From: a virus | Lineage: Duplodnaviria; Heunggongvirae; Uroviricota; Caudoviricetes | Length of the DNA stretch: 10,066 bases | IMG/VR virus record: IMGVR_UViG_2663763227_000008 | Span: 1 to 10,066 of that record | Direction: 5' to 3' (one strand) | In this document: positions 1-10,066 of the stretch, one piece after another | Layout of the letters: every line of letters begins with the position of its first letter | How positions within the stretch are numbered: the stretch's first letter is position 1 | The notes under the pieces: model-generated | Told to the model about the DNA's origin: nothing | The model's input: the letters and a program-made list of their open reading frames with translations, nothing else | Databases searched by the model: none | Position numbers and translations under genes: made by a program

Positions 1-159
1 AGCAATAAATCTCCAGTCCGTTCTGCTTATCTTCGATTCATGACAGCCAATCATCTTTGCCAGACCGCGCTGGGTAAGCGTTGACAGGTTGATGAGTAAA
101 TCAGTTTCAGCGCGATCAATTTCTCGCTGTGTTGGCTTGCTGTAGCTTGCTTGTGTCAT
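1..159 (-). CDS. cII: CII-like transcriptional activator, N-terminal 53 codons only (gene continues beyond window start)
   Basis: Minus-strand ATG at 159-157; translation MTQASYSKPTQREIDRAETDLLINLSTLTQRGLAKMIGCHESKISRTDWRFIA has an HTH-like segment. It sits immediately downstream of cro/nutR as cII does in lambda, and a TTGC-N6-TTGC site lies inside its 5' end. Not lambda cII by sequence. Confidence 0.6.
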   Translation of the reverse strand, partial: MTQASYSKPTQREIDRAETDLLINLSTLTQRGLAKMIGCHESKISRTDWRFIA

Positions 160-169
160 TTGTTAATTT
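137..169 (+). promoter_or_regulatory. PRE-like promoter: CII-type direct repeat TTGC-N6-TTGC (137-150) with candidate -10 TAATTT (164-169)
   Basis: ttgc tgtagc ttgc at 137-150 on the plus strand, inside the 5' end of the cII-like gene and pointing toward cro/cI, as PRE does in lambda; the spacing to the -10 candidate is the same as I recall for lambda PRE. Confidence 0.5.
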
Positions 170-196
170 TCCAATAGTGAATAGTTAGTTGAAAGG

Positions 197-214
197 TATG
201 CGTTGAAACGCATA
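197..214 (-). other. Perfect inverted repeat tatgcgt-tgaa-acgcata between nutR and cII (tR1-position hairpin)
   Basis: 7-bp stem with 4-nt loop seen directly; no U-run follows on the minus strand, so if it terminates it would be rho-dependent, like lambda tR1. Confidence 0.3.
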
Positions 215-243
215 TGGCCTTAGTTGGTCAGATATCTTGGGGC

Positions 244-258
244 TCGCTTTGTCAGCGA
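244..258 (-). promoter_or_regulatory. nutR boxB RNA hairpin, P22-type GACAA pentaloop
   Basis: Minus-strand sequence tcgcu-GACAA-agcga: 5-bp stem, GACAA loop, located just downstream of cro in the PR transcript. A weak boxA-like ccgttcttt lies ~22 nt upstream in the transcript. Confidence 0.6.
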
Positions 259-296
259 CGTAGGACGAATGTCCATTGTGAAAAGAACGGTGTTAC

Positions 297-506
<210 letters not shown>

Positions 507-521
507 TTAGTACATGCAACC

Positions 522-550
522 ATTATCACCGCCAGAGGTAAAATAGTCAA
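522..550 (-). promoter_or_regulatory. PR promoter (-35 TTGACT = plus 545-550; -10 GATAAT = plus 522-527)
   Basis: Reverse complement of the plus strand gives TTGACT and GATAAT with 17-bp spacing, overlapping OR2/OR1 exactly as in lambda. Confidence 0.85.
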
Positions 551-562
551 CACGCACGGTGT

Positions 563-587
<25 letters not shown>
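524..587. promoter_or_regulatory. Right operator: OR1 524-540, OR2 548-564, OR3 571-587
   Basis: Three 17-bp sites tatcaccgccagaggta / caacacgcacggtgtta / tatcccttgcggtgata, identical to the lambda OR1, OR2 and OR3 sequences as I recall them. Confidence 0.9.
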
Positions 588-1311
<724 letters not shown>

Positions 1312-1316
1312 TGAAA

Positions 1317-1343
1317 GGTCGCACAGAAGTGCGGCCTTTTTTT
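1317..1343 (+). terminator. Intrinsic terminator immediately 3' of cI
   Basis: ggtcgcac-agaa-gtgcggcc: 8-bp stem (one G-U), 4-nt loop, followed by seven T (1337-1343), starting 6 nt after the cI stop codon. Confidence 0.7.
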
Positions 1344-1441
1344 ATGATTAATATATATAAATATCAATAACATAAGCATGTTATATAGCAATTAACATAC
1401 CTATCTACAAACGAGGTATACATCAGCATTTGTTCAGTCAA

Positions 1442-1536
1442 CCTGCAAAACATCACATCTCCTGCGCATTTTTAATTCACCTGCTAATTTTACATTCTCC
1501 TGCACTTTTTTATTGCTCCTGCATCATTGTGGTGCT
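1442..1536 (+). repeat. Five tandem 19-bp direct repeats, each beginning CCTGC (iteron-like array)
   Basis: CCTGC at 1442, 1461, 1480, 1499, 1518 (exact 19-bp period). Units: cctgcaaaacatcacatct / cctgcgcatttttaattca / cctgctaattttacattct / cctgcacttttttattgct / cctgcatcattgtggtgct. Confidence 0.8.
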
Positions 1537-1543
1537 TTAATAT
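1513..1543 (+). promoter_or_regulatory. Candidate sigma70 promoter for the ParA-like gene (-35 TTGCTC 1513-1518; -10 TTTAAT/TAATAT 1536-1543)
   Basis: Hexamer-like matches at 17-19 bp spacing overlapping the last repeat unit, ~25 nt upstream of a strong SD aaaggagg (1553-1560). Pattern match only. Confidence 0.3.
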
Positions 1544-1567
1544 TCAAAATTTAAAGGAGGAATTCAT

Positions 1568-2611
1568 ATGAGCACTGTAGTTGAGTCAGTAATGGCACGC
1601 TATGCACAAGTTGTTGAGGAAGGTTACGTCGTAGATGGCGGGCCAAAATTCAAAAGTTATGCAGTTTCCAATCTGCGCGGTGGTGTTGGTAAGTCCACGA
1701 TGACATTCAACCTCGCCTATGAGCTGTCACGACGTAACTCCGTATTAGTGGCTGACTTATGCCCGCAATGTAATTTAACGGAGACACTATTGCGTGGTGA
1801 AAAACCGGTTGTAACAATAGCTAATGCACTGACACCAAAAATGCTGGGTCCAGCTTTTGGTGAGCAGCCAGAAGATATTTCATATCGAGTAAGTAATTTC
1901 TGCCCAGATTTTAAAGGTGGTAAGGCATGTTATGCGATTCCAGGTGATCCTGAGCTATTCGCTTTCCCATCAAGCATGTATCAACAACTACAAGTAGCGC
2001 TATCTCGCGGAGAACCAAAAGCAGTATCAACACTATTAAATTCTCTTCGCGCAATAATGAACGATGAAGCGAAAGACAAAAAATGCGAAATTTTATTGAT
2101 GGATACAAGCCCTTTCTATGCTGGAGGAACACACCTAGCATGGTGCGCGTCTGAGGCATTGATTATCCCTGTACGCGTAGATGAACACTCAATTGAGTCA
2201 CTTCATCTCACAATGGAAATGCTGGCAAATAAATCAAAAGATTTTGTATTATGGAATGAGCGTGCGGGTGGGCTTGGGGCTCCAAAAGTAGCAGCGATCG
2301 TAATGACAATGGCTGGTTCAAAAAGCCGTAAATCATCAACACCAGGTCGCGCATCTCAAATGTACATAGAGAGAGCTGTAAAAATCGCTGAAAAATACAG
2401 TCATCTCTTTGCCGATGAAGATGTTAGCAAAGCAATTGTGGTTACAGATGATTTTGTATCAAGCGGGCAAATTAGTGGGGCTGAAAGCATACCAATATCA
2501 CAGCTAAAAGTTGGTCGCTTCCATACAGTAAGTGAAGGGAAAAGGTTACAAGTTAACCAGTCGGTTACTCGATATCAAAGACAACTTAAGTATCTGGCAA
2601 GTATTCTTTAA
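1568..2611 (+). CDS. ParA/MinD-family P-loop ATPase-like protein (347 aa) occupying the rexAB-equivalent slot
   Basis: Strong SD aaaggagg 7 nt before the ATG. Motifs read from the translation: deviant Walker A AVSNLRGGVGKST (res 32-44), Walker A' VLVADLCPQCNLT (59-71), Walker B EILLMDTSP (174-182); ~100-aa C-terminal extension with no recognised motif. Confidence 0.85.
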   Translation: MSTVVESVMARYAQVVEEGYVVDGGPKFKSYAVSNLRGGVGKSTMTFNLAYELSRRNSVLVADLCPQCNLTETLLRGEKPVVTIANALTPKMLGPAFGEQPEDISYRVSNFCPDFKGGKACYAIPGDPELFAFPSSMYQQLQVALSRGEPKAVSTLLNSLRAIMNDEAKDKKCEILLMDTSPFYAGGTHLAWCASEALIIPVRVDEHSIESLHLTMEMLANKSKDFVLWNERAGGLGAPKVAAIVMTMAGSKSRKSSTPGRASQMYIERAVKIAEKYSHLFADEDVSKAIVVTDDFVSSGQISGAESIPISQLKVGRFHTVSEGKRLQVNQSVTRYQRQLKYLASIL

Positions 2612-2616
2612 GCAAG

Positions 2617-2644
2617 AACCCGGCCTCAGCGCCGGGTTTTCTTT
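2617..2644 (+). terminator. Intrinsic terminator 3' of the ParA-like gene
   Basis: aacccggc-ctcagc-gccgggtt: 8-bp stem, 6-nt loop, then T-rich ttttcttt; starts 6 nt after the stop codon. Confidence 0.7.
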
Positions 2645-2790
2645 GCCTAACCCCCCCAAAAAAACACATAACCAATTGTATTTATTTGAAAATTAATAGA
2701 TACAACTCACTAAACATAGCAATTCAGATCTCTCACCTACCAAACAATGCACCCCTGCAAAAAATAAATTCATATAAAAAACATACAGAT

Positions 2791-2851
2791 AACCATCTGC
2801 GGTGATGAATTATCTCTAGCGGTGTTGACATAAATACCACTAGCGGTGATA
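2791..2851. promoter_or_regulatory. Left operator: OL3 2791-2807, OL2 2811-2827, OL1 2835-2851
   Basis: aaccatctgcggtgatg / tatctctagcggtgttg / taccactagcggtgata; lambda-like 17-bp sites, each differing at one position from the lambda OL sequences as I recall them. Confidence 0.85.
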
Positions 2852-2853
2852 CT
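2825..2853 (+). promoter_or_regulatory. pL promoter (-35 TTGACA 2825-2830; -10 GATACT 2848-2853)
   Basis: ttgacataaataccactagcggtgatact, 17-bp spacing; same hexamers as lambda pL, overlapping OL2/OL1. Confidence 0.85.
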
Positions 2854-2921
2854 AAACACATCAGCAGGACGCACTACTCACCAGGTCGGTGAATATACAA
2901 CGATTCGAATATGAATCTACG

Positions 2922-2936
2922 GCGCTGACAAAGCGC
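2922..2936 (+). promoter_or_regulatory. nutL boxB RNA hairpin, P22-type GACAA pentaloop
   Basis: gcgcu-GACAA-agcgc: 5-bp stem, GACAA loop, ~65 nt downstream of the pL start and upstream of the N-like gene. No convincing boxA identified. Confidence 0.65.
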
Positions 2937-3101
2937 AATAACCAAAGTGAACTTTGGGGTGTGGTGAAGGGTTCATGGACGGGAATATGTCGCACGTAAA
3001 GCGGCGAGGCCTGCGGGACTATTGCCGAATTGAAGTAGGCCGAAACAGGTCGAAATGGGTCTCCCACCTACCACACCACCAAAGATCATCAGGAGGTCTA
3101 T

Positions 3102-3485
3102 ATGACACGCAGAACTCAGTTCAAAGGCAATTCACGTTCTCGTCGTCGTGAGCTTTTAAAGGCAAAGGCATTAGCTAACGGCGTGCTGGCCCGCGAAGAA
3201 GCAATAAGTTCAGAAGTATTACACCGCCCTACTCTAAGCAGAGCGCAGATTCAGGCTAAAGGTACTCACGAAACGCCTGAGCGCATAGAAGACGCTAAGC
3301 CAATTAAGTTCATGGCACAGGACGTGATCTGGCAACAGAAAGAATACAGACGCAATCTGGAGCGAGCGGCCATTGTGTACGCGAATGAGTTTGGACATAA
3401 GCAACCAGAAACTGGTGTATGTCTTCCAAACGTAGCCATTTACGCGGCAGGCTACCGGAAATCAAAACAACTGACGGCGAGGTGA
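3102..3485 (+). CDS. N: N-family transcription antiterminator (P22 gp24-like)
   Basis: SD aggagg before the ATG; first gene after pL/nutL. N-terminal arginine-rich motif GNSRSRRRELLKAKALA; C-terminus LPNVAIYAAGYRKSKQLTAR resembles the P22 gene 24 product C-terminus as I recall it. Confidence 0.75.
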   Translation: MTRRTQFKGNSRSRRRELLKAKALANGVLAREEAISSEVLHRPTLSRAQIQAKGTHETPERIEDAKPIKFMAQDVIWQQKEYRRNLERAAIVYANEFGHKQPETGVCLPNVAIYAAGYRKSKQLTAR

Positions 3486-3545
3486 CTTGTGTTGGTCGCC
3501 AGAAAATGAAATTAGGCAGCAAACCACTTATTTGAGGACTGATAC

Positions 3546-3788
3546 ATGAGAGTAAAAACTATGGGCGCAAGCCCATTAAGTGGTCGTATTTTTCAAGGAA
3601 CATTAAACACTGAAAAAGGAATGTGGGTGGGAAAGAAAGAAGATGTAACCGAACAGGCAGTTAAGGCAGTAGCTGAACACATGATGATAAAAGACCAGAA
3701 ATATGCATACGAAACGAAGGATGGCAAATGGCTGATAATAAGTCATCAAATAGTTGATAAATTACCAGAAGAGTTTATTGCTGATTAA
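3546..3788 (+). CDS. Hypothetical early protein (80 aa)
   Basis: ORF with SD gagga 8 nt upstream; first gene after N, where lambdoid phages carry small host-interaction genes; no recognisable motif. Confidence 0.5.
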   Translation: MRVKTMGASPLSGRIFQGTLNTEKGMWVGKKEDVTEQAVKAVAEHMMIKDQKYAYETKDGKWLIISHQIVDKLPEEFIAD

Positions 3789-3826
3789 AATTATTTTGGC
3801 ATAAACAACAGAATAAACACTGCACT

Positions 3827-3854
3827 GTGTATTCATTCCAACGAGTGAATACAC
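3827..3854 (+). other. 12-bp inverted repeat / RNA hairpin gtgtattcattc-caac-gagtgaatacac
   Basis: Seen directly: 12-bp stem (one G-U), 4-nt loop, no U-run; in the intergenic gap after the 80-aa ORF. Confidence 0.5.
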
Positions 3855-3916
3855 GGAGCAATGTCGCTCGTAACTAAACAGGAGCCGACTTGTTCTGATT
3901 ATTGGAAATCTTCTTT

Positions 3917-3942
3917 GCCCTCCAGTGTGAGGGCCTTTTTAT
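3917..3942 (+). terminator. Intrinsic terminator (tL1-like position)
   Basis: gccctc-cagtgt-gagggc stem-loop followed by ctttttat; lies inside the pL operon, so it would be N-suppressible. Confidence 0.6.
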
Positions 3943-4006
3943 ATGCATACCAATAACGCTTCACTTGAGGCGTTTTCGTTATGCAATCAAACAGAAGGAG
4001 CATCCT

Positions 4007-4177
4007 ATGCAACAGTTCGCTATTGCAGGGGCGGCATCGGTTCGCCCTTTCAACCCGATTTTATCGGTACAGCATTCACGAAAAAACATTTTAACCGGAG
4101 CAGACTTTAAACAACCAAGAATGAAAAGTTTGCTCGAAAAGCTTTGGGATATTTTGAAACAACAAGGCCGTCCATGA
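4007..4177 (+). CDS. cIII: CIII-like small protein (56 aa)
   Basis: SD aggag before the ATG at 4007. MQQFAIAG... N-terminus and SLLEKLWDILKQQG segment resemble lambda CIII (MQYAIAG...; ...WKRLIDILNQPG) from memory. The longer TTG-initiated frame from 3902 is rejected because it runs through the terminator hairpin. Confidence 0.5.
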   Translation: MQQFAIAGAASVRPFNPILSVQHSRKNILTGADFKQPRMKSLLEKLWDILKQQGRP

Positions 4178-4332
4178 GTTTTACAGATAACTGGTCAGAC
4201 GAAGAATTCATTCGTCAGATGAAAGAATTAATCGGTAACGAAGGAGATATTCATGTCACTTGCAACCACAGTGAAGGAGAGCAAGTTACAGAGACGCATG
4301 TACACGCAGAAAGCTCTCTGGTATCGCCATAA
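4174..4332 (+). CDS. Hypothetical small acidic protein (52 aa)
   Basis: ATG overlaps the upstream stop (ATGA) suggesting translational coupling; translation MSFTDNWSDEEFIRQMKELIGNEGDIH...; no recognisable motif. Confidence 0.4.
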   Translation: MSFTDNWSDEEFIRQMKELIGNEGDIHVTCNHSEGEQVTETHVHAESSLVSP

Positions 4333-4433
4333 TGGCGACCGCGAAGGAATGCGGGTATGCCTTAATTTGTCCCGAGTCGAAGTATTAAATCAGCGTTATT
4401 TCCTTGGGCCATGTCCATTCTGAGAACAAACAT

Positions 4434-5039
4434 ATGAGCAAAGAATTTTACGCAAGACTGGCAGCTATTCAGGAGAATCTGAACGCGCCAAAAAATCAGT
4501 ACAACTCATTCGGTAAATATAAATACAGAAGCTGCGAAGACATTCTTGAAGGCGTTAAGCCGTTACTGAATGGCCTGTTTTTATCAATCAGCGATGAAGT
4601 TGTGTTGATTGGTGATCGGTATTACGTGAAAGCCACGGCAACTATTACCGATGGCGAAAACAGTCATACGGCAACCGCTCTTGCACGAGAGGAAGAAAGC
4701 AAGAAAGGAATGGATTCTGCACAAGTTACGGGAGCTACAAGCTCTTATGCACGCAAGTATTGCCTCAATGGTTTGTTCGGCATTGATGATGCGAAAGATG
4801 CAGATACAGACGAGCATAAACATCAGCAGAACGCAGCAGCAAAGCAATCAAAACCATCACCTACACCTGAACAGGTTCTAAAAGCATTCACTGACGCAGC
4901 AATGCAGAAAAACACCGTGGAAGAGCTTAAACAGGCGTTCGCCAAAGCGTGGAAGATGCTCGAAGGCACACCGGAGCAGCACAAAGCGCAGGACGTTTAC
5001 AACATCAGACGAGACGAATTAGAAGGAGCGGCTGCTTAA
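4434..5039 (+). CDS. erf: Erf-family single-strand annealing recombinase (P22 Erf-like)
   Basis: Translation MSKEFYARLAAIQENLNAPKNQYNSFGKYKYRSCEDILEGVKPLLNGLFLSISDEVVLIGDRYYVKATATITDGENSH... closely resembles P22 Erf as I recall it; ATG 4434 preferred over the upstream TTG at 4404. Confidence 0.8.
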   Translation: MSKEFYARLAAIQENLNAPKNQYNSFGKYKYRSCEDILEGVKPLLNGLFLSISDEVVLIGDRYYVKATATITDGENSHTATALAREEESKKGMDSAQVTGATSSYARKYCLNGLFGIDDAKDADTDEHKHQQNAAAKQSKPSPTPEQVLKAFTDAAMQKNTVEELKQAFAKAWKMLEGTPEQHKAQDVYNIRRDELEGAAA

Positions 5040-5422
5040 TGGCACATTCGATTACTGTAAGACTAAACAAGCCCGCAAGAGAGTTTCAGGCCGGGGAAAA
5101 TATCGGATTCAACATCCGTGCTGGCGTTCAGTATTACGATCGCCAGACAAAAAAGAAAGAATGGACAAACTACAGCGCCGTTGTATTTGCCAAGCCGGGA
5201 GCGCAAGCGGATTACTACCGTAGTGTTCTTGTTGAAGGTGGCATTGTAGAAATTACCGGAGAAAACATCAGGGTTGATGTTTATCAGGGGCAAAATGGTC
5301 AATCAATCACTCTTGAATTACTGAATGCAAAGATTGGATTTGCAACTTCAGGAAACAGCCAACAGCAGCAAAGTAGCAATCATCAAAATCATCCTGAATA
5401 CGACGATTCAATTCCATTCTAA
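5039..5422 (+). CDS. Putative single-stranded DNA-binding protein (OB-fold-like), coupled to erf
   Basis: Start overlaps the erf stop (TAATG) with SD aggag upstream. 127 aa with an SSB-like pattern (KEWTNYSAVVFAKPGAQADYYRSVLVEGGIVEITGENIRVDVY) and a Q/S-rich acidic tail ending DDSIPF, reminiscent of the SSB C-terminal tip. Confidence 0.55.
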   Translation: MAHSITVRLNKPAREFQAGENIGFNIRAGVQYYDRQTKKKEWTNYSAVVFAKPGAQADYYRSVLVEGGIVEITGENIRVDVYQGQNGQSITLELLNAKIGFATSGNSQQQQSSNHQNHPEYDDSIPF

Positions 5423-5445
5423 AGTAGCAACATAAGGATTCCATT

Positions 5446-5742
5446 ATGCCAGCGCCTCTGTATGGTGCGGACGACGCGCGCCGCTGTTCCGGCAATTCCG
5501 TATCGGAGGTGCTGGATAAATTCAGAAAAAACTACGATCGGATAATGTCGCTACCACAGGAAACGAAAGAGGAAAAGGAATTTCGCCACTGTATATGGCT
5601 TGCAGAGAAAGAAGAACGCGAGCGAATTTACCAGACATCAATCCGACCATTCCGCAAAGCCACATATACCCACTTCCCTGAATATATCGACCCGCGCCTG
5701 CGTAATTACCGCTCACGCTATGGCGCTATCAGTAATGACTGA
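5446..5742 (+). CDS. Hypothetical protein (98 aa)
   Basis: ORF with SD aagga upstream; no recognisable motif. Confidence 0.5.
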   Translation: MPAPLYGADDARRCSGNSVSEVLDKFRKNYDRIMSLPQETKEEKEFRHCIWLAEKEERERIYQTSIRPFRKATYTHFPEYIDPRLRNYRSRYGAISND

Positions 5743-5752
5743 GGAGTTAACA

Positions 5753-6043
5753 ATGAAAACAATGAAGCTGAACATCGACCTCGGAAAATACGTTATTACC
5801 GGAACCAAACACGACCTGATTCTTAGCGAAAGAGGAATTATCAAAGAAGGTGAGAATGCAGGGAAAGAAACACTAAGCCGTATCGGTTATTACAGCAAGT
5901 TTGAGCATCTGGTTAAAGAGTTATTAAACCGTGAAATTCTGTTATCTCAGGCGCAGACGCTACAGGATATTCAGCAGCATATCGAAACTTTAGGTGTGTC
6001 ACTTAGCATGGCTATTGACCAGTTCGTGGAGAGTAAATCATGA
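5753..6043 (+). CDS. Hypothetical protein (96 aa)
   Basis: SD gaggag 6 nt before the ATG at 5753; the TTG-initiated extension from 5600 is rejected because it overlaps the previous gene out of frame. Confidence 0.5.
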
Positions 6044-6204
6044 GAGGACTTGCATACAATCCCGGCATTCTTCCGGCAGAAATGATTATTCGCCAACGCG
6101 TAAAGCCAATGCCATCGAGAGAGGAATTGCTTAAGAGAAATTCTTTTCCATCAGTGAATCAAAACAAATATCTGAATGCGATGTGGCGGAGTGGGAAGAA
6201 ATGA
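6040..6204 (+). CDS. Hypothetical small protein (54 aa), not in the supplied ORF track (below length cutoff)
   Basis: ATG overlaps the upstream stop (ATGA) and its own stop overlaps the next ATG (ATGA), filling what would otherwise be a gap in a coupled gene string; translation [54 protein letters not shown]. Confidence 0.35.
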
Positions 6205-6671
6205 AACAAATGTCACTAATTGAGATGGATGGTTTTCTGAAAGGTAAATGCATCCCACGAGATTTAAAGGTTAACGAAACAAATGCTGAATATCTGGTGC
6301 GTAAATTTGCTGAAGCTGAGGCCAAGTGCGCGGCACTGGCGGTGGAGAATGCGGGAATAAAGTCTGCAATTCCTCAACTACGGGATATTGATGCTGACAA
6401 TGACAATATGGATGACGTATCTCTTGCTGAAGACTTCGGATTCAATCATGCAATAGAACGGATGAGGAGACAGATACCTGAAACCCCAGCCACCGATGCT
6501 TTTCTGGCTGAAGTACGGGCGCAGGGCGTGGAGATGTACGCAGATAACCTCGACAACGCAGCAGACGACGCAGAACGAGGTGGTTTTGATTATGCCGTTA
6601 AGTTTCTACGCAGTGAAGCGTCTAGTGTACGTTTGTTCGCCGGCCAGCTTCGCAAAGGAGGCAAACAGTGA
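6201..6671 (+). CDS. Hypothetical acidic protein (156 aa from ATG 6201; alternative GTG start at 6183)
   Basis: Long ORF in the coupled string; acidic, Ala/Asp-rich; no recognisable motif. Confidence 0.5.
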
Positions 6672-7486
6672 GCGAAATTGACTATCAGGCACTGCGTGCT
6701 AAGGCAGAGAAAGCAACGTGTGGTGCGTGGTCGCTCGAATATGGAGAGGGCCGATTTGATGGTGATGATGCGCTAATTCATCGCAAGGCTGCTGGATATA
6801 TTCCCATTTGCAGAATTGAAGGAGCGCATCCAGAAAGCGGTTTCGATGAAGATTTCCAAATGGAACAGCAGGCCAATGCTGAATTCATCGCCGCAGCCAA
6901 TCCGGCTACTGTGCTGGCGCTTCTGGATGAACGGGAAAGAAACCAGCAATACATCAAACGCCGTGACCAGGAGAACGAGGATATTGCTCTTACGGTTGGG
7001 AAGCTGAGAGTTGAGCTTGAGGAAGTAAAACAACACGCTGAAGAATTATCCGAAACCAAGGCTGTTCGTAACCAATGGCGGCCAGATATTTGCCCAATAA
7101 CCGGACGTGCATTTTTCATGTGGATTGAGCATCCAACATTGGGGAATGTGCCGACATATGGTGGCCCATTAGATAGTTACACCATTCCAACAAAGGACGG
7201 TGACGGTGAGTTTTCATGTGAGCGTTACGATCATGATTTTGGCGGTTGGGTAGAAAGCGAATGTCTTGGGTTATATCTGATTGATGATAGAGAACAATGC
7301 AGGGTCTACGAACTGGAGGAACGCGTTAAGGAACTGGATGCTCGGGAAATATCGCTCCCGGAACGTAGCAGCATGCTTCATCGAACAGATTTTCACGATG
7401 ATTACCAAACGGTAATGGCATACAAAGTTTCTGAAGTCATCGATGCAATCCGCGCTACTGGCATTCGCATCAAAGGAGGTGAGTAG
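6668..7486 (+). CDS. Ea22/Ead-like family protein (272 aa)
   Basis: GTG start with SD aaggagg and GTGA overlap with the upstream stop. N-terminus [16 protein letters not shown] and segment LLDERERNQQYIKRRDQENEDIALTVGKLRVELEE resemble Ea22-like prophage proteins from memory; central coiled-coil-like region. Confidence 0.5.
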   Translation: MSEIDYQALRAKAEKATCGAWSLEYGEGRFDGDDALIHRKAAGYIPICRIEGAHPESGFDEDFQMEQQANAEFIAAANPATVLALLDERERNQQYIKRRDQENEDIALTVGKLRVELEEVKQHAEELSETKAVRNQWRPDICPITGRAFFMWIEHPTLGNVPTYGGPLDSYTIPTKDGDGEFSCERYDHDFGGWVESECLGLYLIDDREQCRVYELEERVKELDAREISLPERSSMLHRTDFHDDYQTVMAYKVSEVIDAIRATGIRIKGGE

Positions 7487-7662
7487 TGCGTGTGGCATGT
7501 ATCGGCTTGTTACCGTACCCGACTCGTTTTTGGGCTTCTGCGCTAATTGCAAAGCCACATGTCCTGATGACTGACAACATCATCCCGGCACCAAAGCGCC
7601 GCCATACCGGTATTGCAGCGGCACGACGAGCAGCAAAGAGACGCAGGAGAGCAAAACGATGA
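7486..7662 (+). CDS. Hypothetical small basic protein (58 aa, GTG start), not in ORF track
   Basis: GTG overlaps the upstream TAG; Arg/Lys-rich C-terminus AARRAAKRRRRAKR; its stop overlaps the next ATG (ATGA). Supported only by coupling geometry. Confidence 0.25.
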   Translation: MRVACIGLLPYPTRFWASALIAKPHVLMTDNIIPAPKRRHTGIAAARRAAKRRRRAKR

Positions 7663-7835
7663 AAAACCGTAAAGCAAAATTACTTCTTTTATCGCGTTCG
7701 ACGGGGTACGAGAAGCTACCAATCAGCAATCACAAACGGGCGGTGATCGGCATGTTTGGTAGGGTGGTATTCGCATTTAACTATAAACCCACCGCGTCGC
7801 GTAACAGACGAGAGAAGGGGTACGCAGTGCGATGA
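7659..7835 (+). CDS. Hypothetical small protein (58 aa), N-terminus MKNRKAKLL, not in ORF track
   Basis: ATG overlaps the upstream stop; its first ~20 nt are duplicated at the start of the next ORF (7832). Confidence 0.25.
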   Translation: MKNRKAKLLLLSRSTGYEKLPISNHKRAVIGMFGRVVFAFNYKPTASRNRREKGYAVR

Positions 7836-8023
7836 AAAACCGTAAAGCTAAGATGCTTATCTCCCGTGTATACAGACTTTGCTATCCCAGCCAGTGGTTG
7901 AGAGTTAGCAATCGCTGTGTGGTGTTGTTTTCATTTTCTGGAATTGCCAGAGAGGGAATCAAAGATAAGCGCAGCGCGGCGCAAAACCGCTGGAAAAACC
8001 ACTTGCGCACTAAAGGAGCCTGA
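7832..8023 (+). CDS. Hypothetical small protein (63 aa), N-terminus MKNRKAKML
   Basis: ATG overlaps the upstream stop (ATGA); shares its 5' 19 nt exactly with the start of the previous small ORF. Confidence 0.3.
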   Translation: MKNRKAKMLISRVYRLCYPSQWLRVSNRCVVLFSFSGIAREGIKDKRSAAQNRWKNHLRTKGA

Positions 8024-8024
8024 T

Positions 8025-8234
8025 ATGGCTATTGCCGCAAGTTACACCATGCATCTCTATTGTGATTGCCTCCAGTGTACAGATGGCAAATATAAGTCGC
8101 CAGACTTCGGTGAGTATATAGGTACGTCATGGGCTGGCTGTGCAAAAGAGGCGCGCAAGGATGGCTGGCGAATAAGCAAAGACAAAACGCGTGCTTTTGC
8201 GCCCGGGCATAAAGTTTTGAGGATTAACAAATGA
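8025..8234 (+). CDS. Hypothetical Cys-rich small protein (69 aa; C-x-C-x2-C ... C, possible zinc-binding)
   Basis: SD aaggag 6 nt upstream of ATG 8025; translation MAIAASYTMHLYCDCLQCTDGKYKSPDFGEYIGTSWAGCAKEARKDGW...; the GTG-initiated extension from 7917 is rejected. Confidence 0.45.
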   Translation: MAIAASYTMHLYCDCLQCTDGKYKSPDFGEYIGTSWAGCAKEARKDGWRISKDKTRAFAPGHKVLRINK

Positions 8235-9025
8235 CCACTATAACCAAAGAGCGACTGCTGACAATCAAGCAGTGGCGCGAAACATACGGACCTGGTAGCA
8301 ACGTTGTACTGCCAGCAGAAGAAGCGGAAGAACTGGCACGAATTGCACTGGCATCGCTGGAACGCGAACAGATTCGCCACGAGCATGCCAAATGGTCTGA
8401 CTCCACATTTGGCTGCGTTGGCCCCATTGGTCCACTGAAACACCTCTCAAAAGAGGCTATGGAAACCGCAGCCGAACCAGACGATCTCAGCGAGTGGGCT
8501 GATATGCATTTCCTGTTGTGGGATGCACAGCGCCGTGCTGGCATCAGCGATGCTGAAATTACCGCTGCTATGGAAGATAAATTGAAGATCAACATGGAGC
8601 GCCAGTGGCCTGAACCAAAAGATGGTGAGCCTCGCTTGCACATTAAAGAACCCGGCAACTCTCCGGTAATTCCGGATGATTTATCCACGGTATGCGCTGA
8701 GGCTTATCAGGTTGTAGGAGTTATGGCAGATGCGCTTGGTGTATTCGGTGATGCAGCAGTACAGAAAGTTCTGGATAACCTGTCACAGCAAAAACTTGTT
8801 CACAGAGATGTGCTGCCGTTCTCGCTTCCGGTGACTCCGGATGGTTGGATAAGCTGTAGTGAGCGAATGCCCCCTCAAGATGATTGGATTTTAATTTATT
8901 CAAAGCACGGCGAGTATATGGCAGGACAGGTACAAGGGGAATACGTGGAGTTGAGCGACGGCACTTTATCGTGGTTAGGGAACGCCTTGTTCTGGATGCC
9001 GCTACCAGAACCGCCTCAGGGGTGA
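8231..9025 (+). CDS. DUF550-like (putative dNTP pyrophosphohydrolase-like) N-terminal domain fused to DUF551-like C-terminal domain (264 aa)
   Basis: ATGA overlap with the upstream stop. N-terminal region (MTTITKERLLTIKQWRETYGPGSNVVLPAEEAEELARIA ... WSDSTFG) and C-terminal region (GWISCSERMPP ... WMPLPEPP) resemble these prophage families from memory. Confidence 0.5.
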   Translation: MTTITKERLLTIKQWRETYGPGSNVVLPAEEAEELARIALASLEREQIRHEHAKWSDSTFGCVGPIGPLKHLSKEAMETAAEPDDLSEWADMHFLLWDAQRRAGISDAEITAAMEDKLKINMERQWPEPKDGEPRLHIKEPGNSPVIPDDLSTVCAEAYQVVGVMADALGVFGDAAVQKVLDNLSQQKLVHRDVLPFSLPVTPDGWISCSERMPPQDDWILIYSKHGEYMAGQVQGEYVELSDGTLSWLGNALFWMPLPEPPQG

Positions 9026-9091
9026 AATGATGCTTGGCCTGAAGTATTTTATGTAATTGGTATTGCTATATTTTTATCTGGGGATAAACGA

Positions 9092-9334
9092 ATGTTCTCT
9101 CTGATTCAACGTGGTCAGATATACACCGATAGCGCTGGCTATCCAGTAAAAATCATTCGTAGTACTGATCACTCAGTGTTCTTCAAGAGGATGGATGGCT
9201 ATCCTGGAAGAGTGTGCATCCGAAAATTCAATAATTTATTCGAACACATTGATCACAGAGAATATCACCAGATCCTGGCTGAAACAGAGCAGGAGAACCA
9301 TCTGAAAAAATTACGTGCCATGCAAAGGAGATAA
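9092..9334 (+). CDS. Hypothetical protein (80 aa), possibly DUF4222-like
   Basis: Pattern RGQIYTDSAGYPVKII...SVFFKRMDGYPGRVCIRKFNNLFEHI resembles the G-x-Y-x-D ... V-x-F-x-R-x-G-Y ... C pattern I associate with small prophage DUF4222 proteins; weak SD. Confidence 0.4.
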   Translation: MFSLIQRGQIYTDSAGYPVKIIRSTDHSVFFKRMDGYPGRVCIRKFNNLFEHIDHREYHQILAETEQENHLKKLRAMQRR

Positions 9335-9414
9335 ACCGGTAAAGGTGTTCGCGATAAAGGTGAATATCGACAATGAATAACAATCCTCGCACTCGCGGGG
9401 ATCTCTTTTATCTG

Positions 9415-9440
9415 AACTCGCTACGGCGAGTTTTGTTTTA
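9415..9440 (+). terminator. Intrinsic terminator-like hairpin with U-run, 12 nt upstream of the next start codon
   Basis: aactcgc-tacg-gcgagtt stem-loop followed by ttttgtttta. Confidence 0.5.
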
Positions 9441-9452
9441 TGGAGACAAGAA

Positions 9453-9797
9453 ATGTCAGATTTGGCTATGAAGGTTTTGAAATGGCAATCAACTGGCGAT
9501 GTTGGCATCAGTAGCGCAACTCTTGCCTCAATCGCATGTGGACTGAAAAAGAATATCTATGGTCATCACTTCGGCGCTCCCCATGACGCAGCCGATTTCA
9601 GACGATGCGTTGCACTTGTTGAGCAGATTCCAGAAATCAGAGATTCATTCGACAAGGTTGCAAAGCGCGTTCCGTCATTCAAAGGAATCCTCAACGAATG
9701 GGATTCCCTCGTTGCTCTGTTGAAGTCTGAAATGAAGATACACGGAAACAAAGCACCAGAGACTTACAGAAGAATTAGCGAGTTACGCAAGGACTAA
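9453..9797 (+). CDS. Hypothetical protein (114 aa)
   Basis: SD ggaga upstream of the ATG; no recognisable motif. Confidence 0.5.
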   Translation: MSDLAMKVLKWQSTGDVGISSATLASIACGLKKNIYGHHFGAPHDAADFRRCVALVEQIPEIRDSFDKVAKRVPSFKGILNEWDSLVALLKSEMKIHGNKAPETYRRISELRKD

Positions 9798-9834
9798 CGC
9801 CTCACACTCGATGAGGCCTGTACATATCTGATAG

Positions 9835-9856
9835 AGCCGCTATATGGCGGTTTTTT
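9835..9856 (+). terminator. Weak intrinsic terminator (short GC stem plus T6), preceded by a second hairpin at 9799-9817
   Basis: ccgc-tatatg-gcgg followed by tttttt; upstream hairpin gcctca-cactcga-tgaggc has no U-run. Confidence 0.35.
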
Positions 9857-9874
9857 ATTGCCTGGAGAATTAAG

Positions 9875-10066
9875 ATGACCAATACCAGCCTGATTCCTGA
9901 GAAAGAAGTGATGAACAAGCTCGGTGTTTCATCACGTCAGACAATCTGGAACTATACCAAACGGCACGGATTTCCGAAGCCAGTCAGAACCCACCCCAAA
10001 TCATACCTTCGTGAAGCTGTTGAAGGGTGGATTCTTAACGGTGGCGTTAATCAGAAATGCTCCTGA
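9875..10066 (+). CDS. xis: Excisionase / AlpA-family HTH DNA-binding protein (63 aa), stop codon at the last base of the window
   Basis: SD ggaga upstream; translation LIPEKEVMNKLGVSSRQTIWNYTKRHGFPKPVR...YLREAVEGWI fits the excisionase/AlpA HTH pattern; terminal position in the pL operon is where xis precedes int. Confidence 0.6.
   Translation: MTNTSLIPEKEVMNKLGVSSRQTIWNYTKRHGFPKPVRTHPKSYLREAVEGWILNGGVNQKCS

What the first reader, a model, noticed from the sequence alone, without database searches (positions are those of the whole stretch)
1312..2650. Single-gene ParA/MinD-like ATPase cassette replacing rexA-rexB between cI and OL/pL
Seen: lambda-type cI ends at 1311 and lambda-type OL/pL begins at about 2791; between them lies one 347-aa ORF with ParA/MinD Walker motifs, its own AT-rich upstream region, a strong SD, and intrinsic terminators on both sides. 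Established: in lambda this slot holds rexA-rexB, a lysogen-expressed exclusion system, and the cI-proximal region of lambdoid prophages is a known site for accessory genes expressed from the prophage. Inference: this is a lysogen-expressed accessory module, most plausibly a superinfection-exclusion or anti-phage function built on a ParA-type ATPase. I am not aware of a described defence system of this architecture, and no ParB-like partner or other partition gene is present in the window.
Basis: partly seen in the sequence, partly recalled or inferred. Interest (0 to 1): 0.85.

Follow-up and report, generated by a model that had tools for sequence, protein, structure and literature searches.

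The report
Prophage ParA-like defence-type gene cassette
A lambda-type prophage carries, in place of rexA-rexB, a self-contained gene for an unusual ParA-like ATPase preceded by a phased array of CCTGCA boxes; a distant relative in the same prophage position was recently shown to block phages, so this is probably a new variant of that little-understood kind of defence.

Summary
cI ends at 1311, a 347-aa ParA/MinD-fold ORF runs 1568-2611, hairpin terminators flank the cassette, and OL/pL starts at 2792. No ParB is present.

Five CCTGC boxes sit at exactly 19-bp spacing (1442-1522), between the upstream terminator and a promoter whose -35 is fused to the last box.

The same box array, spaced 9, 19 or 28 bp, precedes the homologous gene in 68 of 73 loci from at least six phyla. 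Distant subfamilies carry different upstream repeats. The protein therefore most likely binds its own operator array.

The protein is under strong purifying selection. Arg replaces the ParA signature lysine and Cys replaces the catalytic aspartate.

The family is almost absent from 72,556 plasmids. It sits next to CI-type repressors in prophages, or rides as cargo in IS1-like transposons that otherwise carry restriction-modification-like, toxin-antitoxin and Schlafen-type genes.

Its closest characterised relative is GiPD474 (24% identity over 308 aa; hhalign 99.7%). GiPD474 is a single ParA-like gene in the Gifsy-1 immunity region, shown in 2025 to block T4, FO1 and Alf5.

Verdict: a lysogen-expressed, autoregulated accessory module, probably anti-phage. 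It is a new variant of a recently described kind, and its function is untested.

The parts
598..1311 (+). Lambda-type cI repressor gene. This is the upstream boundary of the cassette, not part of it.
   Evidence: ORF of 237 aa. RefSeq annotates it as a LexA family protein in the matching prophages.
1313..1343 (+). Intrinsic terminator at the 5' edge of the cassette. It insulates the cassette from pRM/cI transcription.
   Evidence: Terminator scan. Fold energy -19.3 kcal/mol, z -5.5. The same hairpin, GAGGTCGCAGAGATGCGGCCTTTT, precedes the array in other enterobacterial copies that have different upstream genes.
1344..1436 (.). AT-rich spacer of about 95 bp between terminator and array. It is absent from the other enterobacterial copies inspected. 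Function unknown.
   Evidence: Comparison of upstream regions. It contains short palindromes.
1442..1522 (+). Array of five CCTGC(A/G) boxes at exact 19-bp spacing, starting at 1442, 1461, 1480, 1499 and 1518. Proposed operator or assembly site for the encoded protein.
   Evidence: for the window. 68 of 73 homolog loci have at least 4 same-strand boxes upstream, mean 6.0 against 0.62 expected. Spacings are 19 bp (149 cases), 9 bp (79) and 28 bp (15). Phased clusters occur almost only upstream of this gene in 959 kb scanned.
1513..1541 (+). Putative sigma-70 promoter. The -35 TTGCTC (1513-1518) shares its last base with the last box, followed by a 17-bp spacer, TG at 1533-1534 and a -10 TTTAAT (1536-1541).
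   Evidence: Read from the sequence. The same -35-fused-to-box layout with a 17-bp spacer recurs in enterobacterial and Pseudomonas copies. It falls below the threshold of the consensus scan, so it is inferred.
1554..1560 (+). Shine-Dalgarno sequence AAGGAGG, 7 nt upstream of the ATG.
   Evidence: Sequence.
1568..2611 (+). ParA/McdA-fold ATPase gene, 347 aa. Walker A is LRGGVGKS, with R37 in place of the signature Lys and K42 as the P-loop Lys. The A' region reads ADLCPQ, with C65 in place of the catalytic Asp. Walker B is D179.
2612..2645 (+). Lambda immunity-region terminator immediately after the stop codon. This is the 3' junction of the replacement.
   Evidence: Homology to the lambda rexB 3' end and annotated terminator from window 2610 onward. 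Fold energy -19.0 kcal/mol.
2792..2853 (+). OL operators and pL. This is the downstream boundary, not part of the cassette.
   Evidence: Operator repeats. Promoter scan finds TTGACA, 17 bp, GATACT.

Best explanation
The region is a self-contained, lysogen-expressed accessory cassette that replaced rexA-rexB. It consists of a terminator, an array of phased CCTGCA boxes overlapping its own promoter, one gene for a divergent ParA-type ATPase, and the lambda immunity terminator.

Proposed mechanism:
1. The protein forms ATP-dependent dimers, as ParA proteins do. This is inferred from the fold.
2. Intrinsic ATP turnover is probably slow, because Cys replaces the catalytic Asp. This is inferred.
3. 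The protein binds cooperatively to the boxes, which lie on one face of the DNA at multiples of about 9.5 bp. This is inferred from the box array travelling with the gene across phyla and from different subfamilies having different upstream repeats.
4. Binding controls the protein's own promoter. Repression is the more likely sign, but this was not determined.
5. The cellular role is most likely protection of the lysogen against other phages, as shown for the distant homolog GiPD474 in the equivalent prophage position. How either protein stops a phage is unknown.

The cassette is not a plasmid-type partition system.
For: Anatomy:
- Window anatomy.
- The array lies between a terminator and the promoter, so it acts as DNA rather than as a transcript.

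The array belongs with the gene:
- It is conserved in 68 of 73 loci from Gamma-, Beta- and Alphaproteobacteria, Myxococcota, Verrucomicrobia, Actinobacteria and Bacteroidota.
- It is essentially unique to that position.
- Distant subfamilies have other upstream repeats, for example 3-4 copies of TGATAGACAnnnnTGTCTATCA.
- No partner gene is conserved.

The protein:
- ParA/McdA fold.
- R37 and C65 align with Soj K15 and D44.
- Strong purifying selection.

Genomic niche:
- 20 of 63 loci lie within 1.5 kb of a CI-type repressor, 14 of them directly downstream and co-oriented. One of these is a Pseudomonas lambdoid prophage.
- In the P2-like phage RsoM1USA the gene sits in the int-attP variable end.
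- The gene is cargo in IS1-like transposons. The same transposon family elsewhere carries MTase-Mrr, SocA/Panacea, Schlafen and Bro-N genes.

Relative with a tested function:
- GiPD474 gives about 5 logs of protection against T4, Alf5 and FO1 and is highly expressed in the lysogen (PMC12724215).
- It is homologous to this ORF over 308 aa (BLASTP E 4e-20; hhalign 99.7%).
- This ORF scores 76.6 bits against GiPD474, more than any solved ParA does against it (29.9 bits or less).
Against: - Identity to GiPD474 is only 24%. GiPD474 keeps the signature lysine and shows no box array, so function may not transfer.
- No phage-plating, expression or DNA-binding data exist for this family.
- PADLOC finds nothing real. 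This is weak evidence, because GiPD474 itself also returns nothing.
- The promoter is weak by consensus and was not found by the scan.
- The protein region that would read the boxes is not identified. There is no HTH-type N-terminal domain of the kind type Ia ParA proteins have.
- An array of 5-12 boxes is more than simple autoregulation needs, which hints at an additional role for the array.
Confidence: 0.55

Rival explanations
1. It is a one-protein partition or tethering system. The box array would be a centromere, and the ParA-like protein would bind both the array and the nucleoid. This would keep an unintegrated or excised element in both daughter cells.
For: - ParA/McdA fold, a fold shared with proteins that bind DNA non-specifically.
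- Arrays of short direct repeats upstream of parA that overlap its promoter are typical of type Ib partition loci. This rests on established knowledge of TP228 parH, pB171 parC and pSM19035.
- The array is longer than autoregulation requires.
Against: - No close homolog occurs in 72,556 plasmids. The only hits are five Aeromonas plasmids at 30-32% identity.
- The carriers are integrated prophages with integrase or excisionase, or transposons.
- No ParB or adaptor is present.
- The catalytic Asp needed for the ParA ATPase cycle is replaced by Cys.
Confidence: 0.12
2. It is a regulator of the mobile element that carries it. It would control the transposase promoter in the IS1-like elements, and lysogeny or immunity-region transcription in prophages.
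For: - In the transposon copies the boxes lie in the divergent promoter region between the transposase and the ATPase gene. Sometimes they occur in both orientations, as in L014, L019 and L021.
- In prophages the gene is often adjacent to CI or Cro.
Against: - Phased box clusters occur only upstream of the ATPase gene, with none elsewhere in a 41-kb prophage.
- The upstream terminator insulates the cassette from cI transcription.
- The module also sits far from any repressor, for example after int-attP in RsoM1USA.
- Most elements of the same IS family lack it.
Confidence: 0.12
3. It is a selfish addiction or stabilisation module. The tightly autoregulated protein would become harmful when the element is lost or when its regulation is disturbed.
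For: - It shares transposon cargo bays with toxin-antitoxin pairs (SocA/Panacea) and restriction-modification-like genes.
- The multi-box control suggests the dose must be kept low. This is inference.
Against: - No antitoxin-like partner or RNA is present. The array is not transcribed with the gene, and Rfam finds nothing.
- GiPD474 was expressed from a plasmid without reported toxicity.
Confidence: 0.08
4. It is an accessory transposition ATPase of an IS1-like transposon, analogous to MuB, TnsC or IstB. The prophage copies would be captured remnants.
For: - The gene lies inside elements bounded by GGTAGTGGGTCAGTTTGA inverted repeats, with an 8-bp target duplication in L010.
- The minimal element, L020 (2.39 kb), contains only the transposase and this gene.
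- A distant subfamily member, L136, sits in the same IS family.
Against: - Of 80 metagenomic loci carrying the same inverted repeat, none has the gene. Six have the transposase with other cargo.
- The prophage copies lack any transposase yet are intact and under strong purifying selection.
Confidence: 0.03

Closest known systems
GiPD474 (Gifsy-1 prophage defence protein of Salmonella Typhimurium 4/74; PMC12724215)
   Same: - Single ParA/MinD/Soj-like (AAA_31) gene of similar length, 361 against 347 aa.
- Co-oriented and just downstream of the prophage repressor in the immunity region.
- Shares the D-x-C-P-Q motif, with Cys at the catalytic Asp position.
- Homologous over about 300 residues, including the region beyond the ParA core.
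- A GiPD474-like gene (36% identity) and a member of this family sit in the same IS1-like transposon, L082.
   Different: - Only 24% identity.
- GiPD474 keeps the canonical NKGGVGKT signature lysine.
- No CCTGC box array or other obvious repeat array lies upstream.
- GiPD474 DNA is not found in 5,426 complete E. coli genomes.
- Its anti-phage activity is measured. The activity of this ORF is not.
Type Ib partition ATPases and relatives (Soj, ParF, pSM19035 delta, McdA)
   Same: - P-loop Lys and Walker B Asp are present.
- A repeat array upstream overlapping the promoter resembles type Ib centromere/operator regions.
- McdA likewise lacks the signature lysine.
   Different: - No ParB, ParG, omega or McdB partner.
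- About 100 extra residues.
- Arg at the signature position and Cys at the catalytic Asp.
- Not on plasmids.
- Sequence similarity is confined to about 50 N-terminal residues.
Type Ia ParA/SopA (P1, F)
   Same: An ATPase that also binds repeated operator motifs in its own promoter and autoregulates. This is a resemblance in how it works, based on established knowledge.
   Different: - Those proteins use an N-terminal HTH domain of about 100 aa. Here only about 28 residues (one helix) precede the P-loop strand.
- They need ParB/SopB and a separate centromere.
Lambda RexA-RexB
   Same: Same slot between cI and the immunity terminator. Expressed from the prophage. Exclusion function.
   Different: Unrelated proteins. 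Rex is two genes transcribed with cI from pRM. This cassette is insulated from cI by a terminator and has its own promoter.

Membership tests
ParA/MinD (SIMIBI) P-loop ATPase superfamily | Walker A GxxxxGK[ST] and Walker B Asp on the MinD/ParA fold | tested here: met
   [not shown]
ParA/MinD (SIMIBI) P-loop ATPase superfamily | Deviant Walker A signature lysine (KGGxGK) | tested here: not met
   R37 is invariant in the family and aligns with Soj K15.
ParA/MinD (SIMIBI) P-loop ATPase superfamily | Catalytic Asp of the A'/switch I region (Soj D44, MinD D40) | tested here: not met
   C65 is invariant in the close family; distant subfamilies mostly carry Cys, occasionally Ser. It aligns with position 44 of Soj D44A.
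ParABS-type partition system | Adjacent centromere-binding partner gene (ParB, ParG or ParR) | tested here: not met
   No conserved neighbour other than repressors and an IS1-like transposase in 71 loci. None in the window.
ParABS-type partition system | Residence on a low-copy extrachromosomal replicon | tested here: not met
   Chromosomally integrated prophages. No close homolog in PLSDB plasmids.
ParABS-type partition system | Cis-acting centromere repeats | tested here: inconclusive
   A repeat array exists. Whether it acts as a centromere was not testable.
GiPD474-type prophage ParA-like defence proteins | Full-length homology to GiPD474 | tested here: met
   BLASTP E 4e-20 over 308 aa at 24% identity. 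hhalign 99.7% over 303 columns. The authors' own family cut-off of at least 70% identity is not met, so this is a sister family.
GiPD474-type prophage ParA-like defence proteins | Single gene in the prophage immunity region beside the repressor | tested here: met
   Window. 14 loci lie directly downstream of a CI-type gene.
GiPD474-type prophage ParA-like defence proteins | Reduces plating of phages when expressed | not testable with these tools
   Needs plating assays.
Catalogued defence systems (PADLOC-DB 2.0.0) | Significant match to a system protein model | tested here: not met
   The only hit is a P-loop-only match to PDC-M28B, E 0.0011 over 36 residues. GiPD474 also has no match, so this test has little power.
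Type III toxin-antitoxin (repeat RNA upstream of toxin) | Tandem repeats transcribed with and upstream of the protein gene | tested here: not met
   The array lies between a terminator and the promoter -35. Only an 8-bp core is conserved, and spacing is 9, 19 or 28 bp.

The most novel reading that the evidence does not exclude
The CCTGCA-box array and its ATPase could form a new kind of one-protein, DNA-anchored immune switch. A hydrolysis-impaired ParA-type dimer would be held on a phased array that doubles as its operator, and would be released or re-targeted when an infecting phage disturbs the nucleoid or the ATP pool. If so, this would give the first mechanistic handle on the whole GiPD474-like ParA superfamily. 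It would also explain why the module has kept its cis-array across at least six phyla while moving between prophage immunity regions and IS1-like transposons.
Probability: 0.2. Interest if true: 0.8.

Novelty: new variant of a known kind. Interest (0 to 1): 0.6.

Why it matters
ParA-type ATPases are known as positioning motors that need a partner protein. Here one works alone.

**What is unusual.** Two catalytic hallmarks are replaced, and the gene is tied to a conserved DNA array. It sits in places where mobile elements keep defence and addiction genes.

**Why it is tractable.** One distant relative (GiPD474) gives about 5 logs of protection against T4, and nobody knows how. This family offers a defined DNA ligand, invariant residues to mutate (R37, K42, C65) and natural subfamilies with different operators. 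That makes the mechanism directly testable.

**Wider points.**
- The rexAB slot of lambda-immunity phages is exchanged by exact cassette replacement.
- The same cassette travels across phyla in IS1-like cargo transposons.

Tried and rejected
1. **Type III TA-like reading of the repeats as RNA.** Rejected. The array sits between a terminator and the promoter, only a short core is conserved, and Rfam finds nothing.
2. **ParA-like gene as a core transposition ATPase of the IS1-like element.** Rejected. Of 80 loci with the same terminal repeat, none has the gene.
3. **Plasmid or phage-plasmid partition gene.** Rejected. The family is absent from PLSDB and from sequenced phages except the integrating phage RsoM1USA.
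4. **Family libraries.** PADLOC, NCBIfam and PHROGs gave only generic ParA labels or sub-threshold hits.
5. **Search for a conserved partner gene by all-against-all clustering of neighbours.** None found. The two large antisense clusters are artefacts of the conserved gene itself.
6. **Search for further box arrays in the prophage.** None found.
7. **Literature.**
   - Searches for the protein accession, ISMhu11 and ParA-like defence found nothing beyond GiPD474 and the bare annotation in the RsoM1USA paper.
   - Brenes and Laub 2025 on E. coli prophage defences could not be read. This exact family could have been tested there.
8. **Structure searches.** They did not identify the fold of the roughly 100 extra residues or a DNA-reading element.
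Full report
**1. The observation**

The window is a lambda-immunity region read in the opposite orientation to the standard lambda map.
- cro lies on the minus strand at 297-497.
- cI lies at 598-1311.
- A 347-aa ORF lies at 1568-2611.
- OL/pL lies at 2792-2853.
- An N-family gene lies at 3102-3485.

The ORF has a strong ribosome-binding site, AAGGAGG, 7 nt before the ATG. It matches Pfam AAA_31 (2.8e-13) and CbiA (1.4e-9).

Stable hairpin terminators flank the cassette.
- The upstream one is at 1313-1340 (-19.3 kcal/mol, z -5.5).
- The downstream one is just after the stop codon (-19.0 kcal/mol).

From position 2610 onward the sequence is 92% identical to the end of lambda rexB plus the annotated immunity terminator. 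The cassette therefore replaces rexA-rexB exactly, from the cI stop codon to the rexB stop codon. The window has no ParB-like gene.

**2.

The upstream region holds five CCTGC boxes at exactly 19-bp spacing, starting at 1442, 1461, 1480, 1499 and 1518. A three-box pattern with this spacing never appeared in 200 shuffles of the window.

I collected homologous loci from species-representative genomes, IMG/VR viral contigs and contig look-ups.
- 68 of 73 loci have at least four same-strand boxes in the 300 bp upstream of the gene.
- The mean is 6.0 boxes on the gene strand, against 0.64 on the other strand and 0.62 expected from local composition.
- Spacings are quantised: 19 bp in 149 cases, 9 bp in 79 and 28 bp in 15. 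The core reads (C/T)(A/T)CCTGC(A/G), often followed by a T-run.
- The loci come from Gamma-, Beta- and Alphaproteobacteria, Myxococcota, Verrucomicrobia, Actinobacteria and Bacteroidota.
- In 959 kb of collected sequence, phased clusters of three or more boxes occur essentially only at this position. A 41-kb prophage has just one.

**3. The array acts as DNA, not RNA**

Enterobacterial copies with different upstream genes all begin with the same terminator hairpin, GAGGTCGCAGAGATGCGGCCTTTT.

The last box is fused to a -35 element, TTG(A/C)TC. A 17-bp spacer follows, then a TG-extended -10. Pseudomonas and other copies repeat this layout, sometimes with another box inside the spacer.

In the window the elements are:
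- -35 at 1513-1518;
- TG at 1533-1534;
- -10 at 1536-1541.

The array therefore lies between a terminator and the promoter and is not part of the mRNA. This rules out a type III toxin-antitoxin-like reading. Rfam finds nothing in the window. The promoter is weak by consensus and the scan did not flag it, so it remains inferred.

**4. Who binds the boxes**

No partner gene travels with the module. Clustering all neighbouring ORFs from 71 loci gave only two recurrent neighbours, CI/Cro-type regulators and an IS1-like transposase.

More distant subfamilies, at 31-36% identity, have different upstream repeats.
- One has three or four copies of the palindrome TGATAGACAnnnnTGTCTATCA.
- Another has CATGCCCTGC.
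- Another has AGGTCAA motifs.

A cis-element that follows the gene across phyla and changes with the protein subfamily is most simply explained by the protein recognising it. This is inference, and no binding assay exists. An ATPase that binds repeats in its own promoter has precedent in type Ia ParA and SopA. Those proteins use an N-terminal HTH domain, which this protein lacks.

**5. The protein**

The AlphaFold model is confident, with pLDDT 87 and pTM 0.89. It is a ParA-type fold.
- About 240 of the 347 residues align.

The family is tight and distinct.
- Among 1.84 billion representative proteins, only 840 score E ≤ 1e-3 and only 35 score E ≤ 1e-30.
- Members from different phyla are 57-65% identical over the full length.

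This conservation reflects constraint rather than recent spread. Against enterobacterial homologs that are 84-86% identical in protein, synonymous sites are saturated (pS about 0.8) while pN is about 0.11.

Two ParA hallmarks are replaced.
- R37 stands where Soj has the signature lysine K15.
- C65 stands where Soj has the catalytic D44.
- R37 is invariant in the close family but varies in distant subfamilies. The Asp-to-Cys change is the more widely shared family trait, with Ser in a few distant members.

By analogy with Soj D44A and MinD D40A, the protein may hold ATP and stay dimeric for a long time. This too is inference.

**6. Where the module lives**

In E. coli it is rare. Five of 5,426 complete genomes carry it, always in the order cI then this gene. 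The protein is identical in prophages with different repressors and replication modules. All five prophages are integrated in the chromosome.

Across 63 less redundant loci:
- 20 have a CI-type repressor within 1.5 kb, 14 of them directly upstream and co-oriented;
- 11 have an IS1-like transposase.

A Pseudomonas chlororaphis lambdoid prophage has the same repressor-then-ATPase order. In the P2-like Ralstonia phage RsoM1USA the gene sits after int-attP at the variable genome end. The published description only annotates it.

The family is essentially absent from 72,556 plasmids. The only hits are five Aeromonas plasmids at 30-32% identity. This argues against a partition role.

**7. The transposon connection**

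In environmental bacteria the gene sits inside elements bounded by the inverted repeat GGTAGTGGGTCAGTTTGA.
- L010 has perfect 20-bp repeats and an 8-bp target duplication, TTCATTTT.
- L020 is a minimal 2.39-kb element with only the transposase and this gene.
- L019, L021, L025, L082 and L136 are larger.

The boxes lie in the divergent region between the two genes, sometimes in both orientations.

I tested whether the ATPase is a core part of this transposon family by scanning metagenomes for the repeat alone.
- None of 80 loci had the gene.
- Six had the transposase with other cargo.
- Many were solo repeats or miniature elements.

The gene is therefore a passenger. Other passengers bounded by the same repeats are:
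- methyltransferase-Mrr fusions;
- a Schlafen/AlbA_2 protein;
- SocA/Panacea antitoxin pairs;
- DUF6941, Bro-N and P63C proteins.

This is cargo of the conflict and defence type.

**8. The closest characterised relative**

A November 2025 paper (PMC12724215) describes GiPD474, a single ParA/MinD/Soj-like gene in the Gifsy-1 immunity region beside the repressor, Cro and CII.
- Deleting it restores Felix O1 plating.
- A low-copy clone gives about 5 logs of protection against T4 and Alf5 in E. coli.
- It does not protect against T7, SP6 or S16.
- It is highly expressed in the lysogen.
- Its mechanism is unknown.

I recovered its sequence from the knockout-primer arm.
- It is homologous to this ORF over 308 residues at 24% identity (BLASTP E 4e-20).
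- A profile of the family matches it at 99.7% probability over 303 columns.
- GiPD474's best match among solved structures scores only 29.9 bits, against 76.6 bits between it and this ORF.
- The two share the D-x-C-P-Q motif.
- One transposon, L082, carries a GiPD474-like gene (36% identity) together with a member of this family.

The differences matter.
- GiPD474 keeps the signature lysine.
- It has no evident box array.
- It falls outside the authors' own 70% identity family cut-off.
- PADLOC 2.0.0 recognises neither protein, so that negative result carries little weight.

**9. Verdict**

The cassette is a real, selected, self-contained prophage accessory module. I put about 0.8 on the protein binding its own phased box array and regulating itself. 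I put about 0.6 on an anti-phage role, based on a distant but full-length homolog with measured activity in the same niche and on the company the gene keeps in transposon cargo bays.

Partition, element regulation and addiction remain minority alternatives.

What appears new, as far as the accessible literature shows, is:
- this separate family;
- its Arg and Cys substitutions;
- its cross-phylum operator array;
- its spread through IS1-like cargo transposons.

One caveat remains. Brenes and Laub 2025 could not be read.

Noticed in passing
L010:4230-7209; L020:25-2413; L019:4970-8169; L021:3382-7469; L025:3462-7097; L082:4852-8662; L136:888-4598: A family of IS1-like cargo transposons shares terminal inverted repeats GGTAGTGGGTCAGTTTGA, with an 8-bp target duplication TTCATTTT in L010. 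It occurs in Verrucomicrobia, Alphaproteobacteria, Mycobacterium and Myxococcota. Its cargo includes MTase-Mrr fusions, SocA/Panacea pairs, a Schlafen/AlbA_2 protein, and DUF6941, Bro-N and P63C proteins. Many solo repeats and miniature derivatives exist, for example at L153:9744-9812 and L161:1472-1592.
   Followed up: partly
L082:4868-5911 and 7001-8089: One transposon carries two different ParA-like genes flanking the transposase. One is a GiPD474-like gene with canonical KGGVGKS (36% identity to GiPD474). The other is a member of the RGGVGK family studied here.
   Followed up: partly
L135, L137, L138, L139, L140 (about 200 bp upstream of the match start): A distant subfamily with an FRGGIGKS Walker A motif, about 33% identical, has three or four copies of a 20-bp palindrome TGATAGACAnnnnTGTCTATCA upstream instead of CCTGC boxes. 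A single similar half-site, CATAGACAAATA, lies just upstream of gipd474 at L269:5697-5708.
   Followed up: partly
window:1344-1436: An AT-rich stretch of about 95 bp with short palindromes lies between the cI-proximal terminator and the box array. The other enterobacterial copies inspected lack it; there the array follows the terminator within 20-40 bp.
   Followed up: no
L003:7814-7838: In the Pseudomonas chlororaphis prophage a run of CCT triplets (CCTCCTCCTCCTCCTCCTCCTCCTC) lies immediately upstream of the box array.
   Followed up: no
L040:562-604 and L042:563-605 (minus strand): This is the only phased three-box CCTGC cluster found away from the gene, about 5.4 kb upstream and on the opposite strand. 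It could be chance or a second site.
   Followed up: no
window:3102-9025: The pL operon is a lambda/P22 mosaic. It contains an N-family antiterminator of 127 aa, DUF7446, an ERF recombinase, P22 Abc2 (anti-RecBCD), two Ead/Ea22-like proteins, and a dATP/dGTP pyrophosphohydrolase fused to DUF551 (8231-9025).
   Followed up: partly
PDB 3pg5 (DIP2308, Corynebacterium diphtheriae): This uncharacterised 361-aa ParA-like structure is the best PDB sequence match of GiPD474 and a top structural match of this ORF. It may belong to the same wider group.
   Followed up: no

What the first reader, a model, noticed from the sequence alone, without database searches (positions are those of the whole stretch)
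1317..2644. Intrinsic terminators on both sides insulate the insert from PRM/cI and from pL
A strong stem-loop plus T7 (1317-1343) lies 6 nt after the cI stop, and a second GC stem plus T-run (2617-2644) lies 6 nt after the ParA-like stop. In lambda, rexAB are co-transcribed with cI from PRM/PRE; here the geometry implies the inserted gene is driven mainly by its own promoter rather than by repressor-promoter readthrough, a typical moron arrangement. It also means cI expression is uncoupled from the downstream gene.
Basis: partly seen in the sequence, partly recalled or inferred. Interest (0 to 1): 0.35.

Follow-up and report, generated by a model that had tools for sequence, protein, structure and literature searches.

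The report
Two terminators bracket a prophage cargo gene
In this lambda-immunity prophage, the single gene that replaces rexAB sits between two conserved transcription-terminator hairpins and has its own conserved promoter, an ordinary "moron" layout whose right-hand terminator is lambda's already known T_IMM.

Summary
Both hairpins exist where stated. Hairpin 2 (2617-2644) has the same stem and loop as lambda T_IMM, the known terminator of PRM/PLIT transcripts. It is present in every lambda-immunity phage compared except HK97, where my scans did not find it, so it is a backbone junction element and not a feature of this insert. It stops read-through into oL/pL/N; pL fires away from the insert, so nothing is "insulated from pL".

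Hairpin 1 (1314-1343, U7) is absent from lambda, HK97, HK544, HK542, CL707 and mEp332. In five of those six the cargo follows cI after 22-122 nt with no terminator. Hairpin 1 belongs to a widespread family: at least 119 viral contigs, following at least six repressor families and preceding about eight cargo types. In 46 of 53 loci it is paired with a T_IMM-like hairpin 0.5-1.8 kb downstream.

The ParA-like gene has a promoter whose layout (-35, 17 bp, TGn, -10) is conserved across several phyla. Five CCTGC repeats at exactly 19-bp spacing overlap it.

Hairpin 1 starts 2 nt after the cI stop codon, so ribosomes may weaken it.

This is a known kind of arrangement and of low interest. The ParA-like gene with its repeat array is the more intriguing by-product.

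The parts
563..591 (+). PRM promoter (-35 TAGATA 563-568, -10 TAGATT 586-591). The cI mRNA is leaderless and starts at the ATG at 598. Included as context: this is the source of the transcripts that meet hairpin 1.
   Evidence: Sequence read. Same positions are annotated pRM in the homologous record EF120459, which aligns base for base with the window.
598..1311 (+). cI repressor gene of lambda immunity (237 aa, HTH_3 + Peptidase_S24).
   Evidence: About 98% nucleotide identity to lambda cI up to the stop codon, where homology ends.
1314..1343 (+). Hairpin 1, the post-repressor intrinsic terminator: stem 1314-1324 / 1329-1339, loop AGAA 1325-1328, U7 at 1337-1343.
   Evidence: Absent from lambda, HK97, HK544, HK542, CL707 and mEp332. 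Conserved after other repressors and before other cargoes.
1344..1441 (.). AT-rich spacer (the whole 1312-1567 intergenic region is 33% G+C). It is specific to the E. coli version of the cassette and has no assigned function.
   Evidence: this stretch is not shared with the Pantoea, Pseudescherichia or IMG/VR versions.
1442..1522 (+). Array of five direct CCTGC(A) repeats at exactly 19-bp spacing (1442, 1461, 1480, 1499, 1518). The last repeat overlaps the -35 hexamer and spacer. Presumed operator or centromere-like array.
   Evidence: 0 of 1000 shuffles reach 5 sites in 90 nt. CCTGC arrays at 9/19/28-bp spacing lie upstream of homologues in nine other lineages.
1513..1541 (+). Putative sigma-70 promoter of the ParA-like gene: -35 TTGCTC 1513-1518, 17-bp spacer, extended -10 TG 1533-1534, -10 TTTAAT 1536-1541. 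Predicted start near 1548.
   Evidence: Read. The layout TTG(C/A)(T/A)C, 17 bp, TGn, hexamer is kept in Pantoea, Franconibacter, Pseudescherichia, Pseudomonas, Chromobacterium, Cupriavidus, Verrucomicrobia and Acidobacteria. It falls below the threshold of the consensus scan and lacks the usual A at -11.
1554..1560 (+). Shine-Dalgarno sequence AAGGAGG, 7 nt before the ATG.
1568..2611 (+). ParA/Soj/MinD-fold P-loop ATPase gene (347 aa), the single cargo gene. Its Walker A motif is RGGVGKS.
   Evidence: Pfam AAA_31/CbiA. AlphaFold model with pLDDT 89, closest to Soj and McdA. Homologues more than 60% identical across phyla. Arg37 invariant. No significant PADLOC hit.
2617..2644 (+). Hairpin 2, which is lambda T_IMM: stem 2617-2624 / 2631-2638, loop CTCAGC, tail TTTTCTTT.
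   Evidence: Same stem and loop as the lambda sequence after rexB. Homology to lambda-immunity phages resumes at 2608-2621. Annotated Timm in EF120455/56/58/59. Function stated in bioRxiv 10.1101/2021.04.19.439022.
2825..2853 (+). pL (TTGACA, 17 bp, GATACT) with the oL operators. It fires rightward in this window, away from the insert. Included as context.
   Evidence: Homologous annotation.

Best explanation
The interval between cI and oL/pL is a cargo slot closed on both sides by intrinsic terminators. RNA polymerase starting at PRM (lysogen) or PRE (establishment) transcribes cI and meets hairpin 1 (1314-1336 plus U7) 2-5 nt after the stop codon. Most transcripts end there, giving a monocistronic cI mRNA with a protective 3' hairpin. 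The ParA-like gene is then transcribed from its own sigma-70 promoter (-35 at 1513-1518, extended -10 at 1533-1541). That promoter is overlapped by the last of five 19-bp-phased CCTGC repeats, which probably bind a regulator, possibly the ATPase itself. Its transcript, and any read-through, ends at T_IMM (2617-2644), which keeps lysogenic transcription out of oL/pL and N. Shown here: the hairpins, their conservation, the homology break-points, and the conserved promoter layout and repeat array. Inferred: actual termination and its efficiency, promoter activity, and who binds the repeats. In evolutionary terms both hairpins are shared junction elements at which lambdoid phages swap cargo. Here the block cI C-terminal domain, hairpin 1, ParA gene and T_IMM has moved as a unit between immunity types.
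For: Hairpin shapes and energies. Homology to lambda, HK97, HK544, HK542, CL707 and mEp332 stops at the cI stop codon and resumes at the start of hairpin 2. Five of those six phages have 22-122 nt gaps after cI (HK97 has 425 nt), and none has a canonical terminator there. Hairpin 1 recurs with an invariant core stem, a T-run of at least 4, and a variable, mostly GNRA loop behind at least six S24/HTH repressor families and in front of ParA-like, a second ParA-like family, P63C, Bro-N, SocA and unknown cargoes. The same hairpin follows cI in ST131 prophages carrying a P63C cargo. In 46 of 53 loci of the 4-nt-loop class with enough sequence, a T_IMM-like hairpin lies 0.5-1.8 kb downstream on the same strand. 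T_IMM identity and literature. Promoter layout and CCTGC array conserved from E. coli to Verrucomicrobia, Acidobacteria and Myxococcota. Block transfer into a heteroimmune prophage at 99% identity over window positions 901-2740.
Against: There are no 5' or 3' end data for this prophage. By energy alone such hairpins are not rare in shuffled sequence. The stems show no compensatory changes because they are invariant in sequence, so conservation could reflect DNA-level constraints. Hairpin 1 starts 2-5 nt, and T_IMM about 6 nt, after a translated stop codon, and a terminator that close was almost fully repressed in vivo in a reporter system (PMC4824070). Against that caveat, lambda's accepted T_IMM overlaps the rexB stop codon, and PRM-derived cI mRNA is leaderless, so it is expected to carry few ribosomes (my knowledge). 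The -10 hexamer TTTAAT lacks the near-universal A at -11 and the -35 matches only 3 of 6 positions, so the promoter call rests on the extended -10 and on conservation. One E. coli variant (L008) has a mismatch in the stem.
Confidence: 0.65

Rival explanations
1. Leaky or conditional terminator. Because hairpin 1 abuts the cI stop codon, a ribosome finishing cI masks its 5' arm, so a sizeable fraction of transcripts read through. This would apply especially to the efficiently translated PRE transcripts made during establishment. The ParA-like gene would then have dual control, from PRM/PRE read-through plus its own promoter, as lambda rexB has PRM plus PLIT.
For: The stem begins 2-5 nt after the TGA. 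Reporter data show near-complete repression of terminator tR2 at short stop-to-terminator distances, with full efficiency only beyond about 30 bp. Lambda precedent for two-promoter control of rexB.
Against: In other phages the same hairpin sits 14-95 nt from the upstream stop codon, so proximity is not a conserved feature. Lambda T_IMM overlaps the rexB stop codon and is still treated as the operon terminator. The hairpin is strong (-17.5 to -21 kcal/mol, U7).
Confidence: 0.22
2. The hairpins are conserved mainly as DNA-level recombination joints (boundary sequences) at which lambdoid phages exchange modules. Their terminator-like shape would then have little effect on transcription.
For: Homology break-points fall exactly at both hairpins. 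Each hairpin is shared among many unrelated cargoes and repressors. No compensatory base changes.
Against: The loops vary while the stems and T-runs are kept, and loops are mostly GNRA tetraloops (GAGA 24, GAAA 23), which points to selection on an RNA hairpin. Orientation is always sense to the repressor gene. T_IMM is accepted in the literature as the terminator of PRM and PLIT transcripts. Both roles can coexist.
Confidence: 0.1
3. Chance stem-loops next to T-runs with no function.
For: 14% and 49% of shuffled windows contain a site of equal energy.
Against: Both sit on the coding strand directly after consecutive stop codons. Both are conserved in dozens to hundreds of phage sequences while their flanks diverge.
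Confidence: 0.02

Closest known systems
Lambda T_IMM (called tRM in Stx phage annotations), the intrinsic terminator of the cI-rexA-rexB operon
   Same: Hairpin 2 has the same stem, loop and T-tract as lambda's sequence, sits at the same place just upstream of oL3/pL, and directly follows the last gene of the slot.
   Different: None in sequence. Here it ends a transcript that probably starts at the cargo's own promoter, and not the PRM operon transcript.
Lambda cI-rexA-rexB operon, with the internal promoter PLIT
   Same: Same slot between cI and pL, occupied by lysogen-expressed accessory genes. A second promoter serves the distal gene.
   Different: Lambda has no terminator between cI and rexA, so rexA is obligatorily co-transcribed with cI. 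Here a strong terminator separates cI from the cargo.
Morons of lambdoid phages (Juhala et al. 2000; definition quoted in PMC4378225)
   Same: A single coding region with an upstream promoter and a downstream terminator, present in some and absent from other closely related phages.
   Different: It replaces alternative cargoes at a fixed slot and is not a pure insertion between adjacent genes. Its G+C content (42.7%) is not distinct from its neighbours. The flanking terminators are shared slot elements and are not cargo-specific.
BstA and other defence genes downstream of prophage repressors (PMC8585504)
   Same: Same genomic position. BstA-, KilA-N-, P63C- and NYN-domain genes occupy the same slot in other lambda-immunity prophages. 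BstA also has its own Rho-independent terminator.
   Different: bstA is described as presumably sharing the repressor's promoter. The cargo here is a ParA-fold ATPase with no match to known defence models.
Type Ib partition loci and pSM19035 delta/omega, in which arrays of short direct repeats upstream of a parA-type gene act as both centromere and operator (from my own knowledge)
   Same: A small ParA-fold ATPase preceded by phased short direct repeats that overlap its promoter.
   Different: No parB or omega-like gene lies in the cassette. The prophage is integrated. The Walker A signature Lys is replaced by Arg. Binding of the repeats has not been tested.

Membership tests
Intrinsic (Rho-independent) terminator | G+C-rich stem-loop immediately followed by a U-tract on the transcribed strand | tested here: met
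   Hairpin 1: 8 core pairs (6 G-C) plus 3 A-U pairs, then U7. Hairpin 2: 8 pairs (6 G-C), then UUUUCUUU.
Intrinsic (Rho-independent) terminator | Located downstream of a gene end, in the sense orientation | tested here: met
   The stems begin 2-5 nt and about 6 nt after the cI and ParA-like stop codons, on the + strand.
Intrinsic (Rho-independent) terminator | RNA 3' ends at the U-tract; hairpin-dependent release of RNA polymerase | not testable with these tools
   No transcript data are available. For the T_IMM sequence, function is asserted in the lambda literature.
Intrinsic (Rho-independent) terminator | Structure maintained in evolution (compensatory changes) | tested here: inconclusive
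   The stems are invariant in sequence: 92.5% of cells paired, 0 double changes. Loops vary while stems and T-runs are kept.
Lambda T_IMM | Sequence homology to the lambda element after rexB | tested here: met
   AACCCGGCCTCAGCGCCGGGTTTTCTTTGCCT is identical in lambda and in the window. BLAST homology resumes at 2614.
Lambda T_IMM | Position between the last gene of the cI-distal slot and oL3/pL | tested here: met
   2617-2644, with pL at 2825-2853. Same layout in the annotated records.
Moron | Single coding region with its own promoter upstream | tested here: inconclusive
   One ORF. Promoter predicted and its layout is phylogenetically conserved, but the hexamers are weak and activity is untested.
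Moron | Terminator downstream | tested here: met
   T_IMM at 2617-2644.
Moron | Present in some and absent from other closely related phages at the same point | tested here: met
   5 of 5426 complete E. coli genomes carry it. Hundreds of others have the same flanks with different cargo.
Moron | Base composition different from neighbouring genes | tested here: not met
   ParA-like gene 42.7% G+C, cI 45.2%, whole window 45.2%. Only the intergenic leader is AT-rich (32.8%).
ParA/Soj/MinD ATPases | P-loop NTPase fold of the Soj/MinD type | tested here: met
   Model pLDDT 89. Foldseek hits to Soj, McdA and ParA at E about 1e-10, TM (target-normalised) 0.75. Pfam AAA_31/CbiA.
ParA/Soj/MinD ATPases | Deviant Walker A motif KGGxxK[ST] with the signature N-terminal lysine | tested here: not met
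   The motif is RGGVGKS. Arg37 is invariant in 38 homologues.
Plasmid or chromosome partition system (parABS) | Adjacent parB/adaptor gene and a centromere | tested here: not met
   No second gene lies between 1312 and 2825. A repeat array exists but no ParB-like partner was found. NCBIfam partition models score far below their cut-offs.
Known anti-phage defence systems (PADLOC) | Significant match to a defence-system protein model | tested here: not met
   Only PDC-M28B at E = 0.0011 over 36 residues of the P-loop.

The most novel reading that the evidence does not exclude
In many heteroimmune lambdoid phages the region between the repressor gene and pL is a standardised, terminator-bracketed 'socket': the hairpin-1 family on the left and T_IMM on the right. 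Self-promoted single-gene cargoes are swapped into it by recombination at the hairpins. In this window the socket holds an orphan ParA-fold ATPase whose promoter-overlapping array of 19-bp-phased CCTGC repeats has co-travelled with it across at least five phyla. That would make it a previously undescribed, self-regulated, sequence-specific DNA-binding ATPase module. Given its position at a known prophage defence hotspot, it plausibly acts in superinfection exclusion or defence. A second, 24%-identical ParA-like family with its own different repeats sits in the same socket.
Probability: 0.3. Interest if true: 0.6.

Novelty: new member of a known kind. Interest (0 to 1): 0.3.

Why it matters
For the terminators themselves the interest is modest. 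They show that, unlike lambda's rexAB, some cargo genes next to cI are transcriptionally separated from the repressor. This matters when expression of prophage accessory or defence genes is inferred from PRM activity. It also identifies a reusable pair of junction terminators that marks where cargo is exchanged. The larger potential value is in the by-product: a tightly conserved orphan ParA-like ATPase with a conserved repeat array, sitting in a slot known to hold abortive-infection and defence genes. It is a concrete candidate for functional testing.

Tried and rejected
- Rfam at permissive thresholds over 1-3600 gave only chance-level minus-strand sRNA hits (E 0.6-0.9, far below gathering scores), so no known RNA family is involved.
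- PADLOC gave no meaningful defence match. NCBIfam and PHROGs gave only generic ParA labels.
- An energy-only shuffle test was not decisive. A covariation test on T_IMM was uninformative because the stem never varies.
- The genome-contig scan returned only two loci.
- A full-text search for the protein accession found nothing. Degnan et al. 2007, the key paper on lambda-immunity regions, is not held.
- I tried to use the phi24B lysogen qPCR data, in which genes downstream of cI are 10 to 100,000 times more abundant than cI (PMC3342100), as experimental support. However, phi24B has a 933W-type operonic slot, so the data do not transfer. It did show that its annotated 'tRM' is sequence-identical to T_IMM.
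- A minus-strand sRNA ending at hairpin 1 was considered and dropped: only UUU follows the stem on that strand and no credible promoter was seen by eye.
- About 52 of the 119 pattern matches (the 5-6-nt loop class, for example AAAGGTCGCATATCTATGCGGCC) are a different element in other contexts and were excluded from the slot statistics.
Full report
**What the window is.** The window is the immunity region of a lambdoid prophage, drawn inverted relative to the lambda map.
- cro lies at 297-497 (-), oR/PR/PRM at about 520-597, and cI at 598-1311 (+).
- A 347-aa ParA-like gene lies at 1568-2611 (+), oL/pL at 2825-2853 (+), and an N gene at 3102-3485 (+).
- cI and cro are about 98% identical to lambda's.
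- An E. coli chromosome (LR883012) holds the 1200-2900 segment at 99.7% identity inside a complete lambdoid prophage.

**Observation.**
- Hairpin 1 is GGTCGCAC-AGAA-GTGCGGCC (1317-1336). It is extendable by three A-U pairs from 1314 and is followed by T7 (1337-1343). The cI stop codon is at 1309-1311.
- Hairpin 1 is the best terminator-like site of the window in the consensus scan. It folds at -21 kcal/mol, z = -5.7.
- Hairpin 2 is AACCCGGC-CTCAGC-GCCGGGTT (2617-2638) followed by TTCTTT. The ParA-like stop codon is at 2609-2611. It folds at -19 kcal/mol, z = -3.4.
- In my own scan the two are the strongest plus-strand stop-codon-proximal sites.
- By energy alone they are not beyond chance in 10 kb of two strands: 14% and 49% of shuffles give an equal site. 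The argument therefore rests on position and conservation.

**Hairpin 2 is lambda T_IMM.**
- BLAST of the window against lambda, HK97, HK544, HK542, CL707 and mEp332 shows homology ending at the cI stop codon (1307-1322) and resuming at 2608-2621, the first bases of hairpin 2.
- The stem, loop and T-tract are the same as the lambda sequence that follows rexB.
- The GenBank records of the Little-laboratory immunity regions annotate this element as 'Timm ... terminator of transcripts initiated at pRM, pRE and pLit'.
- The heteroimmune Stx phage phi24B carries the identical sequence, annotated tRM.
- Across 15 versions the stem is invariant and the loop varies, with no compensatory changes.
- Hairpin 2 is therefore a backbone junction element common to many cargoes. 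My scans did not find it in HK97. Because pL lies downstream and fires away from the insert, its role is to stop lysogenic transcription from running into oL/pL/N, and not to protect the insert from pL.

**Hairpin 1 is not in lambda but is not insert-specific either.**
- Lambda, HK544, HK542, CL707 and mEp332 have 22-122 nt between cI and the first cargo gene and no terminator-like site there. HK97 has a 425-nt gap without a canonical one. Those cargoes are built to be co-transcribed with cI, as rexAB is.
- The ParA cassette, and a P63C-domain cassette in ST131 prophages, instead have gaps of about 250 nt that open with the same hairpin.
- A pattern scan found the core GGTCGCA-N4-6-TGCGGCCTTTT in at least 119 viral contigs.
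- In the class with 4-nt loops (GAGA 24, GAAA 23, GAGG 12 and others) it follows at least six different HTH/Peptidase_S24 repressor families at 5-95 nt.
- In that class it precedes this ParA-like family, a second ParA-like family, three P63C groups, a Bro-N protein, a SocA/Panacea protein and the 172-aa orf22 family of VT2-Sakai.
- In 46 of the 53 such loci with at least 2 kb of downstream sequence, a T_IMM-like hairpin lies 0.5-1.8 kb further on the same strand.
- The two hairpins thus bracket a one-gene slot in many heteroimmune phages.
- Conservation of stem and T-run with a freely varying, mostly GNRA loop argues for selection on an RNA hairpin. The coincidence with homology break-points argues that the hairpins also serve as recombination joints.
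- In one E. coli prophage with a different repressor N-terminal domain, the block from the cI C-terminal domain through hairpin 1, the ParA gene and T_IMM is 99% identical to the window (positions 901-2740), so it moved as a unit.

**The cargo has its own promoter.**
- Upstream of the ATG are AAGGAGG (1554-1560) and a promoter-like arrangement: TTGCTC (1513-1518), 17 bp, TGc, TTTAAT (1536-1541).
- The hexamers are weak. The -35 matches 3 of 6 positions and there is no A at -11, so the scan does not list it.
- The layout TTG(C/A)(T/A)C, 17 bp, TGn, hexamer is nevertheless kept upstream of homologues in Pantoea, Franconibacter, Pseudescherichia, Pseudomonas, Chromobacterium, Cupriavidus, Verrucomicrobia and Acidobacteria, while the surrounding sequence is unrelated. 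In most of the non-enteric homologues the -10 is a better hexamer (TATGCT, TAAAAT, TATCTT).
- Overlapping and preceding it are five CCTGC motifs at exactly 19-bp spacing (1442-1518). No shuffle out of 1000 reaches five in 90 nt.
- Arrays of the same motif at 9, 19 or 28-bp spacing accompany every homologue examined, including Sorangium.

**Mechanism proposed.**
- PRM or PRE transcripts end at hairpin 1, giving monocistronic cI.
- The ParA-like gene is expressed from its own promoter under control of whatever binds the CCTGC array.
- T_IMM ends that transcript and any read-through.
- The main caveat is position. Li et al. (PMC4824070) found a Rho-independent terminator almost fully repressed in vivo when placed about 8-9 bp (the shortest distances tested) after a translated stop codon, reaching full efficiency only beyond about 30 bp.
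- Hairpin 1 begins 2-5 nt after the cI stop codon. Lambda's T_IMM overlaps the rexB stop codon yet is the accepted operon terminator. PRM-derived cI mRNA is leaderless, so it is expected to carry few ribosomes (my knowledge).
- Read-through could still be appreciable, particularly for PRE transcripts. I give the clean-insulation model 0.65, a leaky dual-control model 0.22, a junction-only role 0.10 and chance 0.02.

**What the cargo is.**
- The protein has the Soj/MinD fold (model pLDDT 89; Soj and McdA are the top hits) with extra helical insertions and a conserved C-terminal extension.
- Its Walker A motif is RGGVGKS, with an invariant Arg where ParA/MinD proteins have the signature Lys.
- The family is unusually tight. 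Members are more than 60% identical from E. coli to Verrucomicrobia, Acidobacteria and Myxococcota, and only 35 clusters at 50% identity reach E <= 1e-30 among 1.8 billion representatives.
- In Enterobacterales (other than Franconibacter), Pseudomonas and Chromobacterium it sits in prophage early regions; in Pantoea and Pseudomonas it is directly downstream of an S24 repressor.
- In Verrucomicrobia and Acidobacteria it is paired divergently with an IS1-like DDE protein.
- It matches no known defence model, and no parB-like partner is present.
- Other lambda-immunity prophages carry BstA-, KilA-N-, P63C-, NYN- or DUF2335-domain genes in the same slot. The BstA paper calls the slot a hotspot of mosaic diversity shared with the RexAB abortive-infection system.
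- A role in exclusion or defence is therefore plausible but untested.

**Comparison and novelty.**
- The arrangement fits the published definition of a moron: a single coding region flanked by promoter and terminator, present or absent among relatives (PMC4378225). Its base composition, however, is not distinctive.
- T_IMM is already known.
- The post-repressor terminator family and the terminator-bracketed slot are, as far as I could find, not described as such. They are nonetheless instances of well-known principles, and a similar hairpin is annotated 'putative weak rho-independent terminator' after the N-like gene in phage epsilon34.
- I therefore rate the finding as a new member of a known kind, of low to moderate interest (0.3). 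The ParA-like gene with its CCTGC array is the lead most worth following.

Noticed in passing
window 1442-1522 (also L018, L020, L022, L027, L034, L035, L036, L160, L162, L163 upstream of the ParA-like gene): Five CCTGC(A) repeats at exactly 19-bp spacing, the last overlapping the -35 hexamer. Arrays of the same motif at 9/19/28-bp spacing lie upstream of every homologue examined, from Enterobacterales to Pseudomonas, Chromobacterium, Cupriavidus, Sorangium, Verrucomicrobia and Acidobacteria. The binding protein is unknown and no parB-like gene is present.
   Followed up: partly
window 1568-2611: The ParA-fold ATPase has RGGVGKS in place of the deviant Walker A KGGxxKS, with Arg37 invariant in 38 homologues. 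The family is more than 60% identical across phyla and almost collapses into one 50%-identity cluster (35 clusters at E <= 1e-30).
   Followed up: partly
L057, L076, L090, L118 (IMG/VR contigs), about 100-140 nt downstream of hairpin 1: A second ParA-like family (about 340 aa, 24% identical over the full length) occupies the same hairpin-1 to T_IMM slot. It has its own, different upstream repeats (GGTAAACnnTTTACC and GACATCGTTAACC).
   Followed up: partly
L160 1988-2866, L161 2024-2914, L162 2039-2869: In Verrucomicrobia and Acidobacteria the ParA-like gene is divergently adjacent to a conserved protein of about 280 aa with faint IS1-type DDE transposase similarity. This hints that the gene travels with a transposable element outside phages.
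   Followed up: no
L020/L021 (Franconibacter) 3700-5100: The ParA cassette lies between an integrase gene and tail-fibre genes. It is flanked on the left by a copy of the lambda post-cI boundary sequence (GGCAAGGTCTTCTGGTCAGCGCATAG) in place of hairpin 1, and on the right by a T_IMM-like hairpin. It looks like a transplanted piece of an immunity region.
   Followed up: no
L009 3334-5173 versus window 901-2740: A heteroimmune prophage, whose repressor has a different N-terminal DNA-binding domain, shares 99% nucleotide identity from the cI C-terminal domain through hairpin 1, the ParA gene and T_IMM. The recombination points lie inside cI and about 100 nt beyond T_IMM.
   Followed up: yes
window 3482-3548: Directly after the stop codon of this window's HK97-type N gene lies a 55-67-nt copy (93-100% identical) of the 3' end of the N gene of HK544, HK542 and CL707, ending in its own TGA at 3534-3536. 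It is a mosaic scar at a module joint.
   Followed up: partly
window 2651-2664: A C7A7 homopolymer run just after T_IMM varies in length among otherwise near-identical prophages (C6-C8, A7-A8). Lambda has CCCCCAAAA here.
   Followed up: no
L159 (VT2-Sakai) 2501-2532; L158 (epsilon34) 2502-2525: The hairpin-1 family is present in well-known phages. In VT2-Sakai and many Stx phages it lies 370 nt after cI, just before orf22. In epsilon34 a similar hairpin follows the N-like gene and is annotated as a putative weak terminator.
   Followed up: partly
window 1344-1441: A very AT-rich stretch (the intergenic region is 33% G+C) with several short palindromes. It is found only in the E. coli version of the cassette and its function is unknown; an UP-element-like or H-NS-binding role is conceivable.
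   Followed up: no

What the first reader, a model, noticed from the sequence alone, without database searches (positions are those of the whole stretch)
1442..1536. Five exact-period 19-bp direct repeats (CCTGC + AT-rich tail) directly upstream of the ParA-like gene
CCTGC recurs at 1442, 1461, 1480, 1499 and 1518, exactly 19 bp apart, each followed by an A/T-rich tail; the array ends ~30 bp before the SD of the ParA-like gene and overlaps its candidate promoter. Five copies of a pentamer at fixed phase is far from chance expectation. The organisation resembles iterons or parC-type centromere/operator arrays found upstream of type Ib parA genes, where they are bound by the ParA itself or by a small partner protein. 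Here no partner gene is evident, so the repeats may be an autoregulatory operator for the ATPase or a binding site for a host factor.
Basis: seen in the sequence. Interest (0 to 1): 0.7.

Follow-up and report, generated by a model that had tools for sequence, protein, structure and literature searches.

The report
Conserved CCTGC box array before ParA-like gene
Five CCTGC boxes spaced exactly 19 bp apart lie over the promoter of a lone ParA-like ATPase gene in a lambda-type prophage, and the same box array travels with this gene across bacterial phyla in prophages and transposons, which marks it as the protein's own DNA target in a previously undescribed two-part mobile module.

Summary
CCTGC sits at 1442, 1461, 1480, 1499 and 1518, and no shuffle came close to this.

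The window is a lambdoid immunity region. A 1,313-bp cassette (1308-2620: terminator, array, one ParA-like gene) replaces HK97 gp49-gp48 between cI and N, the slot that holds rexAB or BstA in other phages.

The array is deeply conserved. 73 of 74 homologous loci, from Proteobacteria, Verrucomicrobia, Myxococcota, Actinobacteria and Bacteroidota, carry 3-12 same-strand boxes directly upstream. Steps are almost only 9 or 19 bp, and spacers drift freely. One protein clade uses a different box (CC-R-CAC) at the same 19-bp period, whatever the host or context. The module has no conserved partner gene.

The array is therefore most likely the ATPase's own binding-site array. It overlaps the promoter, so it probably acts as an autoregulatory operator. 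Binding itself is inferred, not shown.

It is not a type Ib par locus and not iterons.

Two further findings emerged. The module is cargo of IS1-family transposons in several phyla. "Orphan" arrays under DNA-level selection occur in phages that lack the gene, which hints at a role in trans similar to BstA/aba. I found no prior description.

The parts
1308..2620 (+). Moron cassette: terminator, AT-rich leader, box array, promoter and one ParA-like gene. It is inserted between cI and the shared t_imm-type terminator and N.
   Evidence: blastn against HK97. Window 1-1307 matches HK97 cI and its flank at 97.8%, and window 2621-3549 matches at 95%. The stretch in between replaces HK97 gp49-gp48. 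The whole cassette is present in only 5 of 5,426 complete E. coli genomes.
1313..1340 (+). Intrinsic terminator hairpin followed by a T-run, just after the cI stop codon. It insulates the module from cI/PRM read-through.
   Evidence: Terminator scan found 12 pairs followed by TTTTTTT. A similar hairpin precedes the arrays in Pantoea L003 and Rahnella L012.
1442..1522 (+). Array of five CCTGC boxes (1442-1446, 1461-1465, 1480-1484, 1499-1503, 1518-1522) at an exact 19-bp period. The extended box is a-CCTGC-a and the spacers are T-rich.
   Evidence: In the enterobacterial alignment the boxes are invariant while the spacers diverge. The extended motif comes from 170 boxes.
1513..1518 (+). Putative -35 hexamer TTGCTC. 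Its last base is the first base of box 5.
   Evidence: Read from the sequence. TTG is invariant in five enterobacterial homologues: TTGATC or TTGCTC directly abutting the last box. The strict consensus scan did not call it, so this is inferred.
1533..1541 (+). Putative extended -10 (TG-n-TTTAAT), 17 bp after the putative -35.
   Evidence: Read from the sequence. TGnTTTAAT or TGnTTAAAT is present in four of the five enterobacterial homologues in the alignment; Rahnella L012 lacks it. It lacks the consensus A at position 2 and was not called by the scan, so this is inferred.
1554..1561 (+). Shine-Dalgarno sequence AAAGGAGG.
   Evidence: Sequence.
1568..2611 (+). ParA/Soj/McdA-fold ATPase of 347 aa. 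Walker A is LRGGVGKS, with R37 where ParA has the signature lysine. A conserved beta-hairpin (318-328) lies before the last helix.
   Evidence: Pfam AAA_31 and CbiA score above their thresholds. AF2 gives pLDDT 87 and pTM 0.89. Foldseek finds Soj, McdA, ParA and delta at TMq 0.45-0.54. Homologues are 57-70% identical across phyla.
2618..2644 (+). Terminator-like hairpin (ACCCGGC...GCCGGGT followed by TTTTCTTT) straddling the cassette's right boundary (2620/2621). The cassette-to-backbone junction falls inside its 5' stem arm, so most of the hairpin lies in backbone DNA shared with other lambdoids.
   Evidence: Read from the sequence. Window 2608-2720 matches the end of rexB and downstream DNA in lambda-carrying K-12 strains and many other prophages. 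The terminator scan did not list it.

Best explanation
The five boxes are the cognate DNA-binding sites of the ParA-like ATPase encoded immediately downstream. Array and gene together form a self-contained two-part module. Box 5 lies in the -35/-10 spacer and boxes 1-4 abut the -35, so occupancy of the array sets transcription of the gene itself. This is an autoregulatory operator, and a dedicated upstream terminator insulates it from cI transcription.

Shown here: the array, its conservation, its lattice, its position over the promoter region, the absence of any partner gene, and the co-variation of box type with protein clade.

Inferred: that the ATPase is the binder, that its C-terminal hairpin reads the box, that binding represses, and the exact promoter hexamers.

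The cellular function of the module beyond self-regulation is not established. Its homes are the rexAB/BstA slot after the repressor, prophage ends, and IS cargo. These locations suggest a lysogen-expressed accessory function, possibly exclusion or defence.
For: (1) Association. 73 of 74 loci encoding a homologue have an on-lattice array of 3-12 boxes directly upstream. In 653 kb of these loci there is only one other on-lattice cluster, which is the inverted half of L015's own divergent control region.

(2) Enrichment. 170 same-strand boxes lie in 34 x 200 bp upstream (25 per kb), against 1.9 per kb per strand in the rest of the loci. Only 17 are reverse-oriented.

(3) Lattice. Steps are 19 bp (74 and 167 cases) and 9 bp (35 and 48 cases). 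Nearly all the remainder are sums of these two steps (28, 38, 57).

(4) Phylogenetic footprint. In five Enterobacterales at 61-86% protein identity, the invariant columns are essentially the five boxes, TTG of the -35 and a few positions in the -10 region.

(5) Phylum-independence. The same box occurs in Sorangium, Verrucomicrobia, Mycobacterium, Cellulosimicrobium, Hymenobacteraceae and alpha-, beta- and gamma-proteobacteria. This argues against a host-specific factor.

(6) Co-variation. The clade containing L034, L035, L096, L097 and L098 uses A-CC-R-CAC boxes at the same 19-bp period. Its members come from Hyphomicrobiales, Allorhizobium, Paraburkholderia and metagenomes, in IS, lysis-module and integrase contexts. 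The sister clade (L099, L100) uses CCTGC.

(7) Switch residues. 32 protein positions switch with the box. Seven of them fall within residues 318-334, the hairpin and helix start (scan-statistic p = 0.03). Of 11 positions that are at least 95% conserved in the CCTGC clade and switch, five lie there (p = 0.006).

(8) No partner. Neighbour clustering finds no protein shared by most loci, and the E. coli cassette has one gene.

(9) Promoter overlap. The last box starts 17-114 nt (median 43) before the start codon, so the promoter must lie within the array.
Against: No binding or expression data exist, so the binder is inferred.

ParA-type sandwich dimers are two-fold symmetric and normally bind DNA non-specifically. 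Reading direct repeats as close as 9 bp therefore needs an unusual mode of recognition.

The protein has no recognisable DNA-binding domain in Pfam.

The box-type switch represents a single evolutionary event, so the co-variation has n = 1 in phylogenetic terms.

Genuine arrays also exist without the gene in other phages. The array therefore has, or had, a life beyond being an operator, and something else could bind it.

The proposed -10 lacks the consensus A at position 2 and was not called by the scan.
Confidence: 0.6

Rival explanations
1. The array is mainly a trans-acting 'self' or immunity DNA element for a prophage-encoded exclusion or abortive-infection protein, like aba for BstA. The ParA-like protein would act against foreign replicating DNA, and array-bearing DNA (its own phage on induction) would suppress or titrate it. 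Orphan arrays in other phages would then be escape by mimicry. This can coexist with operator function.
For: The cassette occupies the same cI-N slot that holds BstA in a related E. coli prophage (H3), rexAB and HicAB. Published work shows that BstA has a cognate DNA element with essential direct repeats, spanning 29 bp upstream plus the first 34 bp of the gene. That element is DNA-based, active in trans at high copy, and its specificity is paired with the protein variant (PMC8585504).

Orphan arrays occur in phages without the gene. In Pseudomonas phages the array is a roughly 66-bp presence/absence insertion: phi297 and JBD44 have it, PAJU2 and phi1 do not. In Klebsiella-type phages it is a conserved island, with boxes 100% and spacers 69% identical between flanks only 48-50% identical. 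The boxes are read in three different frames of a variable peptide, which indicates DNA-level selection.

P. aeruginosa prophages do carry the module with CCTGC boxes. Box/protein specificity pairs exist.
Against: There is no evidence that the protein is a defence protein. PADLOC gives only a P-loop-level hit at E = 0.001, and I found no literature. Orphan arrays could be relics or recombination joints. IS1-transposon carriage does not obviously need self-immunity. The E. coli genomes searched hold no orphan array similar to the Klebsiella-type array used as query.
Confidence: 0.2
2. The array is a centromere-like site of a one-protein partition or tethering system. The ATPase would bind the array specifically and the nucleoid non-specifically, positioning or retaining array-bearing DNA such as excised phage or transposon circles.
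For: The protein has a ParA/Soj/McdA fold and matches PHROG 'ParA-like partition protein'. Direct-repeat arrays upstream of parA genes serve as both operator and centromere in known systems such as pSM19035 delta/omega, parC/ParR and parH/ParG (from my own knowledge). Orphan arrays could then hitch-hike on the protein in trans.
Against: The elements are integrated prophages and chromosomal transposons. No adaptor protein is present. The NCBIfam ParA_partition score is 36.7 against a cut-off of 180. The plasmid collection holds no homologue above 32% identity. One array per element, placed exactly on the promoter, fits regulation better.
Confidence: 0.08
3. The boxes are bound by some other factor, either a host protein or a protein of co-resident elements. 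The ParA-like gene would be just one of several genes placed under that control.
For: Arrays occur without the gene in several lineages, once upstream of an unrelated small gene (L101) and twice after other morons in the post-cI slot (L159, L176).
Against: The same box is found across five phyla, and the box switches with the ParA-like clade in different hosts. No other protein recurs in the loci. I know of no ubiquitous DNA-binding protein with this site (own knowledge).
Confidence: 0.07
4. The repeats have no binding function. They would be products of tandem duplication, or short conserved linkers that serve as recombination joints for exchanging cassettes.
For: Class B arrays sit at a mosaic joint (CRAAMLQ) between unrelated flanks. 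L016 shows recent tandem amplification of a 20-bp unit.
Against: Spacers have diverged while boxes stay invariant over large evolutionary distances. Strand orientation relative to the gene is strict, 170 against 17. The 9/19 lattice is conserved. A control scan with another hexamer at the same period found only trivial tandem repeats with identical spacers. Five-base boxes are too short to guide homologous recombination.
Confidence: 0.05

Closest known systems
Type Ia partition ATPases that autoregulate at their own promoter (F SopA on four CTTTGC repeats; P1 ParA on parOP). This comparison is from my own knowledge.
   Same: A ParA-superfamily ATPase that binds several short sites in its own promoter and represses it.
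   Different: Those proteins carry an N-terminal HTH domain, work with ParB/SopB and a separate centromere, and sit on plasmids or plasmid prophages. Here the N-terminus is a single helix, there is no partner, the boxes are direct repeats on a 9/19-bp lattice, and the element is integrated.
pSM19035 delta/omega: arrays of 7-bp heptads upstream of the delta (ParA-like) promoter act as operator and centromere. The system is described from my own knowledge; the delta structure 2oze is a fold hit.
   Same: An array of short, closely packed repeats directly upstream of a ParA-like gene, overlapping its promoter. Repeat number and arrangement vary.
   Different: There the heptads are read by a separate ribbon-helix-helix protein, omega. 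No such gene accompanies this module. The repeat unit and lattice also differ (5-7 bp box at 9 or 19 bp, against contiguous 7-mers).
Type Ib/II centromere-operators (parH/ParG of TP228, parC/ParR of R1, pB171 and pSK41). This comparison is from my own knowledge.
   Same: Direct-repeat arrays upstream of the par operon that double as operator. The regular spacing implies a helical protein-DNA assembly.
   Different: They need a small adaptor protein encoded downstream of the ATPase and they serve extrachromosomal replicons. Neither applies here.
BstA/aba prophage defence with cognate self-immunity (Owen et al. 2021, PMC8585504)
   Same: A single-gene moron in the same slot downstream of the prophage repressor, with a cognate DNA element containing direct repeats at the gene's upstream region and start. 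Protein and DNA-element specificity are paired.
   Different: BstA is not a ParA-like ATPase. aba is a 63-bp element with two terminal CCCGCC repeats, not a periodic array. A defence function for the present protein is untested.
Transposon helper ATPases (MuB, TnsC, IstB, TniB). This comparison is from my own knowledge.
   Same: In about a fifth of the genomic loci the ATPase is encoded next to a DDE transposase inside one transposon. The array fills the divergent control region, so the ATPase could regulate transposition.
   Different: Those helpers are AAA+ proteins, not ParA/MinD-type. Most copies of this module, including the one in the window, have no transposase.

Membership tests
ParA/MinD (SIMIBI, deviant Walker A) ATPase superfamily | ParA/Soj-type fold and P-loop NTPase domain | tested here: met
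   Pfam AAA_31 scores 50.6 bits (cut-off 27) and CbiA 38.4 bits (cut-off 25.4). Foldseek hits Soj 2bek, McdA 6nop and ParA 8ray at probability 1.0 and TMq 0.45-0.54.
ParA/MinD (SIMIBI, deviant Walker A) ATPase superfamily | Signature lysine of the deviant Walker A motif (K-GG-x-x-K-[ST]) | tested here: not met
   The motif is L-R37-GGVGK-S. R37 is invariant in 46 aligned homologues.
Bona fide partition ParA (NCBIfam ParA_partition equivalog) | Score above the curated cut-off | tested here: not met
   36.7 bits against a cut-off of 180, and only residues 32-73 match.
Type Ib partition locus (parA + small adaptor gene + centromere) | Adaptor (ParB/ParG-type) gene adjacent to parA | tested here: not met
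   The cassette 1308-2620 holds one gene. No neighbour family is shared by most of 36 loci.
Type Ib partition locus (parA + small adaptor gene + centromere) | Resides on an extrachromosomal replicon that needs segregation | tested here: not met
   All five E. coli copies are chromosomal prophages. Other copies are integrated prophages or chromosomal transposons. The plasmid collection has no homologue above 32% identity.
Type Ib partition locus (parA + small adaptor gene + centromere) | Direct-repeat array upstream of parA that overlaps the promoter | tested here: met
   Five boxes lie at 1442-1522, with the putative -35 at 1513-1518.
Type Ia ParA (P1 ParA, F SopA) | N-terminal winged-HTH operator-binding domain of about 100 aa | tested here: not met
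   Only about 30 residues (one helix, 4-18) precede the P-loop strand.
Iterons of a replication origin | Adjacent Rep initiator gene or origin context | tested here: not met
   No Rep gene lies next to the array. The phage O/P replication genes are on the other side of cI. The array follows the ParA-like gene into IS elements and unrelated phages.
BstA/aba defence system | BstA-family protein | tested here: not met
   Neither Pfam nor PADLOC matches BstA. BstA occupies the equivalent slot in a related prophage (H3).
BstA/aba defence system | Cognate DNA element that suppresses the protein in trans | not testable with these tools
   Only circumstantial evidence is available: box/protein specificity pairs and orphan arrays in other phages.
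Catalogued anti-phage defence systems (PADLOC-DB 2.0) | Significant match to a defence-system protein model | tested here: not met
   The best hit is PDC-M28B at E = 0.0011 and 16 bits, covering the P-loop region only.
IS1-family transposon cargo | Flanking IS1-type inverted repeats and an adjacent DDE_Tnp_IS1 transposase | tested here: not met
   The window and the viral loci hold no IR-like sequence. The feature is met in other loci: L019 25-2413, L009, L018, L020 and L011.

The most novel reading that the evidence does not exclude
The box array plus the ParA-like ATPase is a new kind of single-gene, DNA-marked exclusion or defence module carried by prophages and IS1-family transposons across bacterial phyla. 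The array would serve as both operator and 'self' marker, analogous to aba. The orphan arrays inserted into Pseudomonas and Klebsiella temperate phages would be counter-defence decoys, or sites through which those phages are targeted.
Probability: 0.2. Interest if true: 0.9.

Novelty: new variant of a known kind. Interest (0 to 1): 0.78.

Why it matters
ParA-type ATPases are understood as non-specific DNA binders that need an adaptor protein to find a specific site. Here a very widespread and highly conserved subfamily (57-70% identity across phyla) appears to have its own sequence-specific site array and no adaptor.

The module moves between phyla on prophages and on IS1-family transposons. 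It sits in the classic defence and moron slot of lambdoid phages, and its DNA sites also turn up on their own in competing phages.

If the protein reads the boxes, this defines a new DNA-recognition mode for the ParA fold. The rule is simple (a pentamer on a 9/19-bp lattice), and the natural specificity variants make it directly testable.

If the module is an exclusion system with a DNA self-marker, the BstA/aba principle extends to an unrelated protein family. The orphan arrays would then be explained as phage counter-measures.

Tried and rejected
Rfam on 1250-1650, both strands: only sub-threshold noise around the terminator, so there is no known RNA element.

PADLOC: no defence family.

Sequence search of PDB: only the P-loop region matches ParA, Soj, McdA and PF-32.

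Relatives at 32% identity or less (Aeromonas plasmid ParA, phage phi297 ParA-like): no upstream array. The array therefore defines the subfamily from roughly 50% identity upwards. L042 is a degenerate paralogue of L021 and was not informative.

Second arrays within about 5 kb of the gene: none, which argues against a flanking-centromere layout.

Small 78-97-aa ORF seen in four IS-borne loci: no Pfam hit, only weak PHROG hits of unknown function, and absent from prophage copies. I rejected it as a general partner.

Scan for variant-box arrays (CCRCAC x4 at 19 bp) in viral contigs: nine hits, all trivial tandem repeats. This serves as a negative control but adds no variant-clade members.

Class B orphan array in E. 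coli genomes: only the CRAAMLQ joint matches, not the array. The window has no such joint.

The strict sigma-70 scan did not call the proposed promoter, and it flagged a weak hairpin at 1521-1535 that is probably chance.

Eight literature searches found no description of this module. Absence from the searchable library does not prove that it is undescribed.

Full report
**1. The observation**

The sequence shows CCTGC at 1442, 1461, 1480, 1499 and 1518. The spacing is exactly 19 bp, and each box is followed by an A/T-rich tail. The + strand of the 10-kb window has only four other CCTGC. In 60 Markov shuffles, no pentamer reached more than three copies at any fixed period between 8 and 40 bp. 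Tandem Repeats Finder independently reports period 19.

**2. Setting**

The window is the immunity and early-left region of a lambdoid prophage, reversed relative to the lambda map.

- cI (598-1311) has an S24 peptidase domain plus an HTH.
- The ParA-like gene lies at 1568-2611.
- N lies at 3102-3485.
- The matching prophages annotate kil, erf, abc and DUF551 genes further downstream.

Comparison with HK97 places the cassette boundaries at 1308 and 2620. The flanks are 95-98% identical to HK97, and the cassette replaces HK97 gp49-gp48. This is the slot that holds rexAB in lambda, HicAB in HK106 and mEp234, and a BstA-type gene in a related E. coli prophage (H3).

The cassette consists of a strong terminator (1313-1340), about 100 bp of AT-rich DNA, the array, a putative promoter, an SD and one gene. 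It is rare: 5 of 5,426 complete E. coli genomes carry it, all at 98.8-100% identity.

**3. The protein**

It matches AAA_31 and CbiA. The AlphaFold model (pLDDT 87, pTM 0.89) has a ParA/Soj/McdA fold, with TMq 0.45-0.54 and 15-20% identity to solved structures. Three features set it apart from canonical ParA:

- Its Walker A is LRGGVGKS, with an invariant arginine where ParA has the signature lysine.
- It scores far below NCBI's ParA_partition cut-off.
- It carries a conserved beta-hairpin (318-328) before the C-terminal helix.

PADLOC has no match beyond the P-loop. Homologues are strikingly conserved, at 57-70% identity in Proteobacteria, Verrucomicrobia, Myxococcota, Actinobacteria and Bacteroidota. 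That pattern is typical of a horizontally mobile gene.

**4. The array travels with the gene**

Among the first homologues examined:

- Pantoea has six boxes at 19 bp.
- Franconibacter and Sodalis have five boxes each at 19 bp.
- The P2-like Ralstonia phage RsoM1USA (62% identity) has five CCTGCA boxes at irregular spacing.

In 34 loci, the 200 bp upstream hold 170 same-strand boxes (25 per kb), against 1.9 per kb per strand elsewhere, and only 17 are in reverse orientation. The box extends to a-CCTGC-a. All 44 viral-contig loci have 4-12 boxes.

Over 74 loci, 73 have an on-lattice array directly upstream. Only one other on-lattice cluster exists in 653 kb.

Steps between boxes are 19 bp (241 cases) or 9 bp (83 cases). 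The rest are mostly sums of these two steps (28, 38, 57). Three layouts recur: 19-only (as in the window), alternating 9/19, and runs of 9. Both steps give a similar rotational offset on B-DNA, which suggests that neighbouring bound units need a fixed angular relation. That last point is inference.

In an alignment of five Enterobacterales, essentially the only invariant columns are the boxes, the TTG of a -35-like hexamer abutting the last box, and parts of a TGn-TTTAAT or TGn-TTAAAT -10-like element. The last box starts 17-114 nt (median 43) before the start codon. The promoter must therefore lie inside the array.

**5. Who reads the boxes?**

No partner protein is conserved, and the E. coli cassette has one gene. 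The same box is used in five phyla, which argues against a host-specific factor.

Most telling is one protein clade, about 50% identical to the window protein: L034, L035, L096, L097 and L098. It carries A-CC-R-CAC boxes at the same 19-bp period; L035 has seven copies. This holds whether the host is Hyphomicrobiales, Allorhizobium, Paraburkholderia or a metagenomic source. It also holds whether the module sits in an IS, beside a lysis cassette or beside an integrase. The sister clade (L099, L100) uses CCTGC.

Thirty-two protein positions switch with the box. They are enriched in the C-terminal hairpin and helix start. Seven fall in a 17-residue stretch (scan p = 0.03). Five of the 11 otherwise near-invariant switchers fall there (p = 0.006).

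I therefore infer that the ATPase itself reads the boxes, probably through this hairpin, and that the array is its operator. Caveats: this is a single evolutionary switch, the protein has no classical DNA-binding domain, and nothing has been measured.

**6. Where the module lives**

The commonest upstream neighbour is a CI-type repressor (Peptidase_S24 in 17 of 61 loci, plus other HTH proteins). The others include integrase, tail and Q genes. A P. aeruginosa lambdoid prophage has the same order: Cro, cI, six boxes, gene.

Unexpectedly, 8 of about 36 genomic loci have an IS1-family DDE transposase beside the module, usually divergent across the array. A nearly invariant IS1-type terminal repeat, GGTAGTGGGTCAGTTTGAA, brackets the transposase, array and ATPase in Verrucomicrobia, Mycobacterium, Sorangium and Proteobacteria. 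In L019 the bounded element spans 25-2413. This probably explains the cross-phylum spread. The window and all viral loci lack these ends.

**7. Orphan arrays**

A scan of viral contigs for four boxes at 19 bp returned over 119 stretches; the 80 loci made available were examined.

- About 12 precede the ParA-like gene.
- About 15 are trivial tandem repeats with identical spacers.
- Several lineages are genuine arrays without the gene, with 9/19 steps and diverged T-rich spacers.

In Pseudomonas phages phi297 and JBD44, five boxes form a roughly 66-bp insertion, antisense, just before the signal peptide of a spanin-type lipoprotein. PAJU2 and phi1 lack the insertion and are otherwise collinear.

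In Klebsiella-type phages the array lies antisense in a linker of EaA/DUF551 genes. Pairwise identity is 100% for boxes and 69% for spacers, but only 48-50% for the flanks. The boxes are read in three successive frames of an otherwise variable peptide. Selection is therefore on the DNA, not the peptide.

Two lineages have the array in the post-cI slot after other morons (L159, L176), and one has it upstream of an unrelated small gene (L101).

A control scan with the hexamer CCRCAC at the same period found only trivial repeats.

These orphans mean the array has a role, or at least a history, beyond cis-regulation. They may be relics, recombination joints, or trans-acting sites for the ATPase supplied by co-resident elements. 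The published BstA/aba system is a precedent for a cognate DNA element paired with a moron in this very slot (PMC8585504). I rate that reading at about 0.2.

**8. Comparison with known systems**

Functionally, the closest are ParA-family ATPases whose promoters carry arrays of short repeats:

- SopA and P1 ParA, which autoregulate.
- pSM19035 delta/omega heptads.
- parC/ParR and parH/ParG.

These comparisons rest on my own knowledge; the delta structure is a fold hit.

Membership in those families fails on defining features. There is no adaptor gene and no N-terminal HTH. The element is not on a plasmid, the NCBIfam score is sub-threshold, and Arg replaces the signature Lys. It is also not an iteron set, because there is no Rep gene or origin context. 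Eight literature searches found no description of the module.

**9. Verdict**

The array is the conserved cis-half of a two-part module that moves among phyla. Most likely it is the ATPase's own operator (confidence 0.6).

I file it as a new variant of a known kind: a ParA-family ATPase with a repeat-array operator. There is a plausible route to something more novel if the trans or self-marker reading holds.

Noticed in passing
L019:25-2413; also L009:3230-6209, L018:3970-7167, L020:2382-6468, L011:2161-7053, L037:4314-6377: The module is cargo of IS1-family transposons. A DDE_Tnp_IS1-type transposase of about 300 aa lies divergent from the ATPase across the box array. The element is bounded by a nearly invariant inverted repeat, GGTAGTGGGTCAGTTTGAA, in Verrucomicrobia, Mycobacterium, Sorangium and Proteobacteria. 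L037 appears to have the ends without a transposase.
   Followed up: partly
L220 (phage phi297) 46788-46858, minus strand; L223 (JBD44) gp44; compare L222 (PAJU2) ORF029 and L224 (phi1) 'lipoprotein': An orphan five-box array (steps 9/19/19/19) is a roughly 66-bp presence/absence insertion just before the signal peptide of a spanin-type lipoprotein in the lysis cassette. It has been annotated as an N-terminal extension of that gene. The homologous region occurs in 56 Pseudomonas phage records.
   Followed up: partly
L221 (Klebsiella phage 2 LV-2017) 2522-2583; also L103, L107, L113, L124, L125, L136 and others: Orphan four- to six-box arrays lie antisense inside a linker of EaA/DUF551 accessory genes, directly after a conserved CRAAMLQ joint. 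The array is conserved between unrelated flanks, and its boxes are read in three successive frames (LQE, SAG, CRS, VQV). E. coli DUF551 genes share only the joint, not the array.
   Followed up: partly
window 1676-1699 (residues 37-44): The Walker A motif reads RGGVGKST. An invariant arginine takes the place of the ParA/MinD signature lysine in all 46 aligned homologues.
   Followed up: partly
L015:295-344 (minus strand) next to the forward array; L013 and L018 upstream regions: In some IS-linked loci the divergent region has reverse-oriented boxes facing the upstream gene, followed by forward boxes facing the ATPase gene. L015 has six such boxes at 9-bp steps. This suggests bidirectional control of the transposase and the ATPase.
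   Followed up: no
L016:22-160: Six identical 20-bp units (CCTGCATCTTCTCCGGGCGA) precede the normal 19/9 boxes. This is a recent tandem amplification that is one base off the lattice, and it shows how arrays may grow.
   Followed up: no
L014:2363-2626, L015:1484-1777, L019:2108-2368 (all minus strand), L035:4574-4810: A small ORF family (78-97 aa) with no Pfam match recurs in IS-associated copies of the module. It lies inside the IS ends in L019 and is absent from prophage copies.
   Followed up: partly
L045/L220 (phi297) 15492-16544: A distant ParA-like gene (26% identity) also sits directly after the repressor of Pseudomonas phage phi297, but without an upstream box array. The post-repressor slot therefore attracts ParA-like genes of more than one lineage.
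   Followed up: partly
L100:3001-4038 (Sphingomonas paucimobilis): Here the array and gene lie alone between housekeeping-type genes (malic enzyme upstream, dehydrogenases downstream). No integrase, transposase or phage genes lie within 3 kb. The roughly 1.3-kb unit may therefore insert on its own.
   Followed up: no
window 1521-1535: The terminator scan flags a weak hairpin (GCATCATTGTGGTGC followed by TTTAATATT) between box 5 and the putative -10. It is not conserved as a hairpin in homologues and is probably chance.
   Followed up: partly
window 1441-1446 and most boxes in other loci: With the preferred A at position -1, the box reads ACCTGC. From memory, that is the recognition sequence of type IIS enzymes such as BspMI and BfuAI. 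This is probably coincidental.
   Followed up: no

Follow-up and report, generated by a model that had tools for sequence, protein, structure and literature searches.

The window, a 10,066-nt stretch of DNA taken from a caudoviricete record (IMGVR_UViG_2663763227_000008), contains a gene for a ParA/MinD-class P-loop ATPase (1568..2611, + strand), with a Shine-Dalgarno sequence (AAAGGAGG; 1553..1560, + strand) located 7 nt upstream of its ATG. The open reading frame is real, given that its 347-aa product, hereafter the ParA-like protein, has 998 homologues (E<=1e-3), the majority of which are full length and >58% identical. Upstream of the gene, we identified five CCTGC boxes spaced exactly 19 nt apart (box starts 1442, 1461, 1480, 1499 and 1518; 1442..1522, + strand), which may serve the ParA-like protein as an operator or as a nucleation site. 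Gene and boxes form a 1.3-kb self-contained cassette (window ~1312-2616) inserted between cI and OL/PL of a lambda-immunity prophage, in the slot that rexAB occupies in lambda.

A cargo slot in the prophage immunity region

The cassette is located directly downstream of the prophage repressor, at a place that varies between otherwise similar phages. The repressor gene is of the lambda cI type (598..1311, + strand); its translation matches that of lambda cI, and in identical E. coli prophages the annotation of this gene reads LexA-family protein. An intrinsic terminator with a 12-bp stem and a T-run (1313..1347, + strand), recovered in the terminator scan and folding at -18.5 kcal/mol (z -6.2), delimits the cassette on its 5' side and insulates it from cI transcription, and a similar GGTCGCAGAGATGCGGCC hairpin is found 5' of the array in other enterobacterial copies with different upstream genes. 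At the other end, the ParA-like gene is closed off by a second intrinsic terminator (2617..2644, + strand; -18.8 kcal/mol, z -3.7), which is already part of the slot in other phages: from window ~2617 onwards, megablast finds homology to the sequence that precedes PL in HK97, mEp234 and HK106. Lambda-type OL operators and the PL promoter (TTGACA-17-GATACT; 2776..2853, + strand) make up the right border of this cI-to-PL cargo slot, and the equivalent PL is annotated in mEp234.

The slot holds HicAB in mEp234, and in other phages the region between cI and N/PL holds BstA or RexAB; BstA, too, is accompanied in its locus by a DNA element of its own, aba (PMC8585504). RexAB of lambda, BstA of BTP1 and HicAB of mEp234 thus share with the ParA-like protein the position directly downstream of a prophage repressor, but have no sequence or fold relation to it. 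Furthermore, whereas co-transcription with the repressor is proposed or known for BstA and Rex, the ParA-like gene follows a strong terminator and has its own putative promoter. Because of the terminator after cI, expression of the ParA-like gene in the lysogen is not guaranteed.

Another orphan ParA-like gene, STM14_3218, lies without ParB in the immunity region of the lambdoid prophage Gifsy-1 (strain 14028s). Its expression is unchanged by mitomycin C, and deletion of the three genes STM14_3218-3220 increased the phage yield 2-4 fold and abolished RtcR activation (PMC9879122). However, STM14_3218 is an 840-bp gene (~279 aa) that was studied together with two downstream genes, and the likeness established between the two proteins is that of the generic ParA fold only.

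Fold and active site of the ParA-like protein

Searches against Pfam matched the ParA-like protein to AAA_31 with 50.6 bits (cut-off 27) and to CbiA with 38.4 bits, and the protein has the features of the superfamily, namely, a P-loop GK[ST] in the context of a deviant Walker A motif, a Walker B Asp (D179) and the ParA/MinD fold. It is a divergent ParA/MinD (SIMIBI)-class P-loop ATPase of an uncharacterised and very conserved subfamily, with ~60% identity across phyla. Pfam, NCBIfam and PADLOC returned generic ParA matches only, both for this protein and for its distant relatives, and we found no published study of the family (WP_021568301) in the literature. A scan of genome contigs with the single ParA-like protein as the query yielded only two near-identical Pseudescherichia loci.

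The AlphaFold2 model (pLDDT 86.9, pTM 0.89) is a single domain, and the protein is predicted to have a complete ParA fold. The earlier note had described an extension of ~100 aa at the C-terminus and suggested that it could be an effector or target-recognition domain; both suggestions have to be abandoned. In the hhalign alignment, residues 30-255 map onto residues 4-192 of Bacillus subtilis Soj, and the ~94 residues in excess of Soj are spread along the chain, with ~26 at the N-terminus (helix 4-18), ~37 inside 84-170 and ~31 after 255, the latter including the hairpin 318-328. The supposed extension is the C-terminal part of the normal ParA fold with short insertions, and both the AlphaFold2 model and the hhalign alignment place it within the canonical fold. 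We recognised no sequence-specific DNA-binding domain in the model, a plain ParA fold with insertions, and no obvious effector (nuclease, transmembrane segment or toxin) in the protein. In a by-eye alignment, the Arg residues that Soj employs for non-specific DNA binding appear as Asp-Asp-Phe (294-296).

The nucleotide-binding motifs read L36-R37-G-G-V-G-K42-S-T (Walker A) and D63-L-C65-P-Q-C68-N (switch I). In both alignments examined, by HMMER with Thermus thermophilus Soj and by hhalign with B. subtilis Soj, R37 falls into the column of the signature Lys and C65 into that of the catalytic, water-activating Asp of DLDPQ, corresponding to Soj D44. Each of the two residues is present in 121/121 close homologues. 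In all 121 members, the core family therefore lacks the signature, trans-acting Lys of KGGxGK[ST], replaced by Arg, and the water-activating Asp of the switch I DxD, replaced by Cys. The first Asp of switch I (D63) is retained, K42, the cis P-loop Lys, is invariant in the family, and in more distant full-length relatives the signature-Lys position is occupied by K, C, S or E. The earlier note had reported Arg at the signature-Lys position and an atypical ParA-class ATPase, and both observations hold, with the two alignments in agreement and the Lys to Arg and Asp to Cys substitutions fixed in the family.

The Cys pair singled out in the same note fared differently for its two members. C65 replaces the catalytic Asp throughout (121/121), but C68 is not conserved, being present in 86/121 close homologues (71%) and otherwise replaced by G, R, T or A. 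Because C68 varies among the 121 homologues, there is no conserved CxxC, and an Fe-S or CxxC metal site of the Mrp/NBP35/NifH type was rejected on this ground. The match to PF10609 is limited to the P-loop and, with 21.2 bits, is below the cut-off of 27.1.

The same Arg and Cys pair is found in BcsQ (YhjQ), a regulator of enterobacterial cellulose secretion, in which R10 takes the position of the signature Lys, like R37, and C39 that of the switch I Asp, like C65. The pair is thus unusual but has a precedent, and BcsQ was purified as an ATP-bound sandwich dimer with weak ATPase activity (PMC7840130). The R37 and C65 substitutions can reasonably be expected to alter ATP hydrolysis or the dynamics of dimerisation, as the earlier note had suggested for the Arg, and the BcsQ precedent strengthens this expectation. 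However, the similarity between the two proteins is limited. In BcsQ, T15 replaces the cis P-loop Lys, whereas K42 is invariant in our family, and the BcsQ Arg is flipped away from ATP; given these differences, the analogy with an 'ATP-locked' protein may not transfer. Moreover, BcsQ acts with BcsR, BcsE and BcsA in the bcs operon, whereas the ParA-like protein is encoded by a lone gene accompanied by a DNA array. Some database sources label homologues of the ParA-like protein 'BcsQ', but its score against TIGR03371 (cellulose_yhjQ) is 26.7 bits, compared to a cut-off of 157.85, its context is a prophage immunity region without a bcs operon, and structurally it is closer to McdA, ParA and Soj than to BcsQ. 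McdA is also devoid of the signature Lys.

CCTGC boxes at the promoter of the ParA-like gene

By reading the sequence, we located a putative sigma-70 promoter for the ParA-like gene (1513..1541, + strand), consisting of a -35 element TTGCTC (1513-1518), a 17-nt spacer and an extended -10 element TGcTTTAAT (1533-1541), which falls under the threshold of a consensus scan. The last CCTGC box overlaps the -35 element. Homologous loci have equivalent elements, TGnTTAAAT or TATAAT, downstream of the last box, and both there and in the window the boxes overlap -35 and/or -10 elements.

Three phased CCTGC boxes occurred in 0/200 shuffles. Arrays of 3-13 coding-strand boxes, 19 or 9 nt apart, are present at all the core-family homologues examined with enough upstream sequence (~115 distinct regions from several phyla), including those in non-phage contexts. 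In 57 loci, the 220 nt upstream of the gene contained 362 boxes on the coding strand vs 15 on the opposite strand, the box density was 28.9/kb in this region vs 1.8/kb elsewhere, and spacings across loci were 19 nt (180 times) and 9 nt (60 times). The result was replicated in 65 further distinct metagenome loci, each with at least three boxes, in a scan that was seeded with a narrow alignment and returned core-family loci only. The linkage between the ParA-like gene and the head-to-tail CCTGC boxes at its promoter, with their spacings of 19 or 9 nt, is obligate. We found no second CCTGC array in the rest of the window or of the loci; second arrays had been considered as a regulon or an extra centromere, and this idea was dropped, the few clusters being a pentapeptide-repeat coding region or chance occurrences. 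An Rfam search of positions 1200-3200 gave sub-threshold matches only, driven by the terminator hairpin, so that no known RNA element explains the array.

The CCTGC array was not found upstream of K-type relatives or of a 32%-identical homologue. Distant subfamilies have other repeats at the same place, namely, TAGTTTTCCA-N15-TGGAAAACTA in one case and AAACTTCCA, twice at 19 nt, in another, which indicates that divergence of the protein goes along with a change of the cis element. This co-variation of box and protein is clear for two distant subfamilies, which differ in their repeats, and ambiguous for the others.

Although it falls short of proof, this linkage points to the ParA-like protein as the putative binder of the array. 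Alternatively, the array could be bound by another factor, or be only a structural or promoter element, and an ATPase without sequence-specific DNA binding would act via protein partners, like BcsQ, FleN/FlhG and MipZ. Such an arrangement would be in line with the lack of an identifiable DNA-reading domain in the model and with the poor fit between direct repeats and a symmetric dimer. We nevertheless consider it unlikely because the array travels with the ParA-like gene across phyla and mobile-element types with no other gene conserved alongside, because a host factor of identical 5-bp specificity would hardly be expected in Enterobacteria, Pseudomonas, Myxococcota and soil phyla alike, and because the repeats at this position differ in diverged subfamilies.

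Repeat arrays over a promoter are familiar from DNA partition systems. Type Ia ParAs (P1 ParA and F SopA) repress their own promoter by binding to motifs repeated within it, and autorepression of this kind is the behaviour that we infer for the ParA-like protein at the CCTGC array. However, type Ia proteins have an N-terminal winged-HTH domain of ~100 aa, whereas only ~30 residues (with helix 4-18) precede the P-loop of the ParA-like protein, and type Ia systems include ParB and a separate parS site. SopA (NF010259) was not among the NCBIfam matches of the protein.

By contrast, the ParA-like protein shares with Soj, the type Ib ParAs (ParF, delta and pNOB8 ParA) and McdA the length class of small ParAs that lack the N-terminal HTH, and its array resembles the centromere/operators of type Ib systems, in which direct repeats over the parA promoter are the classic layout. 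The array could accordingly be read as the centromere of a canonical partition ParA whose task would be to maintain the phage or element as a stable episome, but several observations render this extremely improbable. We found no ParB, ParG, omega or other centromere-binding protein encoded in the window, the stretch between cI and PL included, and none is conserved in ~200 loci, whereas Soj, type Ib ParAs and McdA have ParB, ParG, omega or McdB as partners. Instead of low-copy replicons, integrated prophages and transposons carry the cassette. Furthermore, the score against NCBIfam ParA_partition (NF041546) is 36.7 bits vs a cut-off of 180, and the protein, which also has the ~94 extra residues described above, carries other amino acids in place of both residues behind the ParB-stimulated ATPase cycle, the signature Lys and the catalytic Asp.

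Carriage by prophages and IS1-family transposons

In 5/5426 genomes, E. coli prophages that differ in their flanks encode an identical ParA-like protein. The gene adjoins cI-like repressors in 37 loci, including one in a Pseudomonas prophage, and int/attP in Ralstonia phage RsoM1USA; the K-type distant relative in Pseudomonas phage phi297 also adjoins a repressor. Plain chromosomal sites without a nearby repressor carry the cassette as well. Given that most of the prophage copies adjoin a cI-type repressor, with which the gene converges in some loci, that the same holds for the phi297 relative and that RexAB fills the same slot, the ParA-like protein might modulate the lysis-lysogeny switch, as proposed for lambda RexA, with the immunity region or the function of the repressor, and not incoming DNA, as its target. 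We regard this as very unlikely, however, because the same cassette is cargo beside int/attP, in IS1-family transposons and at chromosomal sites without a nearby repressor, and because the window and the loci contain no CCTGC arrays elsewhere.

We identified 16 complete IS1-family elements that carry the ParA-like gene and a transposase inside the terminal repeats. The ends of these elements were located by mapping homology breakpoints; most of the 16 have matching inverted-repeat ends, perfect inverted repeats included, and 13/16 are flanked by 8-bp target duplications. In 35/80 metagenome loci, the ParA-like gene is accompanied by an IS1-family DDE transposase and/or the terminal repeats of that element. 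Its order and orientation relative to the transposase vary: the gene may be upstream of the transposase, either divergent or on the same strand (the latter in a Sorangium locus), or downstream on the same strand. IS1-family elements of the same kind also carry other, unrelated passengers. The cassette is thus carried by two unrelated kinds of mobile elements, temperate phages and IS1-family transposons. Clustering of the neighbours in 58 loci revealed no gene conserved across all contexts.

In the window, there is no transposase and no IR-like sequence within 3 mismatches, and the status of a transposon passenger was therefore rejected for this copy, although it holds for relatives.

The association with transposases could indicate that the ParA-like protein assists an IS1-family transposase as a transposition helper, or serves it as a target-immunity ATPase, comparable to MuB, TnsC or IstB, and that the prophage copies are transposase-less derivatives that were retained or co-opted. 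Like these helpers, it is a predicted ATP-dependent DNA binder whose gene can lie beside a transposase, here inside IS1-family terminal repeats. The CCTGC array is located in the divergent promoter region common to both genes. ATP-dependent DNA binding of the ParA type is also mechanistically comparable to that of MuB. Yet MuB, TnsC and IstB are AAA+ proteins rather than members of the SIMIBI/ParA class, and IS1-family elements normally need no helper. The variable gene order and orientation and the unrelated passengers, the latter typical of cargo, also argue against a dedicated helper. Cassette and array are equally and fully conserved in many prophages and at chromosomal sites that have neither transposase nor inverted repeats, the window included. 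A role as a transposition helper therefore appears quite unlikely.

A possible function on mobile elements

The overall best explanation, which we consider moderately probable, is that the locus is an autonomous cargo cassette that places a ParA-like ATPase, autorepressing via the CCTGC array, on mobile elements. By analogy with BcsQ, the protein would form a long-lived, ATP-bound sandwich dimer with slow hydrolysis and operate as a switch rather than an oscillator. The dimer would bind its own CCTGC array cooperatively and thereby repress the promoter of its own gene, which would keep the amount of protein in the lysogen at a set point. In the transposon versions, array binding might also repress the divergent transposase promoter.

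As for the benefit to the mobile element, we tentatively propose that the cassette excludes competing phages or other mobile DNA, or defends against them, at the DNA level, a plausible role that falls somewhat short of being probable. The CCTGC array might double as a high-affinity 'self' site. In its most specific form, the proposal would amount to a new single-protein system, in which phased CCTGC arrays are recognised as the 'self' site by a ParA-like dimer that hydrolyses ATP slowly, and the ATP-dependent DNA binding of this dimer excludes or silences competing phage, plasmid or transposon DNA or confers insertion immunity; this version is doubtful. A search of PADLOC-DB v2 matched the protein to no known or candidate defence family, the sole hit being a P-loop-only match to PDC-M28B (E 1e-3), and its relatives had none.

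ParA/MinD ATPases are understood as two-component positioning machines, composed of the ATPase and a partner that stimulates hydrolysis. In the present subfamily, no partner is conserved in all contexts and both residues that drive partner-stimulated hydrolysis are replaced. Together with the phased array and the carriage on mobile elements, this suggests an unstudied mobile-element function, with exclusion, defence, immunity and element regulation as the candidates. In the single-protein version given above, the protein would be a ParA-class counterpart of Rex, BstA or MuB that requires neither ParB nor a separate effector. Next to BcsQ, the family is a second natural case in which to study the effect of the Lys-to-Arg and Asp-to-Cys substitutions on the SIMIBI ATPase cycle. 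The cassette, with only 1.3 kb and a single gene, comes from E. coli and is directly testable.

As a separate observation on the array, the CCTGC boxes are asymmetric and directly repeated, an unexpected target for a two-fold symmetric dimer.

Active site and fold of the ParA-like protein

The ParA-like gene (window 1568-2611, + strand) encodes an orphan ParA-fold ATPase of 347 aa in which an Arg/Cys variant of the active site is fixed. Its translation reads L36-R37-GGVG-K42-ST and D63-L-C65-PQ-C68-N, as stated in the earlier note; Pfam assigns the protein to the ParA/MinD P-loop class (AAA_31/CbiA), and PHROGs labels it ParA-like. In the HMMER comparison with PDB sequences, 'SNLRGGVGKST' was aligned with Soj 'NQKGGVGKTT' and 'DLCPQCN' with Soj 'DLDPQGN', which reads 'DLAPQGN' in the D44A mutant entry 2bek, and hhalign with B. 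subtilis Soj concurs with the placement of both motifs. Therefore, R37 occupies the signature-Lys position, as the earlier note had proposed, and C65 that of the water-activating Asp. Across the query and its 120 top database hits (n = 121 aligned sequences), R37 and C65 are each present in 121/121 sequences and K42, D63, and D179 are invariant, but C68 is found in only 86/121, so that the Cys pair claimed for the A' motif is conserved in its first member and not in its second. More distant full-length relatives retain the Cys, and at position 37 they have the canonical Lys (NNKGGVGKS) or another residue; thus, retention of the Cys extends further than that of the Arg, which is the hallmark of the core subfamily. 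Assignment to BcsQ (26.7 bits against a curated-model cut-off of 157.85) or to partition ParA (36.7 bits against 180) was rejected.

The Arg/Cys combination is not unique, because BcsQ has both: R10 occupies the trans-acting Lys position, and C39 marks an Asp-to-Cys (or Ser) change at the water-activating residue (PMC7840130). Purified BcsRQ is an ATP-bound sandwich dimer with just weak ATPase activity (PMC7840130). By analogy, the combination suggests that dimerization is uncoupled from hydrolysis, and the ParA-like protein probably forms a long-lived ATP dimer. BcsQ differs, however, in lacking the cis Lys as well (T15); in the window family, K42 is invariant.

The AlphaFold2 model is confident (pLDDT 86.9, pTM 0.89) and consists of one domain. 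Residues 30-255 correspond to Soj 4-192 in hhalign; therefore, Soj 193-253 corresponds to residues 256-347. Within this region, a conserved block (TDDFVSSGxISGAxSIPI ... KRLQVNxS ... YL.S) appears, by eye, equivalent to the Soj 'IPRNVRLSEAPSHGxPI ... C-terminal helix' segment. Given the single-domain model and the Soj mapping, there is no appended domain, and the ~100-aa C-terminal extension suspected previously is part of the ParA fold. The ~94 extra residues are accounted for by a helix at the N-terminus, by insertions in 84-170, and by short insertions near the C-terminus, among them a hairpin at 318-328.

Related proteins of ~340-350 aa form a ParA-like sister family that combines a canonical NNKGGVGKS Walker A with a Cys still present in DxCPQAN. 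Members are Pseudomonas phage phi297 gp27 (3968-5020 of homologous locus L059) and a protein encoded at 3898-4911 of locus L061. The phi297 gene also lies directly downstream of a CI-like repressor, and in L061 a single transposase gene is flanked by a copy with Lys at the signature position on one side and a copy with Arg on the other.

The phased CCTGC array

The 255-nt spacer between cI and the ParA-like gene contains a strong terminator (1313-1340), an array of CCTGC boxes, and a plausible promoter. Five boxes start at 1442, 1461, 1480, 1499, and 1518, with an exact 19-nt spacing; three phased boxes occurred in 0/200 shuffles. In the putative promoter, TTGCTC (1513-1518) overlaps the last box; a 17-nt spacer and TGcTTTAAT (1533-1541) follow. 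The gene is obligately linked to this operator-like array: the arrangement was found upstream of every core-family homolog with usable upstream sequence, in E. coli, Pseudescherichia, Pseudomonas, Chromobacterium, Sorangium, Cupriavidus, and Ralstonia phage RsoM1USA, as well as in 48 IMG/VR contigs and another 65 distinct loci from metagenomes. In the first 57 loci taken together, the 220-nt regions before the gene contain 362 boxes on the coding strand against 15 on the other, and box density is 28.9/kb upstream versus 1.8/kb elsewhere. The box-to-box distance is 19 nt in 180 cases and 9 nt in 60, a difference of one helical turn; apart from a tendency to be T-rich, the intervening spacers are unconserved, and A predominates at the position that follows the box. 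Such a pattern favors a model in which duplex DNA is read by units bound in a head-to-tail fashion.

The simplest reading of the linkage is that the ParA-like protein binds its own array, with the rival that another factor does so. No neighbor gene conserved beside the ParA-like gene in all contexts was found. Two distant subfamilies with the Arg carry different repeats at the place of the array, and further loci are ambiguous. These subfamilies share 32-45% identity with the window protein; of their promoter-proximal repeats, one is the inverted repeat TAGTTTTCCA-N15-TGGAAAACTA, which overlaps a TTGACA promoter (L145/L151 2927-2963), and the other is AAACTTCCA twice, 19 nt apart (L160 2942-2969). 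The CCTGC array was not found upstream of the Lys-type relatives phi297 gp27 and L061 3898-4911, nor upstream of a 32%-identical homolog. If the protein does bind its array, it probably does so cooperatively and thereby represses its own promoter.

A second CCTGC cluster, at L027 8580-8715, was rejected as a 15-nt-period pentapeptide-repeat coding region unrelated to the array. In the window and, at the equivalent position, in the enterobacterial copies L004, L012, L016, L026, L027, and L054, a terminator hairpin lies ahead of the array; it reads GGTCGCAGAGATGCGGCC and then Ts, with minor variants (GGTCGCACAGAAGTGCGGCC in the window). It is kept despite differing upstream genes, a cI-like repressor or a Cys-rich 265-aa protein, and appears to travel with the cassette.

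Cargo in prophages

The window covers the immunity and early-left region of a lambdoid prophage and runs opposite to the lambda map. It contains cro (297-497, − strand), the product of which we take to match lambda Cro; lambda-type cI (598-1311, +); the ParA-like gene; lambda-like OL operators with PL (TTGACA-17-GATACT; about 2776-2853); an N-like antiterminator (3102-3485); and, after it, PL-operon genes such as Erf, with Erf-type recombination genes at 4404-5039. From this order, the ParA-like gene fills the position of lambda rexA-rexB; a RexA-like modulator of the lysis–lysogeny switch is one rival reading. The cI-N interval has been described as a hotspot of mosaicism, with RexAB and BstA among its residents; the BstA locus itself contains a DNA-based element for self-immunity (PMC8585504).

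Megablast matches to HK97, mEp234, and HK106 begin at ~2617, just past the stop codon, where a second terminator lies. The cassette has its own predicted promoter and flanking terminators. In mEp234, the cI-to-PL slot (L165 365-1495) holds a HicA-like toxin, a HicB-like antitoxin, and a hypothetical gene, so the slot swaps cargo between phages. Among 5426 complete E. coli genomes, just 5 have the ParA-like gene. In the three inspected, it adjoins a lambda-type cI and the protein is identical, whereas the prophages differ in replication and recombination modules. A cI-like S24 repressor gene lies near the ParA-like gene in 37 viral and genomic loci, mostly directly upstream on the same strand, as in a Pseudomonas chlororaphis prophage. 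In P2-like Ralstonia phage RsoM1USA and a Cupriavidus prophage, the gene adjoins int/attP.

Window 2617-3100 (terminator, OL/PL, nutL) is 93-95% identical to HK97, mEp234, and HK106 and also matches >1100 E. coli genomes; in contrast, cI and cro are lambda-type, and the operators read as lambda OL1-OL3 with single-base changes. With an N that is presumably closer to that of phage 21 or Stx phages than to lambda N, the prophage would be a mosaic of lambda immunity, non-lambda N, and Erf-type recombination genes. In RsoM1USA, gp56 (L058 6087-6857), a DUF3800 protein, is encoded directly 3' of the ParA-like gene, at the end of the genome on the far side of attP, a position corresponding to the cargo site that P2 uses for old.

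Cargo in IS1-family transposons

An IS1-family DDE transposase (Pfam DDE_Tnp_IS1, 31.8 bits, cut-off 24.1; NCBIfam transpos_IS1, 72 bits, below the model cut-off of 100) adjoins the ParA-like gene in 31/80 environmental metagenome loci, usually divergently, with the CCTGC array in the common intergenic region. Homology between loci of different contexts ends sharply at a conserved end, ...TCAAACTG(G/A)CCCACTACC, with matching inverted repeats GGTAGTGGGnCAGTTTGA on the opposite side. We delimited 16 complete elements of 2.6-4.9 kb (L106 149-3220, L127 106-3643, L119 808-4348, L007 5161-10053, and 12 other loci), from soil and freshwater metagenomes and Sorangium cellulosum, with terminal inverted repeats of 18-22 bp and clear 8-bp target-site duplications in 13/16. 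They carry the transposase, the array, and the ParA-like gene as a unit, in some cases joined by other small passengers. Of the 80 metagenome loci, 35 have the transposase and/or its repeats, and 9 have a cI-like repressor. No element terminal repeats were found around the window copy, and the cassette also resides at plain chromosomal sites. Thus, two unrelated kinds of mobile element carry the cassette as cargo.

The IS1 linkage would fit a role in transposition like that of MuB, TnsC, or IstB, as helper or immunity factor, a reading weakened by the copies without a transposase. True partition is highly improbable, given the lack of a ParB and the integrated state of the carriers. Given the slot occupied and the cargo-like behavior, we tentatively favor a speculative benefit that acts at the DNA level, in exclusion, defense, or competition among mobile elements; PADLOC gave no support for a defense role and the protein has no recognizable effector, so we consider this step possible rather than probable. 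A loose functional precedent might be the Gifsy-1 immunity region, where an orphan ParA-like gene belongs to a three-gene region affecting phage yield and RtcR activation (PMC9879122), although that protein is different, shorter, and has partner genes. Databases label the subfamily just 'ParA family protein', and our literature search found no paper on it, its array, or its transposon carriage. Precedents exist for the fold and the active-site variant, and none for the partner-less, array-linked, mobile-element-borne configuration.

A small ORF of ~80-100 aa, rich in Lys/Arg/Gly-Gly-Lys (…GRKGGLKGGKARAESLTAKQRSEIAKKAAAQRW), is conserved in 8/16 transposon copies (L077 2405-2692, L106 2897-3145, L119 4038-4334, and five other loci) and absent from the window; in seven it is oriented convergently toward the 3' end of the ParA-like gene, and in L099 it lies upstream on the same strand. 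Extra passenger ORFs in some elements (L119 923-1642, L087 1249-1818) resemble, by eye, a Panacea/DUF4065-type protein and a Gp49/RelE-like toxin; if so, cargo of the toxin-antitoxin kind would accompany the ParA-like gene.

Follow-up and report, generated by a model that had tools for sequence, protein, structure and literature searches.

An Abc2 orthologue predicted by sequence, with DUF5405 and DUF2737 genes, at the end of the recombination module of an HK97/HK446-type lambdoid phage

Results

Gene content and organisation of the locus

The stretch of DNA analysed here (referred to as the window; 10,066 nt of a Caudoviricetes record in IMG/VR) corresponds to the immunity and early-left region of an E. 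coli lambdoid prophage or phage of the HK97/HK446 type. It carries a lambda-type cro gene on the minus strand (297-497), a lambda-type cI gene (598-1311), a gene for a ParA-like ATPase (1568-2611) and an N-like antiterminator gene (3102-3485), after which a run of plus-strand genes extends across the block of three small genes considered in this work. Between positions 4400 and 6700 the DNA is 96-98% identical to that of HK446, HK97, HK022, HK620-like phages, Sf101 and Stx-converting phages, and parts of the window were found in 3858 of 5426 complete E. coli genomes. A scan of the window against Rfam returned no RNA family, and the window contains no Chi sites, an uninformative absence as only 0.28 would be expected.

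The recombination (Rec) locus within this region is headed by a gene for a strongly acidic protein of 52 residues (4174..4332, plus strand; pI 4.4), a homologue of gp33 of HK446 and HK75 (phrog_2123, 6.6e-42; 88% identity to HK446 gp33). Next on the plus strand come erf, which encodes a single-strand annealing protein (4434..5039; Pfam ERF, 2.1e-44; 100% identity to HK446 gp32), and an SSB-like gene of the HK97 gp40/HK446 gp31 type (5039..5422; phrog_44, 1.8e-28; 99% identity to HK446 gp31), whose product has the C-terminus DDSIPF. HK97 gp40 has been placed in the class 'SSB-1b' from its predicted fold (PMC12315714). No exonuclease, Gam or Abc1 gene was found in the window, and among the window ORFs scanned there was no match to Exo, YqaJ or RecE.

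A first-pass annotation of this locus had described erf and ssb followed by coupled ORFs of 98, 96 and 54 codons, and all of these are present at the positions it gave. The three genes, all on the plus strand, are abc2 (ORF1, 98 residues; 5446..5742; PF11043 and phrog_656), a DUF5405 gene (ORF2, 96 residues; 5753..6043; PF17399 and phrog_154) and a DUF2737 gene (ORF3, 54 residues; 6040..6204; PF10930 and phrog_1117). The length of ORF2 is counted from the ATG at 5753, the mechanical ORF beginning at a TTG at 5600. Directly 3' of ORF3, on the same strand, lies an EaE/Ea22-like gene (6201..6671; PF13935, 9.8e-07). ORF1 and ORF2 are separated by 10 nt, and the abc2 stop codon TGA is embedded in a GAGGAG Shine-Dalgarno sequence, such that the junction TGAGGAnTTnACnATG (5740..5755, plus strand) runs from the stop through the Shine-Dalgarno sequence to the next start codon. 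ATGA overlaps join ORF2 to ORF3 at 6040 and ORF3 to the EaE-like gene at 6201. Each of the three ORFs has a Shine-Dalgarno-like sequence on its 5' side, and no promoter-like or terminator-like sites were seen on the plus strand within the block. The genes most probably make up the distal part of an HK97/HK446-type Rec module and the neighbours that constantly lie downstream of it, and would be co-transcribed from PL. Comparison with diverged homologues gave dN/dS values of 0.12-0.41 for ORF1, 0.12 for ORF2 and 0.06-0.26 for ORF3, and this purifying selection on all three ORFs indicates that they are real genes.

The three ORFs had also been described as uncharacterised and devoid of recognisable motifs, a description we could not sustain. 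All three score above the curated Pfam gathering thresholds, and RefSeq routinely labels such proteins 'phage anti-RecBCD protein', 'DUF5405 family protein' and 'DUF2737 family protein'.

ORF1 is an orthologue of P22 Abc2 by sequence

ORF1 matched the Pfam profile PF11043 (Anti-RecBCD_p2) with 203.6 bits (cut-off 25; 4.1e-61), its residues 1-98 aligning with positions 1-97 of the 97-position profile, and matched phrog_656 ('abc2 anti-RecBCD') at 2.3e-56. Over its full length the protein is 92% identical to P22 Abc2 and 98% identical to HK446 gp30, and among proteins of solved structure it matched the chain named 'Anti-RecBCD protein 2' in the cryo-EM entries 8B1T and 8B1U (1.8e-55). Eight substitutions and one extra residue separate ORF1 from P22 Abc2, and most of these fall towards the C-terminus, in a segment disordered in the solved structure, where residues 76-81 differ (THFPEYI in ORF1 vs TKFIE-I in P22 Abc2). 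Residues 1-66, which were modelled on RecC, carry only three substitutions (A11/P, R32/L and S65/A), and Pro68 is kept, in the context IRP68FRK. By these comparisons ORF1 is a genuine orthologue of the P22 protein. The first-pass annotation had proposed, from position, that all three ORFs might modulate host nucleases; the proposal is borne out for ORF1 and is unsupported for ORF2 and ORF3.

[quoted passage not shown] It modifies RecBCD instead of blocking the DNA-binding site of the enzyme (PMC9836394). The host prolyl isomerase PpiB co-purifies with Abc2, and Pro68 sits in the isomerase active site (PMC9836394). In Murphy's model, discussed in the same paper, Abc2 makes RecBCD unresponsive to Chi and the product is redirected to the phage protein Erf. 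Full activity in P22 needs Abc1 and Arf in addition (PMC9836394).

The setting of ORF1 fits that of a phage of this kind. The order is erf-ssb-abc2, with an annealing protein present and a phage exonuclease absent, in agreement with the report that Abc2-type phages are without an exonuclease gene of their own (PMC9836394); HK97-type modules have been classed as annealing protein (SAP) plus SSB-1b plus Abc2 (Casjens, Smith and colleagues, PMC12315714). Like P22 Abc2, ORF1 is encoded in the early-left Rec module, 3' of an Erf-family protein, has the same size and retains Pro68, and its locus has an orf56-type gene downstream. Unlike in P22, the gene preceding abc2 in the window is SSB-like and is not abc1. 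The hosts also differ, P22 infecting Salmonella and the window belonging to E. coli; the Abc2 complex that was solved contained E. coli RecBCD (PMC9836394). The closest relatives of the whole block are gp30-gp29-gp28 of HK446, together with the corresponding genes of vB_EcoP-720R6 and PhiR12, which have the same gene order and 96-99% protein identity, whereas HK97 gp39-gp38 represents the same block minus the DUF5405 cassette. Lambda Gam, phi80 GamL and T7 gp5.9 share with Abc2 the host enzyme that they target and their position in the module; they are full RecBCD inhibitors, however, and are not homologous to any of the three ORFs. Profiles for Gam (PF06064) and GamL (PF28165) did not match any of the three at E <= 0.1.

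ORF2 is a DUF5405 protein carried on an optional cassette

ORF2 matched PF17399 (DUF5405) with 27.3 bits (gathering cut-off 21.6) and phrog_154 at 4.7e-32. Identity is 99% to HK446 gp29 and 67% to ES18 gp45, and in tblastn ORF2 aligned over its whole length with the Orf83 protein of P2-like phages (~4e-10, ~33% identity). ORF2 is accordingly assigned, from these alignments, to the family that includes P2 Orf83, Sf6 gp24, ES18 gp45 and HK446 gp29.

In P22 abc1 and abc2 directly follow erf, as the first-pass annotation had stated, and P22 Abc1 (94 residues) and ORF2 (96 residues) are both encoded beside abc2 in the Rec module. The two nevertheless differ in position and in sequence. In the P22 order erf-abc1-abc2-orf56-eaE, abc1 separates erf from abc2, whereas ORF2 is encoded 3' of abc2. 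The sequence comparison with P22 Abc1, P22 Abc2 and Gam suggested at the outset recovered Abc2 in ORF1 but gave only E = 3.2 in BLASTP between ORF2 and P22 Abc1, and Gam was unmatched. The SSB-like protein was also considered as Abc1, and BLASTP gave no alignment; tblastn of P22 Abc1 against the entire window returned a best E of 1.8. An Abc1 homologue in SE1 is named 'sigma-70 family sigma factor' in RefSeq, whereas ORF2 is predicted to form four strands and two helices.

This prediction comes from a confident AF2 model of ORF2 (pLDDT 88, 36 homologues) in which four strands are followed by two helices, and ORF2 would accordingly be expected to fold as a compact domain of that composition. 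A fold search with the model against the PDB gave nothing at E <= 0.001 (best E = 0.25), and sequence searches of the PDB with ORF2 and with ORF3 gave nothing at E <= 10. The PC4-like ssDNA-binding protein of phage T5 (4BG7) was considered as a relative, its strand-strand-strand-strand-helix order resembling that of the model; the likeness was not significant (E = 1.1, TM-score 0.34). In BFVD the top Foldseek matches were DUF5405 proteins (TM-scores 0.75-0.83), and the matches comprised uncharacterised small phage proteins from many groups, including Bacillus, Lactobacillus and Cellulophaga phages. A DUF5405 profile search yielded 920 cluster representatives (50% identity), and those among the best 150 are mostly stand-alone proteins of 85-100 residues.

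DUF5405 is a variable component of abc2 loci. It was present in 19 of 80 and in 10 of 103 sampled loci, or about 10-27% overall, and is absent from HK97, P22, HK620-type phages and most abc2 loci (~75-90%); in complete E. coli genomes blastn located DUF5405 in 369 places and abc2 in 1364. The junction TGAGGAnTTnACnATG is nearly identical before DUF5405 (in the window and HK446) and before DUF2737 (in HK97 and P22). Since the 3' junction of abc2 is alike with or without the cassette, DUF5405 sits exactly at the gene boundary. In IMG/VR loci with the DUF5405 subtype of the window the order abc2-DUF5405-DUF2737 was found in 80 of 80, and the upstream recombinase varied. ORF2 is thus an optional, self-contained cassette placed at the start codon of the gene that follows abc2, a mosaic boundary.

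More distant DUF5405 members have other settings. In Klebsiella prophages the gene comes behind a GamL-RecT-Gp157 module, and a Providencia prophage has it towards the int end of its early-left operon. In a few annotated phage records it was further located immediately 3' of the gp46/47-like nuclease genes of a T4-like Morganella phage and among the early genes of an N4-like Klebsiella phage. P2 Orf83, a member of the same family as ORF2 in a different genomic setting, is encoded in P2-like phages between orf82, for a TraR-like (zinc-finger) protein, and the nickase gene A. The recurring theme of these distant contexts is early DNA-metabolism regions. A gene for a 97-residue protein 5' of DUF5405 in the Klebsiella prophages was examined as a divergent Abc2 and proved to encode an HTH protein instead.

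ORF3 is a DUF2737 protein with a conserved core

ORF3 matched PF10930 (DUF2737) with 107.7 bits (cut-off 25; 2.6e-31) and phrog_1117 at 4.1e-38, with identities of 75% to P22 Orf56 and 96% to HK446 gp28. Judged by this similarity it is the homologue of P22 orf56, HK97 gp38, HK620 hkaI and HK446 gp28. As orf56 sits after abc2 in P22 itself, ORF3 replaces no abc gene. ORF2 and ORF3 match families of unknown function only, and neither showed homology to proteins of an unrelated known function. Our literature search for DUF5405 and DUF2737 found one incidental mention, and searches on orf56 and on HK446 brought up no functional work on either gene.

The ORF3 protein is basic, with a pI of 11 and a net charge near +7.5, and AF2 modelled it with low confidence (pLDDT 66, pTM 0.24), features consistent with a short, basic and probably partly disordered peptide. 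The family core, P-x-P-[ST]-REEL[LM]KRNSFP...NKYLN.M, spans 27 residues and is common to Jerseyvirus and Kagunavirus phages, being strongly conserved in hundreds of these virulent genomes. The Abc2 matches obtained did not include the Jerseyvirus and Kagunavirus genomes that carry the core.

abc2 and DUF2737 are near-constant neighbours

DUF2737 followed abc2 in 79 of 80 loci with a window-like Abc2, the one exception having no room downstream, and in 102 of 103 loci drawn from Abc2 clades 62-66% identical to that of the window; in the exceptional locus L212 an insertion splits the start of the DUF2737 gene. Conversely, abc2 lay directly upstream in all 80 loci picked by similarity to DUF2737. 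Overall the two genes were adjacent in at least 260 of the 263 loci sampled, and they are also adjacent in P22, ES18, SE1, HK97 and HK446. Across the lambdoid loci sampled, the flanking recombinase and downstream genes vary while abc2 and DUF2737 stay adjacent. In complete E. coli genomes DUF2737 was found in 1693 places vs 1364 for abc2, and lower blastn sensitivity for divergent abc2 clades may account for part of this excess.

Despite this adjacency, the allele clades of Abc2 and DUF2737 are nearly independent of one another (Pearson r = 0.13 over 127 distinct pairs), and a single DUF2737 type was found with two Abc2 clades. Such independent assortment argues against a co-evolving physical interface between the two proteins.

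The corresponding HK446 locus holds a reported trigger and an inhibitor of P2 OLD

In a preprint of 2026 about P2 OLD, gp33-Erf-gp31-Abc2 is treated as the Rec locus of HK75 and HK446, and gp33 alone sets off OLD toxicity (bioRxiv 10.64898/2026.07.10.737580). The protein encoded directly after DUF2737, gp27, inhibits OLD and was named Oad2, and its HK75 homologue, with 54% identity, does not block OLD; the authors describe the region as a hotspot where anti-defence genes are tied to recombination loci (bioRxiv 10.64898/2026.07.10.737580). A library screen of HK446 for OLD inhibitors returned gp27 only, and gp29 and gp28, which correspond to ORF2 and ORF3, go unmentioned (bioRxiv 10.64898/2026.07.10.737580). 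In the window the corresponding EaE/Oad2-like gene (6201-6671) has diverged from its HK446 counterpart, with only 41% identity to gp27 (Oad2), and is 63% identical to HK97 gp37. PADLOC and NCBIfam scans of the three ORFs gave no matches.

Discussion

We regard it as highly probable that the block consists of a functional Abc2 orthologue and two distinct accessory genes, DUF5405 and DUF2737, that have no relation to Abc1 or Gam. From the 92% identity to P22 Abc2 we infer that ORF1 shares its RecC binding and its abolition of the Chi response. ORF1 would bind the Chi-recognition (inactivated-helicase) domains of the host RecC, giving a Chi-blind RecBCD, and the host prolyl isomerase PpiB would engage its Pro68. 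The Abc2-bound enzyme would remain an active helicase and 5' exonuclease, supplying the exonuclease that the phage module lacks, and, following Murphy's model, the 3' single strand would pass to the phage Erf and SSB proteins instead of to RecA. For ORF2 the likeliest role is that of a dispensable accessory protein whose binding partner, of host or phage origin, acts on DNA. The 27-residue core of ORF3 would most likely bind a conserved enterobacterial host factor, and ORF3 may act alongside the takeover of RecBCD, probably being unnecessary for the binding of Abc2 to RecC.

Other readings of ORF2 and ORF3 deserve consideration. PHROG 154 and several RefSeq annotations, including those in HK446, ES18 and KpCHEMY26, name DUF5405 a replication initiation protein, and in P2-like phages its position immediately 5' of gene A, for the replication nickase, could seem to agree. 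We find this extremely improbable, however, as a description of ORF2, which is a single domain of 96 residues that matches no initiator, HTH or nuclease family; the P2 initiator, as annotated, is gpA, DUF5405 is dispensable in most related phages, and the depositors of ES18 themselves wrote 'function unknown'. The replication genes of lambdoid phages, moreover, are located in the rightward operon and are not known from the early-left one. The label looks like a propagated annotation with no visible basis. A different possibility is that all three proteins act on RecBCD, with ORF2 a non-homologous replacement of Abc1 and ORF3 a subunit or cofactor of the Abc2-RecBCD complex. The ORFs do lie directly after erf and ssb and are translationally coupled to abc2, the near-invariable adjacency of abc2 and DUF2737 would fit, DUF5405 follows GamL-RecT and gp46/47-like nuclease genes elsewhere, and P22 depends on Abc1 and Arf for full activity (PMC9836394), with no Abc1 in the module of the window. 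Yet DUF5405 is lacking from the large majority of abc2 loci and is present in phages without Abc2, and virulent phages carry the DUF2737 core with no Abc2 match seen there. DUF2737 coexists with Abc1 in P22 and SE1 and is therefore no substitute for Abc1. Given also the independent assortment of Abc2 and DUF2737 alleles, and the fact that RecBCD-Abc2 complexes with and without PpiB were purified and solved with Orf56 nowhere mentioned (PMC9836394), we judge joint action of the three on RecBCD to be very unlikely.

The surroundings of the block raise the further alternative that ORF2, ORF3 or both are anti-defence proteins that counter immune systems of the host or of prophages, for example systems that guard RecBCD and respond to phage interference with it, and do not act on RecBCD itself. 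The locus is a described hotspot with an OLD trigger in gp33 and an inhibitor in Oad2 (bioRxiv 10.64898/2026.07.10.737580), the window has homologues of both of these flanking genes, and DUF5405 is small and patchy in its presence and absence, as is typical of accessory counter-defence genes. Weighing on the other side, the HK446 screen for OLD inhibitors yielded gp27 alone (bioRxiv 10.64898/2026.07.10.737580), neither PADLOC nor NCBIfam gave a match, and DUF2737 is near-constant with a strongly conserved core, unlike fast-evolving anti-defence genes; on balance we hold an anti-defence role to be unlikely. The constancy of the pair also invites the idea that DUF2737 is an overlooked functional partner in the Abc2 pathway, which seems to us decidedly unlikely. 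Were it true, DUF2737 could tune steps after the binding of Abc2 to RecC, such as the hand-over to the annealing protein or the use of PpiB, or it could instead shield the phage from immunity that senses the takeover of RecBCD; in that case DUF5405 would be an optional extra at this same hotspot of conflict.

Under the reading that we prefer, of Abc2 with two separate accessory genes, the block is made up of a known gene and two catalogued, uncharacterised phage families, and forms a routine piece of a recombination module common in E. coli phages; about one in five complete E. coli genomes has the block. It adds little that is new about abc2, a textbook hijacker of RecBCD with a solved structure. 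Its value is chiefly corrective, in that the genes prove to be already annotated, ORF2 is not Abc1, and the widespread 'replication initiation' label on DUF5405 lacks visible support. A modest lead is offered by DUF2737, which is a near-constant neighbour of abc2 inside a locus reported to include gp33, which triggers P2 OLD, and Oad2, which inhibits it.

Sequence context of abc2, DUF2737 and DUF5405

Among the abc2 loci that we sampled, only one (L212, 2063-2952 of that locus) lacks an adjoining DUF2737 gene. The order of this locus is abc2, a truncated DUF2737 start, an insertion of ~700 nt and then an intact DUF2737 gene.

DUF5405 also occurs away from abc2. Three Klebsiella prophage loci (L276, L277 and L278; region 3688-4273) encode a DUF5405 homologue (64% identity) that lies 3' of GamL-RecT-Gp157, a different recombination module. 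The gene preceding this homologue specifies a 97-aa HTH protein that bears no relation to Abc2. Two genes 3' of the homologue is a TraR-like zinc-finger gene, an arrangement that recalls the pairing of TraR-like orf82 with the DUF5405 gene orf83 in P2.

DUF5405 proteins are widely labeled 'replication initiation protein', both in PHROG 154 and in the RefSeq entries for HK446 gp29, ES18 gp45, KpCHEMY26 gp32 and MP1 gp042. Because we found no support for this label in the DUF5405 sequence, its predicted fold or the original depositor notes, it looks like a propagated annotation.

Neighboring genes related to HK446 proteins reported to act on OLD

At the head of the Rec locus, a gene on the + strand (4174-4332) encodes a strongly acidic protein of 52 aa (pI 4.4), which shares 88% identity with HK446 gp33. 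By itself, gp33 reportedly sets off the abortive-infection system OLD of phage P2, and it has been proposed to be a new RecBCD manipulator (preprint, bioRxiv 10.64898/2026.07.10.737580, 2026). The PHROG label for the gp33-like family is 'recombinase'. Comparison of the gp33-like protein with P22 Arf gave no significant similarity (E = 1.6), the two having in common only a short FSDEEFI-like motif.

Immediately 3' of the three-ORF block is an EaE/Ea22-like gene (6201-6671, + strand), whose product shares 63% identity with HK97 gp37. It is also a relative of Oad2 (HK446 gp27), an anti-OLD protein, but with only 41% identity. Since a homologue with 54% identity is reported not to inhibit OLD (bioRxiv 10.64898/2026.07.10.737580), any anti-OLD activity of the window's protein is uncertain.

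Other features of the window

Further 3', a 29-nt direct repeat on the + strand (7657-7685 and 7830-7858; copies 86% identical and 173 nt apart) overlies the initiation codons of two short ORFs, both of which begin MKNRKAK. The repeat could reflect duplication of a gene start, or it could be a regulatory element that occurs twice. Beyond it, a + strand gene (8231-9025) encodes a 264-aa protein in which a dATP/dGTP pyrophosphohydrolase domain (PF04447, 4e-41) is joined to a C-terminal DUF551 domain.

Between cI and N lies a + strand gene (1568-2611) for a ParA/MinD-like P-loop ATPase of 347 aa, whose sole PADLOC match was a weak one to PDC-M28B (E = 0.0011). Regardless of position within the prophage, annotations that fall under the window's matches in E. 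coli prophages of related type include Nmad5 proteins and proteins with a BstA C-terminal domain. The ATPase may serve the prophage in an accessory or defensive role.

Follow-up and report, generated by a model that had tools for sequence, protein, structure and literature searches.

The exact 19-nt repeat found between the Ea22-like gene and the Cys-rich ORF of this prophage is the 5' block of two adjacent genes, ORF2 and ORF3, together with the ATGA stop/start overlap at which each begins; it reflects ordinary phage mosaicism at a gene-boundary joint and is no new element. ORF1, ORF2 and ORF3 are real, serially overlapping genes of the distal early-left (pL, exo-xis) operon in an E. coli prophage of the P22/lambda type, and ORF2 and ORF3 are two long-diverged alleles that were set side by side by recombination between phages, with no recent local duplication. 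Taken whole, the best explanation, which is probably correct, combines real genes, old PHROG 1380 alleles juxtaposed by phage recombination, and a repeat that is at once their shared gene start and the joint.

The genes form a tight chain in the window, the whole stretch of 10,066 nt that was analysed, with all features given here on the plus strand. The first gene upstream of the chain is the Ea22-like gene (6668-7486; Pfam Ead_Ea22, 1.3e-30), whose end (…IKGGE, then stop) contains an AGGAGG Shine-Dalgarno sequence at 7474-7479 that serves ORF1; in alignments with relatives the conserved junction starts near 7458, inside this gene. ORF1 (7486-7662; 58 aa, pI 12.0) begins with a GTG that overlaps the TAG of the Ea22-like gene by 1 nt, and is followed by ORF2 (7659-7835; 58 aa, pI 11.6) and ORF3 (7832-8023; 63 aa, pI 11.5), each joined to its predecessor by an ATGA overlap. 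ORF3 abuts the next gene in the chain, the Cys-rich ORF (8025-8234; 69 aa; PHROG 926, 1.5e-36), through TGA-T-ATG, and that gene is connected to the following one by a further ATGA overlap at 8231. The coordinates, lengths, chaining and flanking genes are all as the original prediction had described them, and the stop/start overlap or abutment is conserved in relatives. At the downstream junction, AAAGGAG-N-TGA-T-ATG (8012-8027), the tail codons of ORF3 double as the Shine-Dalgarno sequence of the next gene, and in other phages the same junction leads into five or more different genes. The Shine-Dalgarno sequence of ORF3 itself is weak (GAAGGGG, about 11 nt upstream), and the ATGA overlaps would couple the translation of the chained ORFs.

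ORF2 (5.8e-23, residues 1-58 on profile positions 1-60 of 62) and ORF3 (1.3e-32, residues 1-62 on positions 1-61 of 62) are, by these profile matches, full-length members of PHROG 1380, a catalogued, uncharacterised phage family of 58-65 aa. The family has three conserved blocks, an N-terminal MKNRKAK, a central SN(R/H) and a C-terminal SAAQNRWK, and between them lie highly divergent cores. In an alignment of 30 sequences N3, R4 and R53 are invariant, and M1, K5, A6, L9, S26, N27, A49, Q51 and N52 are conserved at 90% or more. ORF2, of core type D, carries the central block as S23-N24-H25 (7725-7733), the S and N being invariant or nearly so family-wide, and its C-terminal block runs into an 'internal' tail (TASRNRR-EKGYAVR, then stop; 7791-7835) that ends in the ATGA overlap with ORF3; this …KGYAVR tail always stands ahead of another family member. 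ORF3, of core type F, has S26-N27-R28 (7907-7915) at a predicted turn between strands 1 and 2, SAAQNRWKNH (7973-8002) at the start of a predicted C-terminal helix, and a tail of the terminal type (…LRTKGA, then stop). ORF1 belongs elsewhere: it matches PHROG 13831 (2.9e-41, residues 1-58 on positions 1-58 of 58), and the idea that it is a degenerate PHROG 1380 member was ruled out by BLASTP and hhalign, which found the two unrelated. It starts with GTG in the window and with ATG in the relatives inspected, and it precedes the PHROG 1380 genes at most loci, type C loci being without it.

The family is narrow in sequence space and common in its niche. Among 1.84 billion proteins it has 45 representatives at 50% identity, and it is present in 144 phage records, mostly of Stx phages, the others being from lambdoid phages such as HK225, phiV10 and P1-like ones; a scan of GTDB species representatives added one true locus (Citrobacter braakii) and one archaeal match that is probably spurious. 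Of 5426 complete E. coli genomes, 1510 match an 851-nt region including ORF1-ORF3 at least partly. The exact ORF2 protein is encoded on 95 public contigs, as 'hypothetical protein', and the exact ORF3 protein on 56; entries for the exact window proteins, under that same label, exist for many E. coli genomes.

The repeat, CGATGAAAAACCGTAAAGC, occurs exactly twice in the window, at 7657 and 7830, with a spacing of 173 nt. Copy 1 (7657-7685; exact 19-mer 7657-7675) comprises, over its extended block, the two bases that close the preceding sense codon, the ATGA overlap and ORF2 codons 1-9, and copy 2 (7830-7858; exact 19-mer 7830-7848) is its counterpart in ORF3; the extended block of 29 nt is 86% identical. 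Both copies encode MKNRKAK, and the expectation that such a duplication is unlikely to arise by chance held up, since two matches to the 19-mer were found in 0 of 200 dinucleotide-preserving shuffles, even with three mismatches allowed. Identity of 17-19 nt is short for homologous recombination.

Of the origins that had been suggested for the repeat, a recombination scar at a module junction is the one that comparison with other phages bears out. Similarity changes abruptly at a fixed short conserved sequence, as is evident both from alignments and from the pile-up of HSP boundaries: ends cluster at 7670-7699, 7850-7859 and 8020-8029, starts cluster at 7630-7650, 7780-7789, 7830 and 7960-7979, and BLAST similarity to other phages returns at 7780-7789, in the C-terminal block of ORF2, and at 7960-7979, in that of ORF3. 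In the alignment of the window with phiV10 only the ORF2 core is swapped. The relative L009 differs from the window by one clean indel of 173 nt with a repeat copy at either boundary: the unit at 7657-7829, consisting of 5' block, type-D core and tail, is absent from L009, where ORF1 is followed directly by a single type-F gene. A gain and a loss would explain this indel equally well.

The PHROG 1380 arrays comprise 76 with a single gene, 42 with two and 2 with three, and they combine core types in many ways, the same core being found with either tail (P0062, for example, has a type-D core with the terminal tail). Such products suggest that recombination at gene ends would swap cores and would grow or shrink the array, the short conserved gene ends serving phage recombinases as homology; genes for an ERF recombinase and Abc2 lie in the window. 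On homology that is short and diverged, mosaics form through the action of Erf and other Rad52-like recombinases (PMC3945230).

Two other sources of variation were considered and rejected. Shuffling at the central block does not agree with the V1 and V2 segments travelling together in related subfamilies (A/E/G, H/I), and exchange would therefore be at gene ends only. A diversity-generating retroelement target was likewise discarded: the scanned ORFs of the window gave no reverse-transcriptase match, the only one above 300 aa being ParA-like, no repeat other than the 29-nt 5' block is present here, and the cores cannot be aligned with one another and are not A-mutated.

A joint that is also a gene start could be conserved for its peptide or for its nucleotides, and codon usage shows the constraint on the 5' block to fall mainly on the peptide. 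In Citrobacter, in Mu-like phages and in nin-region contexts, family members retain xNRKA(K/R) while using other codons (AAT AAT CGC; AAC AAC AGA). An alternative, which we consider unlikely, is that the 19-mer is a nucleotide-level initiation or coupling element selected as RNA, the ATGA overlap being followed by an A-rich, unstructured start. Several observations fit such an element. The ATGA overlap (-4) is present in 42 of 42 two-gene arrays, and the Shine-Dalgarno sequence of ORF3 is weak. In the E. coli lambdoid/Stx pool the 5' block is near-identical even at synonymous sites, which the central block, conserved to an equal degree, is not: pairwise codon identities between divergent types, in which shared ancestry is uncorrected, are 1.0, 0.81, 0.87, 0.70 and 0.80 for K2, N3, R4, K5 and A6, as against 0.56, 0.31 and 0.17 for the central S, N and R. 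Selection on the initiation region, rather than recombination, could account for part of this raised synonymous identity. The two ORF2/ORF3 junctions, moreover, fold no better than their shuffles (z-scores +0.48 and +0.36), as would be expected of open initiation sites.

The same folding result, together with the absence of an Rfam match in the window, rules out a structured RNA or sRNA at the junctions and also speaks against an element selected as RNA, as do the different codons of the distant members and the sequence of the repeat itself. Mismatches of 1-2 nt separate the two copies of the 19-mer in 34 of the 41 unique tandem pairs; the closest complete-genome relative lacks an exact repeat, reading AAG where the window has AAA; and the conserved Arg codon is CGT rather than an A-rich one. 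Promoters and terminators in 6600-9100 did not exceed chance. The suggestion of a conserved initiation or regulatory element is therefore mostly unsupported at the nucleotide level, although the ATGA overlap itself is conserved, and a peptide-encoding gene start remains the preferred account of the repeat.

From a net charge of about +13 (pI 11.5-12) and from the position of their basic conserved motifs, on one strand turn and both predicted helices, the proteins may be small nucleic-acid-binding factors made early after induction. An AlphaFold2 model of ORF3, of moderate confidence (pLDDT 76.9, pTM 0.47), has a helix-three strands-helix arrangement; a run on a shallow alignment gave pLDDT 60 and was set aside. 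The model shares the order of its predicted elements, and its size of about 60 aa, with dsRBD-like small proteins, HicA toxins included. A dsRBD-like or HicA-like fold was not adopted: a fold search with the model gave no significant match, and neither structural similarity nor a Pfam dsrm or HicA_toxin match was obtained. Searches of Pfam, NCBIfam, PADLOC and PDB sequences returned nothing on the function of ORF1-ORF3, and the first two and PADLOC contained no defence or toxin-antitoxin family for these ORFs or the Cys-rich ORF. No experimental report of translation or function was found in the literature for any PHROG 1380 member, and searches on the peptide, the exo-xis small ORFs and Stx-phage ribosome profiling yielded nothing about these genes.

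The chain might instead owe its form to its function, as a toxin-antitoxin pair or a set of genes for anti-defence or host takeover, in which an arms race drives the divergence of the cores and tandem copies supply several specificities. Its position in an accessory early region, where lambdoid phages have host-modulating genes (PMC8614690), the highly divergent cores between invariant basic blocks, the free mixing of types in arrays and the place of ORF1 ahead of the family at most loci all lend themselves to such a scheme. It is nevertheless rather improbable, given that PADLOC, Pfam and NCBIfam are without a match, that selection within types is purifying, that there is no fixed pairing among types or with ORF1, which type C loci do without, and that nothing links the family to any host target. 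A more novel reading, in which PHROG 1380 proteins would be small cassette-swapping nucleic-acid-binding effectors, is a speculation of similarly low probability: the three invariant basic blocks would hold a common ligand (such as RNA, DNA or the ribosome), the divergent, freely exchangeable three-strand core would set specificity for a target that varies, in the host or in a rival phage, tandem arrays with one to three different cores would widen the range of targets, and the gene ends would be kept partly for shuffling by recombinases.

Tandem duplication, another origin originally proposed for the repeat, stands as paralogy, both genes being full-length PHROG 1380 members, and falls as a recent event in situ. 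That the 19-mer is merely the part of a recently duplicated small gene that has not yet diverged is suggested by the adjacency of two same-family genes with identical starts 173 nt apart, and is nonetheless very improbable. ORF2 and ORF3 share 19 of 21 nt in codons 1-7 but only 46% of aligned nucleotides (68/147) after codon 7, BLASTP aligns only 10 residues between them, and the codons of the conserved central block have diverged. Each core type also has near-identical counterparts in other phages, same-type unique sequences differing by a few percent per site, and there it has other partners: type D is paired with F, H or G, and type F follows B, E, A or D. The two genes are accordingly long-separated alleles brought together, not a fresh copy beside its parent.

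Underlying all of this is the status of the ORFs as genes, and instead of tolerating frameshifts and stops, the relatives conserve the frames. Nucleotide comparisons show ORF1-ORF3 to be under purifying selection, each in its own frame: pN/pS in frame is 0.43 for ORF1, 0.35 for type D and 0.42 for type F, with 0.64-1.25 in the other frames (1.25 and 0.83 for ORF1), and over seven core types plus ORF1 the in-frame values of 0.07-0.43 are always below those of the other two frames. Of 57 unique full-length relatives of ORF1, 55 are intact, the indels among them, of 21 and 6 nt, all keeping the frame, and 124 of 130 unique PHROG 1380 genes are full length, most of the others being cut by contig ends. 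The notion that the frames arose by chance, or as a side effect of a conserved DNA or RNA element, draws on the ORFs being short, known from sequence alone, and often overlooked by annotators or given a wrong start (L207 lacks an annotation of ORF2, 933W one of ORF1), and is hardly tenable when pN/pS lies below 1 only in the annotated frames, indels in ORF1 relatives keep the frame, more than eight highly divergent cores each stay open for about 60 codons, amino-acid motifs persist across changed codons and Rfam is without a match. In the E. coli genome that is closest among the complete ones ORF1 has lost 1 nt, and a few PHROG 1380 genes are truncated, so that the genes are dispensable in at least some prophages.

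A striking exact repeat thus turns out to be the normal by-product of two adjacent paralogous accessory genes at a phage mosaic joint. The discovery value is small. The analysis nevertheless documents a widespread small-protein family that is unannotated or mis-annotated in Stx and other E. coli prophages, and knowledge of the correct starts, the layout in three blocks and the variation in copy number should help in annotating the exo-xis region, which is poorly understood and has been implicated in the induction of Stx prophages. The 173-nt indel illustrates, as a clean natural example, how genes can be gained, lost and swapped by way of very short conserved ends, and the three very basic early proteins are cheap candidates for functional tests.

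Set against what is catalogued, the window genes match PHROG 1380 and PHROG 13831 end to end and do not differ in kind, and the likeness of p50 and p51 was already remarked on in the phiV10 GenBank record. What is added is the pairing of core types D and F in the window and a description of the three-block layout, the alternative tails and the copy-number variation of the arrays, for which no earlier account was found in the literature. The small exo-xis genes that lambda and Stx phages carry (orf60a, orf63, orf61, orf73, ea22, ea8.5) occupy the same place, in the distal pL operon between the recombination genes and xis, and resemble ORF1-ORF3 in having small, early transcribed, non-essential products; by Pfam or PHROG there is no sequence relation. 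ORF1-ORF3 fall in the 'variable set of downstream genes' after ea22, uncharacterised in the exo-xis literature, and comment has been made on duplicated genes in that part of Stx phages (PMC8614690). The closest parallel for the joint is with lambdoid mosaic joints (PMC3945230), which likewise have abrupt changes at gene ends, short junctions between unrelated flanks, and Erf present. The window joint differs from these in being also the conserved N-terminal peptide of a tandem gene family, so that expansion and contraction by the 173-nt unit become possible besides the swapping of alleles.

The 19-nt repeat is the conserved start common to two divergent paralogues, ORF2 and ORF3, and doubles as a mosaic joint; overlapping stop and start codons chain these genes to an unrelated small gene, ORF1. 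Re-reading of the ORFs confirmed the lengths and overlaps first given for ORF1 (7486-7662), ORF2 (7659-7835) and ORF3 (7832-8023), all on the + strand. Exact copies of the 19-mer CGATGAAAAACCGTAAAGC begin at 7657 and 7830, the repeat reaches 29 nt at 86%, and no shuffle of the window contained two matches, even at three mismatches, so the pair is indeed not expected by chance. Profile searches placed ORF2 and ORF3 end to end in PHROG 1380 (5.8e-23 and 1.3e-32), ORF1 in PHROG 13831 (2.9e-41) and the Cys-rich ORF that follows (8025-8234, + strand) in PHROG 926, all of them catalogued but uncharacterised families; sequence searches of Pfam, NCBIfam, PADLOC and the PDB returned no match for any of the four. 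Because BLASTP aligns ORF2 with ORF3 over the first ten residues only, and identity at aligned nucleotides past codon 7 is 46%, the two are old paralogues rather than a fresh duplicate. ORF1 was considered as a further relative and rejected, being unrelated on comparison. The exact proteins of all four ORFs are already public as E. coli 'hypothetical protein', and the resemblance of p50 to p51 was remarked in the phiV10 GenBank record. ORF1 starts with GTG over TAG in the window (7486), and with ATG over TAA, as TAATG, in the relatives inspected.

The frames are conserved and under purifying selection in related phages, an outcome in favour of real genes. Within each core type (the divergent versions between conserved blocks) pN/pS in the proposed frame is 0.07-0.42, the other two frames always being higher; for ORF1 the values are 0.43 in frame and 1.25 and 0.83 out of frame. 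Of 57 unique full-length relatives, 55 have an intact ORF1 and two merely end it one codon earlier; length variants of ORF1 arise from differences of 21 and 6 nt. Family genes are full length in 124/130 unique cases, most of the others being cut by contig ends; there are also a few genes truncated early and one whose start is disrupted. That constraint acts on the protein is supported most strongly by the distant members, in which the three peptide motifs are kept across changed codons. No translation or function data on these genes were found in the published literature. In the closest complete genome (E. coli UID2309220007, a 97% relative; L207 1227-1412), a 1-nt deletion, possibly genuine and possibly a sequencing error, changes the ORF1 frame so that it yields 61 aa and extends across the ORF2 start, and PGAP annotates the shifted ORF1 and ORF3 and omits ORF2. 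Start-codon annotation of the family in public records is inconsistent: genes are often extended N-terminally into the upstream gene, to 82-103 aa, as in phiV10 p51 (L001 1807-2079), 933W L0068 (L003 1806-2093) and family entries P0002-P0033, and an intact 51-aa form of ORF1 is missing from the 933W annotation.

The family was assembled from about 120 IMG/VR loci with the start sequence and 80 more recovered with degenerate peptide patterns. Among genes starting with MKNRKAK, at least eight core types can be told apart, and these have only three blocks in common, MKNRKAK, (L/I/V)SN(R/H) and (S/T)A(A/S)QNR(W/R)K, the segments between them looking unrelated. Arrays contain one family gene in 76 cases, two in 42 and three in 2; every adjacent pair overlaps by ATGA, and combinations are free (B+A, B+F, E+F, D+F, D+H, D+G, A+F, B+A+F), the window pairing type D (ORF2) with type F (ORF3). 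A tail ending ...KGYAVR* is always followed by another family gene. The tail ...LRTKGE* closes the array, its codons (AAAGGAG-N-TGA-T-ATG) forming the Shine-Dalgarno of the next gene, for which there are at least five alternatives. Types A and E occur with either tail, and one gene (P0062) joins a type-D core to the terminal tail. The upstream Ea22-like gene ends ...IKGGE* (7458-7488) and the family terminal tail ...TKG(E/A)* (8009-8027), each encoding an AAAGGAG(G) Shine-Dalgarno for the following gene, and the last ~9 codons are common to different upstream genes. Gene ends in this region look like standardised connectors.

Several results support the view that the 5' block, comprising the ATGA overlap and the first codons, is a recombination joint, and they favour the scar at a module junction proposed for the repeat. 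When ~200 related loci are aligned to the window by BLAST, segments stop at 7670-7699, 7850-7859 and 8020-8029 and start at 7630-7650, 7780-7789, 7830 and 7960-7979, positions that coincide with the conserved-block edges. The window and phiV10 are ~93-95% identical over ORF1, the 5' block, the ORF2 tail and ORF3, whereas their ORF2 cores are unrelated. Another locus (L009) matches the window at ~95% identity across ORF1 and the type-F gene and is short by precisely one 173-nt unit, the gap being bordered by the two repeat copies. The prophage carries an Erf recombinase gene; phage recombinases of the Rad52-like kind, Erf included, have been shown to generate mosaics where homology is short and diverged (PMC3945230). 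Overall, peptide constraint would hold the block similar, and exchange among co-resident lambdoid phages, with the block as crossover point, would then keep it near-identical; the ATGA overlap and the AAA second codon may bring in some selection on initiation as well.

Several results argue against the 19-mer being a nucleotide-level element, such as the conserved initiation or regulatory element also envisaged. Between divergent types from the E. coli pool, the codons for K2/N3/R4/K5/A6 have identities of 1.0/0.81/0.87/0.70/0.80, compared with 0.56/0.31/0.17 for the central S/N/R, residues that are just as invariant; the 5' end thus carries additional nucleotide conservation. However, Citrobacter, Mu-like phage and nin-region members encode xNRKA with other codons (AAT AAT CGC, AAC AAC AGA, AGC AAT CGT AAG GCG etc.), 34 of the 41 unique tandem pairs show one or two 19-mer differences between their copies, AAG occurs in the ORF2 copy of the nearest complete-genome relative, and neither an Rfam match nor a folding signal was obtained. 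A recent local duplication of one small gene is excluded, since the ORF2 and ORF3 cores are too divergent and close relatives of each are paired elsewhere with different partners; of the suggested tandem duplication, only the paralogy of the two (both PHROG 1380) survives.

PHROG 1380 is a narrow family: 1.84 billion proteins yielded 45 representatives at 50% identity. Of 50,697 phage records, 144 carry it, mainly Stx phages but also lambdoid phages, HK225, phiV10 and P1-like phages among them; an 851-nt query holding the ORFs matched, at least partially, 1510 of 5426 complete E. coli genomes. The family has no fixed tie to the exo-xis position: distant members (L213/L214 3001-3189; L211 3001-3204; L209 3001-3219) sit in other early or accessory gene strings: one in a Mu-like phage, flanked by DUF2786 and GemA/Mor, one downstream of replication genes O/P in a nin-like region, and one adjoining a lysozyme and terminase region. 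A weak tblastn match to the C-terminal block in a Thermoplasmata archaeon MAG (L126 3001-3075; 50% over 28 residues, E 3e-6 relative to the candidate set only) is probably spurious.

ORF1, ORF2 and ORF3 are extremely basic (pI 11.5-12.0, net charge ~+13 over 58-63 residues). AlphaFold2, with a 30-sequence alignment, gave a moderate model of ORF3 (pLDDT 76.9, pTM 0.47) with predicted helices at 4-13 and 49-60 and strands at 20-26, 29-34 and 39-44; of the three conserved blocks, one lies on the opening helix, one on the first turn between strands and one where the final helix begins. To judge by composition and location in the pL operon, these proteins would most likely bind nucleic acid, or a machine rich in it, soon after induction. 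The exo-xis region, home of these genes, affects lysogeny and induction; of the genes downstream of ea22 the literature says only that they form a variable, uncharacterised set (PMC8614690). In 933W an insertion splits ea22, leaving the C-terminal domain as L0065 (PMC8614690); the block of ORF1, family genes and Cys-rich ORF falls inside the inserted stretch.

ORF calls and domain searches identify the window as the immunity and early-left region of a lambdoid E. coli prophage, reading left to right on the + strand. After cro (minus strand) and cI (Peptidase_S24 and HTH) come a 347-aa ParA/MinD-like P-loop ATPase (1568-2611, +; Pfam AAA_31 2.8e-13, CbiA 1.4e-09), N, a DUF7446 gene, an ERF-family recombinase (4404-5039, +), an unassigned 127-aa ORF, Abc2 (5446-5742, +; Pfam 4.1e-61) and two Ea22-like genes (6183-6671 and 6668-7486, both +) that overlap start to stop. 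ORF1, ORF2, ORF3 and the Cys-rich ORF are followed by a dATP/dGTP pyrophosphohydrolase-DUF551 fusion, more small genes and an excisionase-like ORF. In lambda, rexAB occupy the cI-N interval, the place taken here by the ParA-like ATPase, which could be a candidate prophage-borne exclusion or defence gene; its sole PADLOC match is marginal (PDC-M28B, E 0.0011). The recombination module, pairing an ERF recombinase with the anti-RecBCD protein Abc2, is of the P22 type and not lambda Red.

What the first reader, a model, noticed from the sequence alone, without database searches (positions are those of the whole stretch)
8231..9025. DUF550-like putative nucleotide pyrophosphohydrolase domain fused to a DUF551-like domain
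The N-terminal ~130 residues resemble the DUF550 family that I recall being annotated as dATP/dGTP pyrophosphohydrolase-like (MazG-like) in enterobacterial prophages; the C-terminal ~70 residues (GWISCSERMPP ... WMPLPEPP) resemble DUF551. A phage-encoded nucleotide pyrophosphohydrolase in the early operon could alter dNTP or signalling-nucleotide pools and so interact with host nucleotide-based immunity; the fusion partner is uncharacterised. Domain calls are from memory.
Basis: partly seen in the sequence, partly recalled or inferred. Interest (0 to 1): 0.4.

Follow-up and report, generated by a model that had tools for sequence, protein, structure and literature searches.

The report
Prophage EaA: MazZ-type pyrophosphohydrolase plus DUF551
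This gene is an ordinary, already catalogued copy of the lambdoid-prophage accessory gene eaA: a probable purine-nucleotide pyrophosphohydrolase joined to a small shuffled domain of unknown function. Its role for the phage is still untested.

Summary
Window 8231-9025 (+) is a 264-aa ORF that matches Pfam PF04447 (dATP/dGTP pyrophosphohydrolase, formerly DUF550; aa 48-143, E=4e-41) and PF04448 (DUF551; aa 205-263, E=2.4e-10).

It is the homologue of phage P22 EaA, with the same layout and the same place in the early-left operon. The exact protein is on at least 14 public contigs. More than 2,600 complete E. coli genomes carry close DNA relatives, annotated "dATP/dGTP pyrophosphohydrolase domain-containing protein".

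A profile of ten divergent phage DUF550 domains matches the crystal structure of cyanophage S-2L MazZ (7ODY, a (d)GTP pyrophosphohydrolase) at E=3e-14. All MazZ metal ligands and pocket residues are kept (E75, E78, E88, D91, D98, K117, N121, R124, W126). They are invariant or nearly so in 149 cluster representatives. An active purine (d)NTP to (d)NMP + PPi enzyme is therefore the best reading.

No PurZ or DatZ is nearby, so it is not a Z-genome enzyme.

The protein is a mosaic: a variable leader, a conserved enzyme core, an optional 55-aa spacer flanked by a 20-nt repeat, and a DUF551 cassette. DUF551 has fixed flanks and at least 12 swapped cores, and its model found no relative among solved structures.

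The counter-defence idea has one published precedent (Atd1) but no direct evidence here. Known kind, low interest.

The parts
8231..9025 (+). eaA-type CDS, 264 aa, 29.5 kDa, pI 4.65
   Evidence: ORF list; Pfam PF04447 + PF04448; exact protein on at least 14 public contigs; mass and pI
8219..8223 (+). Shine-Dalgarno GAGGA, 7 nt before the ATG. The start overlaps the stop of the upstream phrog_926 ORF (8025-8234) as ATGA, which suggests translational coupling.
   Evidence: read from the sequence; upstream ORF family
8231..8329 (+). Module A: variable N-terminal leader (aa 1-33). It is exchanged between homologues. DNA homology to most relatives starts at nt 100 of the gene, at the conserved ELARIALASLE joint.
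   Evidence: BLAST breakpoints; alternative leaders in the alignment; phrog_3323 and phrog_660 match aa 1-54
8372..8659 (+). Module B: PF04447 (MazZ / DUF550) nucleotide pyrophosphohydrolase domain, aa 48-143
   Evidence: Pfam E=4e-41; family profile hits 7ODY MazZ at E=3.1e-14
8453..8503 (+). Codons of the predicted metal ligands: E75 (8453-8455), E78 (8462-8464), E88 (8492-8494), D91 (8501-8503). They form the E-x-x-E ... E-x-x-D motif.
   Evidence: aligned to MazZ E35, E38, E50, D53 (residue roles from PMC8342488); invariant in 10 divergent phage domains and in 149 representatives
8522..8608 (+). Codons of predicted substrate-pocket residues: D98 (8522-8524), K117 (8579-8581), N121 (8591-8593), R124 (8600-8602), W126 (8606-8608)
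   Evidence: aligned to MazZ D60 (guanine N2 contact), K76, N80, R83, W85; invariant in A3
8660..8824 (+). Module C: optional 55-aa spacer (aa 144-198), predicted helical at low confidence and absent from the 208-215-aa homologues
   Evidence: 55-column gap in the short variants; phrog_28884 match at aa 150-201; helix 154-186 in the low-confidence model
8662..8681 (+). Left copy of a 20-nt direct repeat (TCCGGTAATTCCGGATGATT, encoding PVIPDD) that flanks module C
   Evidence: the repeat finder family D1, spacing 165 nt = 55 codons
8827..8846 (+). Right copy of the direct repeat (TCCGGTGACTCCGGATGGTT, encoding PVTPDG), 85% identical. It lies in the joint where DNA homology to other eaA alleles breaks (gene nt 597-641).
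   Evidence: BLAST breakpoints
8843..9019 (+). Module D: DUF551 (PF04448), aa 205-263. The flanks GWISCSERMP and WMPLPEPP are conserved around a variable core. It is predicted to be a small 4-5-strand beta domain.
   Evidence: Pfam E=2.4e-10; at least 12 alternative cores; AF2 pLDDT 73.7

Best explanation
The ORF is the eaA gene of a lambdoid E. coli prophage that has lambda-type cI/cro and a P22-like early-left operon. It lies downstream of N, erf, ssb, abc2 and two ead/Ea22-like genes, just before the excisionase/integrase end. By the lambda/P22 paradigm it is transcribed from pL early after infection or induction and is silent in the lysogen (inferred).

Its conserved core is a MazZ-type all-alpha NTP pyrophosphohydrolase with an intact active site. 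It most likely hydrolyses purine (deoxy)nucleoside triphosphates (dGTP, GTP and/or dATP) to the monophosphate plus pyrophosphate, using divalent metals. MazG-like enzymes act as dimers or tetramers; that state is inferred here. The effect would be to trim, re-balance or sanitise the purine nucleotide pool while the phage replicates.

The C-terminal DUF551 domain is an exchangeable cassette with fixed flanks and a swapped core. In these prophages it is joined to many unrelated N-terminal modules. I infer that it is a protein-interaction or targeting module, not part of the catalytic machinery.

Shown here: the domain identities, conservation of the catalytic residues, the mosaic anatomy, synteny with P22 eaA, and the absence of Z-genome partner genes. 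Inferred: substrate, oligomeric state, expression timing, biological role and the role of DUF551.
For: Domains: PF04447 at 139.6 bits and PF04448 at 41.5 bits.

Homology to a characterised enzyme: the profile of 10 divergent phage DUF550 domains hits the S-2L MazZ crystal structure 7ODY at E=3.1e-14. MazZ itself scores 44.7 bits on PF04447, above the 23-bit cut-off. MazZ is a (d)GTP to (d)GMP pyrophosphohydrolase whose ligands are E34/E35/E38/E50/E53-type acids and whose pocket includes D60, K76, N80, R83 and W85 (PMC8342488). The Acinetobacter phage SH-Ab 15497 dATP/dGTP enzyme also carries PF04447 (PMC12884076).

Active site: E75, E78, E88, D91, D98, K117, N121, R124 and W126 are invariant across the 10 divergent domains. 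They are invariant or at least 90% conserved across 149 50%-identity cluster representatives, which argues for selection on catalysis.

Identity as eaA: the domain is 77% identical to P22 EaA. P22 EaA has the same leader-DUF550-spacer-DUF551 order and the same position before xis/int.

Context: N, ERF, SSB, Abc2, Ead/Ea22 x2, DUF4222 and an AlpA/excisionase-like gene; integrase follows in matching contigs.

DUF551 as a cassette: the same flanks enclose at least 12 different cores. The domain follows dozens of unrelated N-terminal modules. Only 23 of 149 DUF550 representatives carry it.
Against: No enzyme assay exists for any enterobacterial EaA, and no paper on its function was found.

The window protein is only distantly related to the two assayed enzymes. 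Pairwise BLASTP finds nothing against MazZ and a 42-aa stretch at 40% against the SH-Ab 15497 protein. Substrate transfer is therefore weak.

The SH-Ab 15497 enzyme is a DUF5664-DUF550 fusion, and a DUF5664 protein from another phage (Arthrobacter phage Wayne) hydrolyses dATP/dGTP/dUTP on its own (PMC12884076). Its activity therefore cannot be assigned cleanly to the DUF550 half.

MazZ K31 corresponds to a conserved His (H71) here (alignment), so the pocket is not identical.

The full-length AF2 model was poor over the enzyme domain (pLDDT below 50). The fold rests on sequence homology only.

Why a phage with ordinary DNA would destroy dGTP or dATP is not explained.
Confidence: 0.6

Rival explanations
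1. Counter-defence enzyme. The pyrophosphohydrolase degrades an alarmone or immune signalling nucleotide, for example (p)ppGpp as reported for the phage MazG-like protein Atd1. It could instead offset host dNTP-based immunity. DUF551 variants would then track variable host targets.
For: Atd1, a MazG-like pyrophosphatase of Pectobacterium phage PcCB7V, hydrolyses ppGpp and relieves TIR-STING and retron-TIR toxicity (bioRxiv 10.1101/2022.06.09.495361). The gene sits in an early accessory region next to the anti-RecBCD gene abc2. Two of 149 DUF550 representatives are fused to a Lar restriction-alleviation domain. The DUF551 core is highly variable between fixed flanks, as expected of an arms-race surface.
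Against: No test of EaA against any defence system was found. The conserved D98 matches the guanine-N2 contact of a (d)GTP enzyme, which fits ppGpp as well as dGTP and so does not discriminate. The core swapping could simply reflect the general mosaicism of ea genes.
Confidence: 0.2
2. House-cleaning enzyme. It removes damaged or non-canonical purine dNTPs (8-oxo-dGTP, dITP, 2-oxo-dATP) so that the phage genome is copied faithfully after SOS or oxidative induction.
For: Sanitising non-canonical NTPs is the classical role of MazG-type enzymes (e.g. M. tuberculosis MazG, PMC10014863, listed). Prophage induction follows DNA or oxidative damage. The DUF551 protein YfdS has been linked to H2O2 tolerance (PMC4776307; PMC10834534).
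Against: The two assayed PF04447 members act on canonical dGTP, GTP or dATP. The YfdS link concerns DUF551, not the enzyme domain, and is only a deletion phenotype.
Confidence: 0.12
3. MazZ-like step of a 2-aminoadenine (Z-genome) pathway that supplies dGMP to PurZ.
For: PF04447 got its name from exactly this role in S-2L and SH-Ab 15497.
Against: There is no PurZ (adenylosuccinate synthetase-like) or DatZ (HD phosphohydrolase) gene in the 10-kb window or in the four related contigs. In SH-Ab 15497 the three genes are adjacent. The close relatives are ordinary lambdoid and P22-like prophages of E. coli and Salmonella.
Confidence: 0.01
4. The enzyme domain is a catalytically irrelevant scaffold. 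The biological activity lies in the leader and/or DUF551, for example binding a host protein as Ea22-family and YfdS-type proteins may do.
For: The same leader is joined directly to DUF551 without DUF550 in many prophage proteins (P0154, P0189, P0222). DUF551 occurs alone or with Ead/Ea22. Most DUF551 variants are acidic.
Against: Strict conservation of every catalytic and pocket residue over 149 representatives and 10 distant phage lineages is hard to explain without catalysis.
Confidence: 0.07

Closest known systems
Salmonella phage P22 EaA (gene eaA, 317 aa)
   Same: Same module order: an MTTITKER... leader, DUF550, a spacer, then DUF551 with GWISCSERMP ... HWMxLPxPP flanks. The DUF550 domain is 77% identical. 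Same place in the early-left operon, a few genes before xis/int.
   Different: Different leader variant, an extra insert before DUF550, a different spacer and a different DUF551 core. No function has been established for P22 EaA either; none was found in the library.
Cyanophage S-2L MazZ (PDB 7ODY), a (d)GTP-specific NTP pyrophosphohydrolase with the MazG-HisE fold
   Same: Same Pfam family: MazZ scores 44.7 bits on PF04447. The family profile matches 7ODY at E=3.1e-14. Metal ligands and D60, K76, N80, R83, W85 are all conserved here.
   Different: MazZ is a stand-alone ~105-aa domain inside a purZ-datZ-mazZ cluster that makes Z-DNA. Here there are no partner genes, there are extra leader, spacer and DUF551 modules, K31 is replaced by His, and pairwise similarity is undetectable by BLASTP.
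Acinetobacter phage SH-Ab 15497 dATP/dGTP pyrophosphohydrolase (DUF5664-DUF550)
   Same: Carries PF04447 (E=5e-8). The region is 26% identical in the alignment. It has the E-x-x-E / E-x-x-D motifs.
   Different: The partner domain is DUF5664 (PF18909) at the N-terminus, which is itself an active dNTP hydrolase in another phage (PMC12884076). The gene is adjacent to purZ and datZ. It has no DUF551.
Atd1, MazG-like pyrophosphatase of Pectobacterium phage PcCB7V
   Same: A phage-encoded single MazG-like catalytic domain in an accessory region.
   Different: Its substrate is (p)ppGpp with no rNTP activity. Family-level relatedness to PF04447 was not tested. No DUF551 is reported.
DUF551 proteins: E. 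coli CPS-53 YfdS, Stx-phage Ea22 variant V2, stand-alone phage DUF551 proteins
   Same: Same C-terminal domain with the W-x5-R-x-P and HWMPLPEPP signature.
   Different: Different or absent N-terminal partners. Only indirect phenotypes are known: H2O2 sensitivity of a yfdS deletion, and a contribution to suppression of replication over-initiation when over-expressed with yfdQR.

Membership tests
PF04447 dATP/dGTP pyrophosphohydrolase (DUF550 / MazZ family) | Profile HMM score above the curated gathering threshold | tested here: met
   139.6 bits against 23, E=4e-41, covering profile positions 1-96 of 97
PF04447 dATP/dGTP pyrophosphohydrolase (DUF550 / MazZ family) | Acidic metal-binding motifs E-x-x-E ... 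E-x-x-D of all-alpha NTP pyrophosphohydrolases | tested here: met
   E75-A-M-E78 and E88-W-A-D91 align with MazZ E35, E38, E50, D53. They are invariant in alignments A3 and A6.
PF04447 dATP/dGTP pyrophosphohydrolase (DUF550 / MazZ family) | Nucleotide-pocket and transition-state residues of MazZ (D60, K76, N80, R83, W85) | tested here: met
   D98, K117, N121, R124 and W126 are aligned and invariant. MazZ K31 is His71 here.
PF04447 dATP/dGTP pyrophosphohydrolase (DUF550 / MazZ family) | Four-helix MazG-HisE fold forming dimers or tetramers | tested here: inconclusive
   The AF2 full-length model predicts helices over aa 29-123, but pLDDT is below 50. The fold is supported only through sequence homology to 7ODY. 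Oligomeric state was not modelled.
PF04447 dATP/dGTP pyrophosphohydrolase (DUF550 / MazZ family) | Hydrolysis of dGTP/dATP (or GTP) to the monophosphate plus PPi | not testable with these tools
   Needs an enzyme assay.
Z-genome cluster MazZ (functional role) | Co-location with purZ and datZ | tested here: not met
   No adenylosuccinate-synthetase-like or HD-phosphohydrolase gene in the window or in loci L013-L016. In SH-Ab 15497 the three genes are adjacent.
PF04448 DUF551 | Profile HMM score above threshold, plus the signature flanks W-I-x-x-x-[ED]-R-M-P and [HF]-W-M-P-L-P-E-P-P | tested here: met
   41.5 bits against 22, covering profile positions 1-68 of 68. The flanks are invariant in A2, A4 and A5, including the Pseudomonas and Salmonella phage members.
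P22-type EaA (early-left accessory gene) | Leader-DUF550-spacer-DUF551 order and a position in the N-dependent early-left operon near xis/int | tested here: met
   P22; window and matching contigs with integrase downstream.
Atd1-like anti-defence MazG | Sequence relatedness to Atd1 and (p)ppGpp hydrolysis that protects against TIR effectors | not tested
Activity needs experiments (for the precedent).
Known anti-phage defence proteins (PADLOC-DB) | Match to any defence-system model | tested here: not met
   No hit at E<=0.01.

The most novel reading that the evidence does not exclude
DUF551 is a diversifying targeting cassette. Its invariant flanks build a small beta scaffold with no relative among solved structures. 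Its swapped core would recognise variable host or defence proteins, so that EaA delivers a purine-nucleotide or alarmone pyrophosphohydrolase to, or is switched on by, a specific host target. That would make the ea region of lambdoid phages a combinatorial counter-defence locus.
Probability: 0.12. Interest if true: 0.6.

Novelty: already known. Interest (0 to 1): 0.2.

Why it matters
As a sequence feature it adds nothing new. The exact protein, its two Pfam domains and its product name are already in public annotation.

What stays open is biological. eaA is one of the most widespread accessory genes of E. coli and Salmonella lambdoid and P1-like prophages, with close relatives in about half of complete E. 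coli genomes. Yet no function is known for it.

The analysis gives a concrete, testable prediction: an intact MazZ-like active site, probably purine-specific. It also flags DUF551 as a shuffled module with no relative among solved structures.

If the enzyme proves to act on alarmones or immune nucleotides, that would extend the Atd1 type of counter-defence to a very large group of temperate phages, including Stx phages.

Tried and rejected
1. The full-length AF2 model from a 33-sequence alignment was poor: pLDDT 45.6, and the enzyme domain was below 50. I did not use it for fold search.

3. The afdb50 library was unavailable.

4. A third homologue search seeded with a Pseudomonas DUF551 protein, meant to deepen the alignment, returned only 3 proteins.

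5. NCBIfam and PADLOC gave no hits.

6. phmmer of the single protein against PDB gave only E=0.81 to 7ODY, and pairwise BLASTP gave nothing. A profile of divergent members was needed.

7. A literature search for a tested EaA function found nothing relevant.

8. I could not retrieve the Atd1 sequence, so I could not test whether it is a PF04447 member.

9. I considered and rejected a Z-genome role because the partner genes are absent. I also rejected antisense ORFs 8224-8688 and 8057-8443 as real genes: they lie wholly opposite a strongly supported CDS and have no independent support.

10. The promoter and terminator scan around the gene showed nothing above shuffled expectation inside it. Base composition is unremarkable.

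Full report
**Observation.** The window has an ORF from ATG 8231 to the TGA at 9023-9025 on the + strand, encoding 264 aa. A GAGGA ribosome-binding site lies 7 nt upstream. The ATG overlaps the stop codon of the preceding small ORF (ATGA), the usual sign of a translationally coupled operon gene. RefSeq annotation of a close homologue in E. coli A11 uses the same start.

Pfam gives two clear matches. One is PF04447 "dATP/dGTP pyrophosphohydrolase", the renamed DUF550, at aa 48-143 (139.6 bits, E=4e-41). The other is PF04448 DUF551 at aa 205-263 (41.5 bits, E=2.4e-10).

**What it is.** The window is the immunity and early-left region of a lambdoid E. coli prophage. The genes in order are:
- lambda-type cro and cI;
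- a ParA-like ATPase where lambda has rexAB;
- an N antiterminator;
- ERF recombinase and an SSB-like protein;
- Abc2 anti-RecBCD;
- two Ead/Ea22-like genes and several tiny ORFs;
- the gene in question;
- a DUF4222 gene and an AlpA/excisionase-like gene.

In public contigs that carry the identical protein, an integrase and the host gene sbcB follow.

This is the layout of phage P22, where the gene at the equivalent place is eaA. P22 EaA has the same order of parts: an MTTITKER... leader, DUF550, a spacer, then DUF551. It is 77% identical over the enzyme domain. The finding is thus an eaA allele.

It is not rare. The exact 264-aa protein is on at least 14 public contigs. Close DNA relatives occur in 2,640 of 5,426 complete E. 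coli genomes, on chromosomes and on P1-like plasmids, annotated "dATP/dGTP pyrophosphohydrolase domain-containing protein", "DUF550 domain-containing protein" or "EaA".

**Anatomy.** Aligning homologues shows a four-part mosaic:
- Module A (aa 1-33) exists in several unrelated versions.
- Module B (aa ~34-143, the enzyme) is almost invariant.
- Module C (aa 144-198) is present or absent as a block.
- Module D (DUF551) has invariant flanks, GWISCSERMP and (H)WMPLPEPP, around a core that occurs in at least 12 unrelated versions.

The DNA homology breakpoints fall exactly at the conserved joints. Most relatives start matching at gene nt 100 (the ELARIALASLE joint). They stop at nt 618-641, or start at nt 597 (the PVTPDGWISCSERMP joint). 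Module C is bracketed by a 20-nt direct repeat (8662-8681 and 8827-8846, 85% identical, 165 nt apart) that encodes PVIPDD and PVTPDG. This accounts for the clean 55-codon presence/absence.

DUF551 with the same flanks is attached to dozens of other N-terminal modules in E. coli prophage proteins. In some, this very leader is joined directly to DUF551 without the enzyme. DUF551 also occurs as a stand-alone ~68-aa protein in Pseudomonas and Salmonella phages.

Conversely, of 149 50%-identity cluster representatives with a closely related enzyme domain, only 23 carry DUF551. The "fusion" is one recurrent combination within a shuffling gene family, not a special invention.

**Is the enzyme domain likely to be active?** Two PF04447 members have been assayed.

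The first is cyanophage S-2L MazZ. It is a stand-alone domain that converts (d)GTP to (d)GMP. Its structure (7ODY) shows three metal ions held by E34/E35/E38/E50/D53 and a pocket that includes D60 (contacting the guanine 2-amino group), K76, N80, R83 and W85 (PMC8342488).

The second is the Acinetobacter phage SH-Ab 15497 dATP/dGTP pyrophosphohydrolase (PMC12884076). I confirmed that it is a PF18909 (DUF5664) + PF04447 fusion next to purZ.

The single window protein hits 7ODY only weakly (E=0.81). A profile of ten divergent phage DUF550 domains (enterobacterial, Klebsiella, Paracoccus, Burkholderia, Pseudomonas, three actinophages, SH-Ab 15497) hits it at E=3.1e-14. The MazZ sequence itself scores above threshold on PF04447 (44.7 bits), with only weak matches to other MazG-clan families.

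In these alignments the window residues E75, E78, E88 and D91 correspond to the metal ligands. D98, K117, N121, R124 and W126 correspond to the pocket and transition-state residues. All nine are invariant in the ten-lineage alignment. All nine are invariant or at least 90% conserved in the 149 representatives. That conservation is what one expects of a working enzyme, and the retained Asp at the guanine-N2 position points to a purine, probably guanine, nucleotide.

Three caveats apply. The relationship to both assayed enzymes is distant. MazZ K31 is a conserved His here. The SH-Ab 15497 activity cannot be assigned cleanly to its DUF550 half, because a DUF5664 protein from another phage (Arthrobacter phage Wayne) is active on dATP/dGTP/dUTP by itself.

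**What it is not.** It is not a Z-genome enzyme. No PurZ- or DatZ-like gene is in the window or in four related contigs, and its relatives are ordinary lambdoid, P22-like and P1-like elements. It matches no PADLOC defence model.

Most variants are acidic, but not all. Published information is limited to indirect phenotypes of YfdS and the remark that DUF551 behaves as a portable domain in Ea22 variants (PMC4776307, PMC10834534). I infer an interaction or targeting module. This is not shown.

**Mechanism and rivals.**
- Best-supported account (about 0.6): an early-expressed, metal-dependent purine (d)NTP pyrophosphohydrolase that adjusts or sanitises the nucleotide pool during phage replication, carrying an exchangeable DUF551 adaptor.
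It gains mild support from the neighbourhood (abc2), from rare Lar fusions and from DUF551 variability. Nothing ties EaA itself to any defence system.
- House-cleaning of damaged dNTPs (about 0.12).
- A non-catalytic scaffold (about 0.07).
- A Z-DNA role: essentially excluded.

**Verdict.** The feature is already known in kind, and its exact sequence is already public. It is an ordinary eaA allele. Interest is low (0.2). The residual value is that a very widespread prophage gene still lacks a demonstrated function, and that the active-site analysis makes the biochemical test straightforward.

Noticed in passing
window 1568-2611 (+): A 347-aa ParA/AAA_31-type P-loop ATPase (Pfam E=3e-13; phrog_164) sits between lambda-type cI (598-1311) and the N gene (3102-3485), where lambda carries rexA/rexB. 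That position often holds lysogen-expressed exclusion or defence genes. PADLOC gave only a non-significant hit (PDC-M28B, E=0.0011).
   Followed up: partly
window 5039-5422 (+): A 127-aa ORF directly after erf has no Pfam match but hits the PHROG SSB family (phrog_44, E=2e-28). It ends in ...PEYDDSIPF, which resembles the acidic C-terminal tip of bacterial SSB, so it is likely a phage SSB that could dock host SSB-interacting proteins.
   Followed up: partly
window 7659-7835 and 7832-8023 (+): Two adjacent small ORFs (58 and 63 aa) both start MKNRKAK and both match phrog_1380. This is a tandem duplication with overlapping stop/start, just upstream of eaA.
   Followed up: partly
L013 and L014 3953-7104, versus L015 and L016: The identical block (two Ead/Ea22-like genes, small ORFs, eaA, DUF4222) occurs in two genome contexts. 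One is the early-left operon next to int and sbcB, as in the window. In other phages it lies between a lambda-P-like replication gene and the small terminase subunit, a nin-like position. The whole cassette therefore moves between operons.
   Followed up: no
proteins P0241-P0389; P0019: Among 149 cluster representatives with a close DUF550 domain, two also carry a Lar restriction-alleviation domain, one an Ead/Ea22 domain and one an excisionase-like domain. P0019 (345 aa) has a Cys-rich N-terminal extension before the same leader. These may be true fusions or read-through annotations.
   Followed up: no
window 6668-7486 (+) and 8231-9025 (+): The Ead/Ea22-like protein and EaA both match the same composite PHROG, phrog_60, at profile positions 1-127 and 116-280 of 461. 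This implies that Ea22-DUF550-DUF551 fusions exist in other phages.
   Followed up: no
window 9383-9402 and 9414-9433 (+): Two consecutive terminator-like hairpins with T tails lie between the DUF4222 gene and the next ORF (9453-9797), inside what should be an N-antiterminated operon.
   Followed up: no
L010 1-1059 (Pseudomonas phage MD8); L007 185-876 (Mycobacterium phage Barbarian): In distant phages the DUF550 gene lies next to other nucleotide-metabolism genes: an N-deoxyribosyltransferase-like gene in MD8 and a 'hydrolase' in Barbarian. This fits a nucleotide-pool role for the family outside Z-genome phages.
   Followed up: no
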